From Candidatus Saccharimonadales bacterium (lineage in GTDB: Bacteria > Patescibacteriota > Saccharimonadia > Saccharimonadales > JAUPVS01): a stretch of DNA of 57,779 nt. The stretch lies in assembly GCA_039920385.1 (NCBI GenBank), contig JBDSDR010000013.1:1-57779 (forward strand). The letters are read 5' to 3'. The number at the start of each line of letters is the position of its first letter. Within the stretch, counting starts at the first letter, position 1. Below are positions 1 to 57,779 of the stretch, piece after piece. The translations under genes were made by a program, and so were the position numbers. The notes under the pieces are model-generated. The model had not been told where the DNA came from. It searched no databases and saw only the letters and a program-made list of their open reading frames with translations.

Positions 1-246
1 GAATCACCCCATGGCATCTACTATGAAGGTACGGCTGAGCACATGACTAGCCAAGCTGAACGCGAAAAAGTCTTTCCATTTTTTGAAAAACAGCAACAGG
101 CTGGCAGGGACATCTTAGATAAAGCTAATGACCCAACTGGCAATCAGTTTTATAAAATTACTGTTAAAAATTGGTACGCCTTTGGCAAATTTGGCGGTGA
201 CCAAAACTTGAAGTACGAACTTAAATGGAATGGTGGTAAGAAATGA
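1..246 (+). CDS. hypothetical protein, C-terminal fragment (ORF is open from base 1, so the ATG at 43 is probably internal)
   Basis: Frame 1 has no stop from base 1 to TGA 244-246. Its stop overlaps the next start (ATGA at 243-246). No motif recognised. Confidence 0.4.
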   Translation, partial: ESPHGIYYEGTAEHMTSQAEREKVFPFFEKQQQAGRDILDKANDPTGNQFYKITVKNWYAFGKFGGDQNLKYELKWNGGKK

Positions 247-1127
247 ACATTCCCACTAAAAAACTAGCTAGCGGATTTGAGCTACCGGTTTATGGACTTG
301 GCTTGTGGCAAGTGGGTGGACGTTGGGAGGCTGATGCTTCGAATGATGAGAATGAAATCAAAGCAATTCGGGCAGCGTTCGACCTAGGTATTACTCATAT
401 CGATACGGCCGAAGCCTACGGCAATGGCCATGCCGAAGAATTGCTCGGTAAAGCCCTGGAAGGTTATGATCGCTCGAAGCTATTTATTGCCACCAAAGTC
501 TCTAAAGAAAATCAAAGATACGACGATGTTCATAAATCATTTCAGGCTAGCCTAAAACGCATCGGTACTAATTATATTGACCTGTATTTGCTCCATCGCT
601 ATCCATTGCCAGGTATCCCGATTGCAGAAACGATGCGAGCGCTTGATGAACTCGTCGAGCAAGGTTTGGTTAAGAATATTGGGGTGTGCAATATGTCGCC
701 TGGCCGCTTTGCCGAGGCTCAAAAGCACACCAAGAATAAACTGGTCTGTAATCAGGTACACTACAATGTTGTCTATCGTGAAGTAGAAAAGAAAGACGTG
801 CTGCAAGACGCACAAGATAACGATGTTATGCTGGTGGCCTGGCGTCCGCTTCAAAAAGGCGAATTATCTGACAATCCTTTAATGATTGAACTTGCTAAGA
901 AATACAACAAAACAGCAAACCAGGTTGCGATTAACTGGCTAATCTCACAAAAGAATGTGGTAACGATTTCTAAAACAAGTAACATCGACCATCTTAAAGA
1001 AAATCTTGGTGCGCTAGACTGGGTTATGAGTAATGAAGATGTGGAACGAATTCGTGCCGAGTATCCGGATCAACAGGATGTCTCTGATGCGGTACCATTA
1101 GACTATGAGGCGGACGTAGCAGTATGA
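243..1127 (+). CDS. aldo/keto reductase family oxidoreductase
   Basis: 294 aa. Typical AKR N-terminus: GLGLWQVGG...AIRAAFDLGITHIDTAEAYGNGHAEELLGKAL...IDLYLLHR. Confidence 0.85.
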   Translation: MNIPTKKLASGFELPVYGLGLWQVGGRWEADASNDENEIKAIRAAFDLGITHIDTAEAYGNGHAEELLGKALEGYDRSKLFIATKVSKENQRYDDVHKSFQASLKRIGTNYIDLYLLHRYPLPGIPIAETMRALDELVEQGLVKNIGVCNMSPGRFAEAQKHTKNKLVCNQVHYNVVYREVEKKDVLQDAQDNDVMLVAWRPLQKGELSDNPLMIELAKKYNKTANQVAINWLISQKNVVTISKTSNIDHLKENLGALDWVMSNEDVERIRAEYPDQQDVSDAVPLDYEADVAV

Positions 1128-1642
1128 AAACAATCTTAACCATCAAGAACCAAGACATTAGCCCCGATTCACCAGTACTGGATGATTCTAAGTTTGCAAC
1201 CCGCCAAGCGGCACGGGCTGTATTGTTGGATAGAGATGGTGGTGTCTTTTTACTGAAGGTTGGCTTGCATAACTATCACAAGCTACCGGGTGGTGGTATT
1301 GATGAGGGTGAGGATATTAAAGAAGCCTTGGCTCGAGAACTAATGGAAGAGCTTGGCTGTCAGGGTGAGGTTATAGCCGAACTAGGTACTATTATTCAAC
1401 ACCTAGACGAGTTTGAACTCGTGCAGACATCATACTGCTATTTAGCTAAGCAAACGGGTGAACAAGTTGAGGCAGCCTTGGAAGAAGGCGAAATCGCCGA
1501 GGGCTTACACGAAGTAAAAGCCGGCAGCATCGATGAAGCGATTAAATTGCTTGAAAATGACGTACCAAATAACTACGAAGGCCGGTTTATCCAAAAGCGC
1601 GACTTGGCATTTTTGAAGGCAGCGAAAGAGGCGATGAAATGA
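1124..1642 (+). CDS. NUDIX hydrolase
   Basis: Nudix box GGGIDEGEDIKEALARELMEELG. ATGA overlap with the upstream gene. Confidence 0.8.
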   Translation: MKTILTIKNQDISPDSPVLDDSKFATRQAARAVLLDRDGGVFLLKVGLHNYHKLPGGGIDEGEDIKEALARELMEELGCQGEVIAELGTIIQHLDEFELVQTSYCYLAKQTGEQVEAALEEGEIAEGLHEVKAGSIDEAIKLLENDVPNNYEGRFIQKRDLAFLKAAKEAMK

Positions 1643-1908
1643 AAATCGAGAAAAAAGTTACTCAAAAATGGTTCGAGCAGATTATGAATGGTCAAAAGAC
1701 CTTTGAACTTCGTTTGGCTGATTGGAAGTGTGAACCGGGCGATAGTTTGGTACTGGTAGAGATTGATGAATCACGAAATCCAACCGGCCGTACGTTAGAA
1801 CGACAAGTCGGCACAATCGTTAAAACTAAAGACATCGACTACTTCACTAAGGAAGAAATTGCGGAACATGGATATCAGGTTATTTCGTTATTGGAGGTAT
1901 CCAAATGA
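1639..1908 (+). CDS. ASCH/DUF3850-like small protein
   Basis: 89 aa. KWFEQIMNGQKTFELRLADWKCEPGDSLVLVEID resembles the ASCH/DUF3850 beta-barrel signature (from memory). ATGA overlaps on both sides. Confidence 0.5.
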   Translation: MKIEKKVTQKWFEQIMNGQKTFELRLADWKCEPGDSLVLVEIDESRNPTGRTLERQVGTIVKTKDIDYFTKEEIAEHGYQVISLLEVSK

Positions 1909-4415
1909 AAATCTCCCTCAACGCCATCCGCCAACTGGGCTACGGTAAACTCGTAGACTTGCCGGTTGATGAGCTGGTTAAAAAAATTGGTGCCCAGTTG
2001 GGTGAAGTCGAAGAAGTTATTAATGTCGGTGAAAAGTATGACAAGATTTTGGCCGTTAAAGTGGTTGGTTGCGTTAAGCACCCTAATGCCGACAAGCTCA
2101 GCCTGTGTAAGATTGACGATGGCGGCAAGGCCAAAGGTGTTACGCGCGACGAGCAAGGTTACGTCCAAGTGGTTTGTGGCGCACCGAATGTCCGCGAAGG
2201 TTTAACCGTCGCTTGGCTGCCGCCGGGCAGCATCGTCCCCAGCACCTTCGATAAAGAAAAATTCACACTAGAAGCAAGAGACCTGCGCGGTGAAACCAGT
2301 AATGGCATGTTAGCCAGCCCGGCAGAGCTCGCTATTGGTGACAACCACGATGGCATCCTCGAAATCGACAAGGACGCCAAGCCCGGTACACCATTTGCCG
2401 AGGTCTACGCGTTGGACGACTATATTATTGATGTCGAGAATAAGATGTTTACGCATCGGCCGGATTGTTTTGGGTTGTTGGGTGTGGCCCGTGAGCTGGC
2501 CGGGATTCAGGACCTGCCATTTAAGTCGCCCAACTGGTACATCCGCCCACTCGAAATCGAGAACACTGGCGATCCAGCCGTTAAAGGCCTCGAAGTCACT
2601 AACGAAATTCCTAAACTGGTGCCACGCTACCAAGCCTTAGTGATGAGTGGCGTCAAAGTTGGGCCCAGCCCAATTTGGTTGCAAGTCTTCCTGGCCAAAA
2701 TGGGCGCTAAGTCGATCAACAACATTGTTGATATGACCAACTTTGTGATGCTGACCACCGGCCAGCCATTGCACGCTTTTGACTTCGACAAAGTTGCTGT
2801 AGGTGGCAAAGCCCAGATTGTGGTCCGACATCCTAAAAAGGGCGAGAAGCTCAGTTTATTAGACGGCAAGACAATTGAGCCAAGAAAAGACGCAATTTTA
2901 ATTGCCGACCACAGCAAAGCCATCGCTCTGGGTGGTGTCATGGGTGGCAATAATAGCGAGATCAGTAGCGACACCAAACGAATTATTATTGAATCCGCCA
3001 ACTTTGATATGTATAACATTCGCCGTACCAGTATGGCCCACGGCCTGTTTACCGATGCGGTGACCCGGTTCAATAAAGGCCAAAGCCCGTGGCAAACCGA
3101 AGCGGTGCTGGCCTGGGCGGCCGAGCTAACCAAAGAGTTTAGTCCCAGTGCGCATGTGGTTGGCAAACCAGTCGACAACAAAAAGCATCTGGCTAAAAAC
3201 CCTACGGTTACAGTTGGTGCGACCTTTATTAACGACCGACTGGGCCTGAAATTAAAAGTCCCGCAAATCGCTAAGCGACTCGAAAACGTGGAGTTCCATG
3301 TGGAGCATCACGGCGACCAGCTCGAAGTCACCGCACCATTCTGGCGAACCGATATCGCCATACCAGAAGATATTGTCGAAGAAGTCGGCCGGCTGATCGG
3401 CTACGACCAGTTACCAGTCGACTTACCAAAGCGCGACCTAACGCCAGCTAACCCGGACGAAAAACTGAGCTTCAAAAAACGCTTGCGGGATATCTTAAGT
3501 AAAGCCGGTGCCAACGAAGTCTTAACTTACAGCTTTGTGCATGGCAATTTGCTAACCAAAACCGGCCAAGACCCCAAGCAGGCCTTTGAGCTGAGCAACG
3601 CGCTCAGCCCGGATCTGCAGTATTACCGGATGTCGCTGATGCCGTCGCTACTGGACAAGGTCCATGGCAACATCAAGGCCGGTTATGACCAGTTTGCGTT
3701 GTTTGAGATGAACAAGGTGCACAGCAAGGTGTACCCCAAAGATGAGGATGGCCTTCCGGCCGAATACGACATGCTGGCCCTCGTCTTTGCGGCCAACGAT
3801 AAAGCGGCCAAACAGTACGCCGGCGCGCCCTACTACCAAGCTCGCACCTACCTGGACTACCTTGCCGAACAACTGGGCCTGTCTTTGACATACGCGCCTA
3901 TCGACAAACCAATCGACTACGCCTCGATGCAACCTTACGACCAAAGCCGCAGCGCCATCGTCTCGGTAACCGGAACGGACATTGTCTTGGGTGCGGTTGG
4001 CGAATTCCGAGCAGAAGTATTAGCTAACTTGAAGTTGCCCGCATTTACAGCCGGCTTCGCGGTTGGCTTGGGCGAACTTCAGGAAGCAGCGACTACATCG
4101 GTTAATGGCTATGCGCCACTGGCGAAGTATCCACGGACGAGTCAGGATGTCAGCTTTAAGCTTTTAGGCGACGTGAGCTACGCTGCAGTGGCTTCTGTTA
4201 TGACTGCAGGTTTGGAAGCAGCGGCTGCAGCGCATGGCTACGAATTTTCTTTGGAACCACTGGATATTTACGCACCAGCTGAAGGCTTGAAGCACGTGGC
4301 ATTGCGGGTGACTTTGTGGCACGCGGAACGAACACTTAAGACAAGTGAAGTGAGTGATGTGATGAGCGAGTTGGCCTTGAGGGTAAAGAGTGAGCTGAAG
4401 GGCGAACGGATTTAA
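1905..4415 (+). CDS. pheT: phenylalanine--tRNA ligase beta subunit
   Basis: 836 aa. N-terminal tRNA-binding domain (VKHPNADKLSLCKIDDG...VVCGAPN), B3/4 domain (NNIVDMTNFVMLTTGQPLHAFD), B5 domain and C-terminal anticodon-binding-like domain. Confidence 0.95.
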   Translation: MKISLNAIRQLGYGKLVDLPVDELVKKIGAQLGEVEEVINVGEKYDKILAVKVVGCVKHPNADKLSLCKIDDGGKAKGVTRDEQGYVQVVCGAPNVREGLTVAWLPPGSIVPSTFDKEKFTLEARDLRGETSNGMLASPAELAIGDNHDGILEIDKDAKPGTPFAEVYALDDYIIDVENKMFTHRPDCFGLLGVARELAGIQDLPFKSPNWYIRPLEIENTGDPAVKGLEVTNEIPKLVPRYQALVMSGVKVGPSPIWLQVFLAKMGAKSINNIVDMTNFVMLTTGQPLHAFDFDKVAVGGKAQIVVRHPKKGEKLSLLDGKTIEPRKDAILIADHSKAIALGGVMGGNNSEISSDTKRIIIESANFDMYNIRRTSMAHGLFTDAVTRFNKGQSPWQTEAVLAWAAELTKEFSPSAHVVGKPVDNKKHLAKNPTVTVGATFINDRLGLKLKVPQIAKRLENVEFHVEHHGDQLEVTAPFWRTDIAIPEDIVEEVGRLIGYDQLPVDLPKRDLTPANPDEKLSFKKRLRDILSKAGANEVLTYSFVHGNLLTKTGQDPKQAFELSNALSPDLQYYRMSLMPSLLDKVHGNIKAGYDQFALFEMNKVHSKVYPKDEDGLPAEYDMLALVFAANDKAAKQYAGAPYYQARTYLDYLAEQLGLSLTYAPIDKPIDYASMQPYDQSRSAIVSVTGTDIVLGAVGEFRAEVLANLKLPAFTAGFAVGLGELQEAATTSVNGYAPLAKYPRTSQDVSFKLLGDVSYAAVASVMTAGLEAAAAAHGYEFSLEPLDIYAPAEGLKHVALRVTLWHAERTLKTSEVSDVMSELALRVKSELKGERI

Positions 4416-7400
4416 TGGCAAGCTTATTTGGAAAAAACAAACTTCGTGACATAGCGACAAAACTACAGACTTCTGACCTTGAAGATAAAATTGCTATCGT
4501 TAATACTTGGCACAATGATTACCACAACGGGAGCCTGAAAGCAGACAAAGAAACCTCTCGTGAGCAAGCCTACAACCAAGACTTTTTCATTAGGATACTT
4601 GGCTACAAAGAAAAACCCGCTGTTCCATATAGCCTTGAGCCAAAAGCTACAACTGATAAAGGTCAACTTCCTGACGCTGTACTTAGCCACACTGACGTTA
4701 CACAAGACATCAAGAACATCTCGGCAGTTGTTGAGCTAAAAGGTGCAAGCGTTGAGCTAGACCGACCACAACGTCGTGAGGGCAATATGAGTCCTGTTCA
4801 ACAGGGCTTCAAATACAAAACCCAGTATCGTAACTGCCCGTTTGTAGTTGTGAGCAACTTCTGGGAGTTCCGACTCTACCACGATAATCAACTGGATTAC
4901 GAGCTATGGACGCTTGATGACCTTGTAGACCCTAGCGATGACTACCTTAAGTTCAAAACTTTCTACACGCTACTGCACAGCAATAACCTCACTACGCCCA
5001 AAGGTGCAAGCAAGACAGAGGGTTGGCTTAGCGATATTCGCTTTGAGCAAGAAGAAATCGGTAAGAAGTTTTACAAGGTATATCGTGAAGCACGACTAGA
5101 ACTGCTACGAGATATATACCGACACAACGAAGATGTGCGGTCAGATATTAACATGGGTATTGAGAAAGCCCAGAAGATTATTGACCGTATAGTGTTTGCC
5201 TGTTTCGCAGAAGACAGAGGTTTACTGCCAGACGATACATTGAAGCGTGTCATTCAAGCAGCAGACAACTCAACGTTCGGTGGCTCACTATGGTCAACAT
5301 TCAAAGCTTTCTTTGAAGCTATTGACGTTGGTAGCACCAAGCTAGAAATACCAGATGGCTATAACGGTGGACTCTTTGCGCATGACGCTGAACTAAACGG
5401 CTTTAAGATTAGCGATGGCTCATTACTAAAAGTTGCCAACATCAGCGACTACAACTTCGTTGAGGATTTAAGCGTCAACATCTTAGGGCATATCTTTGAA
5501 CAGTCCATTAGTGATTTAGAGGAAATCAAGAGCAAGGTTGAGGAAAGTAAAAGTCTAGAATCTATCCAACAATCACGGCGCAAAAAAGACGGCATATTCT
5601 ATACGCCCGATTACATAGTTCGTTACATCGTAGATAACTCTTTGGGTGCTTACCTGCGAGAAGAAGAAGAACGAGTAAAGACACAGTTTAGGCTAAAGGG
5701 CGACATCACTGATAAAAGTTACGTAAAACGTGAGCAACAGGCTTACGGCAAATATCAAGAATTCCTACAAAACGTAAAAGTAGTAGACCCCGCTTGTGGT
5801 TCAGGAGCATTCTTGGTTTATGTTTTTGACTACCTATTAGCAGAGAACAAACGTGTAGCGAGTATTCTAGGCAATAACTTATTTAGTAGTGAAAACTACA
5901 TAAAAGATATTCTAAAGAACAATATTTACGGCGTAGATCTGAATGAGGAGTCTGTTGAAATTACTAAGCTATCGCTTTGGCTTAAGTCTGCTCAAAAAGG
6001 TAAGAAACTTACATCGCTAGATAACAATATAAAGTGTGGCAATAGTCTGCTTGTAGATTGGAAAGATACCTTCCCCGAAGTCTTCAAGAACGGTGGTTTT
6101 GATGTTGTTGTAATGAACCCTCCATACGTTAAAGAATCAGCAGGAAAGCAAATATTTGCAGAATTACATAACAAGTCTTTGTATCAAGGGAAGATGGATT
6201 TATGGTATTTCTTCGGCGGACTTGCCCTAGATATTGTGAAAGCAAATACTGGCATAATAGGATTAATTGCCCCAAATAATTGGGTTACCAATGACGGAGC
6301 AAGTAAGTTTAGGAACAGGATAGTTGCAGACGCCCACATAGATAAGTTCATTGATTTCAGTAACTTCAAAGTTTTTGACCAAGCTGGTATACAAACAATG
6401 ATTGCTGTTATCAGACGAAAGAACGAGCAACCAAAGTATGAATTAGACTACTCAAGGATTGCAGATAATAGTGTAGGCGTTGAAAGTATAAAAGACTTTC
6501 TGAATGCAATTACTGACCCACGCTTCGTTTACTTCAAGTCTAATTTTAACAGGTCAAGACTAGTAAATAACATATTTTCATTTGCGAATGCACACGACGA
6601 GAAATTGCTTTCAAAAATCGCAAGTAAATCTAACCTGCAACTTGAAGCGAGTGAAATTTTTTCGGGTATTGATATCGGGCAAGACTATGTGAATAAAAAA
6701 TCTCAAGAAAAGTTAGGTGATAGTGCGAAAATTGGTGATGGAGTATTTAACCTTTCGCAACAAGAATACAATAAGCTAAATCCAAATTATGCCGAGAAAG
6801 AATTAATCCAGCCTTTCTACACAACAAAACAAATAAACAGGTATCTGGCAAATAAGCAAAACACAAGTTGGGTAATCTATACAGATTCAAAGTTTAAGAA
6901 TCCTGATAATATCCAGCCTTATAAAAACGTAAAGAATCATTTAGATAAATACCAATCAATTATAACGTCTGCAAATAAGCCATACGGGCTACATCGCTCA
7001 AGAGATAAAGAAGTATTCTTGGGAGAAAAAATACTATCTATACGTAAATGCTCTCGTCCTTCATTTGCATATGTTAATTTTGATGCATACGTGAATAGAA
7101 CTTTTAATATCATCAAGACTGACAGGTTAAATTTACGCTACCTAAGTGCAATATTAAACTCACGTCTTGTTGCATATTGGTTACTTAAAAGAGGCAAACT
7201 CCAAGGTGAGCTGTATCAAGTTGACGTTAACCCAATTAGGTCTATACCAATTGCAATTGCTGATGACCAAGAGCAATTAGCAAATCTGGCGAAGAAAATC
7301 AGTGAACTAAATTTTAAACTCTCTGAACGTGATAATAGATTTCAGCAACTACTTAAGTCAGAATTAGGACTAAGCAAAAGGTCTGTAAGGCTAAGTCATT

Positions 7401-7621
7401 GGTGGAATTTAGATTTCACTGAATTTGTACTATCTTTAGGAGCAAATCTTTCATTAATTCAAAAAGACGAACTCTTGCAGCTATACGATAAATACCGTAC
7501 GGAACTGGTAAACATAGGTTCAGAGATTCAAAAAGTTGATAATGAAATTGACCAAATTGTCTACAGATTATACGGACTAAACAAGGAAGAAATAGATTCA
7601 GTCGAGCGTCATACGAAATGA
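4415..7621 (+). CDS. single-polypeptide type IIG (MmeI-like/type IIL) restriction endonuclease / N6-adenine DNA methyltransferase
   Basis: 1068 aa. N-terminal PD-ExK-like motifs (PDAVL with D at 4673-4675; VVELK with E 4733-4735 and K 4739-4741; QQGFKYK). Helical spacer (FACFAEDRGLLP). Gamma-class MTase motif order: X (GIFYTPDYIV), I (VVDPACGSGAFLV, 5786-5806), IV (VVMNPPYV, NPPY at 6115-6126). C-terminal TaqI_C-like TRD (LSAILNSRLVAYWLL). Confidence 0.8.
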   Translation: MASLFGKNKLRDIATKLQTSDLEDKIAIVNTWHNDYHNGSLKADKETSREQAYNQDFFIRILGYKEKPAVPYSLEPKATTDKGQLPDAVLSHTDVTQDIKNISAVVELKGASVELDRPQRREGNMSPVQQGFKYKTQYRNCPFVVVSNFWEFRLYHDNQLDYELWTLDDLVDPSDDYLKFKTFYTLLHSNNLTTPKGASKTEGWLSDIRFEQEEIGKKFYKVYREARLELLRDIYRHNEDVRSDINMGIEKAQKIIDRIVFACFAEDRGLLPDDTLKRVIQAADNSTFGGSLWSTFKAFFEAIDVGSTKLEIPDGYNGGLFAHDAELNGFKISDGSLLKVANISDYNFVEDLSVNILGHIFEQSISDLEEIKSKVEESKSLESIQQSRRKKDGIFYTPDYIVRYIVDNSLGAYLREEEERVKTQFRLKGDITDKSYVKREQQAYGKYQEFLQNVKVVDPACGSGAFLVYVFDYLLAENKRVASILGNNLFSSENYIKDILKNNIYGVDLNEESVEITKLSLWLKSAQKGKKLTSLDNNIKCGNSLLVDWKDTFPEVFKNGGFDVVVMNPPYVKESAGKQIFAELHNKSLYQGKMDLWYFFGGLALDIVKANTGIIGLIAPNNWVTNDGASKFRNRIVADAHIDKFIDFSNFKVFDQAGIQTMIAVIRRKNEQPKYELDYSRIADNSVGVESIKDFLNAITDPRFVYFKSNFNRSRLVNNIFSFANAHDEKLLSKIASKSNLQLEASEIFSGIDIGQDYVNKKSQEKLGDSAKIGDGVFNLSQQEYNKLNPNYAEKELIQPFYTTKQINRYLANKQNTSWVIYTDSKFKNPDNIQPYKNVKNHLDKYQSIITSANKPYGLHRSRDKEVFLGEKILSIRKCSRPSFAYVNFDAYVNRTFNIIKTDRLNLRYLSAILNSRLVAYWLLKRGKLQGELYQVDVNPIRSIPIAIADDQEQLANLAKKISELNFKLSERDNRFQQLLKSELGLSKRSVRLSHWWNLDFTEFVLSLGANLSLIQKDELLQLYDKYRTELVNIGSEIQKVDNEIDQIVYRLYGLNKEEIDSVERHTK

Positions 7622-8349
7622 GCAAAACCGATAAACAACTCGGTAATAGTAAATCAGACTGGTCTGCCATAGTAGCCAAGGCAAGTTTGGGTGCAGTCCC
7701 TATTGCAGGCAGTTTCTTGTCAGAAATTGTTTCGGCTTTGATTCCAAATCAACGAATTGAACGAATCGCTAAGTTTGCCAATGAACTCAATACTAAGTTA
7801 GAAAAATTGCCAGACGAAGTAATAAAGAAGTTGAGGGATAATGAGCTGTTTATCGATTTAGTAGAAGATAGTTTTTTCAGAACTGTCCGAGCCAGTTCAG
7901 AAGAAAGGCGGCGATATATATTGAATATCGTCCAAAACGGTATCTCTGAAGATGATGCAACAATAAATAATGCAAAGTATCTATTGGGCTTGTTGTCTGA
8001 GATAAATGATAATGAGGTAATTTGGCTACGCTACTTCCACGAGCGGACATTAAGCGACAAGAGCAAATTCCAATCTTTACACAAAAATATTCTTTCACCA
8101 GTACAGGTCGTATTGGGGTCTCACAAAGAAGAGCGACAACGTGGTGCAATCCAAGAAAGTTACAAGGAGCACCTTTTGCGACTTGGACTTATACGAGACG
8201 ATATAAAAATGAACAAAGACCTAGGTGTACCTGAATACGATTCATTTACTAACAAGCCAAAGGTTTCATATTCAGAGGCTACTACACTAGGTAATATGTT
8301 ATTGGAGAAAATTGGTTTGATTGAAACAAAGGTTGAATTAGGAAGATGA
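7618..8349 (+). CDS. hypothetical protein; N-terminus resembles Abi-alpha/DUF4393 (tentative)
   Basis: 243 aa. ATGA overlap with the R-M gene stop (7618-7621). N-terminal segment ASLGAVPIAGSFLSEIVSALIPNQRIERIAKFANELNTKLEKLPDEV resembles the Abi_alpha N-terminal pattern as I remember it. The rest is helical with no catalytic motif. Confidence 0.45.
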   Translation: MSKTDKQLGNSKSDWSAIVAKASLGAVPIAGSFLSEIVSALIPNQRIERIAKFANELNTKLEKLPDEVIKKLRDNELFIDLVEDSFFRTVRASSEERRRYILNIVQNGISEDDATINNAKYLLGLLSEINDNEVIWLRYFHERTLSDKSKFQSLHKNILSPVQVVLGSHKEERQRGAIQESYKEHLLRLGLIRDDIKMNKDLGVPEYDSFTNKPKVSYSEATTLGNMLLEKIGLIETKVELGR

Positions 8350-8870
8350 AACTAACCGAATATCACACAGCAGTGCTTAACTTCTTAGCCCAAAACAAGT
8401 ACGGAAAACGTCGAGAAGATAAAATATACCAAGAGCTCACTGTAGGACCATTAAATCGCCAGAATATTAAAACGATTCTGCGTGACCTGGAACAGGCTGG
8501 CTTAATAGTACCGATTACTATTCCGGAACAAGAAATACAGTTTATTGCCGAAATGTCTGAGACCCCTGTGACAAATGTGGGATACAGGATAACGCAGCTA
8601 GGGAAAGACGCAAGCACTAGCGTACGCAGCAATGTTACAAACAATACGTATGCAAATATAAGCAACTCTGCCATAGCTCATAACTCGCCTCACGCCACTC
8701 AATCAATCAATATTGAAGAGCTATCCGAAGACTTGCGTCAGAAATACCAAGAGCTACAAGACGCAGTAGCAAGAAAAGATAGTTCGGCTATGAAGAAAGC
8801 CTTTGGATATATAGCTGATAAGTCTGTAGATGTAGCAATAGCAATTATCACAAGAAATTTACTGCCATAG
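8346..8870 (+). CDS. hypothetical protein with N-terminal winged-helix (MarR/PadR-like) fold
   Basis: 174 aa. ATGA overlap at 8346-8349. EYHTAVLNFLAQ...EDKIYQEL...RQNIKTILRDLEQAGLIV...VGYRITQLGKD fits a helix-turn-helix plus wing. A low-complexity linker is followed by a C-terminal helix. Confidence 0.45.
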   Translation: MKLTEYHTAVLNFLAQNKYGKRREDKIYQELTVGPLNRQNIKTILRDLEQAGLIVPITIPEQEIQFIAEMSETPVTNVGYRITQLGKDASTSVRSNVTNNTYANISNSAIAHNSPHATQSINIEELSEDLRQKYQELQDAVARKDSSAMKKAFGYIADKSVDVAIAIITRNLLP

Positions 8871-8884
8871 GTTTTCAAAATAAT

Positions 8885-10357
8885 ATGTATCTTTCAAAAT
8901 CAGACTTCCTTAAATACCAGTGCTGCCCTAGCTACCTGTGGTTATGGAAATATAAAAAAGAAGTAGTGCCAGTTGATGATGAAGAAGAAATCAACCGTAG
9001 GTTAGAGCAAGGTAACGAAGTAGAACGCTACGCTCGTGGCTTATTTCCAAATGCTGTCCTAGTAGATTCACACGGCAAGAAAGCTCGGAACGAAACAGAG
9101 CAGCTAGTAAGTGATGGTGTTAAGACTATCTTCCAAGCCACCGTTTATACAGATAAAGAATTACTAGCAATGGCTGACATCGTTGAATTTGATGAAGCCA
9201 CACAGTCATGGACTTTATACGAAGTAAAATCTACCAACTCTGTTAAGAAAGAACATATATACGACCTTGCATTTCAGTGTGTAGCGTTTGAGGACGCTGG
9301 TTATAAGATTGGTAAAGTTGGCGTTATACACTTAGATAAAACTTACATACGTAAAACTGTAGTTGAGCCGAATCATTTACTGACGCAAACAGATGTGACC
9401 GAAAAAGTAGAAAAAGTACTGCCAGTCATTCGTGAGCAAGCGTATGACGCAGTTGAAATGCTAAAGCAAACGGACGAGCCAACTAAGTGTAGCTGTAGGC
9501 TTAAAACTAAGTCAGGACATTGCCCTACATTTAACTACCTGAACCCAGACATACCCGAATACTCTGTATTTAACATTTCTAGGATTGGTGGCAAGAATCT
9601 AGCAGTTCTCGTAGACGGCGATATTCATAACGTCCACGATGTACCAGAAGATATAAAGCTATCTATCGGACAACAAAACCAAGTCAAGGTTGCCAAGAGT
9701 AAAGAGCCTATTATTAACAAGCCAGCTATTAAAGAGCTGTTGAGCGAACTTGAATACCCATTATATTTTCTTGACTACGAAACTGTTTCATCTGCACTAC
9801 CAATGTTTAACGGCTGTACTCCATTCCAACAAATACCATTCCAGTATTCTCTACACGTTTTAAGAGAGCCTAACGGTGAGTTAGAGCACTACGACTATCT
9901 TGGGCGTGATAGCGTCAAAGCACCCATGCCAGAGCTACTAGCAAGCCTACAGAGTCACTTGGGCGATACAGGAAGTGTAATTGCTTGGTACAAGGTATTT
10001 GAAAAGGGTCGCAATACAGAAATGGCTAACTCGTATCCTGAATATGCCAAGTTTCTAAACGGTGTTAATAACAGAGTTTTTGACCTTATGGACGTGTTCA
10101 GTAAACAGCACTACGTACACCATGACTTTAAGGGCAGTAGTTCAATTAAGTACGTATTGCCAGTCCTCGTGCCAGAGTTCTCGTATAAGGACATGGACAT
10201 ACAGAACGGCTTAGTGGCTTCAATACGATGGTATGATGCTGTAATGGGTGTTGCAGATGAAGTGCAAACAAATAAGACCTTTGACGACTTATTAAAATAC
10301 TGTTGCTTAGACACTCTTGCTATGGTCAAGATTTACGAGTATTTGAAAAACATATGA
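8885..10357 (+). CDS. DUF2779-like protein: N-terminal Cas4/RecB-like PD-(D/E)XK nuclease with Cys cluster fused to a C-terminal DEDD-like (RNase H fold) exonuclease domain
   Basis: 490 aa. SKSDFLKYQCCPSYLW, ADIVEFD...LYEVKS (D...ExK), YDLAFQ. Cys cluster: C13/C14 plus KCSCRLKTKSGHC. C-terminal half has YFLDYET (DxE) and LKYCCLDTLAM (Yx3D). Confidence 0.6.
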   Translation: MYLSKSDFLKYQCCPSYLWLWKYKKEVVPVDDEEEINRRLEQGNEVERYARGLFPNAVLVDSHGKKARNETEQLVSDGVKTIFQATVYTDKELLAMADIVEFDEATQSWTLYEVKSTNSVKKEHIYDLAFQCVAFEDAGYKIGKVGVIHLDKTYIRKTVVEPNHLLTQTDVTEKVEKVLPVIREQAYDAVEMLKQTDEPTKCSCRLKTKSGHCPTFNYLNPDIPEYSVFNISRIGGKNLAVLVDGDIHNVHDVPEDIKLSIGQQNQVKVAKSKEPIINKPAIKELLSELEYPLYFLDYETVSSALPMFNGCTPFQQIPFQYSLHVLREPNGELEHYDYLGRDSVKAPMPELLASLQSHLGDTGSVIAWYKVFEKGRNTEMANSYPEYAKFLNGVNNRVFDLMDVFSKQHYVHHDFKGSSSIKYVLPVLVPEFSYKDMDIQNGLVASIRWYDAVMGVADEVQTNKTFDDLLKYCCLDTLAMVKIYEYLKNI

Positions 10358-10458
10358 ATGTAACTAGAGCAGGAATAGAGTGGATAGAAATTGATATATT
10401 CTCGCATGGAGTTGATGTAAAAAATCTTTAAGTTCATAAAAAGTGACATAATATAGCT

Positions 10459-11412
10459 ATGGTTAACAGAAATAGAATAAGTAATGAACTAAGCCGCCGT
10501 TATCAGGAGGTGGTAAGGCTGGCCGGTAAACGAGCCTTCGATGATAAACAAGCGGAAAGATTCCTGACAGCAGTTGCGCATTATTTAAATTATGCAAAGA
10601 ACAATAAGCTTACCAGGGCTGCGATTGATAGTCTCTCAACTGATAAAGACATACAGAGAAAGGATAATGAACTTTGTAAAAAAGCAGATAGCATTATTAA
10701 TCAAATGAGAGCAGACAGAGATGAGCTAATAAAAGAGGCGAAGAAAAAAGGCGTAGATGTGGATGCTTACAAGTTTCAAGTAGGGATGGGGCGAATTACT
10801 GGCGAGCAAGAGTTCTCCTTTTATCTGAATCACCTAAACAGCTACCTAGATTTACCATCAGACCAGCAAGGTATTGGTGAGCTACCTGGCAACATACTTA
10901 ATTTAGTCCAACTTATAAACGAATTAGTTAATGGCTTTGGCGAAACTAAAAAATTCAAAGAACTAAAAGGTAACTATCTTAAAAAAAGAAATGCGTTTGA
11001 GCAAGAACTAAAAGTCCACGGAGTTCATTTAGACTATGTTAGGTTCGAAGATTATAAACATCTTGATGTAGCATGGAAAGAAATATATCAACAAGGTACT
11101 AGTGACGAGCTGCTGCTTTTTCATCTAGAGTATGGTCACTTGTTTGAGAAAAATGTTTCGTACTCTGGTGGTCAGCAATCTGATGCCGACAGATTCATTG
11201 ACGACTATACTACCTACACGAGTAGATTCCACAACCATCTAATTGACCATATTGAGAATGTACCCGTACATGAAGAGTTTGCGATTTGGTTTGTTGAACA
11301 TTTTGGTCCAACATTTATCTCAGTATTAATTATTTTCTTTATACTACTGATGGTTAACTGGCTAACCGGTGGGGGTATGACATACCAAGAAGTTAAAGAA
11401 CTTATACCCTAG
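10459..11412 (+). CDS. hypothetical helical protein with a single C-terminal transmembrane helix (tail-anchored)
   Basis: 317 aa, no recognisable domain. Hydrophobic stretch FGPTFISVLIIFFILLMVNWL about 20 aa from the C-terminus. It has its own -10-like box at 10444-10452. Confidence 0.5.
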   Translation: MVNRNRISNELSRRYQEVVRLAGKRAFDDKQAERFLTAVAHYLNYAKNNKLTRAAIDSLSTDKDIQRKDNELCKKADSIINQMRADRDELIKEAKKKGVDVDAYKFQVGMGRITGEQEFSFYLNHLNSYLDLPSDQQGIGELPGNILNLVQLINELVNGFGETKKFKELKGNYLKKRNAFEQELKVHGVHLDYVRFEDYKHLDVAWKEIYQQGTSDELLLFHLEYGHLFEKNVSYSGGQQSDADRFIDDYTTYTSRFHNHLIDHIENVPVHEEFAIWFVEHFGPTFISVLIIFFILLMVNWLTGGGMTYQEVKELIP

Positions 11413-11481
11413 AATTGTTAACATCTTTCTCCAGAAGCTCCATCGATTCGATATCGTTCCTAGGTGTTCTACAGAAAATAG

Positions 11482-11829
11482 CTACAGCTGCGTATACTTC
11501 CTGTGATTATCCTTCGCCTTCTCGACAGGGTACTTGGCGGCGTTCTTCTTCATCTTCTTGTTCAAAGCTTCGGCCAGATTGATATCAAAATCGTGAGCCA
11601 TCAGTAGGACCCAATAAAAGACGTCGGCCAGTTCGTCGGCCACATCAGATTTGTTGCTGCCCATGTGCGCCGCAATCTCTTGGTCGGTCTTCCACTGAAA
11701 GTGCTCCATCAGCTCGGCTGCTTCGAGCACCAGCGACAAAGCCACATCCTTAGGATTATGAAACTGCTGCCAATTCCGTTCATCCCTAAACTCAACGATT
11801 TGCTTCTGGAGCTTTTCGAGGTCAGTCAT
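11482..11829 (-). CDS. MazG-like nucleotide pyrophosphohydrolase (small single-domain type)
   Basis: 115 aa. FRDERNWQQFHNPKDVALSLVLEAAELMEHFQWK...ELADVFYWVLLMA matches the MazG/YpjD-type EExxE/D helices. Confidence 0.8.
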   Translation of the reverse strand: MTDLEKLQKQIVEFRDERNWQQFHNPKDVALSLVLEAAELMEHFQWKTDQEIAAHMGSNKSDVADELADVFYWVLLMAHDFDINLAEALNKKMKKNAAKYPVEKAKDNHRKYTQL

Positions 11830-11837
11830 TTATCTAT

Positions 11838-11843
11838 AGTATA
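11838..11843 (-). promoter_or_regulatory. -10 box TATACT (minus strand), 8 nt before the mazG-like ATG at 11829
   Basis: Plus strand agtata at 11838-11843. Confidence 0.4.
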
Positions 11844-11861
11844 CGACGTCTGGTTCTTTGG

Positions 11862-11870
11862 TGGTATAGT
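11862..11870 (+). promoter_or_regulatory. extended -10 TGgTATAGT, 8 nt before ATG 11879
   Basis: Read directly from the sequence. Confidence 0.45.
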
Positions 11871-11878
11871 TAACGGTA

Positions 11879-12649
11879 ATGACTGAACAGGCAAAAGAAG
11901 CTATGAACGATAAATCCTACACTAAGATGACCGCCGATGTCTATGATGCGCTCTATGCAAAGAAAAACTACGAGTCCGAAGCAACGAAGATAAAAGGGCT
12001 CGTGGCCAGTCACAAGAAAACAGATGGCAAAGAGCTGCTCGACGTAGCCTGCGGTACTGGCCTGCATTTGCCGTATCTTGTGGATGATTTTGATATTACT
12101 GGCGTTGACCTCTCCGAGCAACAGCTAGCCCAGGCCCGGAAGCGTTTGCCAGAAATTTCATTCAATCAAGGTGACATGCGTAATTTCGATCTTGGCCATC
12201 AGTTCGATGTGGTCACTTGTTTGTTTAGCTCGATTGGGTATGTTCATCCCTATGAAGATATGAAAGAAGCCGTTGCTAACATGGCTAAGCACCTCAAACC
12301 TGGTGGCGTCCTGTTGGTTGAGCCATGGTTGCAGCCCGGTGTGTTTGACCCAACTCGACCAGCACATTCTGAAGTTGGAGAACTGCCAGAAAAAGGTCTC
12401 AAAGTTACCCGAACGGCTCACAATGGTATTGATGGGAATGTCTCGGTCATGAACATGCATCATGTCGTGGAGTCGCCTGAAGGCATTCGCGAGTTTACCG
12501 AAGAACATCGACTCACACTCTATACCAATGAAGAATACCAACAAGCCTTCGAAGCTGCCGGGCTTTCCTTTGAGCTCGATGAGCAAGGCCTGTCTAATCG
12601 CGGGCTGTTTATTGGTGGCAAGCCGTTAGCAGCTACAGTTAAGCCGTGA
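11879..12649 (+). CDS. class I SAM-dependent methyltransferase
   Basis: 256 aa. Motif I LLDVACGTGLHL, post-I ITGVDLS, and FDVVTCLFSSIGYV. Layout resembles TylM1-family small-molecule MTases. Confidence 0.8.
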   Translation: MTEQAKEAMNDKSYTKMTADVYDALYAKKNYESEATKIKGLVASHKKTDGKELLDVACGTGLHLPYLVDDFDITGVDLSEQQLAQARKRLPEISFNQGDMRNFDLGHQFDVVTCLFSSIGYVHPYEDMKEAVANMAKHLKPGGVLLVEPWLQPGVFDPTRPAHSEVGELPEKGLKVTRTAHNGIDGNVSVMNMHHVVESPEGIREFTEEHRLTLYTNEEYQQAFEAAGLSFELDEQGLSNRGLFIGGKPLAATVKP

Positions 12650-13281
12650 AGCTTCTCTTAACTTCTGGCGGGCTGCGCAACCCAAGCATTATAAAAGCTT
12701 TCTTGGATTTATGTCCTAAACAGGCATCTGAGCTAAAAGTCGCCTTTATCCCGACTGCCCAAAATGTTAAACCTGGTAATAAAGACTGGGTATTTGACCA
12801 ACTCATTAGCCTTAAAGACCTCGGTATGAAGCAAATCGACATCGTCGATATTTCGGCCATCCCAAAAGACATGTGGCTGCCACGCCTAGAGGAAAGCGAT
12901 GTCATCTTTGTGAATGGTGGCGACACAGCCTACCTCATGGATTGTTTTCAAAAGTTCGGCGTAACCCAAGAGATCCCTCGGCTATTAAAAGACCGAGTTT
13001 ACATAGGTGTAAGCGCCGGTAGCTATATTGCAACGCCTGACTTGAGGTTAGCCAGTGGTGGCAGTGCAGCAATGACCGCTCTTGGGCTGGTTGATTTTGG
13101 TTTGCAAGTGCATTTGGATACCGCCAAGCACCCGGACACCAAAAACGAAACTGCAATTAGGGAACGAGTCAAAGGCTGCCCCTACAAAGTCTATGCTTTG
13201 GACGATCAGATGGCCGTCAAGGTTGACGGTTATGTGGTTGAAGTTGTGGGAGAGGGCAGATATTTGGAGTTTGCACCGTGA
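12646..13281 (+). CDS. peptidase S51 (dipeptidase E-like) family protein
   Basis: 211 aa. MKLLLTSGG..., VAFIPTA, DVIFVNGGDTAYL, YIGVSAGS (nucleophile-Ser context). Confidence 0.7.
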   Translation: MKLLLTSGGLRNPSIIKAFLDLCPKQASELKVAFIPTAQNVKPGNKDWVFDQLISLKDLGMKQIDIVDISAIPKDMWLPRLEESDVIFVNGGDTAYLMDCFQKFGVTQEIPRLLKDRVYIGVSAGSYIATPDLRLASGGSAAMTALGLVDFGLQVHLDTAKHPDTKNETAIRERVKGCPYKVYALDDQMAVKVDGYVVEVVGEGRYLEFAP

Positions 13282-13303
13282 CTTATTTGTTATAGTTAAG
13301 CCA

Positions 13304-14506
13304 ATGACCAATATTAAACTATCCCTAACGACCCGGCGGTTGTTGCCGCTGTATATCAGCTCCTTTTTGCAGGGCATACCGTTTTGGTATGCTATCGAAA
13401 AGTTGTTTATGACCAGTATTGGTTTTAATACCGCCTCGATTGGGTTGATGGTGGCAATTATGAGTATCGTTATGTTGGTTGTCGAGACTCCTTCCGGCGT
13501 ACTGGCCGACCGCTGGAGTCGCAAAGGTGTTATGTTGCTGGGTTGTGGCTCGCTACTGCTGGCTGGCATAGTTGGCGGGTTTAGCTATAACGAAGCCGCC
13601 TATATATTAAGTACGGTTTTTTGGGGAATTTACGCTGCTCTTTATTCGGGTACCTATGATTCGGTCATATATGATGTAAACCTTGAGGAGCATGGTGATA
13701 GTAGCCGTTACGAATATTATCTGGGACGACTGCGCGCCGTCGAAGGTTTGGCTTTTGTGCTTGGGGCCTTGGGTGGTGGGCTGATCGCTAACTATATTGG
13801 TATGCGCGCAACCTTCTTCTTATCATTGCCGTTTTTGCTATTGGGCGGTATTATCTTACTTAGTTTTAAGGAGCCTAAACTTCATAAAATGGAAGTCAGC
13901 GAACCAGTTTTTCGACATATTCGGCAGACCTTTGCGGCTGTTTTAAGAAACAGGCAATTACTGCCAGTAGTTGTCTCGACAGTTGGCTTTGCTGTATTAA
14001 TGGATACTATCTTCGAGCTCAGCCAGTTGTGGTTTATCGCCGTAGCGGCACCACTGGCTTTATATGGAATTTTTAGTGCCACCTTATTTTCGACCTGGAC
14101 AATCGGTGGCATGATAGCGGCTCGTTTAAGAGGTCCGATAATGTCTATCGTCGGTCTAATTATTATATTTGCTTCGCTACTGGGGTTAATCTTTGTCCGT
14201 AACTATTGGCTAATTTTATTGTCGCAGTTTTTACTGGGTGCCGGCCTGGTTGGCTATGGTGTTATTCTCTCCAAAAAACTACATGACGAATTACCGTCCA
14301 AGCTCCGAGCCGGTTCTTCCTCAGTTATTAGTACCTTAGGGCGAACTATTCTTATACCAGGCAGCCTGGTCTTTACCTACGTTGCCAATCAGCAGACTAT
14401 CTTTACGGCAAGCTATCTGTTGCTAGCTGTAGCCGCAATTGCTATTGTCGGGTATTTATTTACACAACCTTGGCGATACGCTAAGCAGCCGCTCGCAAAT
14501 CAGTAA
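13304..14506 (+). CDS. MFS-type transporter
   Basis: About 12 hydrophobic segments. DRWSRKGVML loop motif between TM2 and TM3. Start moved to ATG 13304 (MTNIKL...) because the ORF-track start at 13082 would overlap the peptidase gene by 200 nt. Confidence 0.7.
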   Translation: MTNIKLSLTTRRLLPLYISSFLQGIPFWYAIEKLFMTSIGFNTASIGLMVAIMSIVMLVVETPSGVLADRWSRKGVMLLGCGSLLLAGIVGGFSYNEAAYILSTVFWGIYAALYSGTYDSVIYDVNLEEHGDSSRYEYYLGRLRAVEGLAFVLGALGGGLIANYIGMRATFFLSLPFLLLGGIILLSFKEPKLHKMEVSEPVFRHIRQTFAAVLRNRQLLPVVVSTVGFAVLMDTIFELSQLWFIAVAAPLALYGIFSATLFSTWTIGGMIAARLRGPIMSIVGLIIIFASLLGLIFVRNYWLILLSQFLLGAGLVGYGVILSKKLHDELPSKLRAGSSSVISTLGRTILIPGSLVFTYVANQQTIFTASYLLLAVAAIAIVGYLFTQPWRYAKQPLANQ

Positions 14507-15233
14507 ACCCAAAGGCCCAGTCAAGATTTTTCTGGACCTCGGCTTGGGCTCTTTCGACATAGGCAATCGGGTCGGTTGGGTGTCCAATAACTGGCTCACT
14601 AAAACACATCACAGCGTGGTGCAGATCTTTATTGTCGCCCTCGCCGTAGCTAATGGCCGCCGGCAATGTAACCAGTGGTCGATCGTTAGAAAGCTGGCAG
14701 GCAATGTAACCAACCCCGTATTTAAACTGAAGTAGCTGGCGTGTGTCACCTTGGTTGCGTTTGCCTTCGGCATCCATTGCCAAGTAGCGGCCAAACTTAT
14801 TCATTCGGTAAGCCATAAGGTTAGTTATGTCTTCGGGCGAGCCATCACGGAAGGTTGGTATAGCGCCCATTACGTCAACACCGCGTCGCTGGAAAGGATT
14901 TTCGAATATGTCGTGTTTCGCCAAGATATCTGTCTTGCCGCGCATTCGCCGGAGTGGGGGCAGGCTATGGGCCGCTCCCGCTACCGTTATGGCGTCCATG
15001 TTTTCGGTGTGATTATTGATCAAAATTACGTGTGGGTTGTACTGCCACATTTCGCTGATTTGAGCCTTAGCATCGCCGGCATAGTGGGCTTCGACCCGGA
15101 CAACCTTACTCATTCCCCAGTAGCCAATTCTGGCTAAAAATTGGTTTGGTATATGTTCACGATAAAAGCCGTTAACAGCTGGCTGGTTCTCGGCACTAAC
15201 TTTTGGTCTCGACATCCATCTATCTAACACCAT
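14481..15233 (-). CDS. PlsC-family acyltransferase (1-acyl-sn-glycerol-3-phosphate acyltransferase-like)
   Basis: 250 aa. HX4D motif in ILINNHTENMDAI, and an EGxR-like block AMDAEGKRN. Its 3' end overlaps the MFS gene's 3' end by 26 nt. Confidence 0.6.
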   Translation of the reverse strand: MVLDRWMSRPKVSAENQPAVNGFYREHIPNQFLARIGYWGMSKVVRVEAHYAGDAKAQISEMWQYNPHVILINNHTENMDAITVAGAAHSLPPLRRMRGKTDILAKHDIFENPFQRRGVDVMGAIPTFRDGSPEDITNLMAYRMNKFGRYLAMDAEGKRNQGDTRQLLQFKYGVGYIACQLSNDRPLVTLPAAISYGEGDNKDLHHAVMCFSEPVIGHPTDPIAYVERAQAEVQKNLDWAFGFTDLRAAA

Positions 15234-15315
15234 AAACGTCCGCTAAACAAAAGCATAATGTCACAATTTTGCTTGTGCTTGCATTCTTTACCAGAGGTAG
15301 TAAGGTAGAAGGACT

Positions 15316-16272
15316 ATGTTCAATCGCAAAGAAAATGAAATTGACTCGCTTGCCCGTGCAAACGAATTTTTGCAGTCCGACAATCAAAGACTGCAAGCCG
15401 AGCGCGATCAGCTTGGGCCTTACGACGATGTTGCCCGTGATTTGTACGATACGGTTCAGCAGCAAGCTGCACTAACCGATGACCCAGAAGTTGCATACAC
15501 TACTGCCTACGAAAGTGTTCGTCAAAAACTATTCGAGCAACGTCACGAAGCTCAGCGCCTAAGAATAATTGCTGAGAACCAGCCGCTTTGGGAAAAAGAA
15601 ATCGATGATGAAATTATGGCTAGTCAAGGCGAAGCCATGAAGGAGGCCGCCCGTCAGGATTTCTTTGATAACCATGCCGAAGACTATCGTCGTACCGCTG
15701 AACCAAGAATTAGTAGCGAAATCGGACGTCTTACTCACGCCCAACTAATTGCTGGGCTTGATGAGGCAACCCGTGAACGCCTTCGTGAGCAAGCTGATCA
15801 AAAGGCGCTGATGGACGAAGAGTACAAGCAGCGACTCGAAGCAATCCGCGATCAATCAGCCCGACATGGTCAGCTGGATTTGACTGCCTTGAAACCTGGC
15901 GAACTTTTGGGGATTGATTTTTGTGCAAGAGGCACTGCCATTGATCCTATGCCCCAAAAACGCCAAAATAGTCAGCAAACTCCCTTTGTTGAACGAACTT
16001 TAAAGCTATCTATCTTGGACCCGCAAACTGGTTTGGTCTTGGTTCTGGACGACAGTTGGCAAAAGCACAAAGACGACTTGCGAGCCAAATATGCTATAGA
16101 GGATAATGCGCAGCTTACCATTGGCACGCTTAGACTGGATGACGCTGGTTTTAGCGTTGACACCGATGTTCACCGCGGCGGCTTACTGCACATGGCGAAT
16201 TCTGATGGCCAAAACCTTGCCAACCCGTTTGAAGTCAGCCGTGTCTGGCTACAAGATGACTGTATCCTCTAA
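15316..16272 (+). CDS. hypothetical protein (N-terminal coiled coil, acidic)
   Basis: 318-aa uninterrupted ORF. GAAGGA Shine-Dalgarno-like sequence upstream. No domain recognised. Confidence 0.5.
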   Translation: MFNRKENEIDSLARANEFLQSDNQRLQAERDQLGPYDDVARDLYDTVQQQAALTDDPEVAYTTAYESVRQKLFEQRHEAQRLRIIAENQPLWEKEIDDEIMASQGEAMKEAARQDFFDNHAEDYRRTAEPRISSEIGRLTHAQLIAGLDEATRERLREQADQKALMDEEYKQRLEAIRDQSARHGQLDLTALKPGELLGIDFCARGTAIDPMPQKRQNSQQTPFVERTLKLSILDPQTGLVLVLDDSWQKHKDDLRAKYAIEDNAQLTIGTLRLDDAGFSVDTDVHRGGLLHMANSDGQNLANPFEVSRVWLQDDCIL

Positions 16273-16277
16273 GCCCT

Positions 16278-16673
16278 ATGCCAGAATTTTCGGATATAAT
16301 TGTCACTCACACCAAACAAACTCGGTGGAATGGAGTCCGTCTCCAAAATGCCGATGATACTGGTCGTTTGCGTGCTAACCTTGACCCGCTGACAGGCGAT
16401 TTTCGGATTGAAGATATTGAGGTTGATACGCCACGCGTCGGATTAGGAAAATATTTATTACGCTGTGCTCAAGCCGAAGCCCAAAAAATGCAGGCTACCG
16501 CCATATCAGCCGTAATCGTATCGGCAGAATGTCTTGATTCTATGGCTGAAGTTTTTGGCTACGAACACATTCAAGTCGATCGTCGCGGTGTTTATGGTGA
16601 TCGACCTGGCGAAACTGCAGCCTTTCTTAACTTTCCGCTACAAGCTCAAGCCGAAGAAAACCCACACCGATAA
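16278..16673 (+). CDS. hypothetical protein, possibly a GNAT-like fold
   Basis: 131 aa. RVGLGKYLLRCAQAEAQKMQATAISAVIV...EVFGYEHIQV loosely resembles GNAT motif A. Lies 5 nt after the previous stop. Confidence 0.4.
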   Translation: MPEFSDIIVTHTKQTRWNGVRLQNADDTGRLRANLDPLTGDFRIEDIEVDTPRVGLGKYLLRCAQAEAQKMQATAISAVIVSAECLDSMAEVFGYEHIQVDRRGVYGDRPGETAAFLNFPLQAQAEENPHR

Positions 16674-16712
16674 AATTTGTTAGCAAACAGCGAATGTGTT
16701 TAAATATAATTT

Positions 16713-17288
16713 ATGAAGAAAACCCCAGATAACCTTATTGTAATGCCCGGTGCCGGCCAAGAGCACCACGATCATTTAAACAAAGAAAGCCAAACACGTC
16801 GCCGCAAAACCATCGGCGCCATTATTGGTGGTAGTGCAATGATTGCCGCCACCATTGGAATTGGAGCCTGGTTATATAATGATATGCAAAACGAGAAACC
16901 CAGTTTTATTCTTGAAGGCACAATCGAGAATGATGGCCAGCCGGTCGAAGTCAGCGGTGGTGTCTTTTTGGGCTGCGGTGACTTAGATGCTGACGAAGCA
17001 GTTATTACTGCTCGTATCAGAACGGTTACCGATGATCTTGGTGACCAACTAGACCCCAAGGGTCGAATTATTCAAGTCCAAACCACTACCGGCGACCGAC
17101 TGTGTGAAGACGCCCTCCGAACAATTAAAGTTCGGCCGGAGCTTTTAGTGCCTGGTCTAATCGATGAAGTAACCGGTTGGGAAGAAAACCTAACCGGTGA
17201 CGGTACCTACAATGTTGGCGAGAACTTCACTCAACAAATTGCCGTAGCCAAAGCTAGCGGCGTGCCAGTACACCCAATAACTTCATGA
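16713..17288 (+). CDS. hypothetical membrane-anchored protein
   Basis: 191 aa. Basic N-terminus followed by the TM helix IGAIIGGSAMIAATIGIGAWLY. ATGA overlap with the next gene. Confidence 0.5.
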   Translation: MKKTPDNLIVMPGAGQEHHDHLNKESQTRRRKTIGAIIGGSAMIAATIGIGAWLYNDMQNEKPSFILEGTIENDGQPVEVSGGVFLGCGDLDADEAVITARIRTVTDDLGDQLDPKGRIIQVQTTTGDRLCEDALRTIKVRPELLVPGLIDEVTGWEENLTGDGTYNVGENFTQQIAVAKASGVPVHPITS

Positions 17289-17779
17289 GCAAACTCCACG
17301 ATAAAGTCCAAAAAACTCTCAATCAGTACGACTTAGATTACAAGGTAATCGATTGCGACCCCGACCTAGCCGATACGGCTGCCTTCTGTGAAAAGTATAA
17401 CTTTAAGCCCGAGCAGTGCGCTAATACGATTCTTGTCGTCTCTAAAAAAGTTGAACCGGCACAATACGCTGTTTGCGTTGTCTTGGCCAATGCTCGACTA
17501 GACGTTAACAAAGCCGTTTGCAAAGCCATGGGCGTTAAACGGGCTTCGTTTGCCAGTGCCGACCAAACAGTAGCCCAAACCGATATGATGATCGGTGGGG
17601 TAGTAGCAATCGGCGTCCTAACTCACCCCATATTGGTTGATGCCGCTGTTATGCAGCAAACCGAAATTGTGATGGGTGGTGGTAACCGGAGCAGTAAACT
17701 ACTGCTGAATCCACAAGAATTATTAAAGTTACCGAATCTAAAAGTTGTCGAAGGCTTAGCAAAGCTTAAAGACAACTAA
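17285..17779 (+). CDS. YbaK/ProX-type aminoacyl-tRNA trans-editing deacylase domain protein
   Basis: 164 aa. TILVVSKK...YAVCVVLANARLDVNKAV...MIGGVVAIG fits the YbaK/EbsC fold pattern. Confidence 0.65.
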   Translation: MSKLHDKVQKTLNQYDLDYKVIDCDPDLADTAAFCEKYNFKPEQCANTILVVSKKVEPAQYAVCVVLANARLDVNKAVCKAMGVKRASFASADQTVAQTDMMIGGVVAIGVLTHPILVDAAVMQQTEIVMGGGNRSSKLLLNPQELLKLPNLKVVEGLAKLKDN

Positions 17780-17799
17780 CAAATCGCCCTACCACTAAC

Positions 17800-17828
17800 T
17801 AGACAAAATATCCAAAATATGTTACAAT
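17800..17828 (+). promoter_or_regulatory. sigma70-type promoter TAGACA-17-(TGt)TACAAT, 7 nt from ATG 17836 (leaderless candidate)
   Basis: Hexamers and spacing read directly from the sequence. Confidence 0.5.
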
Positions 17829-17835
17829 CGGGCAT

Positions 17836-18411
17836 ATGACTGAATTTTTGGAAGAATTTAAACAACAAGTTTCGCAAGCTACGCTTGATATCGAACAGGC
17901 TCGTGCTCAAGAGCAACTAGACGCTGTCGAAGCGGCCGAACGGTCCGCTAAACTACAGAAAGTCCTAGCGGTTAAAGATTTTGTGGTGGCTACCTTAAAA
18001 ACCCAACAACAGCCGTTTGACAGAATGTTGAGTACACTTAATGATGAAGAACAACCAGTTGTCCAAGGCTTTGCTTGGGGCTGGTACGCTGGCGAAAGTC
18101 GTACCAATCAGCCGGTTAAGTATGGTGAAGGTGGTATTGTCACACAACCTGCCCGAACAATTGCTTCTGGTGATTTACTCGGCTCCGATGGCAGCATTCT
18201 TTACTACACCGGTCAGCCGCAGGGGCCAAATGATTGGGATATTCTTATCGAAAGCCGCAGTTCGGCCGTACCGGTCGCTTCTGAGCAGTACATTTTGGAT
18301 CAATTCTTACCGCACTTAGCCGAAATTGTCGCTCGTCGCCAGATTGTTATACCAGACGACTTACCCCTCGCCCCAGATCCGGCCTCTCAACCTCTTAATA
18401 TCATCTGTTAG
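17836..18411 (+). CDS. hypothetical protein
   Basis: 191-aa ORF with an N-terminal coiled coil. Preceded by a TAGACA-17-TACAAT promoter ending 7 nt before the ATG. Confidence 0.5.
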   Translation: MTEFLEEFKQQVSQATLDIEQARAQEQLDAVEAAERSAKLQKVLAVKDFVVATLKTQQQPFDRMLSTLNDEEQPVVQGFAWGWYAGESRTNQPVKYGEGGIVTQPARTIASGDLLGSDGSILYYTGQPQGPNDWDILIESRSSAVPVASEQYILDQFLPHLAEIVARRQIVIPDDLPLAPDPASQPLNIIC

Positions 18412-19332
18412 TTAGGCTTCTAGGTTGCGAAATTCGTAAAAGGCCGCGAAACGGGCTGGATCACGTTCTAATAAAGCTTTGCGAATAACATGAGCCGACA
18501 TAGCAGCCCGTTGGTTGTCTTCTAGCCAAGCCAGGGTGGCTTCGAGGTCACCGACTAGGGCACCGTTGGTGTCGTTGGCGTCGACCAAATCAATTGGCAA
18601 ATCTGGTTCTTCGCTGATAAGTTGGATTAAACGGTTCCAAGTTTGACCATAGCCGCTACCTTTGTATTTTTTGAAATCAGCTTTGCTGATGGTTTCGATA
18701 ACCGGTGGCAAGGCTTGGCGGTTTTCACGGATAGTCCGGTCGTAGGCTAGCTCTAGGCTGCGCAAGGCGACAGCTTCGGCGACCTCACGGTTATTGTGGG
18801 CTTCTAGGCCACTAACGCTAAAGATCAAGTCACCAACCAAAATTGCGCCAGGCTGGTTAAGCACACGAAAATCTGGCGTCAGTCTAAAATAATGCTCGTC
18901 TAAGCTAGTTAAAACTTCGTCTTCGCAGTCGCCCGATGCTACACCAGTATTGTTGGTAATTAAGGCTTTGATGGCGGCTTCCCGAAAGTGAATATCTTCA
19001 ATTTCGTTATCTTGATTCCAGCTAGGTACATCAACCCGCTCGATGGCTAAAGCCTTTTGCTCGACATCCAGCCTGAAGCCAAATGGCTCATTGGTTGTCT
19101 CAAAAGCGGCAGCTTCTAAATCTTCCCAGTCTATTACTAGCAAGGCAAAGCCAGGCCGAATTTCGCGACCATCTTGGTAACGTTCGGCTACTACTGGGGC
19201 AATTTCGGTGACGGCCAAGGCGACGTCTTGGCTTTGAACTAAGGGAACGCGTTGTTCTAAACTAAGCTCCACAACTTGGTGTCGTTCGTGGGCCGTCAGG
19301 GCGCTTAAATCAGCCATTTCATGCGTTTTCAT
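18412..19332 (-). CDS. hypothetical protein
   Basis: 306-aa acidic ORF. Its stop codon directly abuts the stop of the convergent gene (TAG 18409-18411 / TTA 18412-18414). Confidence 0.5.
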   Translation of the reverse strand: MKTHEMADLSALTAHERHQVVELSLEQRVPLVQSQDVALAVTEIAPVVAERYQDGREIRPGFALLVIDWEDLEAAAFETTNEPFGFRLDVEQKALAIERVDVPSWNQDNEIEDIHFREAAIKALITNNTGVASGDCEDEVLTSLDEHYFRLTPDFRVLNQPGAILVGDLIFSVSGLEAHNNREVAEAVALRSLELAYDRTIRENRQALPPVIETISKADFKKYKGSGYGQTWNRLIQLISEEPDLPIDLVDANDTNGALVGDLEATLAWLEDNQRAAMSAHVIRKALLERDPARFAAFYEFRNLEA

Positions 19333-19372
19333 ATGGGGTACAGTAACATATTAGCGACTAATTAGCAAAAAT

Positions 19373-19774
19373 CTAGAAGGCTTCGACGGCAAATCGAACG
19401 GCGATTAACCCGGCCTGTTGTAGCTTATCGGCACCAATGTAAAGATCTTTGTAAACTTCGGCGCTATCGGCCAAAATAGCTTCGTCAAGAGGCTCCGAAC
19501 CATCAAGATGATCGGTAAAGACGTACCACTCGCTAACGGCCGATTGGCCATGATGCTCCACGTAATAGGGCAAACTACGGTTCATTACGGTTTTTAAGGC
19601 GTCCTGAATCGTAACTGAGCTGTGGTTAAACTCACGGTCATTATTTAGGCGTTGGTAGCCAATAACAGGGCGCCAACCTTGCAAATACCAGTTTTCGTCA
19701 AAAACCGGCACATCTTTTGAGTAATCAAATCGTGCCAATCGCTCCGTTTGGGACAGTTGTTCGGGACCGGTCAT
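19373..19774 (-). CDS. hypothetical protein
   Basis: 133-aa ORF, no domain recognised. Confidence 0.45.
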   Translation of the reverse strand: MTGPEQLSQTERLARFDYSKDVPVFDENWYLQGWRPVIGYQRLNNDREFNHSSVTIQDALKTVMNRSLPYYVEHHGQSAVSEWYVFTDHLDGSEPLDEAILADSAEVYKDLYIGADKLQQAGLIAVRFAVEAF

Positions 19775-19792
19775 AATACTAGTATTTTACAA

Positions 19793-20314
19793 CTAAACAG
19801 CAGTTTTGTCAATAGAGGTGGCTTGGCGGTATTCACGCAAAGCTTCCAATCTAGCAAAGTCCGGTGAAAAAATTTCCTCCAGCTTAAGCATAGTTAAGCC
19901 AACTGATTGGATTTGTTCAGCTGTTTCGGTGGCTTCTAAGGCGGCTAGATTAATTTGGTCGCTATCGATAAACTCTACGCACAGCAAGCCATAGCTCCAT
20001 TTGGCCATTACCAGCTTGGGGTGTTGGTTGGCTCGCCAGTCAGTTTTCTGGAGTCGGGCAAGCAAAAGCGGTAGCTGACCTTGGTGGTTGGCCCAGCCAT
20101 GCCAAAAAAAGGCCACATTGTCCTGGTCGTTAAGGGCTACTTGGGGGTAGTAAGGCCGTTCAAAACCTAAGGCGGCTAATCTTTCTTGGTCACCATTACT
20201 CTTTAATATCTGCGACAGGCTGGCACCGTCATAATGTTCGGCAATTTCGTCAATAGCTTGTCTTTGGTCACGACCAGCTTGGTTCTCGGCTTGCAGTTCA
20301 CTAAATAAACCCAT
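19793..20314 (-). CDS. hypothetical protein
   Basis: 173-aa ORF, no domain recognised. Confidence 0.45.
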   Translation of the reverse strand: MGLFSELQAENQAGRDQRQAIDEIAEHYDGASLSQILKSNGDQERLAALGFERPYYPQVALNDQDNVAFFWHGWANHQGQLPLLLARLQKTDWRANQHPKLVMAKWSYGLLCVEFIDSDQINLAALEATETAEQIQSVGLTMLKLEEIFSPDFARLEALREYRQATSIDKTAV

Positions 20315-20374
20315 AATTACTCAATTTAGTCCAACTAGCCTTACTTATGCAAGCTTAAGCTGTACAATAAAAAC

Positions 20375-22174
20375 ATGAAGAAATTTTTGGTTGGCTTATT
20401 ATTGGCACTTTTTTGTCTAATTCCGTTAGGGACAGCCCGGGCTCAAACTGCCCAGAACTTTAAAATAACTTCGTTTAGCGCTGATTACTATGTAGGCCGA
20501 ACATCGGAACGTGTGCCAACCCTCAAGGTCGAAGAAACCATTGTGGCGCAGTTTCCTAATTATAACCAAAATCATGGTATCGAACGAGCTATACCTCTAG
20601 AGTACAAAGACCAACCGATCGACCTGCAGATTCAAAATATTACTGGTCCAGACGGTTCACCAATTAGTTACACCACGCGCAAGAGCAATGGCAATTTGGT
20701 GGTGAGAATTGGTGATGCCGACAAGTATGTCCGTGGCGAACAAACTTACAAACTCATCTATAGTTTAAAAAATCAGATCAGTTTTTATGATAATCACCAA
20801 GAGTTTTATTGGGATGTTAACGGTACCGCTTGGCAACAGAATTTTGGTTCGGTAATTGCCCGCATTCATATTCCGCGCCAAATTGCCGACCAACTGCAAG
20901 ACAACCAACTTTGCTATTCGGGCCTGGCTGGCAGCAAGAGCCAAGCTTGCAATATTGTCCGTAGTACCGCCAATAATGAAGAAACCCAAATCGTTGTCAG
21001 TGCCCGCAACCTGTCGGCTGGCGAAAACTTATCGTTTGTAATCGGCTTTAATTCGGGAACTTTTGCGGTCGACAAAGCAGCTGCTAAAGCTCGCCAAATC
21101 CGTGTTCTGTCGGCTGTTAGCCTAGCAGTTGCCTTACCGCTGATGACATTAATTTGGCTAGTTACTAAGTGGCGTAAATTTGGACGCGACCCAAGTGGTC
21201 GTGGAACAATTGTCCCCGAGTATACTCCACCCAAAGACCTAAGCCCGCTAGAGTGCGATGTCTTACTGCGTGAATCTTTTCACTCTAGTGCCGTTTCGGC
21301 CTTAATTATTGATATGGCGATCCGTAAAATACTTTTGATTAGGGCGGTTGAATCCAAAAAGCTAATTGGCAGTAAGACCGAATATAGTATCGAAGCTCTC
21401 AAGCAACCCGACAGTCTAACGGCCGAAGAAAAAACCGTCTACTCAATGATTTTTGGTAGCCTAACGGTTGCCGAGGCCAAAACTGTTAACCTCAAAGATG
21501 TTAGCAAGAAGGCCTACATGAGCATACGCTTACTAGCCACTGATGTACCGCAACGCCTAACCAACCGCGGGTATTTTGTCAAAAACCCAGTTAAAACTGC
21601 TCGAGCCTATTATGGCCTAGGTGGAGCGCTGTTGACGGCCGGTTTTGCCGGTAGTTTTATTGCTGGGCGGTTTTCGATAGTTTTGCTCGGCCTTACGATT
21701 GGTCTGGCACTGAGTGGCATTATTACATTGGCTATGGCTAAACTAATGCCGGCCCGTAGCCTCCAAGGCGTTACGGCTCGAGATTATTTACTTGGCCTAA
21801 AAATGTACATCGCTTTGGCAGAGGCCGACCGCCTGAAGTACTTACAAAGCCCGGCAGGCGTCAAGCAATGGGGTGACACGACCAAACCGGAGAATATGGT
21901 TAAACTGTTCGAAAAGCTGCTACCTTATGCGATGATTTTTGGTCTCGAAAAAGAATGGGCCAAAGAATTTAAGGACATCTATACCCAGCCGCCTGATTGG
22001 TATCAGGGTAATATGAATAACTTTAATACCGTGTTTTTGGTTAGCTCCCTCAATTCGTTTGGAAGTGTCGCTAGTACTAGCTTTGCGCCACCGTCTAGCT
22101 CCAGCTCTAGCGGTTTTGGCGGCGGCGGGTTTTCGGGTGGCGGCGGTGGTGGCGGCGGTGGTGGCGGCTGGTAA
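20375..22174 (+). CDS. DUF2207-like membrane protein with a Ser/Gly-rich C-terminal tail
   Basis: 599 aa. Signal peptide (LIPLGTARA), large extracytoplasmic N-domain, several TM helices, and the tail SSSSSGFGGGGFSGGGGGGGGGGGW typical of DUF2207 proteins. Confidence 0.65.
   Translation: MKKFLVGLLLALFCLIPLGTARAQTAQNFKITSFSADYYVGRTSERVPTLKVEETIVAQFPNYNQNHGIERAIPLEYKDQPIDLQIQNITGPDGSPISYTTRKSNGNLVVRIGDADKYVRGEQTYKLIYSLKNQISFYDNHQEFYWDVNGTAWQQNFGSVIARIHIPRQIADQLQDNQLCYSGLAGSKSQACNIVRSTANNEETQIVVSARNLSAGENLSFVIGFNSGTFAVDKAAAKARQIRVLSAVSLAVALPLMTLIWLVTKWRKFGRDPSGRGTIVPEYTPPKDLSPLECDVLLRESFHSSAVSALIIDMAIRKILLIRAVESKKLIGSKTEYSIEALKQPDSLTAEEKTVYSMIFGSLTVAEAKTVNLKDVSKKAYMSIRLLATDVPQRLTNRGYFVKNPVKTARAYYGLGGALLTAGFAGSFIAGRFSIVLLGLTIGLALSGIITLAMAKLMPARSLQGVTARDYLLGLKMYIALAEADRLKYLQSPAGVKQWGDTTKPENMVKLFEKLLPYAMIFGLEKEWAKEFKDIYTQPPDWYQGNMNNFNTVFLVSSLNSFGSVASTSFAPPSSSSSSGFGGGGFSGGGGGGGGGGGW
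22136..22168 (+). repeat. GGY codon microsatellite encoding an 11-Gly run at the end of the DUF2207 gene
   Basis: ggt ggc ggc ggt ggt ggc ggc ggt ggt ggc ggc read directly from the sequence. The 12-nt unit ggtggtggcggc appears twice. Confidence 0.9.
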
Positions 22175-22222
22175 GACCACGACATTTTTGTTACCCTAGT
22201 AAGACATAAACGGAAAGATTAT

Positions 22223-22912
22223 ATGCCAGAAGTAATTGCCGCCAAGAACATTGTAAAAACCTACGGAAAGGGCGACAGCGCCTTCTCGGCCTTAAAAGGC
22301 GTTGACTTATCGATTAACGAAGGCGAAGTTGTTGCCGTAATCGGTAAAAGTGGTTCCGGTAAGTCGACTCTTATGCACTTATTGGCCTTGCTGGACACGC
22401 CAACCAGCGGCTCAGTCGTCTTAAATGGCACCAATGCCTCCGAATTAAAGCGTAAAAAAGTCGACAAACTGCGTAACCAAGAATTTGGCTTTGTTTTCCA
22501 ACAGTTCTTTTTAAACGGTGACGAATCGGTACTAAACAACGTTATTTTGCCACTAAAGATTGCTGGTTTATCGGCCCGAACGCGCAAAAAACGCGGCCTG
22601 GAAGTCTTAAAAGCCGTCGAACTCGACGACAAAGCTAACAGTAAAGCCGCCAACTTGAGTGGTGGCCAAAAACAACGGGTTTGTATTGCCCGCGCCCTAA
22701 TTAATGACCCCAAAATTATTTTTGCTGACGAGCCAACCGGTAACCTCGACTCAGCCACTGGCAAAAAGATCGAAGATTTGTTATTTTCGTTAAACAAGAA
22801 AAAGGGGATTACCCTGATTTTTGTTACTCATGACCAAGATCTGGCCAAGCGTTGCCAACGTGAGGTACACATTAAAGACGGCCAGATTATCAGTGGAGGC
22901 AAATCCAAATGA
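22223..22912 (+). CDS. ABC transporter ATP-binding protein (MacB/LolD-like)
   Basis: Walker [10 protein letters not shown], signature LSGGQKQR, Walker B IIFADEPT. Confidence 0.9.
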
Positions 22913-24201
22913 AATACTTCGATATAGTCCGAACGGCTAACTCCAACCTTCGTAAGAGCAAGCTACGGACCTTTTTAACAATTACAGCGGTAGTTATCGG
23001 TGCTTTTACATTGACTATGACCAACGGTGTTGGCGATGGCATTAAAAGCTATGTAAATGTTCAGCTGGGAAATGTCGGTGCGGCTGACAGTTTATTTGTA
23101 ACCGCCCGTGGTCAAGATGATGCCGCCAAAGACGCTAACAATGGTTTAACCGAATACAACCCCGATCGACAAGTTGTTACCGAAGTTGTTAATGGGCCCC
23201 CAGGTTCACTCTATATGAACGAAAAAGATGTTGCCAAAATGGACTCAATCGAGGGTGTTACCGAAGTTGTTCGGACCTACGGCGTCAAACCGGATTACAT
23301 GACAACTGGTGGTAAAAAGTTCCAGACAACCATCTCACAACAAGTCGAAGGCTTTAATATTGACCTCGAAGCTGGCCGATTAGTAAATGTCGACTCAAAA
23401 GACGAGGTCACCATACCGGTTAGCTATTTGCAGCCACTTAATTTAGGGTCAGACTCTAACGCTGCACTCGGTAAAAAGATCACCTTTAGTTTTACCGACG
23501 CGCTTGGTAACAGCTTTGAAAAAACCGCCACAGTAGTCGGTGTACAACGGCCGACCTTGATTGGTAGTGATGGAGTCTCGGTATCGCCAAGTTGGATTAA
23601 AGCAGCCTACGACCAACAGACTGGTATATTGGGCAACCCTACCCAGTACGTCTACTTGATAGCCAGATTTAACATTAATGCTAGTGAAGCCGAGCAAACC
23701 GCTATAAAAGACCGGTTTAAGAATGCTGGCTACGATGCTAAAACCATCCAGGATCAAATTGGTGTCGTTAATCAAATTTTGAGCGCCGTTACTACGGCCC
23801 TGAATATATTTGGCGCAATTGCTCTGTTGGCTGCCAGCTTCGGTATTATCAATACCTTATTTATGGCCGTTCAAGAGCGGACTCGCGAAATCGGTTTAAT
23901 GAAAGCCCTCGGCATGGGCCGTAACAAAATTTTCCTACTATTTAGCCTCGAAGCCATCTTGATTGGTTTGTGGGGGAGTTTAATCGGTATCGCATTAGCC
24001 AATATTGCCGGACGGGTAGTTAATAACATCGCCGCTAAAACCTTCTTAAAGAGCTTTGACGGCTTTGACCTACTAGCCTTCCCATTACGATCAATGATTG
24101 GTGTAGTAGTGATTATCGTGGTGATCGCCTTTTTGGCTGGCACCTTACCGGCTCGCCGGGCTAGCAAAAAAGATCCAATCGAAGCTTTGCGCTATGAATA
24201 A
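22909..24201 (+). CDS. ABC transporter permease, FtsX/MacB-type
   Basis: 430 aa. N-terminal TM, large periplasmic domain, C-terminal FtsX-like 3-TM block (REIGLMKALGMGRNKI). ATGA overlap with the ATPase gene. Confidence 0.8.
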   Translation: MKYFDIVRTANSNLRKSKLRTFLTITAVVIGAFTLTMTNGVGDGIKSYVNVQLGNVGAADSLFVTARGQDDAAKDANNGLTEYNPDRQVVTEVVNGPPGSLYMNEKDVAKMDSIEGVTEVVRTYGVKPDYMTTGGKKFQTTISQQVEGFNIDLEAGRLVNVDSKDEVTIPVSYLQPLNLGSDSNAALGKKITFSFTDALGNSFEKTATVVGVQRPTLIGSDGVSVSPSWIKAAYDQQTGILGNPTQYVYLIARFNINASEAEQTAIKDRFKNAGYDAKTIQDQIGVVNQILSAVTTALNIFGAIALLAASFGIINTLFMAVQERTREIGLMKALGMGRNKIFLLFSLEAILIGLWGSLIGIALANIAGRVVNNIAAKTFLKSFDGFDLLAFPLRSMIGVVVIIVVIAFLAGTLPARRASKKDPIEALRYE

Positions 24202-24727
24202 GGATGTCGTTAAGTTAGCCAAAGCCCACTTTGGTTTGGTAGCGGCCTACGCCATCTTTATATTGGCCAGTGATGCTTGGGGTTTAGTGACTCGCCAGCT
24301 AACTTCGGAGCGCTGGTTAATGTTTGGTGTCTTGCTAGTTGTGACGACTGTGGTTTGGTTACTAGCCCGCGGTAATATTAAAAATCCTCGTTATTATCAG
24401 GCTTTGGTCGTGGTGCTAGTTCTGGCCGATATTGGCTTGGCGACGTTCGCTGTTTATACAGAGCGTGGCATGGCCAGCCGCGGTGTCGCTTTGTATGCTA
24501 TACCAATTGTCGCCTCGGCTGTGTTATTGAGCCGAACGGCTATCTTTGGTACCGCCGCACTGTGTACGGCGGCCTATATAATGACGGCTACTCGCTACTT
24601 TTATATTTACTTTAATGAAGGTTACAAGATCGAGCTATATAGTACGATTGGTCTGTACTCAGCTGGCTTCTTTATTTTAGCGACCATGCTTTGGATAAGT
24701 GTTTCGGCGGCTTCCCGAAAACACTAG
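24194..24727 (+). CDS. hypothetical polytopic membrane protein
   Basis: 177 aa with about 5 hydrophobic helices. 8-nt overlap with the permease gene. Confidence 0.5.
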   Translation: MNKDVVKLAKAHFGLVAAYAIFILASDAWGLVTRQLTSERWLMFGVLLVVTTVVWLLARGNIKNPRYYQALVVVLVLADIGLATFAVYTERGMASRGVALYAIPIVASAVLLSRTAIFGTAALCTAAYIMTATRYFYIYFNEGYKIELYSTIGLYSAGFFILATMLWISVSAASRKH

Positions 24728-24728
24728 T

Positions 24729-25289
24729 TTACTTTGACTGGACTACTGTATAGGCAATGATTGTGCTGTCGTTGTCGGTTTGTTGGAAGAAGATGTTAAC
24801 AGTCAGATTATCTTTAGTGGCCGAGAATTTACCGCTATTGTTTTCGAGCGTGTATTTGAATTGACCCCAACCAGCCTCTGTAAAATCATCTTCAATACTT
24901 CGCTTAACTTCAACGAAATTGTCTTTTGTTGTAACAACCGCTTCCCAGCCGGTTTTATTATCGAAGTCGAGTTTACCGCTGCTAAGTAATGTATCTGGGT
25001 AGACCGGTACACTAATCGGGAAGTCCTTAGCTAGTTGCTGATTATTGCCGGCTGATAACTGGTTGCCGTTTTTGTCAATAACCTCAAAACCGTTACTGTC
25101 GGCAGTAAACCGAACATCGTTAGTTCGAATAACTGCCCCTAAAATAATTCCCAATATAGTCAGGACAATTATCGGCAGAACCACGAATACAAAAAAGGCT
25201 AAACCCGAAAGTATTATGATAACTTTCTTATCGGTCTCGGTCATACCGGTAATGGGCTTTTTTGATTCAGGCATAGATCCTCTCGTCAT
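24729..25289 (-). CDS. hypothetical membrane-anchored protein (paralog of 25289..25882)
   Basis: 186 aa. N-terminal TM followed by an extracytoplasmic domain. Shares DKNGNxxSAG...DFPxxVPxY...GK...W...V with its neighbour. Confidence 0.55.
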   Translation of the reverse strand: MTRGSMPESKKPITGMTETDKKVIIILSGLAFFVFVVLPIIVLTILGIILGAVIRTNDVRFTADSNGFEVIDKNGNQLSAGNNQQLAKDFPISVPVYPDTLLSSGKLDFDNKTGWEAVVTTKDNFVEVKRSIEDDFTEAGWGQFKYTLENNSGKFSATKDNLTVNIFFQQTDNDSTIIAYTVVQSK

Positions 25290-25882
25290 TATTCTGTTAA
25301 GCCGTTGGCCACGGTGTAAACAATAACTGTTTTACCGTCTTTGCTGGCGTAGTAGGCGCTAACTTGCATGTCATTTTTCTTGGCCGCCAACAGACCACTG
25401 CCCTCGCCGGAGTTATTGATGCTGGCTTCCCAGCCGTCGCTGGTATAGCTTTGAGTCATGGCATCATGTACCTGTGCGCTGCTGTCACTAGTACTGATGC
25501 TAACTGACCAGACGGTTTTGCCGTCGGAGTTAACTTTACCGGTAGTTACAATGTCGCCTTTGTAAAGTGGCACGCCACTAGGGAAGTCGCTTGGCAAAGT
25601 TTGGGAGCCGCCGGCACTAAACTCGTTACCATTTTTGTCGCTAACACTAACGCTACTGTCGCCGGAGTTAACTTTGACATTGTTATCTTTGAGGCTTTTG
25701 CCAATGAAGACACCGCCAACGGCTAGGCCAATTAACGGTAGAACAATAAAAACCGCCACTACAACGCCAACGATTATTAAGGCCGTTTTGTGTGATGAGC
25801 TAGTCGAAGCGACGGCTGGTGCTGGTGGCGTCGGGGTTTCTGGGGTGGTTGGTTTTGGGGTGGGTGTTTTTGCTGTGGCCAT
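25289..25882 (-). CDS. hypothetical membrane-anchored protein (paralog of 24729..25289), Pro/Thr-rich N-terminus
   Basis: 197 aa. Strong SD (TAAGGAG, + strand 25888-25893) 5 nt before the ATG. TAATG overlap with the downstream paralog. Confidence 0.55.
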   Translation of the reverse strand: MATAKTPTPKPTTPETPTPPAPAVASTSSSHKTALIIVGVVVAVFIVLPLIGLAVGGVFIGKSLKDNNVKVNSGDSSVSVSDKNGNEFSAGGSQTLPSDFPSGVPLYKGDIVTTGKVNSDGKTVWSVSISTSDSSAQVHDAMTQSYTSDGWEASINNSGEGSGLLAAKKNDMQVSAYYASKDGKTVIVYTVANGLTE

Positions 25883-25921
25883 GGAAGCTCCTTAATTATT
25901 ACGCTTATCATACTCCCCCTA

Positions 25922-25951
25922 TTGAGAATCTTCCAGCCCAACCTGTATACT
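25922..25951 (+). promoter_or_regulatory. TTGAGA-18-TATACT promoter, 8 nt before ATG 25960
   Basis: Read directly from the sequence. Confidence 0.4.
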
Positions 25952-25959
25952 GGTAAATA

Positions 25960-27726
25960 ATGAAGTCAATCTGGAGAATTATTACCTACACCAAAAAGTT
26001 GTGGCCCTATTACGCCGCGGTTAGCGCCATTTCGATTTTAGTCGCATTGGTTGGTTTAATGGTCCCGCTGTTAAGTGGCCGAGCGATTGATACGATTCAA
26101 AAAGGGAACCAAGCAGATCTTTCGACATTAGTCTGGTTGGCGATTGGTATTTTTGTGCTTGATATAGCTAGTACCTTCTTGAGCAACATTGGTGGCTACT
26201 TGGGTGACCAGATGTCGGTTCGCTTGCAACGAACCCTTAGCCATCGCTACTACGAGCACTTAATGGAGCTGCCGCAGCGCTATTTTGACACCGAACTATC
26301 CGGCAAGATTATTAACCGTCTCAACCGCTCCATCACCCAGATTACGGGCTTTATGCAGATGTGGTCCAATAACTTCTTGCAGTTCATTTTTAGTACGATT
26401 TTTGCCCTCGCCATTATTGCTTACTTTAGCTGGCCAATTGCACTGCTGTTATTCTCGTTGTACCCAATTTATATCTACATGACCGTTAAGACCAGTGGCA
26501 AATGGCAAAAATATCAGGCTAAAAAGAACTTAAATACCGACATTGCCAGTGGACGTTTCGCCGAAGCCGTTGGCCAAATCAAAGTAGTAAAGAGTTTTGT
26601 TCAAGAAAAGCACGAGCTCAGCTTCTTTAACGGCTTTATGGGCAAGGTAGTATCGATTAACAAACCACAATCGAGTTTGTGGCATAAACGAGATGTTCAA
26701 CGGAGGCTCGTTCTTAACGTCATTTTCTTGGGAGTTTACTTATTAATTTTCATCCAAGCCATTAATGGACACTTTACAACCGGTCAAGCGGTGGCCTTAA
26801 TTTTGTATGCTATGCAAATTCGTATCCCAATCTTTACTATCAGTTTTTTGGTCGAAAATACCCAACGGGCTGTGGCCGATAGCAAAGATTACTTCGAAAT
26901 TATGAATCTAGAACCGCAAATCGCCGATGTTGAAGGTGCCAAGACACTCAAAGTTCCTAAAGGTGCTGTCGAATTTGATCATGTCTCGTTTGCTTATGAC
27001 GACACGCCTGTTATTAAAGACGTATCATTAAATTTTCAACCTGACACTAAAGTCGCCCTGGTTGGAGAGAGTGGCGAGGGTAAAACTACTTTAACAAACT
27101 TGCTACTACGTTTGTACGAGCCCCAAGAAGGTAACATTTTTATTGATGGCCAAGACATTAGCCATGTCAGCCAAAATAGCCTGCGCAAAAATATTGGTGT
27201 CGTCTTTCAGGACCCAGCCTTGTTTAGTGGTACAATCCGCGAAAACATCGCCTATGCCAATCCTAAAATTAGTCTCGATAAAGTTAAGGCCGCCGCCAAG
27301 GCCGCTAACGCCGATGGCTTTATTGCTAAGCTCGACAAGGCTTACGATACCGAAATTGGCGAACGTGGCCTTAAGCTTAGTGGTGGCCAAAAACAGCGTA
27401 TAGCCATTGCCCGGGCACTCCTAAAAGACGCCCCAATATTAGTACTCGACGAAGCCACCAGTAGTCTAGACAGTAAGAGCGAACAAATGGTTCAAGAAGC
27501 CCTGCAACGTCTAATGAAGGGTCGCACCACAATTATCATTGCCCACCGCTTAAGTACGATCCAGCACGTCGACCAAATTATTACTTTGCAAGGTGGCAAA
27601 GTTAGCGAAGTTGGCACGCCTGCCGAACTAGCCAAGAGCGGCGGCATCTACGACCAGTTGCTCAAATTGCAGATGGGTAAAACCGACGCCAACAAGAAGA
27701 AGCTAAAAGACTTCGAACTAGCTTAG
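25960..27726 (+). CDS. ABC exporter, fused permease/ATPase (MsbA-like)
   Basis: 588 aa. 6-TM N-domain, Walker A GESGEGKTT, signature LSGGQKQR, Walker B ILVLDEATS. Confidence 0.9.
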   Translation: MKSIWRIITYTKKLWPYYAAVSAISILVALVGLMVPLLSGRAIDTIQKGNQADLSTLVWLAIGIFVLDIASTFLSNIGGYLGDQMSVRLQRTLSHRYYEHLMELPQRYFDTELSGKIINRLNRSITQITGFMQMWSNNFLQFIFSTIFALAIIAYFSWPIALLLFSLYPIYIYMTVKTSGKWQKYQAKKNLNTDIASGRFAEAVGQIKVVKSFVQEKHELSFFNGFMGKVVSINKPQSSLWHKRDVQRRLVLNVIFLGVYLLIFIQAINGHFTTGQAVALILYAMQIRIPIFTISFLVENTQRAVADSKDYFEIMNLEPQIADVEGAKTLKVPKGAVEFDHVSFAYDDTPVIKDVSLNFQPDTKVALVGESGEGKTTLTNLLLRLYEPQEGNIFIDGQDISHVSQNSLRKNIGVVFQDPALFSGTIRENIAYANPKISLDKVKAAAKAANADGFIAKLDKAYDTEIGERGLKLSGGQKQRIAIARALLKDAPILVLDEATSSLDSKSEQMVQEALQRLMKGRTTIIIAHRLSTIQHVDQIITLQGGKVSEVGTPAELAKSGGIYDQLLKLQMGKTDANKKKLKDFELA

Positions 27727-27774
27727 ACAGCCGGAACTATCGAGAAGGCAGAGAATATCATATACTTAATAGGT

Positions 27775-28260
27775 ATGAGAAAAGCTGCTCGCGCTATAAT
27801 TATTTATAACCAAAACATTTTGCTAATGAAACGCAACAAGTTTGGCAGCGAATATTACTGCCTACCTGGTGGTGGCATCGATATGGGCGAAACGGCTGAT
27901 CACGCAGTTGTACGCGAGATCAAAGAAGAGGCTAGTATTACCGTAGCCAACCCACGCTTGGTTTATATTGAGTCAGCCGGACCACTTTATGGCACACAAT
28001 ACCATTTTGTCTGCGACTATCAAGACGGCGAAGTCAAAATTCACCCGGATAGTATCGAAGCTAAGCTTAATGCCGGCGGCCAGAATATGTTTTATATTTT
28101 ATGGGTGCCAATTAGTAAATTCGCTGGTTTAGAGTTTCGATCGAGTGTCTTGCAACAGGAGTTATTAACGGCTTTTCGGGATGGATTTCCAAAACAACCA
28201 AAACAACTTAGTTCGCAGGCCGAAATCAGCTATACTACTAAGACCAAGCAAGAGGAGTAA
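27775..28260 (+). CDS. NUDIX hydrolase
   Basis: Nudix box GGGIDMGETADHAVVREIKEEASI. Confidence 0.8.
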   Translation: MRKAARAIIIYNQNILLMKRNKFGSEYYCLPGGGIDMGETADHAVVREIKEEASITVANPRLVYIESAGPLYGTQYHFVCDYQDGEVKIHPDSIEAKLNAGGQNMFYILWVPISKFAGLEFRSSVLQQELLTAFRDGFPKQPKQLSSQAEISYTTKTKQEE

Positions 28261-28266
28261 ATTTTT

Positions 28267-28794
28267 ATGGCTCAAAAAACCCAACGTGTCGTTGCCGGAC
28301 TTGCCGCTGCCTTCTTTTTGATTGCTTCGCTGACTACCGGTATCGCCGTTATCTGGACATTAACCCATCAAAGTAAACAAGGAGATACGCCTGTGGCCGA
28401 CAACCAAGCTCAAAACCAACCAACTGAAGACCCCCTAGCCGGTAAACCAATGGAAGGCTATACTCCATCGACCGAACCGGTCACCGAGCTCAAAATTACC
28501 GATATCAAAGTTGGTGATGGCGCCGAAGCTAAAGCCGGATCAACCGTTAGCGTGTCCTACGTTGGTGCCTTGGCGACTACCGGGATTGTCTTCCAGTCGA
28601 GCCAAACGCCAATTAGTTTATCGCTCGATCAGGTCATTACTGGCTGGAAAGATGGTGTCCCTGGCATGAAGGTTGGCGGTACCCGCCGACTAGTTATACC
28701 GGCCGCCCAAGCTTACGGTGCGCAGTCACCAGATAGTAGTATCCCACCTAACTCTGACTTGGTCTTTGACCTGACTCTATTTGAGGTCAAATAG
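28267..28794 (+). CDS. FKBP-type peptidyl-prolyl cis-trans isomerase, membrane-anchored
   Basis: N-terminal TM. VSVSYVGAL...VFQSS...LDQVITGWKDGVPGMKVGGTRRLVIPAAQAYG. AGGAG SD 10 nt upstream. Confidence 0.85.
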   Translation: MAQKTQRVVAGLAAAFFLIASLTTGIAVIWTLTHQSKQGDTPVADNQAQNQPTEDPLAGKPMEGYTPSTEPVTELKITDIKVGDGAEAKAGSTVSVSYVGALATTGIVFQSSQTPISLSLDQVITGWKDGVPGMKVGGTRRLVIPAAQAYGAQSPDSSIPPNSDLVFDLTLFEVK

Positions 28795-28831
28795 TGCACA
28801 AAAGTAGCCAAAAGCACAACATATAGCGCTA

Positions 28832-28860
28832 TTGCATTTAATAAAAACACCATATATACT
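28832..28860 (+). promoter_or_regulatory. TTGCAT-17-TATACT promoter with an A/C-rich leader of about 65 nt before the glutaredoxin-like gene
   Basis: Hexamers at 28832-28837 and 28855-28860. The perfect 10-bp palindrome atagcgctat (28823-28832) touches the -35 box. Confidence 0.5.
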
Positions 28861-28932
28861 ATTTAGGTAAGTAACCAACAGGTTAAAAACAACCACAAAA
28901 CATAAAAAAGAAGAGGGTATAAGGGGAATATT

Positions 28933-29181
28933 ATGGCCAAAGATATTACTATTTTTACGACTAACACATGCGGCTACTGCGTCATGGTTAAACGTTACTT
29001 AACATCCAAGGGGATGAACTACCAGGAAGTTAACCTAGACACCAACCCAGAGCGTCAAAAAGAAGCTATGGAGCTTAGTGGCGCTTTAACTGTGCCAGTC
29101 ACTGTTGTTACCAAAGAAGACGATACTAAGCAGGTTGTGGTAGGTTTTAACCTTGCCCAACTAGCCCCCGCCATAGCCTAG
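28933..29181 (+). CDS. glutaredoxin/NrdH-like small redoxin
   Basis: 82 aa. CGYC active site near the N-terminus and TVPV cis-Pro motif. Confidence 0.75.
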   Translation: MAKDITIFTTNTCGYCVMVKRYLTSKGMNYQEVNLDTNPERQKEAMELSGALTVPVTVVTKEDDTKQVVVGFNLAQLAPAIA

Positions 29182-29226
29182 GCCTCTTTTGTATGGCACA
29201 TTACTGTGTCAATAATTTCGTGCTTC

Positions 29227-29253
29227 ACAAGTCGTACAGTAAGTACGACTTGT
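29227..29253. other. perfect 11-bp inverted repeat (acaagtcgtac / gtacgacttgt) with the 5-nt loop agtaa, at the core of a longer imperfect palindrome
   Basis: Arms at 29227-29237 and 29243-29253. No U-tract follows, so it is not a canonical terminator. Confidence 0.6.
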
Positions 29254-29358
29254 TCCAGTACTCATTATTTCCTTGTACTGCCCTCATACAAAAAGACCCC
29301 TTAATTACCCAAGACTAAGTTATAATAAGTGTAGAAATTTTGAAGGAATTGAGGAACT

Positions 29359-30363
29359 ATGCCAGACGTTAAACCAAAAGTTAATAAAGTTGTTATGATC
29401 GGTGCCGGGCCAGCTGCCTTGGCGGCGGCTGTTTATACTACCCGTGAAGATTTACAAACCCTGTTGATCGAAAAGGGTGTCATTGGTGGTTTGGCAGCTA
29501 TTACCGACTGGGTAGATAATTATCCTGGTTTCGCCAAAGGCTTGCCCGGTTTAGAGCTAGCCGAGAACTTACGTCAACAAGCTGAGCGCTTTGGAGCGGT
29601 CATTGACCTTAATGAAGTTACTGGTCTGTCACAAGAAAACGGCTTAATTAAGCTAACTACTGTGATGGATGACATCTGGGCCGAAACGGTTTTAATTGCC
29701 ACCGGTTCAGACTATAAAAAGATTGGCGTTCCCGGCGAAAAAGAGTTTTATGCGCGCGGTGTTCACTACTGTGCCACTTGTGATGGTGCTTTTTACCGCG
29801 ACAAGCACCTGGTAGTGGTTGGCGGTGGTAACTCAGCAGTTCAAGAAGCTATCTTCTTAACTCGTTTTGCCAGCAAGATCGACTTATTAGTCCGCAGTAA
29901 AATGCGCGCCTCAGACGTCTTACAAAAAGAGCTCGAAAAGCACAAAGACAAGATCACGGTTCATCTTAATACGACGACCGACGAAATCGTTGGCGAAGAC
30001 AGCAAAGTCACCAAAGTTATTGGCACAAAAGACGGTAAAAAAGTCGATTTTCCAACTGATGGTGTTTTCATCTTCGTTGGTTTATTGCCCAATACCCAGT
30101 TCTTAAAAGACACTGCTGTTGAGCTGGATGAAGTCGGTTTAGTTAAGACCGACAACAACCTAGAAACTACTATGCCGGGTGTGTTTGCGGCCGGTGATGT
30201 CCGTAGCGGCGCCACCATGCAGATTGCCAGTGCTGTCGGCGAAGGCGCTACTGCTGCCTTGATGATCCGCAAGCACCTCGAAGAAAAGCACCAGACCCAC
30301 GAAATGCCGGCGGTACCGGCTACCGCCGAGAAAGAAGCGGTCAACCCGGCGCCAGCTATTTAA
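29359..30363 (+). CDS. trxB: thioredoxin-disulfide reductase
   Basis: FAD motif MIGAGPAALAAAVY, redox site CATCDG, NADPH motif VVGGGNSAVQEA. About 25-aa C-terminal extension. Confidence 0.9.
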   Translation: MPDVKPKVNKVVMIGAGPAALAAAVYTTREDLQTLLIEKGVIGGLAAITDWVDNYPGFAKGLPGLELAENLRQQAERFGAVIDLNEVTGLSQENGLIKLTTVMDDIWAETVLIATGSDYKKIGVPGEKEFYARGVHYCATCDGAFYRDKHLVVVGGGNSAVQEAIFLTRFASKIDLLVRSKMRASDVLQKELEKHKDKITVHLNTTTDEIVGEDSKVTKVIGTKDGKKVDFPTDGVFIFVGLLPNTQFLKDTAVELDEVGLVKTDNNLETTMPGVFAAGDVRSGATMQIASAVGEGATAALMIRKHLEEKHQTHEMPAVPATAEKEAVNPAPAI

Positions 30364-31021
30364 AACGTTCCGGAAAATCGGTGCAGATAGTTACTCCAGG
30401 GTATAAGCGGCGGATAAACCAAACCAAAAAACGGCTGTTAATGGTGTAAACGAACACCTCCAGTTTGGCTCGTCGACACAGCCAGTAAACGTGTGGGCTT
30501 AGCAGCCAACCATTCAAGGCTAAACCCCGAAAGTCGTGGCGTTTGGCGAAGTGAATGGCATCAATCGCATCATTATTTTCCGATACATACATCTTTTGCT
30601 TAGGCCGAAGCTCTTTGATCGCCAAAAGCACCGGTCGCTTGAAAGAAATTACCGTAGCCATCGCTTGAGGGAACTTATCTATGGCCGCCACAATCGCTAA
30701 CTCACTACCCAAGTCCTTGGCTTCAATTAGGAGTGGTCTTTTACCGGCCATCTTTAAAACATCTTCCAGCAATAGTAGCTGGGAACCATCGGTGAGTTGA
30801 ATATCTTTTAGATCGGCCCAGCTATAGTCGGCAATTTTACTGCTGTTATTGGCCATCTTTACTAAGTTGGCGTCATGACAGACAACCAGTTTATGGTCTT
30901 GGGTCAACCGAACGTCAAACTCAATAATAGTGTTTGTCTGTTTTAATGCTAACTGGATGGCTGTGGAGGAATTTTCCAAAGCCAAGCCAGAGGCGCCTCG
31001 ATGGGCAATGACTTGTTTCAT
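30356..31021 (-). CDS. glycerophosphodiester phosphodiesterase family protein
   Basis: IAHRGASGLALENS...EFDVRLTQDHKLVVCHD. Its 3' end overlaps the trxB 3' end by 8 nt. Confidence 0.8.
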   Translation of the reverse strand: MKQVIAHRGASGLALENSSTAIQLALKQTNTIIEFDVRLTQDHKLVVCHDANLVKMANNSSKIADYSWADLKDIQLTDGSQLLLLEDVLKMAGKRPLLIEAKDLGSELAIVAAIDKFPQAMATVISFKRPVLLAIKELRPKQKMYVSENNDAIDAIHFAKRHDFRGLALNGWLLSPHVYWLCRRAKLEVFVYTINSRFLVWFIRRLYPGVTICTDFPERFK

Positions 31022-31075
31022 ATTGTTCTATTCACTAGTGTACAATATCTGTAAGAAAGAAAGGAATGGAACCAC

Positions 31076-31603
31076 ATGGCAGATTTTAATGAAGTGCTCG
31101 AAACTGGCGACGTTGACGCCGGAATTGTTAATACCGTAGTAGAAATTTCGAAGGGCTCAACCCTAAAGATTGAGTGGGACCGCAAACGAGCTGTCTTTAT
31201 GCTTGACCGAGTTGAACCGGCAATTTTTGCTAAGCCATGTAACTATGGTTTCATCCCCAAAACTTTAGACGAAGATGGTGACGAACTCGACACCCTAATC
31301 ATTACCGAAGAACCATTACCAACCGGCATTTACCTAGAAGCCGAAGTAATTGGTGTTCTAAACTTCATCGATGATGGCGAACCAGACCACAAAGTCGTGG
31401 TGGTACCAGCCGACGACCGCCAAACCGGTGGTCGCATCAAGACTCTCGAAGACCTTGGTGAGCGTTGGAAAGAGCAGATTGTCCATCACTTTACGCATTA
31501 CAAGGACCTCAAAAAGCCAGGTAGCACCAAAGTTGAAGGCTGGGGCGACAAAGCCGCTGCTATTGCCATCATCAAACAATGCCAAACGCGCTACGTTAAG
31601 TAA
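31076..31603 (+). CDS. ppa: inorganic pyrophosphatase (family I)
   Basis: VVEISKGSTLKIEWD...DGDELDTLI...DDGEPDHKVVVVP. Confidence 0.9.
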   Translation: MADFNEVLETGDVDAGIVNTVVEISKGSTLKIEWDRKRAVFMLDRVEPAIFAKPCNYGFIPKTLDEDGDELDTLIITEEPLPTGIYLEAEVIGVLNFIDDGEPDHKVVVVPADDRQTGGRIKTLEDLGERWKEQIVHHFTHYKDLKKPGSTKVEGWGDKAAAIAIIKQCQTRYVK

Positions 31604-32029
31604 ATGAACACGAAGGTAATTGCTAAAGCTATTGTATTTCGAGCCGACGGCAAATTTTTAGCACTCCGCCGTAGCAAGACCGATATTCGGCGTCCTCTTA
31701 AATGGGATTTCCCGGGTGGCATGGTCGATCCTGGAGAAACCTTTGTTGAAGCGCTGATTCGAGAAATCAAGGAAGAAGCTGGGCTGGACGTTTTGAAAAG
31801 CGATGCGCAAATCATTTCTGCTAAACAGGGCCTTCGAAATGACGAAAATATAGTCTGGCTGTTCTTTGTGGCTAGCATCAAAAACCGCCCTGAAGTTACG
31901 CTAAGTCATGAGCACGACAAAGCCGAGTGGATGGAGCTTACCGAAGGTATTAAGGCGTACGATTATCTAATTCAAAAAGAGTTACTGGAGCTTGTTCACG
32001 AGCATCAGCTTCGACCTGCTTCTGCCTAA
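31604..32029 (+). CDS. NUDIX hydrolase
   Basis: Nudix box GGMVDPGETFVEALIREIKEEAGL. Starts directly after the ppa stop. Confidence 0.8.
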   Translation: MNTKVIAKAIVFRADGKFLALRRSKTDIRRPLKWDFPGGMVDPGETFVEALIREIKEEAGLDVLKSDAQIISAKQGLRNDENIVWLFFVASIKNRPEVTLSHEHDKAEWMELTEGIKAYDYLIQKELLELVHEHQLRPASA

Positions 32030-32105
32030 GCCTTGCACCTAGTTACAACACCAGATACAATACCTCTATAGAAACTACTAATGCTTTAAAGAGGGTAGAA
32101 CAAAC

Positions 32106-33146
32106 ATGAAAACACGGGTGGCAATCAACGGATTTGGGCGTATCGGCCGAAACGCTTTTAAGGTAGCTTTTGGGCGTTCCGACATCGAAATAGTCGCTGT
32201 TAATGACTTAACTGACACAAAAACACTAGCTCATTTACTCAAACACGACAGCAACTATGGTTTGTACGACAAAACCGTCGACTTCGACGAAAGCAACATT
32301 ATTGTTGACGGCAAAAAGATCCCAGTTTTTGCCCAAACTGACCCAGCATTATTACCTTGGAAAGAACACAAAGTCGATGTGGTTATCGAATCAACTGGTT
32401 TCTTTGTTGACCCTGCCAAAGCTAAGGCTCACATTACAGCCGGTGCTAAAAAAGTTGTCTTGTCAGCCCCCGCTAAAGGTGACGGTGCTACTACGGTAGT
32501 TCTTGGAGTCAATGACGACAAGCTCGACACTGCCGAAGATATTATCAGCAACGCTTCTTGTACGACTAACTGCATTACACCTGTAGCTGCAGTAATTGAG
32601 AATAACTTTGGTATCGAAAAGGCCATGATGACAACTATTCACAGTTATACCGCCAGTCAAAAGTTACAAGATGCCCCGGCGAAAGACTTACGCGAAGCCC
32701 GTAATGCCGCCGAGAACATTGTGCCAACCAGTACTGGAGCCTCAATTGCCGCCGCTAAGGCCTTGCCGGCCCTAGAAGGCATCTTTGGAGGTTTATCAAT
32801 CCGCGTACCAACCCCAGTGGTGTCCCTGAGTGATTTTGTGATTATTACTAAAAAGACCGTCACACCAGAAATGGTCAACCAGGCCTTTAAAAAAGCTGCC
32901 AAAGAACCCTTCTACCAAGGTATCTTGGGTGTCACCGAAGAAGAACTAGTCAGTAAAGACTTTATTGGCAATAGTCATTCGGCAATTGTTGACACCAAAC
33001 TAACTGCCGTAGTCGGTGGCAATATGCTTAAAGTCGTCGCTTGGTACGATAATGAGTGGGGTTATAGCAACCGTTTGGTCGAAGTCGTAGCCGATGCTGG
33101 GCGGATTTTGCACAAAAAGGAAGACCACACTAACCATCACGAATAA
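32106..33146 (+). CDS. gap: type I glyceraldehyde-3-phosphate dehydrogenase
   Basis: INGFGRIGRNAF, catalytic SNASCTTNC, WYDNEWGYS. Confidence 0.95.
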   Translation: MKTRVAINGFGRIGRNAFKVAFGRSDIEIVAVNDLTDTKTLAHLLKHDSNYGLYDKTVDFDESNIIVDGKKIPVFAQTDPALLPWKEHKVDVVIESTGFFVDPAKAKAHITAGAKKVVLSAPAKGDGATTVVLGVNDDKLDTAEDIISNASCTTNCITPVAAVIENNFGIEKAMMTTIHSYTASQKLQDAPAKDLREARNAAENIVPTSTGASIAAAKALPALEGIFGGLSIRVPTPVVSLSDFVIITKKTVTPEMVNQAFKKAAKEPFYQGILGVTEEELVSKDFIGNSHSAIVDTKLTAVVGGNMLKVVAWYDNEWGYSNRLVEVVADAGRILHKKEDHTNHHE

Positions 33147-33149
33147 GCC

Positions 33150-33599
33150 ATGAAGATTTTCTTGGGCACCGACCATAACGGCTTCGCATTAAAACAAAAG
33201 CTCTCGGACTACCTCCACACCCGAGGCTATGAGATATTCGAAGACCCCGCCCAAACCCTAAACCCCGAAGATGACTTTCCGGAGTTTGCCTCCAAGACCG
33301 TAAAGGCTCTACAAGCGACTCAGGACCCCGAAGACCGCGCCATCTTAATCTGTGGCAGTGGCCAGGGCATGTGCATGGCGGCCAACCGTTATAAGGGTAT
33401 TCGCGCCAGTTTAGTCTGGAATCAATCCGAAGCCCGGGCTGCCCGAAACGATGATGATAGTAACGTACTGTGCTTAGCGGCCCGCGAAATCACCGACTTT
33501 GACCAAATTGTGGCCATAACTGAAGTCTGGCTAAAGACACCGTTTTTGGGTGCGGAGCGTTTTTTGCGTCGCATTAAGCAACTTGACGAGTTAAACTAA
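33150..33599 (+). CDS. rpiB: ribose-5-phosphate isomerase B
   Basis: GTDHNGFALK...ILICGSGQGMCMAANRYKGIRA. Confidence 0.9.
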   Translation: MKIFLGTDHNGFALKQKLSDYLHTRGYEIFEDPAQTLNPEDDFPEFASKTVKALQATQDPEDRAILICGSGQGMCMAANRYKGIRASLVWNQSEARAARNDDDSNVLCLAAREITDFDQIVAITEVWLKTPFLGAERFLRRIKQLDELN

Positions 33600-34228
33600 T
33601 GAAAATTATTTGCCCTTGCATCACGGCAGTCGGTTTGCAGCAATTTAATCAACAAGTTAATCGGGTTAAGCCATTTGCTAAACGTCTGCATGTCGATTTT
33701 ATGGACGGCCACTTAACATCTAATACTTCACCCGATCTTGACGAAGTTTCGTTACCAGACGATGTTAAGCTCGATCTTCATTTAATGTATAAGAATCCTA
33801 CCCGCCATATGCGAGCGATCGTTAAGCTTAAGCCTCACCTCGTGATTGTGCATGCCGAGGCCGAAGGCGACTTTATTACCTTTGCCAAGATTCTACACAG
33901 GGTAGGCATTAAAGTTGGTGTCGCCTTGTTGCCCGAAACAGCCGCCATTTCTATTAAACCGGCTCTGGAACATATTGATCACGTCATGATTTTTAGTGGG
34001 AAACTGGGTAAGTTTGGCGGTGAGGCCGACCTTGACTTGTTAGTCAAAGCCCAAGCTCTTAAGCATATTAAATCCAGCTTGGAGATTGGTTGGGACGGCG
34101 GTGTTAACGACCAAAATGTTCACTTATTAGCAGCCGGCGGCATTGATGTCCTTAACGTTGGTGGGGCGATTCAAAAAGCCGACGATCCCGCTAAAGCTTA
34201 TGCTACACTGAAAGCAAAGTTGAGGTAG
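33599..34228 (+). CDS. ribulose-phosphate 3-epimerase-like protein (divergent)
   Basis: 209 aa. LHVDFMDGH metal-binding motif, TIM-barrel-like periodicity, and pathway context. Confidence 0.6.
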   Translation: MKIICPCITAVGLQQFNQQVNRVKPFAKRLHVDFMDGHLTSNTSPDLDEVSLPDDVKLDLHLMYKNPTRHMRAIVKLKPHLVIVHAEAEGDFITFAKILHRVGIKVGVALLPETAAISIKPALEHIDHVMIFSGKLGKFGGEADLDLLVKAQALKHIKSSLEIGWDGGVNDQNVHLLAAGGIDVLNVGGAIQKADDPAKAYATLKAKLR

Positions 34229-34230
34229 TT

Positions 34231-35085
34231 ATGCAGAAGTTGACAATTCAGGAGCTGGAGCTTAAAGCCAATACTATTCGCGAGGATATTATTAGGATGC
34301 TAGTACAGGCCGGTAGCGGTCATAGTGCCGGCCCACTTGGCCTGGCCGACATCTTTACTGCTCTGTATTTTGATATTTTAAAGCACGATCCCGCAAAGCC
34401 CAACTGGAGTCAGCGCGACATCCTGCTCTTAAGTAATGGTCATTGTGTACCGGTTCGCTATGCCGCCATGGCCGAAGCCGGCTATTTTGATAAGAAAGAA
34501 TTGCTAACCTTACGCCAGCTCGGCAGCCGTTTACAAGGTCACCCCGAACGCACCAAGTTGCCGGGCATGGAGACTACTAGTGGCCCCCTCGGCTGCGGCT
34601 TAAGCCAAGCGGCCGGTATGGCCTTGGCGATGCGCATGAACAAAGATCACTTCCGGTGGGTATATGTGGTAATGGGCGACGGTGAATTAGATGAAGGTAA
34701 TATTTGGGAGGCTGCTATGTTGGCCGCTAAGTACAAGCTCAACAATGTCATCGGTATTATTGACCGTAATAATATCCAAATTGACGGTCCGACCGAACAG
34801 GTTATGCCGCTGGATGACCTTAAGGCCAAGTGGGAAGCCTTTGGCTGGCATGTCATCGAAGTTGACGGCAATAATATCGAGTCCTTTATTGATGCCTGCG
34901 CTATGGCTCGGGCGATTGTCGAAAAGCCAGTCATGATTATTGCTCACACCATCCCCGGTAAAGGGGTCGATTTTATGGAGTACGACTTTAACTGGCACGG
35001 CAAACCACCCGATCGCGACCAAGCCAAAAAAGCCTTACACGAACTGCGTACTCTGGGTGGCAAAATTAGGAGCGAACATGAGTAA
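34231..35085 (+). CDS. transketolase, N-terminal (TPP-binding) subunit
   Basis: GSGHSAGPLGLADIFTALYF...LSNGH...VVMGDGELDEGNIWEA. Confidence 0.9.
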   Translation: MQKLTIQELELKANTIREDIIRMLVQAGSGHSAGPLGLADIFTALYFDILKHDPAKPNWSQRDILLLSNGHCVPVRYAAMAEAGYFDKKELLTLRQLGSRLQGHPERTKLPGMETTSGPLGCGLSQAAGMALAMRMNKDHFRWVYVVMGDGELDEGNIWEAAMLAAKYKLNNVIGIIDRNNIQIDGPTEQVMPLDDLKAKWEAFGWHVIEVDGNNIESFIDACAMARAIVEKPVMIIAHTIPGKGVDFMEYDFNWHGKPPDRDQAKKALHELRTLGGKIRSEHE

Positions 35086-36055
35086 TATGCATCTTGTTAC
35101 CGAGGACTTTCAAAATGGTAAGCTCCAAGCCGAACCGATTCGTAAAGGTTTTGGTCGTGGTTTAATAGAGGCCGGCAAGCTCGACGAAAACGTTGTGGCG
35201 GCCTGTGCCGACCTAACCGATTCTACCCAAATGAGCTTATTCAAGGCCGAATTCCCCGATAGGTTTGTCGAGATTGGTGTGGCCGAACAAAACCTAGTCA
35301 CGGTGGGGGCTGGAATGGCGGCTATGGGCAAAATTCCGTTTGTATCCAGCTATGCAGCCTTTAGCCCGGGCCGGAACTGGGAACAAATTCGCACTACAAT
35401 TTGCTTGAATGATCGCCCGGTTAAGATTGTTGGCTCGCATGCTGGTATTTCGGTAGGACCTGATGGTGCTACGCACCAGATGCTGGAAGATATTGCCTTA
35501 ATGCGAGTGCTACCAAATATGGTCGTAGTCGTGCCGGGTGATAGTATCGAAGCCGAAAAGGCCACATTAGCAATGGCTAAAGATAAGCGGCCTAATTACT
35601 TACGCCTGGCCCGCGAAGCCACGCCAATCTTTACCACCAAAGACACGCCGTTTGAAATCGGCAAAGCCTATGTTTTGGATGAGGGCAAAGACGTTACGAT
35701 TATTGCTACTGGCACGATGACTTATCAAGCCTTGGTAGCGGCCGAAATGCTCTACAAAGATGGTATTGATGCCGAAGTTATCCATTGCCCAACCATTAAA
35801 CCGCTCGATGCCACGACAATCTTAACCAGTGCCGTAAAAACCAAAGCTGTTATTACGGTAGAAGAAGGTCAAATTATTGGCGGCTTGGGTGGAGCCGTAG
35901 CCGAATTGCTCGGTGAGCACCATCCAACCCAGCTCGTAAGAATTGGCATGAAAGACCAATTTGGCGAATCTGGTAAGCCAGAAGAACTACTAGAGAAGTT
36001 CGGCTTGACTGCTAAGCATATTGCGCTGGCGGCGCATCATCTACTCCAGGATTAA
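35078..36055 (+). CDS. transketolase, C-terminal (pyrimidine-binding) subunit
   Basis: IRKGFGRGL...FVEIGVAEQNLV...GPDGATHQMLEDIALMR. Start set to ATG 35078 (MSNMHL), an 8-nt overlap with the N-subunit; the ORF-track start at 34940 is an in-frame artefact. Confidence 0.9.
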   Translation: MSNMHLVTEDFQNGKLQAEPIRKGFGRGLIEAGKLDENVVAACADLTDSTQMSLFKAEFPDRFVEIGVAEQNLVTVGAGMAAMGKIPFVSSYAAFSPGRNWEQIRTTICLNDRPVKIVGSHAGISVGPDGATHQMLEDIALMRVLPNMVVVVPGDSIEAEKATLAMAKDKRPNYLRLAREATPIFTTKDTPFEIGKAYVLDEGKDVTIIATGTMTYQALVAAEMLYKDGIDAEVIHCPTIKPLDATTILTSAVKTKAVITVEEGQIIGGLGGAVAELLGEHHPTQLVRIGMKDQFGESGKPEELLEKFGLTAKHIALAAHHLLQD

Positions 36056-36527
36056 ATAACTGCAGCTGACCATCATCAAGCGCAGCTCCTATTGCCAGCA
36101 CTGATGCTGAAAATATTTCGGGTGATGGATCGTTCGGTCGCCAGTAATTACGTTCACTCGGTGTTTGCAACGTAATATAAGGATATGTCGGCAAAATTTC
36201 GTCGTCCCACTCACCGTAGTCAAAACCACCGTATTGCATATTTGCAGTATCAATATGACTTCGTACGACGATGATGCCAACCACATTTGGTCGACTTATG
36301 CTTGGGTGGTCGGTCTGATACTGAATTTCCCACACTTTATGTTTGCCGTTCCCGATTCGTGGCCGCTGGCTTTTGGGCATGCCCGGTCGTCCTTCGAGCG
36401 CTGCTTGCTGAGTTTGTTGAAGAGTAGCAAAGATGCCTTCATGTTTGGCTATAGCGTGGCAAGCTTCAGTCATCGGCTCACGAATTTGCATGGTTGTTAA
36501 TGGGTAATGAAAATTAATCTTATGCAT
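36012..36527 (-). CDS. hypothetical protein (antisense to the surrounding carbon-metabolism cluster)
   Basis: 171-aa ORF filling an otherwise 500-nt gap. No domain recognised. Its 3' end overlaps the transketolase C-subunit by 44 nt. Confidence 0.4.
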   Translation of the reverse strand: MHKINFHYPLTTMQIREPMTEACHAIAKHEGIFATLQQTQQAALEGRPGMPKSQRPRIGNGKHKVWEIQYQTDHPSISRPNVVGIIVVRSHIDTANMQYGGFDYGEWDDEILPTYPYITLQTPSERNYWRPNDPSPEIFSASVLAIGAALDDGQLQLFNPGVDDAPPAQYA

Positions 36528-36593
36528 TGGTTTTCATCATCTTAGTAACAGGGGGTGGCAAATGCAAGCACGAGCGGTTACAATATAAGGAAT

Positions 36594-37505
36594 ATGCCGC
36601 TTACGTTAAAACAGATACGTCAAAACTGCACCGATGCTCGGGTCACCATGAAACGGGCCCGCAAAGACCACTTTGCACTGGGGGCTTTTAATCTTGATAA
36701 CCAAGAAACCCTAATTGCCGTTTGTAAAGCCGCCGCCAAAAAGAAGGCGCCGGTCTTAGTTGAGGTTAGTAAGGGCGAAGTTGATGCCATGGGCCTGGAT
36801 AACATCCGTGACATGGTTGATAACTACAAAGAGCAATATAAGCTCGAGATGTACATCAACCTTGATCATTCACCATCGGTCGAAGATGCCATTGCTGGGA
36901 TTGAGGCTGGCTATGAATTCATCCATATCGATATCAGTCAGGCTAATCACGATGCCACTGATGAGCAAATCATCGAAGCCACCAAGCGGGTAGTGGCCTG
37001 CGCCAAATTAACTGGCGCATTGGTAGAGAGCGAACTTCATTACTTCGGTGGTGGCTCCAACGTCTTTACAAAAGCCTTTGATTACGACGAAATTAAAAAG
37101 ACCTTTAGCACGCCCGAAGGTGCCAAGCATTTTGTAAACGCCACCGGCATCGACACCTACGCCGCCGCCATTGGTAACTTGCATGGCCATTATCCGGTTC
37201 CTAAAAAGCTCGACATTAAGCTTCTAAAAGAGGTTCGTGAGGCTGTCAGTTGCAATATTAGCTTGCACGGTGGCAGCGATACTCCTGGGCATTATTTTGA
37301 AGATGCAGTTAAGGTTGGTGTCAGCAAAATCAATATTAATACCGACATGCGCATCGCCTATCGTAATACCCTCGAAAAAGTTCTTAAGGATAACCCAACT
37401 GAGTTTGCGGTTGTCAAGCTAATGGATGATGTTATTGAAGCCGTCCAAAAAGTCGTCGAAACCAAGATAGATATGTTTAACTCGGCTGGTAAAGCCAAGC
37501 CATAA
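36594..37505 (+). CDS. fba: class II fructose-bisphosphate aldolase
   Basis: FNLDNQETL...LDHS...IHIDIS...NLHGHY...LHGGSDTP...INTDMR. ATG 36594 preferred over GTG 36555. Confidence 0.85.
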   Translation: MPLTLKQIRQNCTDARVTMKRARKDHFALGAFNLDNQETLIAVCKAAAKKKAPVLVEVSKGEVDAMGLDNIRDMVDNYKEQYKLEMYINLDHSPSVEDAIAGIEAGYEFIHIDISQANHDATDEQIIEATKRVVACAKLTGALVESELHYFGGGSNVFTKAFDYDEIKKTFSTPEGAKHFVNATGIDTYAAAIGNLHGHYPVPKKLDIKLLKEVREAVSCNISLHGGSDTPGHYFEDAVKVGVSKININTDMRIAYRNTLEKVLKDNPTEFAVVKLMDDVIEAVQKVVETKIDMFNSAGKAKP

Positions 37506-37507
37506 CT

Positions 37508-38470
37508 ATGGGCAAACCAAACATTATTTCGATTGGGGCGGCTGTTCAAGATGTTTTTTTGAAGGGTAAGATTTTTGCAGGTCATATGGAAGACGGCGAA
37601 AAGGTCGAGCATTTCACGATGGGTAGTAAAAATAATATCGATGGCATTTATTTTAGTACCGGTGGAGGCGCCACCAACGCAGCGGTGACTTTCGCTCGGC
37701 AGGGCTTTCACAGCGCCTTTTTGGGTAACATTGGTAAAGATGTAGCCGGTAAGGCCATTCTAGAAGAACTTCACAAAGAAAAAGTTAACACCGACCTTAT
37801 TAATTACTCCGAGAAAGTTAACACTGGCTATTCGGTACTTCTGTTGGCACCAAACGGCGAGAGAACGATTTTAACCTATCGGGGGGCATCGGTAGATCTC
37901 GATTTAACCCTTAAAGATTTTAACGGTAGCAAGCCTGATTGGTTTTATATTAGTTCATTGTCGGGTGATTTTGATTCATTAAAGGCAATTGTCCGCTATG
38001 CTCGCAAGCATCACATTAAAATTGCTATCAACCCCGGTAAGGGCGAGCTAAAATTTGGCCACGCCTTTAAGGAATTACTACCGGATATTAGTATATTAAG
38101 TGTTAATAAAGAAGAGGCCGAGATGTTATTTAGGGGGGATAATACCCAAGACCTAGTTCGACATGCCGTCCGGCATATCCCGTTCGTAATTGTGACTGAT
38201 GGGCCAAAGGGCTCAGTCGCCAGTGATGGCCAAAAACTCTACAAAGCTGGTATGTACGACGATGTGCCGGTGGTAGACCGCACTGGCGCAGGTGATGCCT
38301 TTAGTAGCGGTTTTGTCGCCATGGTGGCTGCTGGTAAGCCCCTTGAAGAAGCCGTTATCTTTGCCAGCGCCAACTCCACCAGTGTGGTCAGTAAGCTCGG
38401 CGCCAAGGCCGGGATTCTTGAAGCCAATACCTTGCTACACTCTATGCCAGTAATTATCCACGACATCTAA
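37508..38470 (+). CDS. PfkB-family carbohydrate kinase
   Basis: GGGATNAAVTFARQG and DRTGAGDAFSSGF (PfkB signatures 1 and 2). Confidence 0.8.
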   Translation: MGKPNIISIGAAVQDVFLKGKIFAGHMEDGEKVEHFTMGSKNNIDGIYFSTGGGATNAAVTFARQGFHSAFLGNIGKDVAGKAILEELHKEKVNTDLINYSEKVNTGYSVLLLAPNGERTILTYRGASVDLDLTLKDFNGSKPDWFYISSLSGDFDSLKAIVRYARKHHIKIAINPGKGELKFGHAFKELLPDISILSVNKEEAEMLFRGDNTQDLVRHAVRHIPFVIVTDGPKGSVASDGQKLYKAGMYDDVPVVDRTGAGDAFSSGFVAMVAAGKPLEEAVIFASANSTSVVSKLGAKAGILEANTLLHSMPVIIHDI

Positions 38471-38519
38471 AGCATAAGCTTTACCGAACTGGGGTAAGCG
38501 TGCTAATCTTTAGGTAAGT

Positions 38520-39761
38520 ATGAGTAAGATATTGTCGGATTTGTTGGGGGCTACTGAACCTATGTTTAGTTTGGCGCTCAAACAACTCGAATCTGAGAGT
38601 GGTAACCCGAGTGCCGATATTCGTTTAACAGCCGAGATTACCGGAAAATTACGTCTTAAAACTCAAGAACTCGGCTTAGATCCTGATGATACCACCGGTA
38701 AAGAACTCTATCACGCGCTCTTAAATCTGCTCGAAAAACAGGATGAGCATTTAGTCCACCAGATTGGCGGATCTGATCCAAATGACATTACCGCTCTGAT
38801 GCCACTTATGAAAAAGGCTTGGGAAGCCGTTGATACCCCAAAATCTTGCTGGGTGCTTAAGCCGAGTGTTGCCAAAGCCATGCTAAAAAAATCACCACCG
38901 AAAGCAATTATGAAGCACTTAGGGTATCGCTCAATTGACTCGATGCTGAAGCGCGAAAAACTCGGCGAAATTTATGGAGCGTTACGTTTTGCCGAAGATT
39001 CTAAGTGGTTGAACCACTTTAATGACCAGTACAAAAAATTGAAGCCGAGCGATTTTGAAACCCGTGATATTGAGATCGTCGAAATGTCACAAGAACGTTG
39101 GGGAGAGCTAGCGGCGCCATTTATACACAAAAAGAAGCACAATATTACACACCTTAAGGAGCTTGGTGTGATCTTGATGTTACCAATTGGCCAAGACGTA
39201 AAACTAAAGGGCATTACTATTTTTGCCTTACCACTGTTATTCCATTATCTCTGTGAAATTCGCTTGTATTCGACTTTCTTTAAATTTAAGCAAATGCAGC
39301 CCAAATTTGGCGAGTTGGTAGCGAAGACACTAAATGCTGGTAAATCAGATACTGCTGTGATGGCCGGCCAAACCGTACACTGGCGAGTCATACAGCAGTA
39401 CTTTGGTCGCTTAGAACCCGATTATTACCCAGAAATTTTTGAACCACATGTTCAACCCGAAGATTTGCATTGGCGTCGTGCCGAGGAACTGTTATTTAAG
39501 GTTGATCCGGAGCTTGAGTTTTGGCGCGACCTTGATTACGTTGGGGTAATGCACGCTGGCCGGCCTGTGCCACTGAACTTGTTGGATATGGCTGCTAACT
39601 ACGTCAATGACACCCCTTACAAAAATCGGTTAATCTACCATTTCCGCGACAGCTTGTGGAACGAAATATTTGTACGCTATATGGGCCAAAAAAATCTGGA
39701 GCAGCAAATTTTGGAACAGCTTGATAACGACGTTGTTATGCCGGAGAACCTAAAAGTATGA
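38520..39761 (+). CDS. hypothetical protein
   Basis: 413-aa ORF, no domain recognised. ATGA overlap with the downstream SLOG-like gene. Confidence 0.5.
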   Translation: MSKILSDLLGATEPMFSLALKQLESESGNPSADIRLTAEITGKLRLKTQELGLDPDDTTGKELYHALLNLLEKQDEHLVHQIGGSDPNDITALMPLMKKAWEAVDTPKSCWVLKPSVAKAMLKKSPPKAIMKHLGYRSIDSMLKREKLGEIYGALRFAEDSKWLNHFNDQYKKLKPSDFETRDIEIVEMSQERWGELAAPFIHKKKHNITHLKELGVILMLPIGQDVKLKGITIFALPLLFHYLCEIRLYSTFFKFKQMQPKFGELVAKTLNAGKSDTAVMAGQTVHWRVIQQYFGRLEPDYYPEIFEPHVQPEDLHWRRAEELLFKVDPELEFWRDLDYVGVMHAGRPVPLNLLDMAANYVNDTPYKNRLIYHFRDSLWNEIFVRYMGQKNLEQQILEQLDNDVVMPENLKV

Positions 39762-40363
39762 ATTACTCAATTTGTGTTTCTGGCGCCGCTGGCGGTAAAA
39801 CTGTTAAAGAAGATCGCGAAAAAGCCGAACGGGTTGGCCGAGCAATTGCTAAACATGGCCACGTAATTACGACCGGTGCTACGGTTGGGTTGCCATATTA
39901 CGCCGCCAAAGCCGCTCAAGCCGCTAAAGGGATGAGTATTGGCTTCTCGCCAGCATCCAGCCTCCGTGAGCACCTGCACAAGTACCGACTACCAATTGGT
40001 GTGTTCGATTTTGTAAACTTCACTGGCATGCACTACGTTGGTCGGGACATCCATTTAGTCCAATCCAGCGATGCTATTATCACTATCGGTGGTCGGTTTG
40101 GTAGTTTACATGAATTTACCACTGCCCTAGAATCTAGTATGCCCTGTGGCGTCTTAACGGGTACTGGTGGTACAGCCGATATGATTGAAGAGCTGATGCA
40201 AAAACTCGAACCACCGCACAAAGAGATGGTGATTTTTGACGATGACCCAGAGCGCCTAGTCGCCAAAATTGTTAAAATTCTCGACAAAGAATACTCCGAT
40301 ATTGATATTAAGGACGAGCTGGCTCGTTGGTATCTCGATAGTGATGCGCCGCATTATGGTTGA
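39758..40363 (+). CDS. TIGR00725/SLOG (LOG-like Rossmann fold) family protein
   Basis: ICVSGAAGG...[20 protein letters not shown]...[15 protein letters not shown]...GTGGTAD pattern. Confidence 0.6.
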
Positions 40364-40368
40364 TATTT

Positions 40369-40377
40369 TGCTATAAT
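40369..40377 (+). promoter_or_regulatory. extended -10 TGcTATAAT, 6 nt before uvrB ATG 40384
   Basis: Read directly from the sequence. Confidence 0.5.
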
Positions 40378-40383
40378 AGTGAG

Positions 40384-42354
40384 ATGACTCAACGACCAAC
40401 AAGGTTCAAACTGACCTCCAAATACAAGCCGACTGGCGACCAACCAACGGCAATTGCGCAGTTGAACAAAGGTATTGAAGATGGTGTCAAAGAGCAAACC
40501 CTGTTGGGCGTGACTGGCTCTGGTAAAACCTTTACGATGGCTAATGTCATTCAGGCCCAGCAAAAGCCAACCCTAGTCTTATGCCATAACAAAACCTTGG
40601 CCGCTCAGCTGTACAGCGAGTTCCGTAGCTTCTTCCCTGACAATGCTGTGCATTACTTTGTTAGTTACTTTGATTACTACCAGCCAGAGGCTTATATAGC
40701 CCGCAGCGACACCTTTATTGAGAAGGATTCGCAGATTAACGAAGAAATTGATCGCCTCAGGCACGCTGCGACCGATGCCCTGCTAACCCGCAAAGACGTC
40801 ATTATTGTGGCCAGTGTTAGTTGTATATACGGTATTGGCTCAGTCGATGACTACAATGGCCTATCAATTGAAGTCGTCAAAGGTGAGCGACGCGTGCGCG
40901 ACAAATTGTTGCGCCAGCTGACCGACATTCAGTACACTCGTAACGATATTGATTTCCACCGCGGGACTTTCCGGGTGCGTGGTGATGTCGTTGATGTTTT
41001 TCCGGCCGCCGAAGAATTGGCTTACCGGATTGAATTCTTTGGTGACGATATCGATAAAATCACCAAGATTGATCCGCTAACCGGCGAAGTTCTAGCTTCG
41101 CTGAATGAACTCAAAATCTTTCCTGGCTCACACTACGTTACGCCATTCGAAAAGCTTAAGGGCGCTATCGTAAATATCGAAAAAGAGCTTGAAGATCGGA
41201 CTAAATTCTTTAAGAAGAACGGTTTGCTCGTGGAGGCACAGCGCCTTAACCAACGGACCCGTTTTGACATTGAAATGCTGGAAGAGACTGGCTTTGTAAA
41301 AGGTATCGAAAACTACAGTCGCTACTTAACCGACCGCGAAGAGGGTGAGCAGCCGGCTACTTTGATGGATTACTTCCCCGATGATTATCTGTTGTTTGTG
41401 GATGAGTCGCATATGACGATGCCACAGGTGCGCGGTATGTATAATGGCGACCGAGCTCGTAAAGAGGTTCTGGTTGAGCATGGTTTTCGTTTGCCGAGCG
41501 CCCTCGATAACCGGCCACTGACTTTTACCGAATTTGAACGACACATCAATAAGGCGGTCTATGTTAGTGCCACGCCAGCCGATTACGAATTAACCCATAG
41601 TCCGGCGCCAGCCCAGCAAGTGATTCGCCCAACTGGGCTGTTAGACCCGCCGATCGAGATTCGCCCGGTTGAAGGTCAGGTCGATGACTTACTGGCCGAG
41701 ATTCGCGCCACCGTTGCCAAACACCAGAGGGTGCTGGTAACTACTTTAACTAAACGCATGTCCGAAGATCTAACCGATTATCTCAAAGAAATTGGCGTCA
41801 AGGTGACTTATTTGCACAGTGACGTCGATACTTTAGACCGAACCGACATTTTGCGCGACCTGCGATTAGGCGTCTATGACGTAGTGGTTGGTATTAACTT
41901 GCTCCGTGAAGGCTTGGATTTGCCAGAGGTCAGTTTGGTAGCGATTTTAGATGCTGACAAAGAAGGCTTTTTGCGAAGCGAGCAGGCCTTAATCCAAACT
42001 GTTGGTCGGGCCGCTCGCCATGTTGAGGGCCGGGTGGTCATGTACGCTGACCATGTAACTGGCAGTATGCAGCGGACCTTGGACGAAACCGACCGTCGCC
42101 GCAAGATCCAGGCTGCCCATAATAAAGAGCACGGCATCACACCAGAAGGTATCGCTAAAGCCATCGAAAAGGGCATGCGCCCCGATATGCCCGAAGAAGT
42201 ACCTCGTTTAAATCTAAAGAAAATTCCCAAAGATGAGTATGGCGGTTTGATACGTGAACTGACCGGGCAGATGGAGCTGGCCTCAGCCAACTTACAGTTT
42301 GAAAAAGCGGCCGAACTCAGGGATATTATCGCTGACATTAAATCGAAGATGTAA
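40384..42354 (+). CDS. uvrB: excinuclease ABC subunit B
   Basis: [28 protein letters not shown]-terminal UVR motif (FEKAAELRD). ATG 40384 preferred over the TTG at 40360. Confidence 0.95.
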
Positions 42355-42408
42355 TTTGTGGGGGATGTGTGCGTTTATTCCCACATCCGAGTGGGCGGAA
42401 TTACTAAC

Positions 42409-43365
42409 TTATTTAATATTTTGCAGAACATGGGCTATATGACGAGCCACCAGCTGCGACTTATAGATTGGTGCCAAGTGACCAGCATTTTCCATGACTG
42501 AGTGATGATCAACGTGGTCGGCTACACTCTCGTCAGCTCTCACTAAAATATCGTACCGGTAAGCTTGATAACCAATAAATATACCGGCTTCTCGAAGTGC
42601 TGCTACGTCATCTCGTGAATCATGCCGCAAGCAACTATTACCTTCTAGTAGCGCCCGAACTCCACCAAAGTAGCGAATCATATCTCTAACATTGCGCAAA
42701 TTTGGGGCAATATCTCCATTGCGAAGGGTTGGAATCAGCTCATGCCACAACCCTAGATGGGCTTTTGTGGGGACATCTTGGAGGAGTTCTTTAAGGGTGG
42801 GGTGGCCATAGCCGACAGCGGCTAGTTTAAAGATGGCATCGACATCTTCGGGGTTATGTATACCGTATTCGGTGGCACCAAGCCCACCCATAGAATGGGC
42901 TAAGAGTATTTTTTTGCCATCGCCAATCGTTTTAATATTTGGTGCGTGTTGCAATAAACCCTCGTGGGCAGCTACCGATTTACCAATGGCTTTAATTGTT
43001 TTAGCGTGAAGAATTTGCGGGTTGCGTGCCGTCTCGTACCACGAACTGCCATGGCGGGAAGGGGAATATGTAGCTGTGGCGTATCCTTCGGATGCCATCG
43101 CCCCTCGTGGGCCTCGCGAGCTTCCCTTAATACCTGAGTAGCCGGGGACAAAGATTGCCAAACCTTCATAAACTAAGTTTTCGGGGACCTCAAGTGTCCA
43201 AGTGACGGCATCATTACCGACTTCTATTTCTCCCTGAAAAAAATGATGTTTTCCGGAATCAAAAACACCCTCTTTCGGAGGGTGCAAGGTTGTGACAGTA
43301 GCAAGTTCTTCAGCCATTGGTTGGCTTTGAGGAGGGAATTCGGACAGCTCGACTATATCTGACAC
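42409..43365 (-). CDS. alpha/beta hydrolase fold protein
   Basis: Nucleophile elbow LLAHSMGGLG. GTG start at 43365 is uncertain. Confidence 0.6.
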   Translation of the reverse strand: MSDIVELSEFPPQSQPMAEELATVTTLHPPKEGVFDSGKHHFFQGEIEVGNDAVTWTLEVPENLVYEGLAIFVPGYSGIKGSSRGPRGAMASEGYATATYSPSRHGSSWYETARNPQILHAKTIKAIGKSVAAHEGLLQHAPNIKTIGDGKKILLAHSMGGLGATEYGIHNPEDVDAIFKLAAVGYGHPTLKELLQDVPTKAHLGLWHELIPTLRNGDIAPNLRNVRDMIRYFGGVRALLEGNSCLRHDSRDDVAALREAGIFIGYQAYRYDILVRADESVADHVDHHSVMENAGHLAPIYKSQLVARHIAHVLQNIK

Positions 43366-43448
43366 GGTATGTATTTAATCCTTACTTGTTATGCTATGCC
43401 TACCTTTGCGATTTGTAAACAAGATTGTCTGTTCATACCTGTTAGAAA

Positions 43449-43457
43449 TGATATACT
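43449..43457 (+). promoter_or_regulatory. extended -10 TGaTATACT, 8 nt before gatC ATG 43466
   Basis: Read directly from the sequence. Confidence 0.5.
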
Positions 43458-43465
43458 GTTGCCAC

Positions 43466-43759
43466 ATGAGCAAACTTTCGCGCGAAGATATCTTAAAATT
43501 GGCTCGGTTATCTCGACTGGAGTTAACTGAAGAAGAAATTGGTCATTTTCAAAACGAGATTGGCGAGATTCTTAAATATGTCGAACTTTTGCAAACGGTC
43601 GATCTCGAGGGGCTTGAACCAACCTACCAGGTGACCGGCTTAAAAGACGTTACCCGTAAGGATGAAATTGTTGAGTATCAGGCCAAGCCTCAAGACTTAC
43701 TCAAAAATGCGCCTAACAGTGAGGCTAATCAGTTTAAAGTTCCCCGGATGGTTAAATAA
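43466..43759 (+). CDS. gatC: Asp/Glu-tRNA amidotransferase subunit C
   Basis: MSKLSREDILKLARLSRLELTEEEI...; start set to ATG 43466. Confidence 0.85.
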   Translation: MSKLSREDILKLARLSRLELTEEEIGHFQNEIGEILKYVELLQTVDLEGLEPTYQVTGLKDVTRKDEIVEYQAKPQDLLKNAPNSEANQFKVPRMVK

Positions 43760-45177
43760 TGAGCTGGCCAGCCATCGCCCAAATTGCCAAAGATGTTCAG
43801 TCTGGTAAGTCTAAAGCGGTTGATTTGGTAGAGCAATCATTAAAAACAATCGAAGATAAAAAAGACTTTGCCGCGATTATTGCGCTGACAGCCAATCGGG
43901 CCCGCGAGCGTGCTCAAGAAATTGATGCTCGTATTGCCAAGGGCGAAAAAGTTGGCAAATTAGCCGGCGTGCCGTTTATCGCTAAAGATAACTTTTTAAC
44001 ATTTGGTGCCGAAACTACCGCTGCTAGCAATATCCTTAAAGGCTTTAAGGCTCCCTATCAATCGACCGCCATCGAAAAGCTCGAAGCCGAAGGCGCCATC
44101 TGCGTAGCCAAAGCCAACCTTGATGCCTTCGCCCACGGCTCCAGCACCGAAAACAGCGATTATATGACCACTAAGAACCCACATAACCCCGATTACGTGC
44201 CGGGCGGTAGTAGTGGTGGCTCGGCAGCCGCCGTGGTGCTACAAATGGCGCCATTTGCACTAGGAACCGACACTGGTGGCTCAATCCGCTTGCCGGCCTC
44301 TTATACCGGCTCAGTTGGCCTCAAGCCAACCTACGGTTTAGTTTCGCGCTCAGGCGTGATTGCTATGGCTAGTAGTACCGATGTGATTGGCCCACTGACC
44401 ATGACAGTTGAAGACGCCGCTACAGTACTTGATGTAATGGCTGGCAAAGATTCGCTTGATAGCACCACAATTGATCGCCAAGACGATTACAGCCAGCTGG
44501 ATGACAGCCTAAAGGGCAAGAAAATCGGCCTGATCAAAGAGTATATTGATGGGTTGAATCCAAAAGTTCTAGAAATTCTAAATACTAATATCGGAAAGCT
44601 AAAAGCCGCCGGCGTCGAAGTTAACGAAGTTAGTTTGCCGTCATTGCCACTAGCCTTAGCATGCTACTACATTATTTGCCCAGCCGAAGTTAGCAGTAAC
44701 TTGAGCCGCTACGATGGCCAGCATTTTGGCTTTTCGGTTAAAGACGCAAAAAACCTCGAGACAAGCTACAACCAAACCCGCAGCCAAGGCCTCGGTAACG
44801 AAGCCAAGCGCCGCATCATGATTGGGACATATGTATTAAGCAGTGGCTACTACGACGCATATTACAAGAAGGCCCAACAACTGCGCACCAAACTTATTAA
44901 CGAGTTTGCAGCCGCCTTTAAGCAGTATGATTTTTTAGTTGGCCCAACCGCCCCCGATACCGCCTTTAAGATTGGCCAAAATGTTGATGACCCATTGCAG
45001 ATGTACTTAACTGACATTATGACTGTGGCCGTAAACTTAGTTGGCGTGCCGGCTATTAGTATCCCGGCCGGACTCAAAGATGGTTTACCAGTTGGCCTGC
45101 AGTTAATTGCGCCGCAAAAACGTGACCTAGAGTTACTCGGCATTGCCAAGGCCGCCGAAGGAGTTATCCATGAATAA
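43759..45177 (+). CDS. gatA: Asp/Glu-tRNA amidotransferase subunit A
   Basis: Amidase signature GGSSGGSAAAV...GTDTGGSIRLPA. Confidence 0.95.
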   Translation: MSWPAIAQIAKDVQSGKSKAVDLVEQSLKTIEDKKDFAAIIALTANRARERAQEIDARIAKGEKVGKLAGVPFIAKDNFLTFGAETTAASNILKGFKAPYQSTAIEKLEAEGAICVAKANLDAFAHGSSTENSDYMTTKNPHNPDYVPGGSSGGSAAAVVLQMAPFALGTDTGGSIRLPASYTGSVGLKPTYGLVSRSGVIAMASSTDVIGPLTMTVEDAATVLDVMAGKDSLDSTTIDRQDDYSQLDDSLKGKKIGLIKEYIDGLNPKVLEILNTNIGKLKAAGVEVNEVSLPSLPLALACYYIICPAEVSSNLSRYDGQHFGFSVKDAKNLETSYNQTRSQGLGNEAKRRIMIGTYVLSSGYYDAYYKKAQQLRTKLINEFAAAFKQYDFLVGPTAPDTAFKIGQNVDDPLQMYLTDIMTVAVNLVGVPAISIPAGLKDGLPVGLQLIAPQKRDLELLGIAKAAEGVIHE

Positions 45178-45532
45178 GTTCCTCAAAGCCTTACGCTTAC
45201 GGCGGCGTAACCTCAAGCCCGAGAAATTCGTGCCACGCTGGAAAGACTTGCAAAAAATGCTGTCACATAAAGACCAGTGGGGTGATGCTATTATCGCCGC
45301 CGATAAACTGCTCGACGAAGCTTTGCGCAAGCTCCATTACAAAGGCAAAACCACTGGTGAGCGGATGGTCGCAGCTCATAATCTTTTTAGTGATACCGAT
45401 GGTGTCTGGTTTGGCCATAAATTAGTTGGCAAGTTAAAGGCCGAGAATCCACCAACTCTTAAAGAAAAAGATGTTCGTAAAGCTTTATTAGGTATTGGTC
45501 AGGCCCTAAAAGACGTTGGAGCACTCAAATGA
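45170..45532 (+). CDS. hypothetical small basic helical protein inserted between gatA and gatB
   Basis: 120 aa from ATG 45170. GAAGGAG (45157-45163) lies 6 nt upstream. 8-nt overlap with gatA and an ATGA overlap with gatB. Alternative start at 45143. Confidence 0.5.
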   Translation: MNKFLKALRLRRRNLKPEKFVPRWKDLQKMLSHKDQWGDAIIAADKLLDEALRKLHYKGKTTGERMVAAHNLFSDTDGVWFGHKLVGKLKAENPPTLKEKDVRKALLGIGQALKDVGALK

Positions 45533-46998
45533 TAACTCCAGAAGTTCGTAAAAAGTATACTGTGACGATTGGGATTGAGTGTCATGTCCAGCTTAAGACC
45601 AAGACCAAGTTGTTCTCGGCCGTTGGCAATGATGCCCGCGAAGCTCCGCCCAACACGCTAATCAGCCACATCGATCTTGGCATGCCTGGTGCTTTGCCGG
45701 TGCTCAACCAAAAAGCCGTCGAGCTCGGTATGCGCGCCGCTTTTGCGCTTGGCACTGAGCCGCAACCGTTTAGTAAGTTTGATCGCAAGCATTACTTTTA
45801 TCCTGATTTACCGATGGGCTATCAGATCACCCAGTTCTATAATCCGATTATTCGGAATGGCATAGTTGAGATTACTGTGGAAGGCCAGCCTAAGACAGTT
45901 CGCATTCTCGAAGCTCATCTCGAAGCCGATGCCGGTAAAAGTACTCACCCAGCTGGCAAAGACTACAGTTTAGTTGATTTGAACCGGGCCGGTACGCCAC
46001 TGCTCGAAATTGTGTCTGAACCAGATATGCATACGCCACTCGAGGCCAAGACTTACGCCAAAGAACTGTGGCTACTGATGCGCTATGCCGGGGTATCAGA
46101 CGCTAGTTTGTACTACGGCAATATGCGTTTTGACGTTAACGTGTCAGTTAGTAAAACTGCCAACCTTGGAACCCGTACCGAAACCAAAAACCTCAACAGC
46201 TTTAAGTCGGTCGAAAAATCGATTGAGTACGAAACCGTTCGGCAGATTGAGCAACTTGAAAAAGGCACTCCAATTGTTCAGGAAACCATGGGCTGGGATG
46301 AAGCCAAGCAAAAAACCTACAGCATGCGTAGCAAAGAAGAAGCCCACGACTACCGCTATATGCCCGAGCCTGACGTGCCGCCAATTGAACTCACCGAAGC
46401 CATGATTAAGCCAATTCGCGAATCGATGCCAGCCCTTCCGGGTGAATGGCGTCAAAGACTTGCCAAGCTCGGTATGGACCAGAGTCAGACCGATAGCTTG
46501 CTCGAGGCCGAAGTCGAAAATGAGAATATCGAGTATTTAAATATTATCGAAGAGCTGTTAACTAAACCCGATGAGGCCAAGGCAATCGCCAATTGGATGG
46601 TTAACCTCGAAATCCCGCTACGCCGCGAAAAACCTCAGCTTAAAGCCGATTCGGAACGTCAAGTAATCTATCAAACTATCTATCAGTTAGTTAAGGCTAA
46701 TAAATTAAGCTCCACTAACGCCAAAGCCCTATTTATATTAATATTCGAATCAACTAAACCAATTACTGACATCGAAGCTTTAGCTAAGAGCAACGGCCTA
46801 ATCCAGGTTTCTGACACTGGCGCTATCGACAAAATTGTCAGTGAAGTATTAAAAGCCAACTCTGCCGCCGCCAATGACGTTAAAAACGGCGAAATGAAAG
46901 CTATCGGCTTTTTAGTTGGTCAGGTTATGAAGCAGTCTAAAGGTCAGGCCAACCCACAAATGGCTCAAGAGTTGATTAAAAAACAACTTGGTCTCTAG
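45529..46998 (+). CDS. gatB: Asp/Glu-tRNA amidotransferase subunit B
   Basis: GIECHVQL...FDRKHYFYPDLP...NRAGTPLLEIV..., C-terminal YqeY-like domain. Confidence 0.95.
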   Translation: MITPEVRKKYTVTIGIECHVQLKTKTKLFSAVGNDAREAPPNTLISHIDLGMPGALPVLNQKAVELGMRAAFALGTEPQPFSKFDRKHYFYPDLPMGYQITQFYNPIIRNGIVEITVEGQPKTVRILEAHLEADAGKSTHPAGKDYSLVDLNRAGTPLLEIVSEPDMHTPLEAKTYAKELWLLMRYAGVSDASLYYGNMRFDVNVSVSKTANLGTRTETKNLNSFKSVEKSIEYETVRQIEQLEKGTPIVQETMGWDEAKQKTYSMRSKEEAHDYRYMPEPDVPPIELTEAMIKPIRESMPALPGEWRQRLAKLGMDQSQTDSLLEAEVENENIEYLNIIEELLTKPDEAKAIANWMVNLEIPLRREKPQLKADSERQVIYQTIYQLVKANKLSSTNAKALFILIFESTKPITDIEALAKSNGLIQVSDTGAIDKIVSEVLKANSAAANDVKNGEMKAIGFLVGQVMKQSKGQANPQMAQELIKKQLGL

Positions 46999-47007
46999 TG
47001 CTATAAT
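46999..47007 (+). promoter_or_regulatory. extended -10 TGcTATAAT, 7 nt before galU ATG 47015
   Basis: Read directly from the sequence. Confidence 0.5.
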
Positions 47008-47014
47008 AAAACTA

Positions 47015-47914
47015 ATGCCTATCAAACCCGTTCGAAAAGCCGTTATCGCCGCCGCTGGGTTTGGTACCAGATTCCTCCCGCAAACCAAGGCTATGCCGAA
47101 AGAGATGCTACCGTTGGTCGATAAGCCAATCATCCAATATATTGTCGAAGAGCTGGTTGAGGCCGGGATTGAAGACATTGTTATCGTAACTGGTTATCAC
47201 AAGCGCGCCATCGAAGATCATTTTGATGATATGAGTTCCGACTTGCGCAAGAACTTAAAAGATGGCAATAAACTGGAGCTTCTCGAAGCCACCCGAAAAG
47301 TTTCTAACCTCGCTAACTTTGCTTATATACGCCAGAAAGGTCCGTATGGCAACGCCACTCCAATCCTGAATGCCGCCCACTTAATCGGCGATGAACCATT
47401 CATCTATACTTTTGCCGATGATTTTGTGAAGGCTTCGCCAACTCGTTTTAAGCAACTAGTCCAAGCTTACCAAGCCAACCCAGGTGTTATCATGACCGGC
47501 CTACCAGCCGATAAGGACGCCGATTTTAAACGTTACGGCTACATTGGCGGCACCGAAGCCGAGCCGGGTGTTGTCAAGGTCGAGCAAGTGGTTGAAAAAC
47601 CCGGGACACGTCAAGCGTCGCCTTCAAGTCTTGCCTCAGTTAGCGGCTATATTTTGCCTCCCGAAATCTTTAATTACTTACAGCCTGAACTCGACTCTCT
47701 CCCGGCAGGCGAAGAATTTCTTTCCACATCTGTTATCCAGCGTATGATCGACGACGGTAAGTCGGTTCACGCTTGTGTTATCCAGAATGGTAAATTCTAC
47801 GACACCGGCAACAAGCTGGAGTATCTAAAAACAGTGGTAGATTTTGCCCTGGAACACGACGATCTTAAAAAAGAATTTGCGGAATTTCTCGCTACCAAAG
47901 TAGATAGCGTATAA
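47015..47914 (+). CDS. galU: UTP--glucose-1-phosphate uridylyltransferase
   Basis: KAVIAAAGFGTRFLPQTKAMPKEMLPLVDKPIIQYIVEE. Confidence 0.9.
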   Translation: MPIKPVRKAVIAAAGFGTRFLPQTKAMPKEMLPLVDKPIIQYIVEELVEAGIEDIVIVTGYHKRAIEDHFDDMSSDLRKNLKDGNKLELLEATRKVSNLANFAYIRQKGPYGNATPILNAAHLIGDEPFIYTFADDFVKASPTRFKQLVQAYQANPGVIMTGLPADKDADFKRYGYIGGTEAEPGVVKVEQVVEKPGTRQASPSSLASVSGYILPPEIFNYLQPELDSLPAGEEFLSTSVIQRMIDDGKSVHACVIQNGKFYDTGNKLEYLKTVVDFALEHDDLKKEFAEFLATKVDSV

Positions 47915-47921
47915 TAGAAGT

Positions 47922-48176
47922 ATGACTACAGAAACCAGCTTAACTATCCTCGTCGTTATCTTATCAATAACTTTAGTGCTGTTCTTGATCTTGGCGATAA
48001 CACTCGTCGTCAAGCTTATTGCTGTGGCTAATGCTATTAAACGCATTACTCTTAAAGCCGAAGAAATCGCTGACAAAGCCGAGGCTGTCACCGAATTTTT
48101 TGGAAAAACTAGCGGTACCGTAGCGATTGGTAAATTACTTGGTAATATTGCCGATATGGTTAATCGTAAGAAGTAA
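47922..48176 (+). CDS. small membrane protein, DUF948-like
   Basis: 84 aa. N-terminal TM plus a coiled coil; sits beside a YtxH-like gene as in other bacteria. Confidence 0.45.
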   Translation: MTTETSLTILVVILSITLVLFLILAITLVVKLIAVANAIKRITLKAEEIADKAEAVTEFFGKTSGTVAIGKLLGNIADMVNRKK

Positions 48177-48195
48177 TTTTTAAAAGGAGTTTATT

Positions 48196-48615
48196 ATGGG
48201 AAAAGGTAAAAATGTTGCAATTGGCGCAGCTATCGCTGGTGTAGCCGGCTATGTTGCCGGAATCTTAACTGCCCCAAAAAGCGGTAAAGAAACTCGTAAA
48301 GATATTAAAGATAAGGCAATCCAGACTAAAGTCGAAGCCGAAAAACAGCTTAAAAAATTGCACAGTCAGCTAGACGATTTGTTAAATCAAGGTAAAGAAC
48401 TTTCCAGTAAACTATCAGACTCAGCTAAAGCCGAATGGGTTAAGCTAGCCGCCACGGCAGTTACTAGTAAAGATAAAGTTCGTGCTGTATTGTCATCTAT
48501 CCACGAAGGTGGCACTGACGACAAAGACTTGCAAAAGGCTGTGTCCGATGCGACTACAGCAGTCGATCATCTCAAAGACTACTTGGCGAAAAACGTCAAA
48601 AATGCCAAAAGCTAA
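48196..48615 (+). CDS. YtxH-domain protein
   Basis: IGAAIAGVAGYVAGILTAPKSGKETRKDIKDKA. AAGGAG SD 6 nt upstream. Confidence 0.65.
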   Translation: MGKGKNVAIGAAIAGVAGYVAGILTAPKSGKETRKDIKDKAIQTKVEAEKQLKKLHSQLDDLLNQGKELSSKLSDSAKAEWVKLAATAVTSKDKVRAVLSSIHEGGTDDKDLQKAVSDATTAVDHLKDYLAKNVKNAKS

Positions 48616-48868
48616 AAAACCCATAACTAAGCAGCAAAAAGAAGCCCAGCTTGGTCAGATGCTAGTTAACATTTATGAAACTGGCTATTTAGACCGTAGC
48701 ACTGCCTACAAGATGACCTTTGTAAAAGGCCTGTTGGCTGGCTTGGGTGGTGTGATTGGGGCAACTGTTGTTGTGGCCCTTTTGCTGTGGATTCTGACCT
48801 TCTTTAATAATATTCCTCTGATTGGACATGTTTCAGAGAATGTTAAGCAAACAATCGAACAGAAATAG
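48602..48868 (+). CDS. small membrane protein
   Basis: 88 aa from ATG 48602 (MPKAKKP...), with one or two TM helices (GLLAGLGGVIGATVVVALLLWIL). Confidence 0.4.
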   Translation: MPKAKKPITKQQKEAQLGQMLVNIYETGYLDRSTAYKMTFVKGLLAGLGGVIGATVVVALLLWILTFFNNIPLIGHVSENVKQTIEQK

Positions 48869-48905
48869 TGTTGTAAAGCCTGCTGCCGTACTGCCATCGA
48901 CCTTC

Positions 48906-48920
48906 TATAATTGCTATAAT
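48906..48920 (+). promoter_or_regulatory. tandem -10 boxes TATAAT-tgc-TATAAT upstream of dnaE (leadered, AAGGAAG SD at 48947-48953)
   Basis: Read directly from the sequence. Confidence 0.4.
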
Positions 48921-48955
48921 AAGATTAGAAAAAGTGCGAGGGTAACAAGGAAGAC

Positions 48956-51900
48956 ATGCCAGGGAAGACGCTATCACCACGTGATTACGTGCATCTGCAC
49001 AATCACACCCAATACAGCTTGCTGGACGGCTTAACTAAAGTCCCAGCTCTGTTTGATTATGTCGAGAAATCTGGCATGGAAGCCGTCGCCATTACCGACC
49101 ATGGCACATTGTCGGGCTTAATTGAATTCTACAAAGAGGGGCATGATCGCAAAAATGTGAAGCCGATTTTGGGCATGGAGACCTACGTAGCCAGCCGTAA
49201 GCACACCGATAAAGAGCCCGGCAAAGACAAGATCTACAATCATCTTATTTTGCTGGCCATGAACAATACCGGTTACCAAAACCTGATGCGCCTTAGCACG
49301 ATTGCTAACCTGCAGGGGTTTTACTACAAACCGCGCGTCGACCACGAACTACTCGAAAAGTACAACGAAGGTTTAATAGTATTAAGTGGCTGTATTGGTG
49401 GAGAAGTGGGCGATTTACTACGCCAAGACCAGTACGATAAGGCTAAAGAAGTCGCTAGCTGGTACAAAAAAGTCTTTGGCGATCGCTATTATCTGGAGTT
49501 TCAAGATCATGGCCACCCCGATCACCCGTCTAAGTGGGACGAACAGGTCGCCGTTACCGAAAAGACCCATAAGTTGGCCAAGGAGCTTGATATTAAAGGG
49601 GTAGTTACCTGTGATGCTCACTACTTGGAGCATAAAGATCAAGAGGCCCATGAAATTCTTTTATGTGTCCAAACCGGTTCCTATCTGAGTGATACTAACC
49701 GGATGACGTTGGCCAACTTTGAGCTACATGTTACCAAGCCAGAAGAAGTCATAGCCCGCTGGGGCACGGATTACCCGGATTTTATTACCAATACCCGTGA
49801 CATTGCTGATCGTTGTGATGTGACGATTGAGTTAGGCAAAATCCTAATTCCAAAATTCCCGGTGCCCAAGGGTAAAACCGAAAAAAGCTACCTCGACGAA
49901 CTAGTCTATAAGGGTTTAGCTTGGCGGTACGGCAATATCCCAGAGGATGAAGCCAACAAAATGTCGATTGCCGAGGTAAAAAAAGTTTTGCCGGAAAATG
50001 TCGCCAAGCGGGCAACTTATGAATTGGGTGTTATCGAAAGTATGGGTTTTAACGGCTACTTCTTGATTATCTCTGATTTTATTAATGCCGGTAAGGATAA
50101 AGGAATCGTGTTTGGCCCCGGTCGTGGTTCGGCGGCTGGCTCGATTATCGCCTATGCCTTAAAGATCACCGAACTTGATCCGTTAGAGTACGATTTGCTG
50201 TTCGAGCGTTTTTTGAACCCTGACCGTATTTCGATGCCGGACATCGATATCGATATTCAGGACTCCCGGCGTAATGAGGTTATCGAGTATTGTGTCGAAA
50301 AGTATGGCACCGAGCGGGTCGCTAATATCGTTACGTTTGGCCGGATGGCGGCACGTAATGCTGTCCGTGATGTTTCGCGTGTCTTGCAGGTGCCGTATGC
50401 TGATGCCGATCGTTTAGCCAAGATGATACCACCACCGGTTCAGGGTCGTCATATACCCTTAGCTACTTCCCTGAAGGATGATCAAGACCTAAAAGCCGAG
50501 TATGAAAATAATGAGCAGTCCAAGCGGGTGTTTGATTTGGCCGTACAAATGGAAGGTACGATTAGAAGCCATGGTGTGCATGCCGCCGGAGTGGTGATTG
50601 CGCCAGATGACATTGTTAAGTTCGCCCCACTCGAAATGGCCCAAAAGGGCGTTGTTGCTACTCAGTATTCAATGAACCCGGTCGAAGAACTAGGCTTGTT
50701 AAAGATGGACTTTTTAGGGTTGTCTAACCTGACTATTATCAAAAATGCTTTGCGTATTATTAAGCGGGTTCATAATGTCGACATCGATTTAAACAGCCTA
50801 CCACTTGATGATTCAAAAACATTCGAATTACTGCAACGTGGTGATACTACCGGAGTTTTCCAGTTTGAATCAGCTGGCATGAAACGCTACTTAAAAGAGC
50901 TTAAGCCAACCGTGTTTGATGATGTTATTGCTATGGGTGCCCTGTATCGGCCAGGGCCACTAAGTGCCGGCCTGACCGACAGTTTTATTAAGCGTAAAAA
51001 TGGTCACGAAAAAATTATTTATGGACATGAGCTAATGCGGCCTGCTCTTGAAAGTACTTACGGAGTGCTAGTGTACCAAGAACAGTTTATGCAGATTTCG
51101 CGCGATGTTTGTGGTTTTACAGGTGGTGAGGCCGATACTTTGCGAAAGGCGATTGGTAAGAAGAAGCGTGACATGATGGCAAAAATGGAAAAGCGCTTTA
51201 TTGAAGGGGCTGTTGAGAACGGCGTTGACCGTGGTTACATAGAGAAGTTTTGGAAACAACTTCTAGGCTTCGCCGATTACTGTTTTAATAAATCACACTC
51301 GGCCTGCTATGGTTTAATTTCTTACCAAACTGCTTACCTAAAAGCTCATTATCCAGCCGAGTTTATGGCGGCGCTTATGACAAGTGATTATGATGACACC
51401 GACCGTCTAGCAATTGAAATTACCGAATGTAAGGCGATGACGATCGAGGTATTGCCGCCTGACGTTAACGAGTCGTACCTAGAATTTGCTGTTGTCCCCG
51501 AAAAAAACCAAATCCGGTTTGGTTTGAATGCTATTAAAAATGTCGGGACAGCCGCTGTAGAAGAAATCTTGCGAGCCCGCAGTGTTGATGGTAGCTTTGC
51601 CAGTTTGGAGGACTTCGCCAGCAAGGTTAGTGCCCGAATTGTAAACCGTAAAACATTGGAAAGCCTAATCAAAGCTGGTGCTTTTGAGCGCTTTGCCGAC
51701 CGAGTTATCCTACTTGGCAATCTAGATGCCTTGGTGGCCTACGCTAACCGCTTACAAAAAGAAGCTAATAGTGGCCAGACCGATATGTTCGCCGAACTGG
51801 GCGACATTAAGGTGGTTCCTAAACTAACACTCGAAACTGCTGTTGAACCACATAACTCCCGCGAACAACTGCTATGGGAACGGGAATTGCTAGGTTTGTA

Positions 51901-52588
51901 TTTGTCTCAACATCCTTTGCAGGCTTTCGAAAACTTTTTGCGCGAGCAGGCTGTGCCAATTTCGGAGATTACGCCGGCTCATGATGGTAAGGCTGTCACG
52001 ATAGCTGGGGCAATTAGCGAGATTCGCGAAATTACCACCAAGAAAGGGCAGAAGATGGCCTTTATTAAGATTGCCGATATGAAAGGCGAAACCGAGCTAA
52101 TCCTTTTCCCAAACGCCTACCAGCAAACCACCGGTATTTGGGTACGCGACCACGTGGTGCTGGTGCAGGGTAAGGTTAACTCTAAAGACCGTGATGGCAA
52201 TCCATCGGACGAAGTCAAAATTATGGTCGATGATGCTAGCGAAGTTACAGTCGAACAAGCGCAAGCCTACCAAGCCAAGGGTCGCGATAAAAAAGTTCCA
52301 AAACCAGCTAAAGCTAAGGTTAGCCATAAACCAAACGGCGATGAACAGGCCACAATGCCTGGTATGGAGCGAGTTTACATAAGGCTCGAAGACAGTACTA
52401 ACCAAGAGTTGCTGCTCTCGTTAAAAGAGACAATTGATGCCCATTCTGGCGAAACCGAAGTTGTCTTAGTACTTGGTGCGGCCGACAAAAAGCAGATCGT
52501 AAAACTACCAAGTTTGATGAGTCGTGACGGCACTGTATTAGAGAAACTTCATGCCTTAGTTGGCGAAGCCAACGTCAAACTTCAGTAG
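48956..52588 (+). CDS. dnaE: DNA polymerase III alpha subunit
   Basis: PHP domain HLHNHTQYSLLDG, polymerase core (GPGRGSAAGS, DIDID), OB-fold C-terminus. Confidence 0.95.
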   Translation: MPGKTLSPRDYVHLHNHTQYSLLDGLTKVPALFDYVEKSGMEAVAITDHGTLSGLIEFYKEGHDRKNVKPILGMETYVASRKHTDKEPGKDKIYNHLILLAMNNTGYQNLMRLSTIANLQGFYYKPRVDHELLEKYNEGLIVLSGCIGGEVGDLLRQDQYDKAKEVASWYKKVFGDRYYLEFQDHGHPDHPSKWDEQVAVTEKTHKLAKELDIKGVVTCDAHYLEHKDQEAHEILLCVQTGSYLSDTNRMTLANFELHVTKPEEVIARWGTDYPDFITNTRDIADRCDVTIELGKILIPKFPVPKGKTEKSYLDELVYKGLAWRYGNIPEDEANKMSIAEVKKVLPENVAKRATYELGVIESMGFNGYFLIISDFINAGKDKGIVFGPGRGSAAGSIIAYALKITELDPLEYDLLFERFLNPDRISMPDIDIDIQDSRRNEVIEYCVEKYGTERVANIVTFGRMAARNAVRDVSRVLQVPYADADRLAKMIPPPVQGRHIPLATSLKDDQDLKAEYENNEQSKRVFDLAVQMEGTIRSHGVHAAGVVIAPDDIVKFAPLEMAQKGVVATQYSMNPVEELGLLKMDFLGLSNLTIIKNALRIIKRVHNVDIDLNSLPLDDSKTFELLQRGDTTGVFQFESAGMKRYLKELKPTVFDDVIAMGALYRPGPLSAGLTDSFIKRKNGHEKIIYGHELMRPALESTYGVLVYQEQFMQISRDVCGFTGGEADTLRKAIGKKKRDMMAKMEKRFIEGAVENGVDRGYIEKFWKQLLGFADYCFNKSHSACYGLISYQTAYLKAHYPAEFMAALMTSDYDDTDRLAIEITECKAMTIEVLPPDVNESYLEFAVVPEKNQIRFGLNAIKNVGTAAVEEILRARSVDGSFASLEDFASKVSARIVNRKTLESLIKAGAFERFADRVILLGNLDALVAYANRLQKEANSGQTDMFAELGDIKVVPKLTLETAVEPHNSREQLLWERELLGLYLSQHPLQAFENFLREQAVPISEITPAHDGKAVTIAGAISEIREITTKKGQKMAFIKIADMKGETELILFPNAYQQTTGIWVRDHVVLVQGKVNSKDRDGNPSDEVKIMVDDASEVTVEQAQAYQAKGRDKKVPKPAKAKVSHKPNGDEQATMPGMERVYIRLEDSTNQELLLSLKETIDAHSGETEVVLVLGAADKKQIVKLPSLMSRDGTVLEKLHALVGEANVKLQ

Positions 52589-52599
52589 TCGTAATATAA

Positions 52600-53472
52600 C
52601 TAGCGGATTAAGCCGACGCTCTGGCTGAGCATTGCACAGATGGCTATAAAGGCGATTACTGTTAAATCAATTACCGGATGTTTGACGACAAACTTCTCGC
52701 CTTTACGGAGTGTGCGATGCACTTGAACGCTATGTTTAGCGATAAAGAAGGCCAATGCCGCACCGGCTGCGATACCGATTACTAGTGTGATCCATGGCGC
52801 TTTACCGCCGGTTAAAGCCTGGGCTTTAGTAATAGTCTGGTCGTTCTCGTTGCCATTAGCTTGCAGGCTGTTAAAGCCAGTCACTTTGGAAGTTGTTAAA
52901 TTGACGATTGTATCGGTTGGCGTCCCATATAGGGCGACCACAATTGTCTCCGGGCCTTCGCCACGGAAATTAGGGCTATTAACGATTCCAAAGCCAACAT
53001 CTTTATAGTTGGCATCAAGCAGGTTGGCTTTATGGGAAGGACTGTTTAACCAGCCTTTGATGACTTCGTCGCTAGCACTAAAACCGTAAGCCAAGTTTTC
53101 GCCGGCTTTTTGGTAACTGTAACCAGTGGCATCAATGAATTTCCATGGTGCATTGCCTTCAGGCGTAATATGCGACCAGTAATTATGGTTGGCCATATCT
53201 TGAGCTTTAGCCTGGGCGGCAGCTGTTAATTTAGGATTACTGATAAGCTGACTCTGGCCATTGCTAGCACGGGCATTATTGCTATCAACCAGTAGGCTGC
53301 CGGCATTAACATCGGTGGAGTAAGACAAAACACCACGCTGTGAGCGTTCAACCCCGGGGTGTCCTAACCAGAGTCCCAGACTAACTAAAATCACCAACGG
53401 TAAGTAAGGCCAATAGACTTTGGCGAAGTGTTGAGGATGTTTTTTTGAAGTTTTATGTGTTTTAACTGGCAT
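52600..53472 (-). CDS. CAP/SCP/PR-1 domain protein with N- and C-terminal membrane segments
   Basis: NYWSHITPEG...GENLAYGF...GWLNSPSHKANLLD...VGFGI. N-terminal TM (LPLVILVSLGLWL) and two C-terminal hydrophobic helices. Confidence 0.7.
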   Translation of the reverse strand: MPVKTHKTSKKHPQHFAKVYWPYLPLVILVSLGLWLGHPGVERSQRGVLSYSTDVNAGSLLVDSNNARASNGQSQLISNPKLTAAAQAKAQDMANHNYWSHITPEGNAPWKFIDATGYSYQKAGENLAYGFSASDEVIKGWLNSPSHKANLLDANYKDVGFGIVNSPNFRGEGPETIVVALYGTPTDTIVNLTTSKVTGFNSLQANGNENDQTITKAQALTGGKAPWITLVIGIAAGAALAFFIAKHSVQVHRTLRKGEKFVVKHPVIDLTVIAFIAICAMLSQSVGLIR

Positions 53473-53480
53473 TCTCTATT

Positions 53481-53486
53481 ATTCTA
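53481..53486 (-). promoter_or_regulatory. -10 box TAGAAT (minus strand), 8 nt before the CAP-domain gene ATG at 53472
   Basis: Plus strand attcta at 53481-53486. Confidence 0.4.
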
Positions 53487-53524
53487 CTTAGCTTATGGTT
53501 TTTATTCAAGGCGTAGTGCCGGCT

Positions 53525-54025
53525 TTAACCGAGGATTTTGCAGTGGTACAAAGCCATGGCAGCAGCTTGGACGACATTAAAGGATTCTTTTTGGCCAGAC
53601 ATCGGTATGACTAGTTGCAGGTCGGTCAGTGCCAATACTCCAGCCGGAATCCCTGCGACCTCTTCACCTAAGATAATCGCTAACTTATCGGGTGGGGTAT
53701 AGTCTGGTAAGCTCACGGCAACCGGAGTTTGTTCGAGGCCGGCAATTGTATAGCCGGCGGCCCGCAACTGTTTAACTATTTCTGTAACGTCTTCTGTATG
53801 TTGCCAGACTTGGCTTGTTTCGGCACCTAAGGCGGTTTTGCTAATTTGTTTATGAATTTTATTGGCCTCGTGCGGTAGGCGCTTATCGTCGGGAGCTAAT
53901 GGGTAAGGCGTATAGCCAGTCAAAAACACCTCAGTAATACCCAGCCCATCGGCGGTTCGCAGTAGTGAACCGACATTGTGAGTGCTGCGCATATTGTGAG
54001 CAATAACAATTATTTGGCGAGACAT
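53525..54025 (-). CDS. SpoU/TrmH-family RNA 2'-O-methyltransferase
   Basis: NVGSLLRTADGLG...ILGEEVAGI...IPMSGQKESFNVVQAAAMALY. Confidence 0.8.
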   Translation of the reverse strand: MSRQIIVIAHNMRSTHNVGSLLRTADGLGITEVFLTGYTPYPLAPDDKRLPHEANKIHKQISKTALGAETSQVWQHTEDVTEIVKQLRAAGYTIAGLEQTPVAVSLPDYTPPDKLAIILGEEVAGIPAGVLALTDLQLVIPMSGQKESFNVVQAAAMALYHCKILG

Positions 54026-54031
54026 AGGCGC

Positions 54032-54037
54032 ATTATA
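54032..54037 (-). promoter_or_regulatory. -10 box TATAAT (minus strand), 6 nt before the trmH-like ATG at 54025
   Basis: Plus strand attata at 54032-54037. Confidence 0.45.
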
Positions 54038-54068
54038 GCCTGATTACTTCCCCTAGGGCGACTGCTTA

Positions 54069-54077
54069 TGCTTTAAT
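54069..54077 (+). promoter_or_regulatory. extended -10 TGcTTTAAT, 6 nt before pilB-like ATG 54084
   Basis: Read directly from the sequence. Confidence 0.4.
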
Positions 54078-54083
54078 AGAGTT

Positions 54084-55685
54084 ATGAGCCAAGACGCCCG
54101 TCGTGATGAAGAGCAGGCTACCCTGCGCCGTGCCCGTATTTTGAATATGGCCTATATTGATACCGCGCAAATTAACGAGAAGACTCTTTATAAAGAAGTT
54201 TTGCCGGTAGCCGATTTATATAAGCTAAAAGTCATACCGCTCCAAGCCGATGAGCATAACATTACTTTTGGAGTTACTAATACGACTTCTCAGAAGACTT
54301 TTGAGGATTTACGCAACGAACATCTCGATCAACGGGTTAACTTCGCACTTATTTCTGATGCCGGCTTCCGCGAATACATGAAGCTATACGATCCTCCCAA
54401 AAAAGTTGAGTACGAAGATATTAGTATTAAAAATGCTGGTGACCAAGCAACTGTGGCGGCAGTTTCTGGCACGCTCGAGCAAGTTCGGGCCGACGATACG
54501 CTAGCCTACCTGGTCCAACAAGCCCACAAACTAGGCGCCTCCGACATTCACCTCGAAACTCAGCCCGACCACACCCGCGTACGCTTACGAATTGACGGAG
54601 TTCTGCACATTATTGCCCAGCTCCAGACCGATAAATACCGAGCCCTGATTTCGGCGATTGCCAGTGCTGGTAATATCTCGACGGCGTCACCCGATGCCCA
54701 ACAGGGTCATATTTCTCAACACGTCAAGATGGCCGATGGCTCGCAGGTCGATGTTAACCTACGTCTCGAGACCGTGCCAACCATCAACGGCATGGACGTG
54801 GTGATGCGTTTATTCAATATGGAGCAGTCGATGTACCAGTTGGATAAGCTTGGTTTGAGTGCCGATCAACGCAAGGTCGTCGACGAAATTATCAGTCGTC
54901 CCTCTGGCTTGGTATTAGTAGTAGGGCCAACCGGTTCCGGTAAGACCACAACCCTCTATTCAATGCTCAACTCCTTAAATAGCGATGAACGCAAAATTAT
55001 CACGATTGAAGATCCGGTGGAGTACCAATTTAACGGGATTACTCAAATATCGGTAACCTCAGCTAATAGCCAAGAGTCACATTTTGCCGACAAATTACGG
55101 GCTGTGCTACGCTTGGACCCAGATATTGTGATGGTCGGTGAGATTCGCGATACCGACACTGCCAAGACTGCACTGCAGGCATCTTTAACTGGTCACTTGG
55201 TGCTATCCACCTTCCACGCTTCTTCGGCCGCCGCCGCCCTGACTCGAATGCTCGATATTATTGGCGAAAACCCGTTGTTTGTATCGGCCATTAGGCTGGT
55301 TATGGCGCAGCGCCTGGTCCGTCAACTCGATGACACGATTAAAATTGCTCACCAGGCTGATGCTGCCACTCTGACCAAAATTAAAGCCGTCTTAGACACT
55401 TTGCCAGAAGGCACGCCAAGGCCCGATCTGACTAATCTCACCCTGTACAAACCTGGCAAATCAGCCGATAACCCCTACGGCTTTAAAGGCCAGGTAGCCT
55501 TGCGAGAACAGTTTTTGATGACTGGTGAAATTGCCGTCCTGATGCAAAAAGGCAAAGGCGCTACGGCGCAAGACATCGAAGCGGCCGCTATTAAGAGTGG
55601 CATGCGCACCATGTTGCAAGACGGGATTTTGCAGGTGGTGGCCGGCAAAACTACCCTTCAAGAAGTTTATCGGGTTGTTGGCTAG
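54084..55685 (+). CDS. GspE/PilB-family type II secretion / type IV pilus assembly ATPase
   Basis: Walker A GPTGSGKTTT, Asp box IITIEDPVE, Walker B IVMVGEIRD, His box LSTFHA. Confidence 0.85.
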   Translation: MSQDARRDEEQATLRRARILNMAYIDTAQINEKTLYKEVLPVADLYKLKVIPLQADEHNITFGVTNTTSQKTFEDLRNEHLDQRVNFALISDAGFREYMKLYDPPKKVEYEDISIKNAGDQATVAAVSGTLEQVRADDTLAYLVQQAHKLGASDIHLETQPDHTRVRLRIDGVLHIIAQLQTDKYRALISAIASAGNISTASPDAQQGHISQHVKMADGSQVDVNLRLETVPTINGMDVVMRLFNMEQSMYQLDKLGLSADQRKVVDEIISRPSGLVLVVGPTGSGKTTTLYSMLNSLNSDERKIITIEDPVEYQFNGITQISVTSANSQESHFADKLRAVLRLDPDIVMVGEIRDTDTAKTALQASLTGHLVLSTFHASSAAAALTRMLDIIGENPLFVSAIRLVMAQRLVRQLDDTIKIAHQADAATLTKIKAVLDTLPEGTPRPDLTNLTLYKPGKSADNPYGFKGQVALREQFLMTGEIAVLMQKGKGATAQDIEAAAIKSGMRTMLQDGILQVVAGKTTLQEVYRVVG

Positions 55686-55732
55686 CTAAGACTCTTGCAA
55701 ATAACAGGGAAGTAATGTAAAATTGTTTAGAT

Positions 55733-56269
55733 ATGTCATCTGTTATCAACATTGCCGAGCTCGAACAACAGTTCAAAAAGGCCGCCGTCGTAGACGTCAA
55801 AAGCGGTGATACTGTTCGTGTTCACCAAAAAATTCGTGAAGGCGCCAAAGAGCGTGTTCAGATCTTTGAAGGTTTGGTTATTCGGGTTGATCGCAAAGCC
55901 AGCCACACTGCTTCACTAACTGTCCGCCGAATTTCTAGTGGTGTTGGTGTCGAAAAGACTTACTTGCTACATTCTCCTTTAGTTATGAAGATCGAAATTA
56001 TCAAGCGCAGCAAAGTTCGCCGCAATTACCTTAGTTACATGCGTGCTCGCACCGGTAAATCAGCTCGCTTAACTGGCATGGCTTTTGATAAAGAGGCCGT
56101 TAACGATGTTCACGACAAAAAGGCCGAAGCCGAAGAAGAAAAACTCAAAGAAGAAGTCGCTGCGGCTGCCGTAGCTGATGCCGAAAAGAAGCACCAAGAA
56201 GAGGCTAAGCTTGAGGCCAAAGCCGAAGAAGCGATCGCTAAGCACGACGAAGTCAAAGCCGAAAAGTAG
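55733..56269 (+). CDS. rplS: 50S ribosomal protein L19 with an Ala/Glu/Lys-rich C-terminal extension of about 60 aa
   Basis: GDTVRVHQKIREGAKERVQIFEGLVI...RRISSGVGVEKTYLLHSP...VRRNYLSYMR; 178 aa versus about 115 aa for typical L19. Confidence 0.9.
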   Translation: MSSVINIAELEQQFKKAAVVDVKSGDTVRVHQKIREGAKERVQIFEGLVIRVDRKASHTASLTVRRISSGVGVEKTYLLHSPLVMKIEIIKRSKVRRNYLSYMRARTGKSARLTGMAFDKEAVNDVHDKKAEAEEEKLKEEVAAAAVADAEKKHQEEAKLEAKAEEAIAKHDEVKAEK

Positions 56270-56290
56270 CAATTGTTAATTAGTTATTTA

Positions 56291-56316
56291 AACCGTCTCG
56301 ATTGAGGCGGTTTTTT
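56291..56316 (+). terminator. Rho-independent terminator after rplS
   Basis: Stem aaccgtctc (56291-56299) pairs with gaggcggtt (56304-56312): 9 bp with one G-U, loop gatt. T run at 56311-56316. Confidence 0.6.
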
Positions 56317-56330
56317 GTTACCATAAGGTT

Positions 56331-56885
56331 ATGATTGGAATTGATGAAGTTGGCAGGGGTTGTTGGGCGGGGCCATTGCTGGTGGTAGCAGCTCGCCAGG
56401 TCGGCGAACTTTCACCATTATTGGCTGACTCCAAGGTCCTTAGCAAAAAGAAGCGCCAAGCTTTGATGCATCCAATCGAGCAAACTTGCCAATTGGGCGA
56501 AGGTTGGGTTGAACCAGCCGAAATTGATGCCCTCGGCCTAACGGCTGCCATGCGCCTGGCAGTTAAACGGGCTTTGCAGGCACTTGATGCCCAACCTAAT
56601 GAGCCGATTATTATGGACGGCAATTTTAACTACTGCCCAGCGCAATACCTTAGTGTAGCTTGCGTCGTCGATGCCGATGCCGACTACCCAATTGTTAGCG
56701 CCGCCAGTATCTATGCCAAAGTTAAGCGCGATCAATTTATGACCGATCTCGCCGTAACAACCCCAGGCTACGGCTTCGAAAAACATGTTGGCTATGGCAC
56801 GAAAGCCCATATCGATGCCTTGAAGAAGCTTGGCGTCAGCTCTAACCACCGAAAATCATATAAACCAATCCAAGCTTTGTTATGA
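56331..56885 (+). CDS. rnhB: ribonuclease HII
   Basis: IGIDEVGRGCWAGPL...DSKVLS...ASIYAK. Confidence 0.9.
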   Translation: MIGIDEVGRGCWAGPLLVVAARQVGELSPLLADSKVLSKKKRQALMHPIEQTCQLGEGWVEPAEIDALGLTAAMRLAVKRALQALDAQPNEPIIMDGNFNYCPAQYLSVACVVDADADYPIVSAASIYAKVKRDQFMTDLAVTTPGYGFEKHVGYGTKAHIDALKKLGVSSNHRKSYKPIQALL

Positions 56886-57211
56886 ACACGACCGATGTTG
56901 GCAAGAGGGCTGAGGCACAAGCTGCAGCCTATTTACGGTGTAACGGCTACCAGATTATCGGTCAAAACTGGCGAATCCGTTATTGTGAAATTGATATTGT
57001 GGCTATAAAAAACCAGATAGTCTACTTTGTAGAAGTAAAATACCGATCACGTAGCCAGCAAGGCTCTGGGTTCGACTATATTACGCCAGCAAAACTGCAT
57101 CGGATGGAGTTTGCCGCTAAGGTGTGGACGCAGCACCACGACTGGCTAGGTGATTACCAGCTGGTTGCAGTCGAAGTTCAGCCCCAGAAAATACTGATGC
57201 AAATTATTTGA
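56882..57211 (+). CDS. yraN: YraN-family (UPF0102) endonuclease-like protein
   Basis: GKRAEAQAAAYL...GYQIIGQNWR...EIDIVA...VYFVEVKYR. Confidence 0.8.
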   Translation: MNTTDVGKRAEAQAAAYLRCNGYQIIGQNWRIRYCEIDIVAIKNQIVYFVEVKYRSRSQQGSGFDYITPAKLHRMEFAAKVWTQHHDWLGDYQLVAVEVQPQKILMQII

Positions 57212-57779
57212 AGAAATTTTGCAGGGGCTTAAGATCGCGCTTTTTCCAGGCCGATTGCCATTGAATTATCTCGACACCCTGATGGTAAGATCGTTCTAAA
57301 CCGGGTGTTAAGCGGGGCTTGAAGAATTTTTCATAATCTTTTAAGAATGATTGGTCGCTAAAGCAGCGTGCCGCATAGACCGGGAACCGCGAAAAGCTCA
57401 GGTCGGTGCCTAAGTTTTTGTTAAGCCAGTCCCAGTTTTTGGTCATCCATTGCCAGGTTAGTTGTTTGGCATGACGATTCATAAAGCTGTAAGCCACCCA
57501 GTAGCCAGCATCTTGCAAGCGAACATCTTTGGTAGTGATGAGTGCTAAAGAGGCTTTTATCAGTTCAGGCTGCTTAAAGCCAGTTAAGGCGGCCACTAAA
57601 GTTGTTCTTTCTTCACTCAAAGTGCTGTCATTATGAAGCTTCAAAAGTTTCTCAAAGGTTTGTTTGTCACCATGACGAGCATTTGTAGTATAGATTAGGC
57701 CGCGTAAGTCTGGTGGCAAATCCTCAGGTTGCTCCATCTTCTTAAAAGTGTCGAGACATTTTTTTACAACTTCGTGGTG
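57204..57779 (-). CDS. M1-family aminopeptidase, C-terminal ERAP1_C-like domain (partial; ORF runs off the window)
   Basis: The minus-strand frame is open from 57779 (HHEVVKKCLDTFKKMEQ...). The helical-repeat C-domain pattern (LVAALTGF...LQDAGYW...) is typical of aminopeptidase N C-termini. Confidence 0.6.
   Translation of the reverse strand, partial: HHEVVKKCLDTFKKMEQPEDLPPDLRGLIYTTNARHGDKQTFEKLLKLHNDSTLSEERTTLVAALTGFKQPELIKASLALITTKDVRLQDAGYWVAYSFMNRHAKQLTWQWMTKNWDWLNKNLGTDLSFSRFPVYAARCFSDQSFLKDYEKFFKPRLTPGLERSYHQGVEIIQWQSAWKKRDLKPLQNFFK

What the first reader, a model, noticed from the sequence alone, without database searches (positions are those of the whole stretch)
4415..11481. AT-rich island of about 7 kb fused onto the pheT stop codon: a type IIG R-M enzyme plus four uncharacterised genes, a candidate composite defence island
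Composition drops sharply across this stretch.
- Inside the island, my hand counts of 60-nt lines give 22/60 G+C at 6781 and 17/60 at 10921. They reach at most 28/60 at 9001.
- In the flanks I count 36/60 at both 3301 (pheT) and 12301.

The first island gene starts on the last base of the pheT stop (TAATG at 4413-4417). Genes 1-2 and 2-3 are joined by ATGA overlaps at 7618 and 8346. Gene 4 follows after 14 nt, and gene 5 has its own promoter-like box.

Only gene 1 (the R-M enzyme) has a recognised defence role. The other four are a protein with an Abi-alpha-like N-terminus, a winged-helix protein, a DUF2779 dual nuclease and a tail-anchored helical protein. No named defence system that I know of contains these. 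I found no integrase, transposase or flanking direct repeats, so how the island was acquired is unclear. The tight coupling suggests one functional unit rather than a random collection of genes.
Basis: partly seen in the sequence, partly recalled or inferred. Interest (0 to 1): 0.8.

Follow-up and report, generated by a model that had tools for sequence, protein, structure and literature searches.

The report
Restriction operon capped by DUF2779 nuclease
An AT-rich, horizontally acquired stretch right after the pheT gene of a Saccharibacteria genome holds a restriction-modification operon built on a recurring plan (restriction enzyme, then swappable accessory genes, then a DUF2779 double nuclease), which points to an undescribed partnership between restriction enzymes and this nuclease in tiny-genome bacteria.

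Summary
Window 4415-11481 is the only strongly AT-rich block in the 57.8-kb window: its genes have GC z-scores of -2.6 to -3.9. The five ORFs, the TAATG and ATGA overlaps and the 14-nt gap are exactly as described.

The organism is a Candidatus Saccharibacteria bacterium. None of 65 related pheT loci carries these genes. The three closest relatives carry different AT-rich restriction or defence cargo at the same pheT 3' junction, so this is a clade-specific hotspot.

The five genes are not one unit:
- **Genes 1-4 (4415-10357)** form an operon whose frame recurs elsewhere. All eight independent loci with close DUF2779 homologues have that gene as the last gene of a restriction-modification operon: six type IIG, one type III, one type I.
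- **The type IIG enzymes** are 84-93% identical over residues 1-540 but 25-31% identical in the specificity domain, apart from one pair at 52%. The genes between the enzyme and DUF2779 differ from locus to locus.
- **Gene 2** (Abi-alpha-like) and **gene 3** (winged helix with an AbiTi-like tail) are swappable cargo.
- **Gene 5** is inherited separately.

I infer that the type IIG enzyme restricts incoming DNA and the DUF2779 Cas4-like/DEDD nuclease processes the resulting ends. This is untested.

The parts
1905..4415 (+). pheT (phenylalanyl-tRNA synthetase beta chain, 836 aa). It is the conserved upstream anchor of the insertion hotspot, and its TAA stop shares one base with the gene 1 ATG.
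   Evidence: Pfam domains B3_4, tRNA_synthFbeta, B5, tRNA_bind and FDX-ACB. The closest relatives are 75-76% identical. GC is 0.522.
4415..7621 (+). Gene 1: a MmeI-family type IIG restriction-modification enzyme (1068 aa) with an N-terminal PD-ExK nuclease, a helical spacer, a gamma-class N6-adenine methyltransferase and a C-terminal TaqI_C-type specificity domain.
   Evidence: PADLOC REase_MTase_IIG PDLC03609 at 1.7e-105 over residues 31-1067. Pfam Eco57I 6.9e-38, N6_Mtase, MmeI_Mtase and TaqI_C, with MmeI_N at 2.2e-5, below its cut-off. The motifs PDAVL...VVELKG, DPACGSGAFL and NPPY are conserved in six homologues.
4415..6050 (+). Conserved 5' arm of the module: the nuclease, spacer and methyltransferase core of gene 1.
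   Evidence: blastn gives 78-83% DNA identity to L066, L156, L157 and L159. It starts at 4415 or 4425 and ends at 6045-6052 in all four. Protein identity is 84-93% over residues 1-540.
6051..8884 (+). Variable centre of the module: the specificity half of gene 1 plus the accessory cassette (genes 2 and 3). This is the most AT-rich part, with GC 0.34-0.39.
   Evidence: The specificity half is 25-31% identical between modules, with one pair at 52%. The middle genes differ in every locus. GC profile.
7618..8349 (+). Gene 2: a 243-aa, mostly helical protein of a widespread stand-alone family distantly related to Abi-alpha (PF14337). It overlaps gene 1 by ATGA.
   Evidence: Pfam Abi_alpha at 2.3e-5 and 24.9 bits, below the cut-off of 29. 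It has 68 homologues, 12 with a precomputed PF14337 hit. Model pLDDT is 81.6, with no PDB or BFVD fold match. Its neighbours elsewhere are heterogeneous.
8346..8870 (+). Gene 3: a 174-aa protein with an N-terminal PadR/HxlR-like winged helix, a flexible linker and a conserved C-terminal three-helix bundle with distant AbiTi similarity. It overlaps gene 2 by ATGA.
   Evidence: Model pLDDT 85.3. Foldseek against PadR, HxlR and MarR structures gives probability 1.0, TM-score 0.6-0.7 normalised by target and E about 1e-3. The family profile hits PadR at 0.003. Seven of 39 family members hit PADLOC AbiTi, best 4.5e-5, while the window protein itself scores 0.018. The family has 68 representative clusters.
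8885..10357 (+). Gene 4: a DUF2779 protein (490 aa) that fuses a Cas4-like PD-(D/E)xK nuclease to a DEDD-type 3'-5' exonuclease. It forms the conserved 3' arm and cap of the module.
   Evidence: Pfam DUF2779 at 9.4e-42 and PADLOC Cas4 at 3.4e-7. D98, E113-V-K115, C14, C213, D297-x-E299, D400 and Y472-x3-D476 are at least 95% conserved in 45 homologues. It is 61-89% identical to homologues that end restriction-modification operons in 8 of 8 loci. DNA similarity is confined to 8878-10358.
10459..11412 (+). Gene 5: a 317-aa protein with a C-terminal membrane anchor, from a small family specific to Saccharibacteria and Patescibacteria. It is inherited separately from genes 1-4 and is probably not part of the operon's function.
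   Evidence: It has no hit in Pfam, PADLOC, NCBIfam or PHROGs. It has only 10 homologues. They occur without genes 1-4, in L150-152, L153 and L154/155. DNA similarity is confined to 10439-11410.
11482..11829 (-). MazG-like pyrophosphohydrolase (115 aa), convergent with gene 5. It is the downstream anchor of the hotspot, with core-like composition.
   Evidence: Pfam MazG-like at 9.2e-19. Homologues lie about 3.6 kb downstream of pheT in L001 and L002. GC is 0.497.

Best explanation
Window 4415-11481 is horizontally acquired cargo in a clade-specific insertion hotspot between pheT and a MazG-like gene of a Saccharibacteria genome. It has two parts.

**Part A (4415-10357)** is one operon and one instance of a recurring module in Saccharibacteria and Patescibacteria. 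The module runs: restriction-modification enzyme, then 1-2 swappable accessory genes, then a DUF2779 dual nuclease.
- Here the restriction enzyme is a MmeI-family type IIG protein. Its catalytic core is shared with sister modules at about 90% amino-acid identity. Its specificity domain is unrelated to theirs.
- The accessory slot holds an Abi-alpha-like gene and a winged-helix/AbiTi-like gene.

**Part B** is gene 5, a tail-anchored membrane protein of unknown role that travels independently.

**How it most likely works**
- *Shown:* gene order, intact catalytic motifs, and recurrence of the frame.
- *Inferred from the MmeI family:* the type IIG enzyme methylates its own site in host DNA and cuts unmodified incoming DNA a fixed distance from the site.
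- *Inferred, untested:* the DUF2779 protein acts on the resulting DNA ends. Its Cas4/RecB-like domain would work from one strand polarity and its DEDD exonuclease from the other. It would take the post-restriction end-processing role that RecBCD or AddAB plays elsewhere. In an organism that cannot make nucleotides, it may also feed salvage.
- *Inferred from the stand-alone distribution of its family:* gene 2 is an independent second-line abortive-infection-type gene that is simply hosted in the slot. Gene 3, by its fold, is a DNA-binding regulator or sensor.
- *Inferred from the 1-nt overlap:* because the block abuts the pheT stop with no spacer, it is probably transcribed by read-through from pheT.
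For: **Foreign composition.**

**Hotspot.**
- None of 65 pheT loci carries genes 1-5.
- Only 3 of 52 evaluable relatives show a GC drop after pheT, and they are the three closest at 75-76% PheT identity.
- Their cargo differs. L001 has an N6/N4 methyltransferase plus unknowns. L002 has DUF3800, a C5 methyltransferase and a type II endonuclease. L006 has a 772-aa AAA_13 ATPase.

**Recurring frame.** All place a 61-89% identical DUF2779 gene last in a same-strand, tightly spaced restriction-modification operon.

| Locus | Gene order |
|---|---|
| Window | type IIG, gene 2, gene 3, DUF2779 |
| L066 | type IIG, gene 2-like, HARE-HTH/PD-(D/E)xK, DUF2779 |
| L156 | type IIG, DUF4238, DUF2779 |
| L157/158 | type IIG, HARE-HTH, DUF2779 |
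| L159/160 | type IIG, unknown 262 aa, DUF2779 |
| L164 | type IIG, unknown 192 aa, DUF2779 |
| L161 | type III Mod, Res, DUF2779 |
| L162/163 | HsdM, HsdS, HsdR, AAA_21 ATPase, DUF2779 |

**Base rate.** Restriction-like genes cover about 0.3% of 1.13 Mb of related DNA, using a limited query panel.

**Conserved arms, variable centre.**

**Both DUF2779 active sites are conserved.**. The family is interpreted in the literature as a Cas4-like plus DEDDh fusion (PMC13621843; PMC3985635).

**Distant DUF2779 genes on plasmids sit among defence-type genes.** Neighbours include QatABCD, dGTPase, PLD, WYL, DEAD helicases and NERD.

**Precedents.** Solo-Cas4 next to restriction-modification genes in small-genome lineages, and UvrD-Cas4 fusions with type III systems (PMC5704561). 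Nucleotide scavenging has been proposed for restriction systems of Candidate Phyla Radiation bacteria (bioRxiv 10.64898/2026.07.13.738296).

**Gene 5 is separate.**
Against: - No experiment or interaction evidence links DUF2779 to the restriction enzyme. Adjacency alone cannot separate functional coupling from co-transfer.
- Outside this subfamily, DUF2779 sits beside many partners that are not restriction systems. A Mycoplasma homologue is quasi-essential. The nuclease clearly can act without a restriction enzyme.
- The sample is eight loci, not a census.
- RecBCD or AddAB absence in this organism could not be checked from a 57.8-kb window.
- Gene 5 recurs near restriction cargo in a second context (L150-152) and is also AT-rich, so a loose defence role is not excluded.
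- Read-through transcription from pheT is not shown. The promoter and terminator scan was uninformative.
Confidence: 0.55

Rival explanations
1. Loose accumulation. The island is a pile of independent single-gene or small defence elements that landed in the same hotspot. DUF2779 is a stand-alone defence or repair nuclease that merely hitch-hikes at the 3' end of restriction operons. There is no functional coupling between any of the genes.
For: - The gene 2 family is almost always solo, with heterogeneous neighbours.
- The gene 3 profile has no hit beside any gene 2 homologue.
- Gene 5 is separate.
- DUF2779 on plasmids sits next to many different partners.
- Defence genes are known to cluster without interacting (general knowledge of defence islands).
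Against: - Eight of eight close DUF2779 homologues are the terminal, same-strand gene of a restriction operon of three different types. Spacing ranges from a 1-nt overlap to a 39-nt gap.
- The type IIG to DUF2779 block moves as a unit whose similarity stops exactly at its outer gene borders.
- The background frequency of restriction genes is low.
Confidence: 0.3
2. One reading: all five genes form one integrated composite defence system.
For: Genes 1-4 are tightly coupled (ATGA overlaps and a 14-nt gap). All five genes share low GC. Gene 5 also lies near restriction cargo in L150-152.
Against: - Genes 2, 3 and 5 do not co-occur with each other or with genes 1 and 4 elsewhere, apart from gene 2 in L066.
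- Sister modules replace genes 2 and 3 with unrelated genes.
- Gene 5 homologues occur in housekeeping contexts.
- Gene 5 is separated from gene 4 by 101 nt, and its DNA similarity block is separate.
Confidence: 0.07
3. DUF2779 is a housekeeping DNA-repair gene of these bacteria, and restriction systems insert preferentially upstream of it. On this view DUF2779 is the hotspot anchor rather than part of the cargo.
For: DUF2779 is highly conserved, at 85-89% identity between genomes. A Mycoplasma homologue is quasi-essential. Cas4-family solo genes are reported to evolve mainly vertically.
Against: - The gene downstream of DUF2779 differs in almost every locus: gene 5/MazG here, DUF8370/8371 in L066, a GHKL ATPase in L156 and L157, NUDIX in L159, others in L161-L164.
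- In the window, DUF2779 is AT-rich like the rest of the island.
- It is absent from the pheT region of all 65 relatives.
- DNA similarity ends at its stop codon.
Confidence: 0.05

Closest known systems
MmeI-family (type IIG/IIL) restriction-modification enzymes
   Same: Gene 1 is a single polypeptide with an N-terminal PD-ExK nuclease, a helical spacer, a gamma-class N6-adenine methyltransferase (DPACGSGAFL and NPPY motifs) and a C-terminal specificity domain. It matches a PADLOC type IIG model over its full length. The specificity domain is modular and is swapped between close relatives. That matches the known engineerable modularity of this family (PMC2731914 and PMC2582602, listed).
   Different: Described MmeI-type systems are minimal one-gene systems. 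Here the enzyme is the first gene of a 4-gene operon that always ends with a DUF2779 nuclease. The recognition sequence and cut site are unknown.
Restriction-modification loci with embedded accessory defence genes (prrC in the EcoprrI type Ic locus; 'rlo' genes inside Campylobacter type I loci). Cited from my own knowledge, not tested here.
   Same: An unrelated Abi-type or nuclease gene sits inside a restriction operon in a slot whose content varies between strains. The type I version here (L162) carries an AAA_21/Ppl-like ATPase in that slot.
   Different: Here the slot is bounded by a type IIG, type III or type I enzyme on one side and always by DUF2779 on the other. No anticodon nuclease was detected.
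Cas4-family nucleases linked to restriction-modification systems (solo-Cas4 in DPANN and Candidate Phyla Radiation lineages; UvrD-Cas4 fusions with type III Mod/Res), Hudaiberdiev et al. 2017, PMC5704561
   Same: A Cas4-like PD-(D/E)xK nuclease is encoded next to restriction genes in small-genome, CRISPR-poor lineages, and an uncharacterised defence role has been suggested for it.
   Different: Gene 4 belongs to PF11074, a Cas4-like domain fused to a DEDD exonuclease. It is not in the Cas4 families analysed in that paper. The constant 3'-terminal position, the variable cassette and the conserved arms are not described in the papers I could search.
Abi-alpha (EF2833, DUF4393/PF14337) of Enterococcus faecalis prophage 6, PMC6356687
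   Same: Gene 2 and several of its homologues hit PF14337. Both are single-gene, roughly 240-270 aa proteins with no other recognisable domain.
   Different: Gene 2 scores below the Pfam cut-off. It is chromosomal inside a restriction operon rather than in a prophage. The premature-lysis phenotype is untested.
RecBCD/AddAB degradation of restricted DNA (established knowledge, not tested here)
   Same: In the proposed mechanism, the DUF2779 nuclease would do what RecBCD or AddAB does to restriction fragments. The Cas4-like domain is homologous to the RecB and AddB nuclease domains.
   Different: Gene 4 has no helicase domain. The activity is unproven.

Membership tests
Type IIG (MmeI-like) restriction-modification enzyme | Nuclease, methyltransferase and specificity domain in one polypeptide, matching a type IIG profile over its full length | tested here: met
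   PADLOC PDLC03609 at 1.7e-105, residues 31-1067 against model positions 27-1065 of 1066. Pfam Eco57I, N6_Mtase, MmeI_Mtase and TaqI_C all above their cut-offs.
Type IIG (MmeI-like) restriction-modification enzyme | N-terminal PD-ExK catalytic motif and methyltransferase motifs I and IV intact | tested here: met
   PDAVL...VVELKG, DPACGSGAFL and NPPY are invariant or near-invariant in six homologues. The Pfam MmeI_N hit itself is below its cut-off (25.3 against 27 bits).
Type IIG (MmeI-like) restriction-modification enzyme | Site-specific methylation and cleavage at a fixed distance from the site | not testable with these tools
   Needs expression plus a cleavage assay or methylome sequencing.
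BREX (PglX) or DISARM (DrmMI) | Full-length match to PglX or DrmMI, together with the other genes of the system | tested here: not met
   Only partial methyltransferase-core hits: NCBIfam BREX_1_MTaseX at 142 bits against a cut-off of 500. No other BREX or DISARM gene is in the island.
Abi-alpha (PF14337) | Pfam match above the gathering score | tested here: inconclusive
   Gene 2 scores 24.9 bits against a cut-off of 29, E 2.3e-5, over residues 48-219. Twelve of 68 homologues carry a precomputed PF14337 hit. There is no PADLOC hit.
Abi-alpha (PF14337) | Abortive-infection phenotype (premature lysis on infection) | not testable with these tools
   Phenotype described in PMC6356687.
AbiT (AbiTi) | Match to the AbiTi profile, and a partner AbiTii gene | tested here: inconclusive
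   Gene 3 itself scores E 0.018. Seven of 39 family members hit AbiTi, best 4.5e-5. No AbiTii-like hit for any neighbouring gene.
DUF2779 (PF11074) Cas4-like/DEDD nuclease | Pfam match above the cut-off, with both catalytic centres present | tested here: met
   142.7 bits against a cut-off of 23.3. D98, E113-x-K115, D297-x-E299, D400 and Y472-x3-D476 are at least 95% conserved. PADLOC Cas4 at 3.4e-7 for the N-terminal domain.
Named multi-gene anti-phage system (PADLOC-DB v2) | Two or more island genes matching components of one named system | tested here: not met
   Only gene 1 matches with confidence. Genes 2 and 5 have no hit, and genes 3 and 4 have only weak or partial hits.
Genomic island in an insertion hotspot | Atypical composition, and different content at the same junction in relatives | tested here: met
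   Composition. Different cargo after pheT in L001, L002 and L006, and no cargo signal in 49 more distant relatives.
Genomic island in an insertion hotspot | Integrase or recombinase, a tRNA target, or flanking direct repeats | tested here: not met
   No tRNA gene, no convincing repeats and no recombinase homologue in the window. Large serine recombinases lie near the module in L066, L156, L158 and L164.

The most novel reading that the evidence does not exclude
In Saccharibacteria and Patescibacteria, restriction-modification systems of types I, IIG and III have recruited a dedicated partner, the DUF2779 Cas4-like/DEDD dual exonuclease. Together they form a two-step 'restrict, then process or degrade' system that stands in for RecBCD/AddAB and may feed nucleotide salvage. 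The highly conserved outer genes also act as homology arms, allowing wholesale exchange of the specificity domain together with accessory Abi-type genes. That would be a cassette-exchange mechanism for diversifying defence.
Probability: 0.3. Interest if true: 0.75.

Novelty: new variant of a known kind. Interest (0 to 1): 0.58.

Why it matters
Saccharibacteria and other Candidate Phyla Radiation bacteria rarely have CRISPR, have tiny genomes and cannot make nucleotides. How they resist phages and acquire DNA building blocks is an open question.

A restriction operon that always ends in a conserved double nuclease would give the large, uncharacterised DUF2779 family its first testable role. The family has more than 6000 close relatives in metagenomes and a quasi-essential member in the minimal Mycoplasma cell. 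It would also connect restriction to end processing or scavenging.

The conserved-arm, variable-centre layout offers a natural library of new type IIG specificities on a near-identical catalytic chassis, and a slot enriched for candidate new anti-phage genes.

Tried and rejected
- **Integrated phage or plasmid fragment.** Viral-contig scans with genes 3, 4 and 5 found nothing. The phage collection has no DUF2779. Gene 1 has only 36%-identical partial homologues in phages. The gene 2 family is in 3 of 2.9 million viral contigs. Rejected.\n- **Flanking attachment-site repeats or a tRNA target.** None found.\n- **Genes 2 and 3 as a conserved two-gene Abi pair.** A gene 3 family profile hits no ORF next to any of 85 gene 2 homologues. 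In L066, gene 2 is followed by an unrelated HARE-HTH/PD-(D/E)xK gene. Rejected.\n- **Gene 5 related to the DUF8370/8371 gene that follows DUF2779 in L066.** No similarity.\n- **Gene 5 and MazG as conserved synteny.** L153 has a MazG-like gene after its gene 5 homologue, but it is only 31% identical and in the other orientation. Left as inconclusive.\n- **Fold assignment for gene 2.** No significant match in PDB or BFVD. Only a weak winged-helix-like resemblance at the C-terminus.\n- **Profile-versus-PDB search for gene 5.** Nothing found.\n- **Promoter and terminator consensus scan.** No more sites than in shuffled sequence, so operon boundaries could not be read from it.\n- **Shared flanks between sister modules.** None beyond the outer genes, except a GHKL ATPase gene shared by L156 and L157.

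Full report
**1.

GC in 500-nt windows falls from 0.49-0.56 inside pheT to 0.34-0.42 between about 5500 and 11250. It recovers to 0.45-0.50 beyond 11250.

Genes 1-5 have GC of 0.386, 0.383, 0.410, 0.405 and 0.378. The other 48 long ORFs of the window average 0.472 with sd 0.024, so the z-scores are -2.6 to -3.9. All twelve lowest-GC 2-kb windows of the 57.8-kb window lie in this stretch. The tetranucleotide distance from the rest of the window peaks at 0.45 against a background of about 0.17.

| Gene | Coordinates |
|---|---|
| pheT | 1905-4415 |
| gene 1 | 4415-7621 |
| gene 2 | 7618-8349 |
| gene 3 | 8346-8870 |
| gene 4 | 8885-10357 |
| gene 5 | 10459-11412 |
| MazG-like gene (minus strand) | 11482-11829 |

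TAATG lies at 4413-4417 and ATGA at 7618 and 8346. The gap before gene 4 is 14 nt. Four of the five hand counts are exact. The count at 6781 is 20/60, not 22/60.

**2. What the genes are**

- **Gene 1** matches a PADLOC type IIG restriction-methyltransferase model from end to end at 1.7e-105. It has Pfam Eco57I, N6_Mtase, MmeI_Mtase and TaqI_C domains. The nuclease motif (PDAVL...VVELKG) and methyltransferase motifs I (DPACGSGAFL) and IV (NPPY) are intact and conserved. Hits to BREX PglX and DISARM DrmMI cover only the methyltransferase core and are far below the curated cut-offs.
- **Gene 2** gives a sub-threshold Abi_alpha hit: 24.9 bits against a cut-off of 29, over residues 48-219. An AlphaFold model built on 49 homologues is confident (pLDDT 81.6). 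It is mostly helical with a small C-terminal beta element. It has no significant match in PDB or BFVD.
- **Gene 3** has no family hit of its own. A model built on 39 family members (pLDDT 85.3) shows an N-terminal winged helix that superposes on PadR, HxlR and MarR regulators (Foldseek probability 1.0, TM-score 0.6-0.7 normalised by target), then a flexible linker, then a three-helix C-terminal bundle. The C-terminal half is the conserved part of the family. Seven of 39 members hit the PADLOC AbiTi model, best 4.5e-5.
- **Gene 4** is a DUF2779 protein at 9.4e-42, with a Cas4-like N-terminal domain. D98, E113-x-K115, D297-x-E299, D400 and Y472-x3-D476 are at least 95% conserved in 45 homologues, so both nuclease centres look active. 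The literature reads this family as a Cas4-like plus DEDDh exonuclease fusion of unknown function (PMC13621843; PMC3985635).
- **Gene 5** has no hit in any library. It has only 10 homologues, all about 317-325 aa, with a conserved hydrophobic C-terminal segment.

**3. The organism and the junction**

PheT places the window in Candidatus Saccharibacteria. The best GTDB representatives are 75-76% identical.

A tblastn of all window proteins against 65 related pheT loci with 10-kb flanks finds none of genes 1-5. Only 3 of 52 loci with enough downstream sequence show a GC drop after pheT, and they are exactly the three closest relatives. Each carries different cargo starting within 7-130 nt of the pheT stop:

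| Locus | Cargo after pheT | Downstream |
|---|---|---|
| L001 | two unknowns, an N6/N4 DNA methyltransferase, one more unknown | truncated MazG-like gene |
| L002 | an unknown, DUF3800, a C5 methyltransferase, a type II endonuclease | MazG-like gene, 73% identical |
| L006 | a single 772-aa AAA_13 ATPase | not determined |

The pheT-MazG junction is therefore a hotspot for AT-rich restriction and defence cargo that is specific to this clade. I found no tRNA gene, no flanking repeats and no recombinase in the window.

**4. Do the five genes belong together?**

*Gene 2.* The family has 68 homologues down to 33% identity. I retrieved 80 metagenome loci plus three assembled contexts. Only L066 has homologues of genes 1 and 4 nearby. 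Two loci representing one context have a distant type IIG-like gene 2.7 kb away. The rest have none. The 87 immediate neighbours are heterogeneous. They include restriction endonucleases, a type I S subunit, HepT, TIR/ThsB, DUF4238, integrases and transposases, and also aconitase, glyS and sugar epimerases. There is no recurrent partner. Gene 2 is a stand-alone gene that is often, but not always, in variable regions.

*Gene 3.* A profile of its family hits nothing in any of the 168 loci then held except the window itself.

*Gene 5.* Homologues lie in three other contexts:
- beside an integrase/MgsA_C pair and a type III system (L150-152);
- beside the same integrase/MgsA_C pair and a 31%-identical MazG-like gene (L153);
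- among housekeeping genes such as PGK, TIM and UvrD (L154/155).

None of these has genes 1-4.

*Gene 4.* The picture is different. I looked up eight close homologues (61-89% identity), chosen for long contigs and not for context. With the window that gives eight independent contexts. In every one, DUF2779 is the last gene of a same-strand, tightly spaced restriction-modification operon:
- window: type IIG, gene 2, gene 3, DUF2779;
- L066: type IIG, gene 2-like, HARE-HTH/PD-(D/E)xK, DUF2779;
- L156: type IIG, DUF4238, DUF2779;
- L157/158: type IIG, HARE-HTH/PD-(D/E)xK, DUF2779;
- L159/160: type IIG, unknown 262 aa, DUF2779;
- L164: type IIG, unknown 192 aa, DUF2779;
- L161: type III Mod, Res, DUF2779;
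- L162/163: HsdM, HsdS, HsdR, a 932-aa AAA_21/Ppl-like ATPase, DUF2779.

As a rough base rate, homologues of my restriction query panel cover 0.3% of 1.13 Mb of related Saccharibacteria DNA.

**5. Conserved arms and a variable centre**

The six type IIG enzymes are 84-93% identical over residues 1-540. They are only 25-31% identical over residues 600-1068, with one pair at 52%. Each therefore has its own specificity domain.

At the DNA level:
- Similarity between the window and four sister modules starts at the gene 1 ATG (4415 or 4425) and stops at 6045-6052.
- It resumes at 8878-8885, the start of gene 4, and stops at 10335-10358, the gene 4 stop.
- Gene 2 is similar only to L066.
- Gene 5 (10439-11410) is similar only to L150-153.

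Sister modules share no flanks with each other, except a GHKL ATPase gene downstream in L156 and L157.

The unit that recurs is exactly gene 1 through gene 4. Its interior, meaning the specificity domain plus the accessory genes, is replaced wholesale. The AT-poorest part of the island coincides with that interior. Large serine recombinases lie 2-4 kb upstream of the module in L066, L156, L158 and L164. None is present in the window.

**6. The wider DUF2779 family**

More than 6000 proteins match gene 4 at E <= 1e-30. There is no phage hit.

Thirty plasmids carry 27-37% identical homologues. In ten inspected contexts the neighbours are typical defence-island vocabulary: QatABCD and a dGTPase; PAPS-reductase-family proteins; DEAD helicases; PLD nucleases; WYL proteins; NERD; PD-(D/E)xK nucleases; macro domains; transposases and recombinases. 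They are not restriction systems specifically. One homologue is fused to a DUF2726 endonuclease-like domain.

The family is therefore broadly defence-associated. The constant 3'-terminal position in restriction operons is a property of the Patescibacteria subfamily.

**7. Mechanism**

*Shown:* gene order, tight spacing, intact catalytic residues, recurrence of the frame, and replacement of the interior.

*Inferred from the MmeI family:* gene 1 methylates its site in host DNA and cleaves unmodified DNA at a fixed distance from the site.

*Inferred, untested:* DUF2779 acts on the ends so produced. It would either degrade restricted DNA or process self-inflicted breaks, which is the role RecBCD or AddAB plays in other bacteria. 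The Cas4-like domain is homologous to the RecB and AddB nuclease domains. A recent preprint argues that restriction systems in Candidate Phyla Radiation bacteria serve nucleotide scavenging as well as defence. A built-in double exonuclease would fit that.

Genes 2 and 3 are best read as independent accessory cargo. Gene 2 would be an Abi-alpha-like effector. Gene 3 would be a winged-helix regulator or sensor with an AbiTi-like tail. Gene 5 is left without a role.

The 1-nt overlap with the pheT stop suggests read-through transcription from pheT. The consensus promoter and terminator scan was uninformative.

**8. Comparison with what is known**

- Gene 1 is a member of the type IIG/MmeI-like class by every sequence criterion I could test.
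- The layout resembles restriction loci with embedded accessory genes, such as prrC in EcoprrI and the rlo genes in Campylobacter (my own knowledge).
- Cas4-family nucleases next to restriction genes have been noted for solo-Cas4 in DPANN and Candidate Phyla Radiation lineages, and for UvrD-Cas4 fusions with type III systems (PMC5704561).
- I found no paper that mentions DUF2779 in connection with restriction-modification. Only seven papers in the library contain the term, and none of the three I read makes the connection.
- PADLOC-DB v2 contains no system that includes genes 2-5.

I therefore rate this as a new variant of a known kind: a restriction-modification operon with a dedicated Cas4-like/DEDD nuclease cap and an exchangeable centre.

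**9. Verdict**

The stretch is an acquired island in a hotspot with a defence character. It is not a five-gene unit.
- The interesting object is the recurring plan of restriction enzyme, variable slot and DUF2779.
- The main uncertainty is whether DUF2779 is functionally coupled to restriction (my estimate is about 0.55) or merely co-travels with it (about 0.3). Eight loci are not a census, and nothing has been tested experimentally.

Noticed in passing
window 1639-1908 (+) and 243-1642: An 89-aa DUF3850/ASCH gene directly upstream of pheT, overlapping its start by ATGA, is also low in GC (0.40, z = -3.0). pheS is not upstream of pheT; an aldo/keto reductase and a NUDIX hydrolase are there instead.
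   Followed up: partly
window 24729-25289 (-): A 186-aa ORF with GC 0.412 (z = -2.5), the only other clearly AT-rich gene in the window.
   Followed up: no
window 11482-11829 (-): The MazG-like gene has an unusually high third-position GC of 0.68 (z = +4.1). Its L001 counterpart covers only residues 58-111 and looks truncated.
   Followed up: no
L156 11349-13352 (-); L157 10689-12695 (-); L158 11501-13507 (-): A 667/668-aa GHKL-type ATPase (HATPase_c_3), 92% identical between loci, lies convergent immediately after DUF2779. L157 also has a type III-like methyltransferase plus ResIII pair 4 kb further on.
   Followed up: partly
L067 9001-9690: A Pasteurella multocida homologue of gene 2 (41% identical by tblastn) sits alone between glyQ and glyS. 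This is another insertion inside an aminoacyl-tRNA synthetase operon.
   Followed up: no
window 4415-6500 (gene 1, residues 17-695): The N-terminal two-thirds of gene 1 has 35-36% identical homologues in about 130-kb Clostridioides difficile phages and in a Synechococcus phage. It also matches PHROG 31645 ('unknown function') at 4e-121.
   Followed up: partly
protein P0185: A 623-aa protein, 62% identical to gene 4, is fused to MTES_1575 and DUF2726 (endonuclease-like) domains.
   Followed up: no
L164 about 509-669 and about 10267-10426: A 162-nt direct repeat (72% identity) brackets a roughly 9.7-kb segment that holds Abi_C, a serine recombinase, DUF5655, the type IIG enzyme, a 192-aa gene and DUF2779. 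These may be element ends.
   Followed up: no
L154 12984-16310: The UvrD helicase near a gene 5 homologue carries an intein (Intein_splicing/Hint hits).
   Followed up: no
L150 62-9261: Next to the closest gene 5 homologue (81% identical) lie a tyrosine integrase and MgsA_C pair, a type III Mod/Res pair and a large serine recombinase. This is another restriction cargo beside gene 5.
   Followed up: partly

Follow-up and report, generated by a model that had tools for sequence, protein, structure and literature searches.

Among the described systems, Abi-alpha (ef2833) of prophage 6 of Enterococcus faecalis V583 is the closest to the first of the two genes that are treated here; it is a protein of 272 aa that is sufficient alone and has no known catalytic domain (PMC6356687). 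An abortive-infection phenotype with premature lysis is known for ef2833 only (PMC6356687), and Abi-alpha is mainly prophage-borne in Firmicutes. Genes that are embedded in restriction-modification (R-M) operons form a further point of reference. In 96.7% of cases they run in the same direction as the system that flanks them, and most of them are defence genes (bioRxiv 10.1101/2024.01.29.577857), a relation known as “guilt by embedding” (Payne et al. 2024) and exemplified by PrrC in hsd loci. For the second gene, the regulators to be considered are the PadR family (LmrR, PadR, Rv3488) and the C proteins and RptR, the latter two being HTH proteins of about 75-100 aa whose genes stand first in the unit that they control (RptR: PMC12255303), together with AbiTi of the lactococcal AbiT system, which has 127 aa (PMC13064643).

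We analyzed an operon in a window of 57,779 nucleotides, i.e. the whole stretch of DNA that was available from the contig of a Candidatus Saccharimonadales bacterium, in which a type IIG R-M gene is followed by two genes, ORF2 and ORF3. The sequence-only reading could not assign this arrangement to a described system, but it matches a known pattern, in which R-M, BREX or Hma operons enclose defence genes of the same orientation (bioRxiv 10.1101/2024.01.29.577857). Like these, ORF2 and ORF3 are co-directional within the R-M operon, whereas neither of them matches a PDC or HEC model of PADLOC v2, and the host is a single-gene type IIG system, so that the genes trail the enzyme instead of being inserted between subunits. 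In our view, the two genes are probably unrelated and of separate origin, and came to lie within the operon of a type IIG R-M enzyme; the mechanisms proposed for them are inferred.

The type IIG operon and its gene junctions

The R-M gene codes in a single polypeptide for an MmeI-like N-terminal nuclease region, a gamma-class N6-adenine methylase and a C-terminal target-recognition domain, and thus for a type IIG enzyme. It matches the Pfam families Eco57I (6.9e-38), N6_Mtase (2.2e-18), MmeI_Mtase, TaqI_C, MmeI_N and MmeI_hel, and the PADLOC model REase_MTase_IIG aligns to the protein over its full length (1.7e-105). A chain of overlapping housekeeping genes runs into pheT, whose stop codon overlaps the R-M start at 4415. 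The R-M operon is part of a low-GC island, which in this compact genome lies directly next to pheT. Downstream of ORF3 follows a gene for a DUF2779 protein (Pfam 9.4e-42) with a Cas4-like N-terminus (PADLOC Cas4, 3.4e-7). No tRNA genes were found within the window, and a PHROGs search with all island genes gave no match. As DUF4393 genes, i.e. the Abi-alpha family, are enriched among inversion targets (PMC9881135), programmed inversion was considered as well, but only short chance repeats are present in the region 4000-12000, and such an inversion is therefore not backed by the sequence.

Table 1. Genes and gene junctions of the R-M operon (positions in the window)
Feature	Position	Strand	Description
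Type IIG R-M fusion gene	4415..7621	+	1068 aa, MmeI/Eco57I-like; upstream of ORF2
R-M/ORF2 ATGA stop/start overlap	7618..7621	+	read directly from the sequence
ORF2, divergent Abi-alpha (DUF4393)-like	7618..8349	+	243 aa, ATG start; fills the variable slot
ORF2/ORF3 ATGA stop/start overlap	8346..8349	+	AGGAAG at 8340-8345
ORF3, PadR-like winged helix with C-terminal helical module	8346..8870	+	174 aa, ATG start; R-M-linked family
Protein with Cas4-like N-terminus and DUF2779	8885..10357	+	490 aa

Both ORFs exist as read from the sequence, and each of them starts as ATGA in the stop codon of its upstream neighbor (Table 1). From these overlaps and from a lack of own Shine-Dalgarno (SD) sites and promoters, the sequence-only reading had concluded that ORF2 and ORF3 are translationally locked to the restriction enzyme and expressed stoichiometrically with it. 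The lack of own signals holds for ORF2, which has no SD core upstream, and for promoters, as the scan for promoters and terminators gave site counts no higher than in shuffled sequence, but it does not hold for ORF3, which has an AGGAAG at -6 to -1, at short spacing. No promoter-like site or repeat was found near ORF3, and no operator was identified there. More importantly, the 4-nt overlap is the commonest junction in the window, being present in 11 of 41 same-strand neighbor pairs, with 1-nt overlaps in a further 4 of the 41. As an SD core occurs within 20 nt of the start in only 15 of the 48 plus-strand genes, a missing SD is the rule in this window. The evidence for a translational lock is therefore weak, and a stoichiometric expression draws no support from features that are genome-wide habits. 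The overlaps are best read as a reflection of the general gene packing of this genome and of co-transcription with the upstream gene, and not as an indication of a three-subunit enzyme.

A comparison with the closest relatives, the loci L065 and L066, shows which parts of the operon belong together. Both share the type IIG R-M gene (51-66% identity), a gene slot, ORF3 (76-81% identity) and DUF2779, the latter as an ortholog of 50% identity directly 3' of ORF3 in L065 and as a remnant of 61 aa in L066. In both loci the slot is occupied by a gene of 126 aa that is unrelated to ORF2, and the DNA homology stops exactly at the R-M stop codon and restarts at the ORF3 start codon. The 126-aa protein has a winged helix and a transmembrane segment; it was considered as a cut-down version of ORF2, but this could be ruled out, as there is no similarity. 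It is thus clear that ORF2 occupies a variable slot that extends from the stop codon of the R-M gene to the start codon of ORF3.

ORF2, a distant relative of Abi-alpha

ORF2 is a real gene with 68 database homologs of up to 78% identity. A conserved hydrophobic motif (aa ~14-50) lies in the N-terminal part of the protein; it is followed by a helical core and, at the C-terminus, by a part that is similar to a winged helix. Its suspected resemblance to Abi-alpha/DUF4393 was borne out at a sub-threshold level: the Pfam profile Abi_alpha (PF14337) aligns with aa 48-219 (profile positions 4-168 of 196) at 24.9 bits and an E-value of 2.3e-5, which is below the Pfam gathering score of 29 bits. Of 28 family members, 19 match the same profile at E <= 0.01, the best of them at 5.8e-8, and about 14 of the 68 homologs carry a precomputed PF14337 tag. 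On the basis of these profile matches, we regard ORF2 as a divergent member of the Abi-alpha/DUF4393 superfamily, i.e. as a distant relative that by Pfam's rule stays outside the family. PADLOC and PHROGs contain no family for ORF2, a search of NCBIfam yielded nothing useful with either ORF2 or ORF3, and neither protein has a recognizable catalytic motif, as had been noted before.

The structural data on ORF2 come from an AF2 model with a pLDDT of 80.9, in which aa 1-42 are unconfident; the input alignments were shallow (28 sequences for ORF2, 32 for ORF3). Foldseek searches against PDB and BFVD gave nothing significant (best E 0.25 and 0.046), the fold search pointing to a partial MarR/PadR-like similarity only, and PDB profile searches with the ORF2 and ORF3 families likewise returned only weak MarR and winged-helix matches. 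The N-terminal segment is of borderline hydrophobicity (KD19 1.75 at aa 24-42; mean 1.63).

ORF2 (243 aa) is similar in length to Abi-alpha (272 aa), and like it is a single gene, for which no recurrent neighbor family was found in 63 loci; this agrees with the stand-alone character of Abi_alpha proteins, which have about 225-285 aa and no conserved partner gene. In contrast to Abi-alpha, ORF2 falls into a separate subfamily of very large size, which is marked by an N-terminal motif of its own, GAVPxAGSxLAEIVGxLIPNQRIDRI, lies on chromosomes in many phyla and is hardly present in phage records. The family comprises 2,744 clusters at 50% identity, and the 64 loci that we compared come from many bacterial phyla and archaea, with relatives in only 2 of 50,697 phage records and 1 of 72,556 plasmids; the prophage- or phage-associated location of Abi-alpha is thus almost absent from the ORF2 family.

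The neighborhoods of the homologs argue against a tie to the R-M enzyme. Neither BLAST clustering of 708 neighbor ORFs nor Pfam scans of the -2 to +2 neighbors revealed any recurrent neighbor, and phmmer detected an IIG-like R-M gene at only two or three of the 64 loci and an ORF3 or DUF2779 homolog at none of the 63 others. The neighbors are a mixture of housekeeping genes with R-M, BREX, HEPN, PIN and Tn3 genes. Homologs are located between carA and carB, after brxL, after a GH92 hydrolase gene or after a helicase gene, and they are joined to these genes as tightly as ORF2 is to the R-M gene. A co-directional upstream gene within 20 nt is present in only 14 of 60 homologs. Several R-M and BREX loci also have a homolog within them or next to them (L005, L032, L064, L047), with the order hsdS-ORF2-hsdR in L005 and L032. 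ORF2 therefore behaves like a cassette of one gene that can do without a fixed partner.

ORF3, a winged-helix family at methylase genes

ORF3 also is a real gene, with 33 database homologs of up to 82% identity, but it has no family in Pfam, NCBIfam or PHROGs. The expectation that the protein opens with a winged helix and closes in helices is supported by the AF2 model and by Foldseek. The winged helix spans aa 1-95 (pLDDT about 80-89 at aa 1-60), and it is followed by a linker (aa 95-120, NIxNSNIAHxSPxxxQSI) that is conserved but unconfident in the model, and by a highly conserved three-helix module at aa 128-168, FGYIADKSVDVAIAI. Foldseek assigned LmrR/PadR with a probability of 1.0 (E 8.5e-4, TM 0.57-0.69), the partners with this probability being LmrR, Rv3488, PadR and QsrR. 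With LmrR, PadR and Rv3488, aa 1-95 superpose at a TM of 0.6-0.69 and an rmsd of about 2 Å, and the length of ORF3 is like that of the two-domain PadR subfamily 1 (5x11, probability 0.97). One source labels an ORF3 relative as PadR family. At the sequence level, however, Pfam PadR gave no match at E <= 1, and PDB profile matches to MarR and winged-helix proteins reached only E 0.03-0.6. ORF3 further differs from PadR regulators in its niche, which is the R-M operon, and in its conservation pattern, which is the reverse of the ordinary one: within the family, the C-terminal module is very conserved, whereas the winged helix varies.

This C-terminal part weakly resembles AbiTi. In 10 of 32 family members, the C-terminal helices (aa 126-170) match the PADLOC AbiTi model, with a best E-value of 4.5e-5 and a weak match for ORF3 of the window (E 0.018, 13.3 bits). 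The alignment is limited to about 45 residues, a PadR-like domain is missing from the N-terminus of AbiTi, and no AbiTii-like partner was detected beside any family member tested; the AbiTii search covered ORF2, DUF2779, ORF5 and ten neighbors of ORF3 homologs. Three relatives matched PDC-S27 at E >= 0.0046, and the only PADLOC match among the tested neighbors of ORF3 homologs was PDC-S14 in L080.

The ORF3 family is small, with about 120 clusters, and so is the sample of 15 informative contexts. A metagenome scan with the ORF3 profile yielded only 7 loci, several of which were too short for use. In this sample, R-M operons account for 11 of the 15 contexts, with the ORF3 homolog at or just after the adenine-methylase gene. 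A hsdM gene lies immediately upstream in L070, L071, L078, L084 and L086, and in L071, L084 and L086 the homolog is inserted between hsdM and hsdS such that the codons touch or overlap, a position that differs from the usual hsdS-hsdR gap of embedded systems. In L069, a fragment upstream of ORF3 was suspected to be the C-terminus of HsdM, which was rejected on comparison. R-M genes are absent around the homologs in L081, L082, L083 and L085. The family loci also hold inserts of Zeta toxin, PIN, SNIPE, DUF6119, PDC-S14 and KwaA-like genes. Unlike ORF2, ORF3 is thus truly linked to R-M, in type I as well as type IIG systems, a point that goes beyond the earlier reading. The candidate pair of ORF2 and ORF3 that had been postulated did not hold, as an ORF3 homolog is absent from all of the 63 other ORF2 loci, and an ORF2 homolog from all of the roughly 14 further contexts of ORF3.

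As C proteins and RptR do, ORF3 represents a small, presumably DNA-binding type of protein that is genetically tied to R-M operons (PMC12255303). Those controllers are short HTH proteins whose genes come first in the R-M unit and have operator repeats in their own promoter, whereas ORF3 is a winged-helix protein of 174 aa that is encoded after the methylase gene and shows no sequence match to them.

Possible roles of the two genes and alternative explanations

What alternatives exist for the proposed embedding of two unrelated genes? ORF2 and ORF3 could in principle be dedicated accessory subunits of the R-M enzyme that are kept at a fixed ratio by translational coupling, which would result in a three-part R-M/Abi system. 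The ATGA overlaps at both junctions, the co-directionality of the three genes with no internal promoter or terminator signal, and the conservation of ORF3 beside the orthologous type IIG enzymes of L065 and L066 agree with this idea, but as overlaps and missing SD sites are genome-wide, as an unrelated gene replaces ORF2 in the orthologous operons, as ORF2 elsewhere adjoins unrelated genes, and as ORF3 occurs with type I and type IIG systems and at four loci without any R-M gene, a three-part system is very improbable. An ORF3 that acts together with the gene in the slot would form a two-gene Abi or toxin-antitoxin-like module, with ORF3 as winged-helix regulator or antitoxin and an interchangeable small membrane-associated protein as effector, which would be ORF2 here, the 126-aa protein in L065 and L066, and other small proteins in L069 and L070. 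Small proteins with hydrophobic segments indeed flank ORF3 in L065, L066, L069 and L070, in the latter two as transmembrane proteins of 210 aa and 165 aa, the N-terminal motif of ORF2 is borderline transmembrane, and the C-terminus of ORF3 is weakly similar to AbiTi of the two-gene AbiT system. AbiEi-type antitoxins carry a winged helix at their N-terminus, too. Nevertheless, we consider such a module unlikely, since ORF3 is not found near any ORF2 homolog, the hsdM-ORF3-hsdS loci have no adjacent membrane partner, the neighbors match neither AbiTii nor, with the one exception of PDC-S14, PADLOC models, and the AbiTi match is short and, for the ORF3 of the window, weak.

It is also doubtful that neither gene serves defence, with ORF3 acting as a common transcription factor of the PadR type and ORF2 as a mobile-element regulator or structural protein that came into the island by chance. 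Winged-helix-like parts in both proteins, the PadR label of one ORF3 relative, the many ORF2 homologs among housekeeping genes and the lack of catalytic motifs could be explained in this way. The Abi_alpha signal across the ORF2 family, the recurrence of ORF2 homologs in or beside R-M and BREX loci, the stereotyped R-M site of ORF3 alongside Zeta, PIN, SNIPE, DUF6119 and KwaA-like inserts, and the missing Pfam PadR match of ORF3 argue against it.

If the two genes are embedded independently, as we believe, ORF2 may act as a second-line abortive-infection protein once a phage escapes restriction, by analogy to Abi-alpha ef2833 of Enterococcus faecalis. Its conserved, borderline-hydrophobic N-terminal segment might then perturb the membrane or the timing of lysis, and the helical and winged-helix body could serve as sensor or regulator. 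This putative membrane or lysis step draws on the analogy and on the borderline hydropathy value. ORF3 would most likely be a DNA-binding regulator or adaptor of its own operon, in which the variable winged helix may read DNA and the conserved C-terminus may oligomerize or dock on a conserved partner. A more far-reaching and rather unlikely possibility is that the ORF3 family constitutes an unrecognized dedicated component of adenine-methylase R-M systems in genomes of the CPR/Patescibacteria type, whose C-terminal module docks on the N6_Mtase core of HsdM or of IIG enzymes, thereby timing restriction or relaying a signal to membrane effectors such as ORF2. If true, the locus would be a primitive R-M/Abi relay.

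The locus is a well-documented example of defence genes that are embedded in R-M operons, and it does not require a new principle. It corrects an attractive but wrong inference: when a genome is compact, ATGA overlaps and the absence of SD sites tell little about functional partnership. With ORF3, a small, unannotated winged-helix family comes into view whose position downstream of the methylase gene, in many cases between hsdM and hsdS, is stereotyped and which is a candidate regulator or adaptor of R-M systems in Saccharibacteria and other CPR bacteria, in which defence biology has barely been explored. ORF2 defines a large chromosomal Abi-alpha-like subfamily of at least 2,700 clusters at 50% identity, which spreads as a one-gene cassette behind arbitrary host genes and thereby widens the reach of this defence family.

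Gene run, composition and junctions

The + strand genes from 243 onward form a co-directional run without a break, and up to 10357 they constitute a single chain whose junctions are mostly 4-nt overlaps. Its profile matches identify the product of the gene after pheT (1068 aa) as a type IIG restriction-modification (R-M) fusion (Pfam: Eco57I, 6.9e-38, plus N6_Mtase, MmeI_Mtase, MmeI_N and TaqI_C; PADLOC: full-length match to REase_MTase_IIG, 1.7e-105). The GC content is 0.36-0.41 at ~5-11 kb versus ~0.46 in the rest of the window, which gives the R-M gene and the next four genes the look of an acquired island directly adjoining pheT. As the pheT stop and the R-M start overlap by 1 nt (4413-4417) in a co-directional chain, the low-GC defence island is fused to a housekeeping operon with zero intergenic space. 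The island ends with the gene for a 317-aa protein, which is hydrophobic at its C-terminus and had no family match in Pfam, PADLOC, NCBIfam or PHROGs.

Coordinates of features in the window and in loci of other genomes or contigs with ORF2 or ORF3 homologs (L0xx); in the latter, each ORF was called from its first possible start, which makes spacings approximate
Locus	Feature	Coordinates	Strand
Window	aldo/keto reductase-like	243-1127	+
Window	NUDIX-like	1124-1642	+
Window	small ORF	1639-1908	+
Window	pheT	1905-4415	+
Window	type IIG R-M, 1068 aa	4415-7621	+
Window	ORF2, 243 aa	7618-8349	+
Window	ORF3, 174 aa	8346-8870	+
Window	490 aa, Cas4-like N-terminus + DUF2779	8885-10357	+
Window	317-aa protein	10459-11412	+
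L002	RiboL-PSP-type HEPN	11067-12191	
L037	carA, ORF2 homolog, carB	8848-13939	
L065	small hydrophobic-helix protein	7532-7912	
L065	DUF2779	8519-9985	
L065	SMODS + 163 aa	10065-11406	
L066	type IIG R-M	4551-7544	
L066	small hydrophobic-helix protein	7537-7917	
L066	DUF2779 remnant, 61 aa	8528-8713	
L069	small hydrophobic-helix protein	692-1324	
L070	small hydrophobic-helix protein	2980-3477	
L071	RadC (JAB-like)	5116-5757	
L077	RiboL-PSP-type HEPN	1-861	
L082	RadC (JAB-like)	6260-6673	
L083	RadC (JAB-like)	5251-5673	
L085	RadC (JAB-like)	5278-5673	
L086	RadC (JAB-like)	3849-4502	

The sequence-only reading had described ATGA overlaps at 7618-7621 and 8346-8349, which are indeed present, and had deduced from these and from missing Shine-Dalgarno sequences and promoters that ORF2 and ORF3 should be expressed stoichiometrically with the restriction enzyme. 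In a crude gene call of the whole window, 4-nt overlaps occur at 11 and 1-nt overlaps at 4 of 41 same-strand neighbour pairs, among them pairs of the housekeeping chain and the junction of pheT with the R-M gene, and a GGAG/GAGG/AGGA core lies within 20 nt of the start in 15 of 48 + strand genes. Such a core is absent from this interval in ORF2, as had been claimed; ORF3 has AGGAAG immediately 5' of the start codon. Promoters and terminators were predicted no more often than in shuffled sequence. Co-transcription of the three genes is very likely and translational coupling is possible, but tight packing is typical of most genes in this genome, and such junctions therefore do not argue for a stoichiometric complex.

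ORF2, an Abi-alpha-like protein in a variable slot

Residues 48-219 of ORF2 match Abi_alpha (PF14337, formerly DUF4393) in Pfam with E 2.3e-5 and 24.9 bits, below the cut-off of 29 bits, and 19 of 28 aligned relatives match as well (best 5.8e-8). The resemblance proposed earlier thus holds, albeit as that of a distant relative under Pfam's own threshold and with a differing ecology; PADLOC, NCBIfam and PHROGs gave no match. There are 68 close matches. When 1.84 billion representatives were searched with the profile, 2,744 clusters had E <= 1e-3, 618 of them E <= 1e-30, and the lengths were almost throughout 220-260 aa. Homologs occur in 64 GTDB species genomes, the nearest in MAGs of Candidatus Saccharimonadales/Saccharibacteria, to which the window probably belongs too, others in further CPR phyla, Bacteroidota, Gamma- and Betaproteobacteria, Planctomycetota, Cyanobacteria, Chloroflexota, Acidobacteriota, Nitrospira and two archaea, and the family is nearly missing from phage and plasmid records.

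The best-conserved stretch, the N-terminal GAVPxAGSxLAEIVGxLIPNQRIDRI (E36, P43 and R49 invariant), is also the most hydrophobic 19-residue window of the protein (mean Kyte-Doolittle 1.63), and values >= 1.6 are reached in 19 of 28 family members. In the AlphaFold2 model (overall pLDDT 80.9, pTM 0.73; the alignments for ORF2 and ORF3 were shallow), residues 1-42 are the only unplaced part (pLDDT < 50), and the remainder (~90) is helical and ends in a unit of helix, hairpin and helix with partial, non-significant MarR/PadR-like matches; the whole protein had no structure match in PDB or BFVD. The founding Abi-alpha member ef2833 (272 aa) is sufficient alone; infected cells are killed and lyse ~10 minutes earlier, and holin timing or a loss of proton-motive force are raised by its authors as speculation (PMC6356687). 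By analogy, the conserved, borderline-hydrophobic and structurally unanchored N-terminus of ORF2 would fit a latent membrane-active segment, restrained by the helical and winged-helix body.

Is ORF2 part of a hard-wired pair, as had been proposed? Tight junctions with R-M genes do recur: in L005 (a Saccharibacteria MAG, likewise with a 4-nt overlap) and L032, hsdS lies tightly upstream and hsdR downstream. Equally tight upstream neighbours are brxL (L064), a DinG-like helicase (L055), an AAA ATPase (L006), a GH92 glycosidase (L039) and, with carB next, carA (L037). No more than 14 of 60 homologs have a co-directional gene at a distance of up to 20 nt, and the upstream gene is on the opposite strand at 25 of 60 loci. 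The two genes on either side are, by Pfam, a mixture of housekeeping enzymes with R-M subunits, BrxL, Type ISP, MmeI-like enzymes, AAA_15/21, HEPN, PIN, HNH and Tn3 transposase, no family among 708 clustered neighbouring ORFs occurs in more than four loci, and no other ORF2 locus contains an ORF3 or DUF2779 homolog. The proposed pair is therefore not supported, and ORF2 is a self-sufficient one-gene cassette that sometimes lands in defence operons and depends neither on the R-M enzyme nor on ORF3. In L037, a Lonepinella sp. chromosome, the ORF2 homolog overlaps the carA stop and carB follows 30 nt on, which places a presumed defence cassette within a core biosynthetic operon. In L002 (Saccharibacteria), a convergent HEPN gene adjoins the ORF2 homolog.

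The loci L065 and L066 show what else the slot between R-M gene and ORF3 can hold. Their R-M genes are 51% and 66% and their ORF3 proteins 81% and 76% identical to those of the window. The gene between them is unrelated, encodes 126 aa with a hydrophobic helix at the C-terminal end, and stops ~85 nt before ORF3. DNA homology with the window is lost at the R-M stop codon and returns at the ORF3 start codon; the module is thus conserved apart from a variable slot, for which ORF2 and at least one other gene are alternatives. The DUF2779 protein, 50% identical in L065 and reduced to a remnant in L066, looks like a further part of this module. The type IIG enzymes of window and L066 are 66% identical over residues 1-676 and 42% over the last 160, and ~676-908 cannot be aligned; the target-recognition region thus looks swapped, so that the specificities probably differ. 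Downstream of DUF2779, L065 encodes a SMODS nucleotidyltransferase together with a 163-aa protein that contains a hydrophobic stretch, and the two look like a minimal CBASS-like pair; the window has the unrelated 317-aa protein at this position.

The ORF3 family and the place of the locus

ORF3 has no family in Pfam, NCBIfam or PHROGs. Its AlphaFold2 model (pLDDT 73) comprises a winged helix (1-95), an unconfident stretch (95-120) and three helices (128-168). Foldseek matched the N-terminal domain to the PadR-family regulators LmrR, Rv3488, PadR and QsrR (probability 1.0, E from 8.5e-4, TM 0.57-0.69, rmsd ~2 Å), which supports the winged-helix layout noticed before; the fold is PadR-like without PadR sequence membership. 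The family (122 clusters, all 157-210 aa, fusion-free, almost wholly unannotated) has a variable winged helix of at least three N-terminal types, and a near-invariant linker NIxNSNIAHxSPxxxQSI and C-terminal helices KKAFGYIADKSVDVAIAI. These helices weakly resemble PADLOC's AbiTi (window protein E 0.018; 10 of 32 members, best 4.5e-5), but the resemblance is partial and no AbiTii partner was found among the neighbours tested.

Gene contexts of ORF3 homologs
Arrangement	Loci
IIG R-M, slot, ORF3, DUF2779	window, L065 (then SMODS)
IIG R-M, slot, ORF3, DUF2779 cut to 61-aa remnant	L066 (= L067, L068, L073)
hsdM-ORF3-hsdS, codons touching or overlapping	L071/L072, L084, L086
hsdM-ORF3-165 aa (TM)-hsdS	L070
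hsdM-ORF3	L078
hsdM-RhuM/Fic-PDC-S14-ORF3-hsdS...hsdR	L080
ORF3-210 aa (winged helix + TM)-hsdS-DUF6119-hsdR	L069
N6_Mtase-DUF3800-55 aa-ORF3	L074
HTH_3 (76 aa)-ORF3-like-81 aa, near RadC, apparent mobile elements	L082, L083, L085
no nearby R-M gene	L081

R-M operons make up 11 of 15 informative contexts in this small sample, taken from the longest contigs, and what they have in common is a gene for an N6-adenine methylase, located at ORF3 or a short way upstream of it. ORF3 is probably a DNA-binding protein carried in R-M operons. The combination of a variable DNA-reading head with an invariant tail suggests one of two roles: a regulator whose conserved module serves in oligomerisation or sensing, or an adaptor contacting a conserved partner. 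C proteins and RptR were rejected as identities, since they are short, of the HTH type and encoded first in the unit (PMC12255303).

In R-M contexts as well as in others, a RadC gene recurs upstream of ORF3 homologs, no more than a few genes away, which hints at a common mobile-element backbone. Small proteins with strongly hydrophobic helices directly adjoin ORF3 homologs; several have, by eye, a winged-helix-like N-terminus, and they are unrelated to each other and to ORF2 and match no family. In L077, a HEPN protein (weak match) adjoins the ORF3 homolog; the HEPN neighbours in L002 and L077 add to the defence-island flavour.

The arrangement had appeared unassignable to any described system. 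This view is not supported. According to Payne et al. (bioRxiv 10.1101/2024.01.29.577857), 96.7% of embedded genes have the orientation of the flanking system, and most represent defence systems; the locus is an instance of such defence or accessory genes embedded co-directionally in an R-M operon; ORF2 and ORF3 match none of the Payne et al. candidate models in PADLOC. The original observation is real and its significance overstated. Of modest interest are the large and so far unrecognised branch of chromosomal Abi-alpha-like cassettes to which ORF2 belongs, and the small winged-helix family of ORF3 with its link to R-M.
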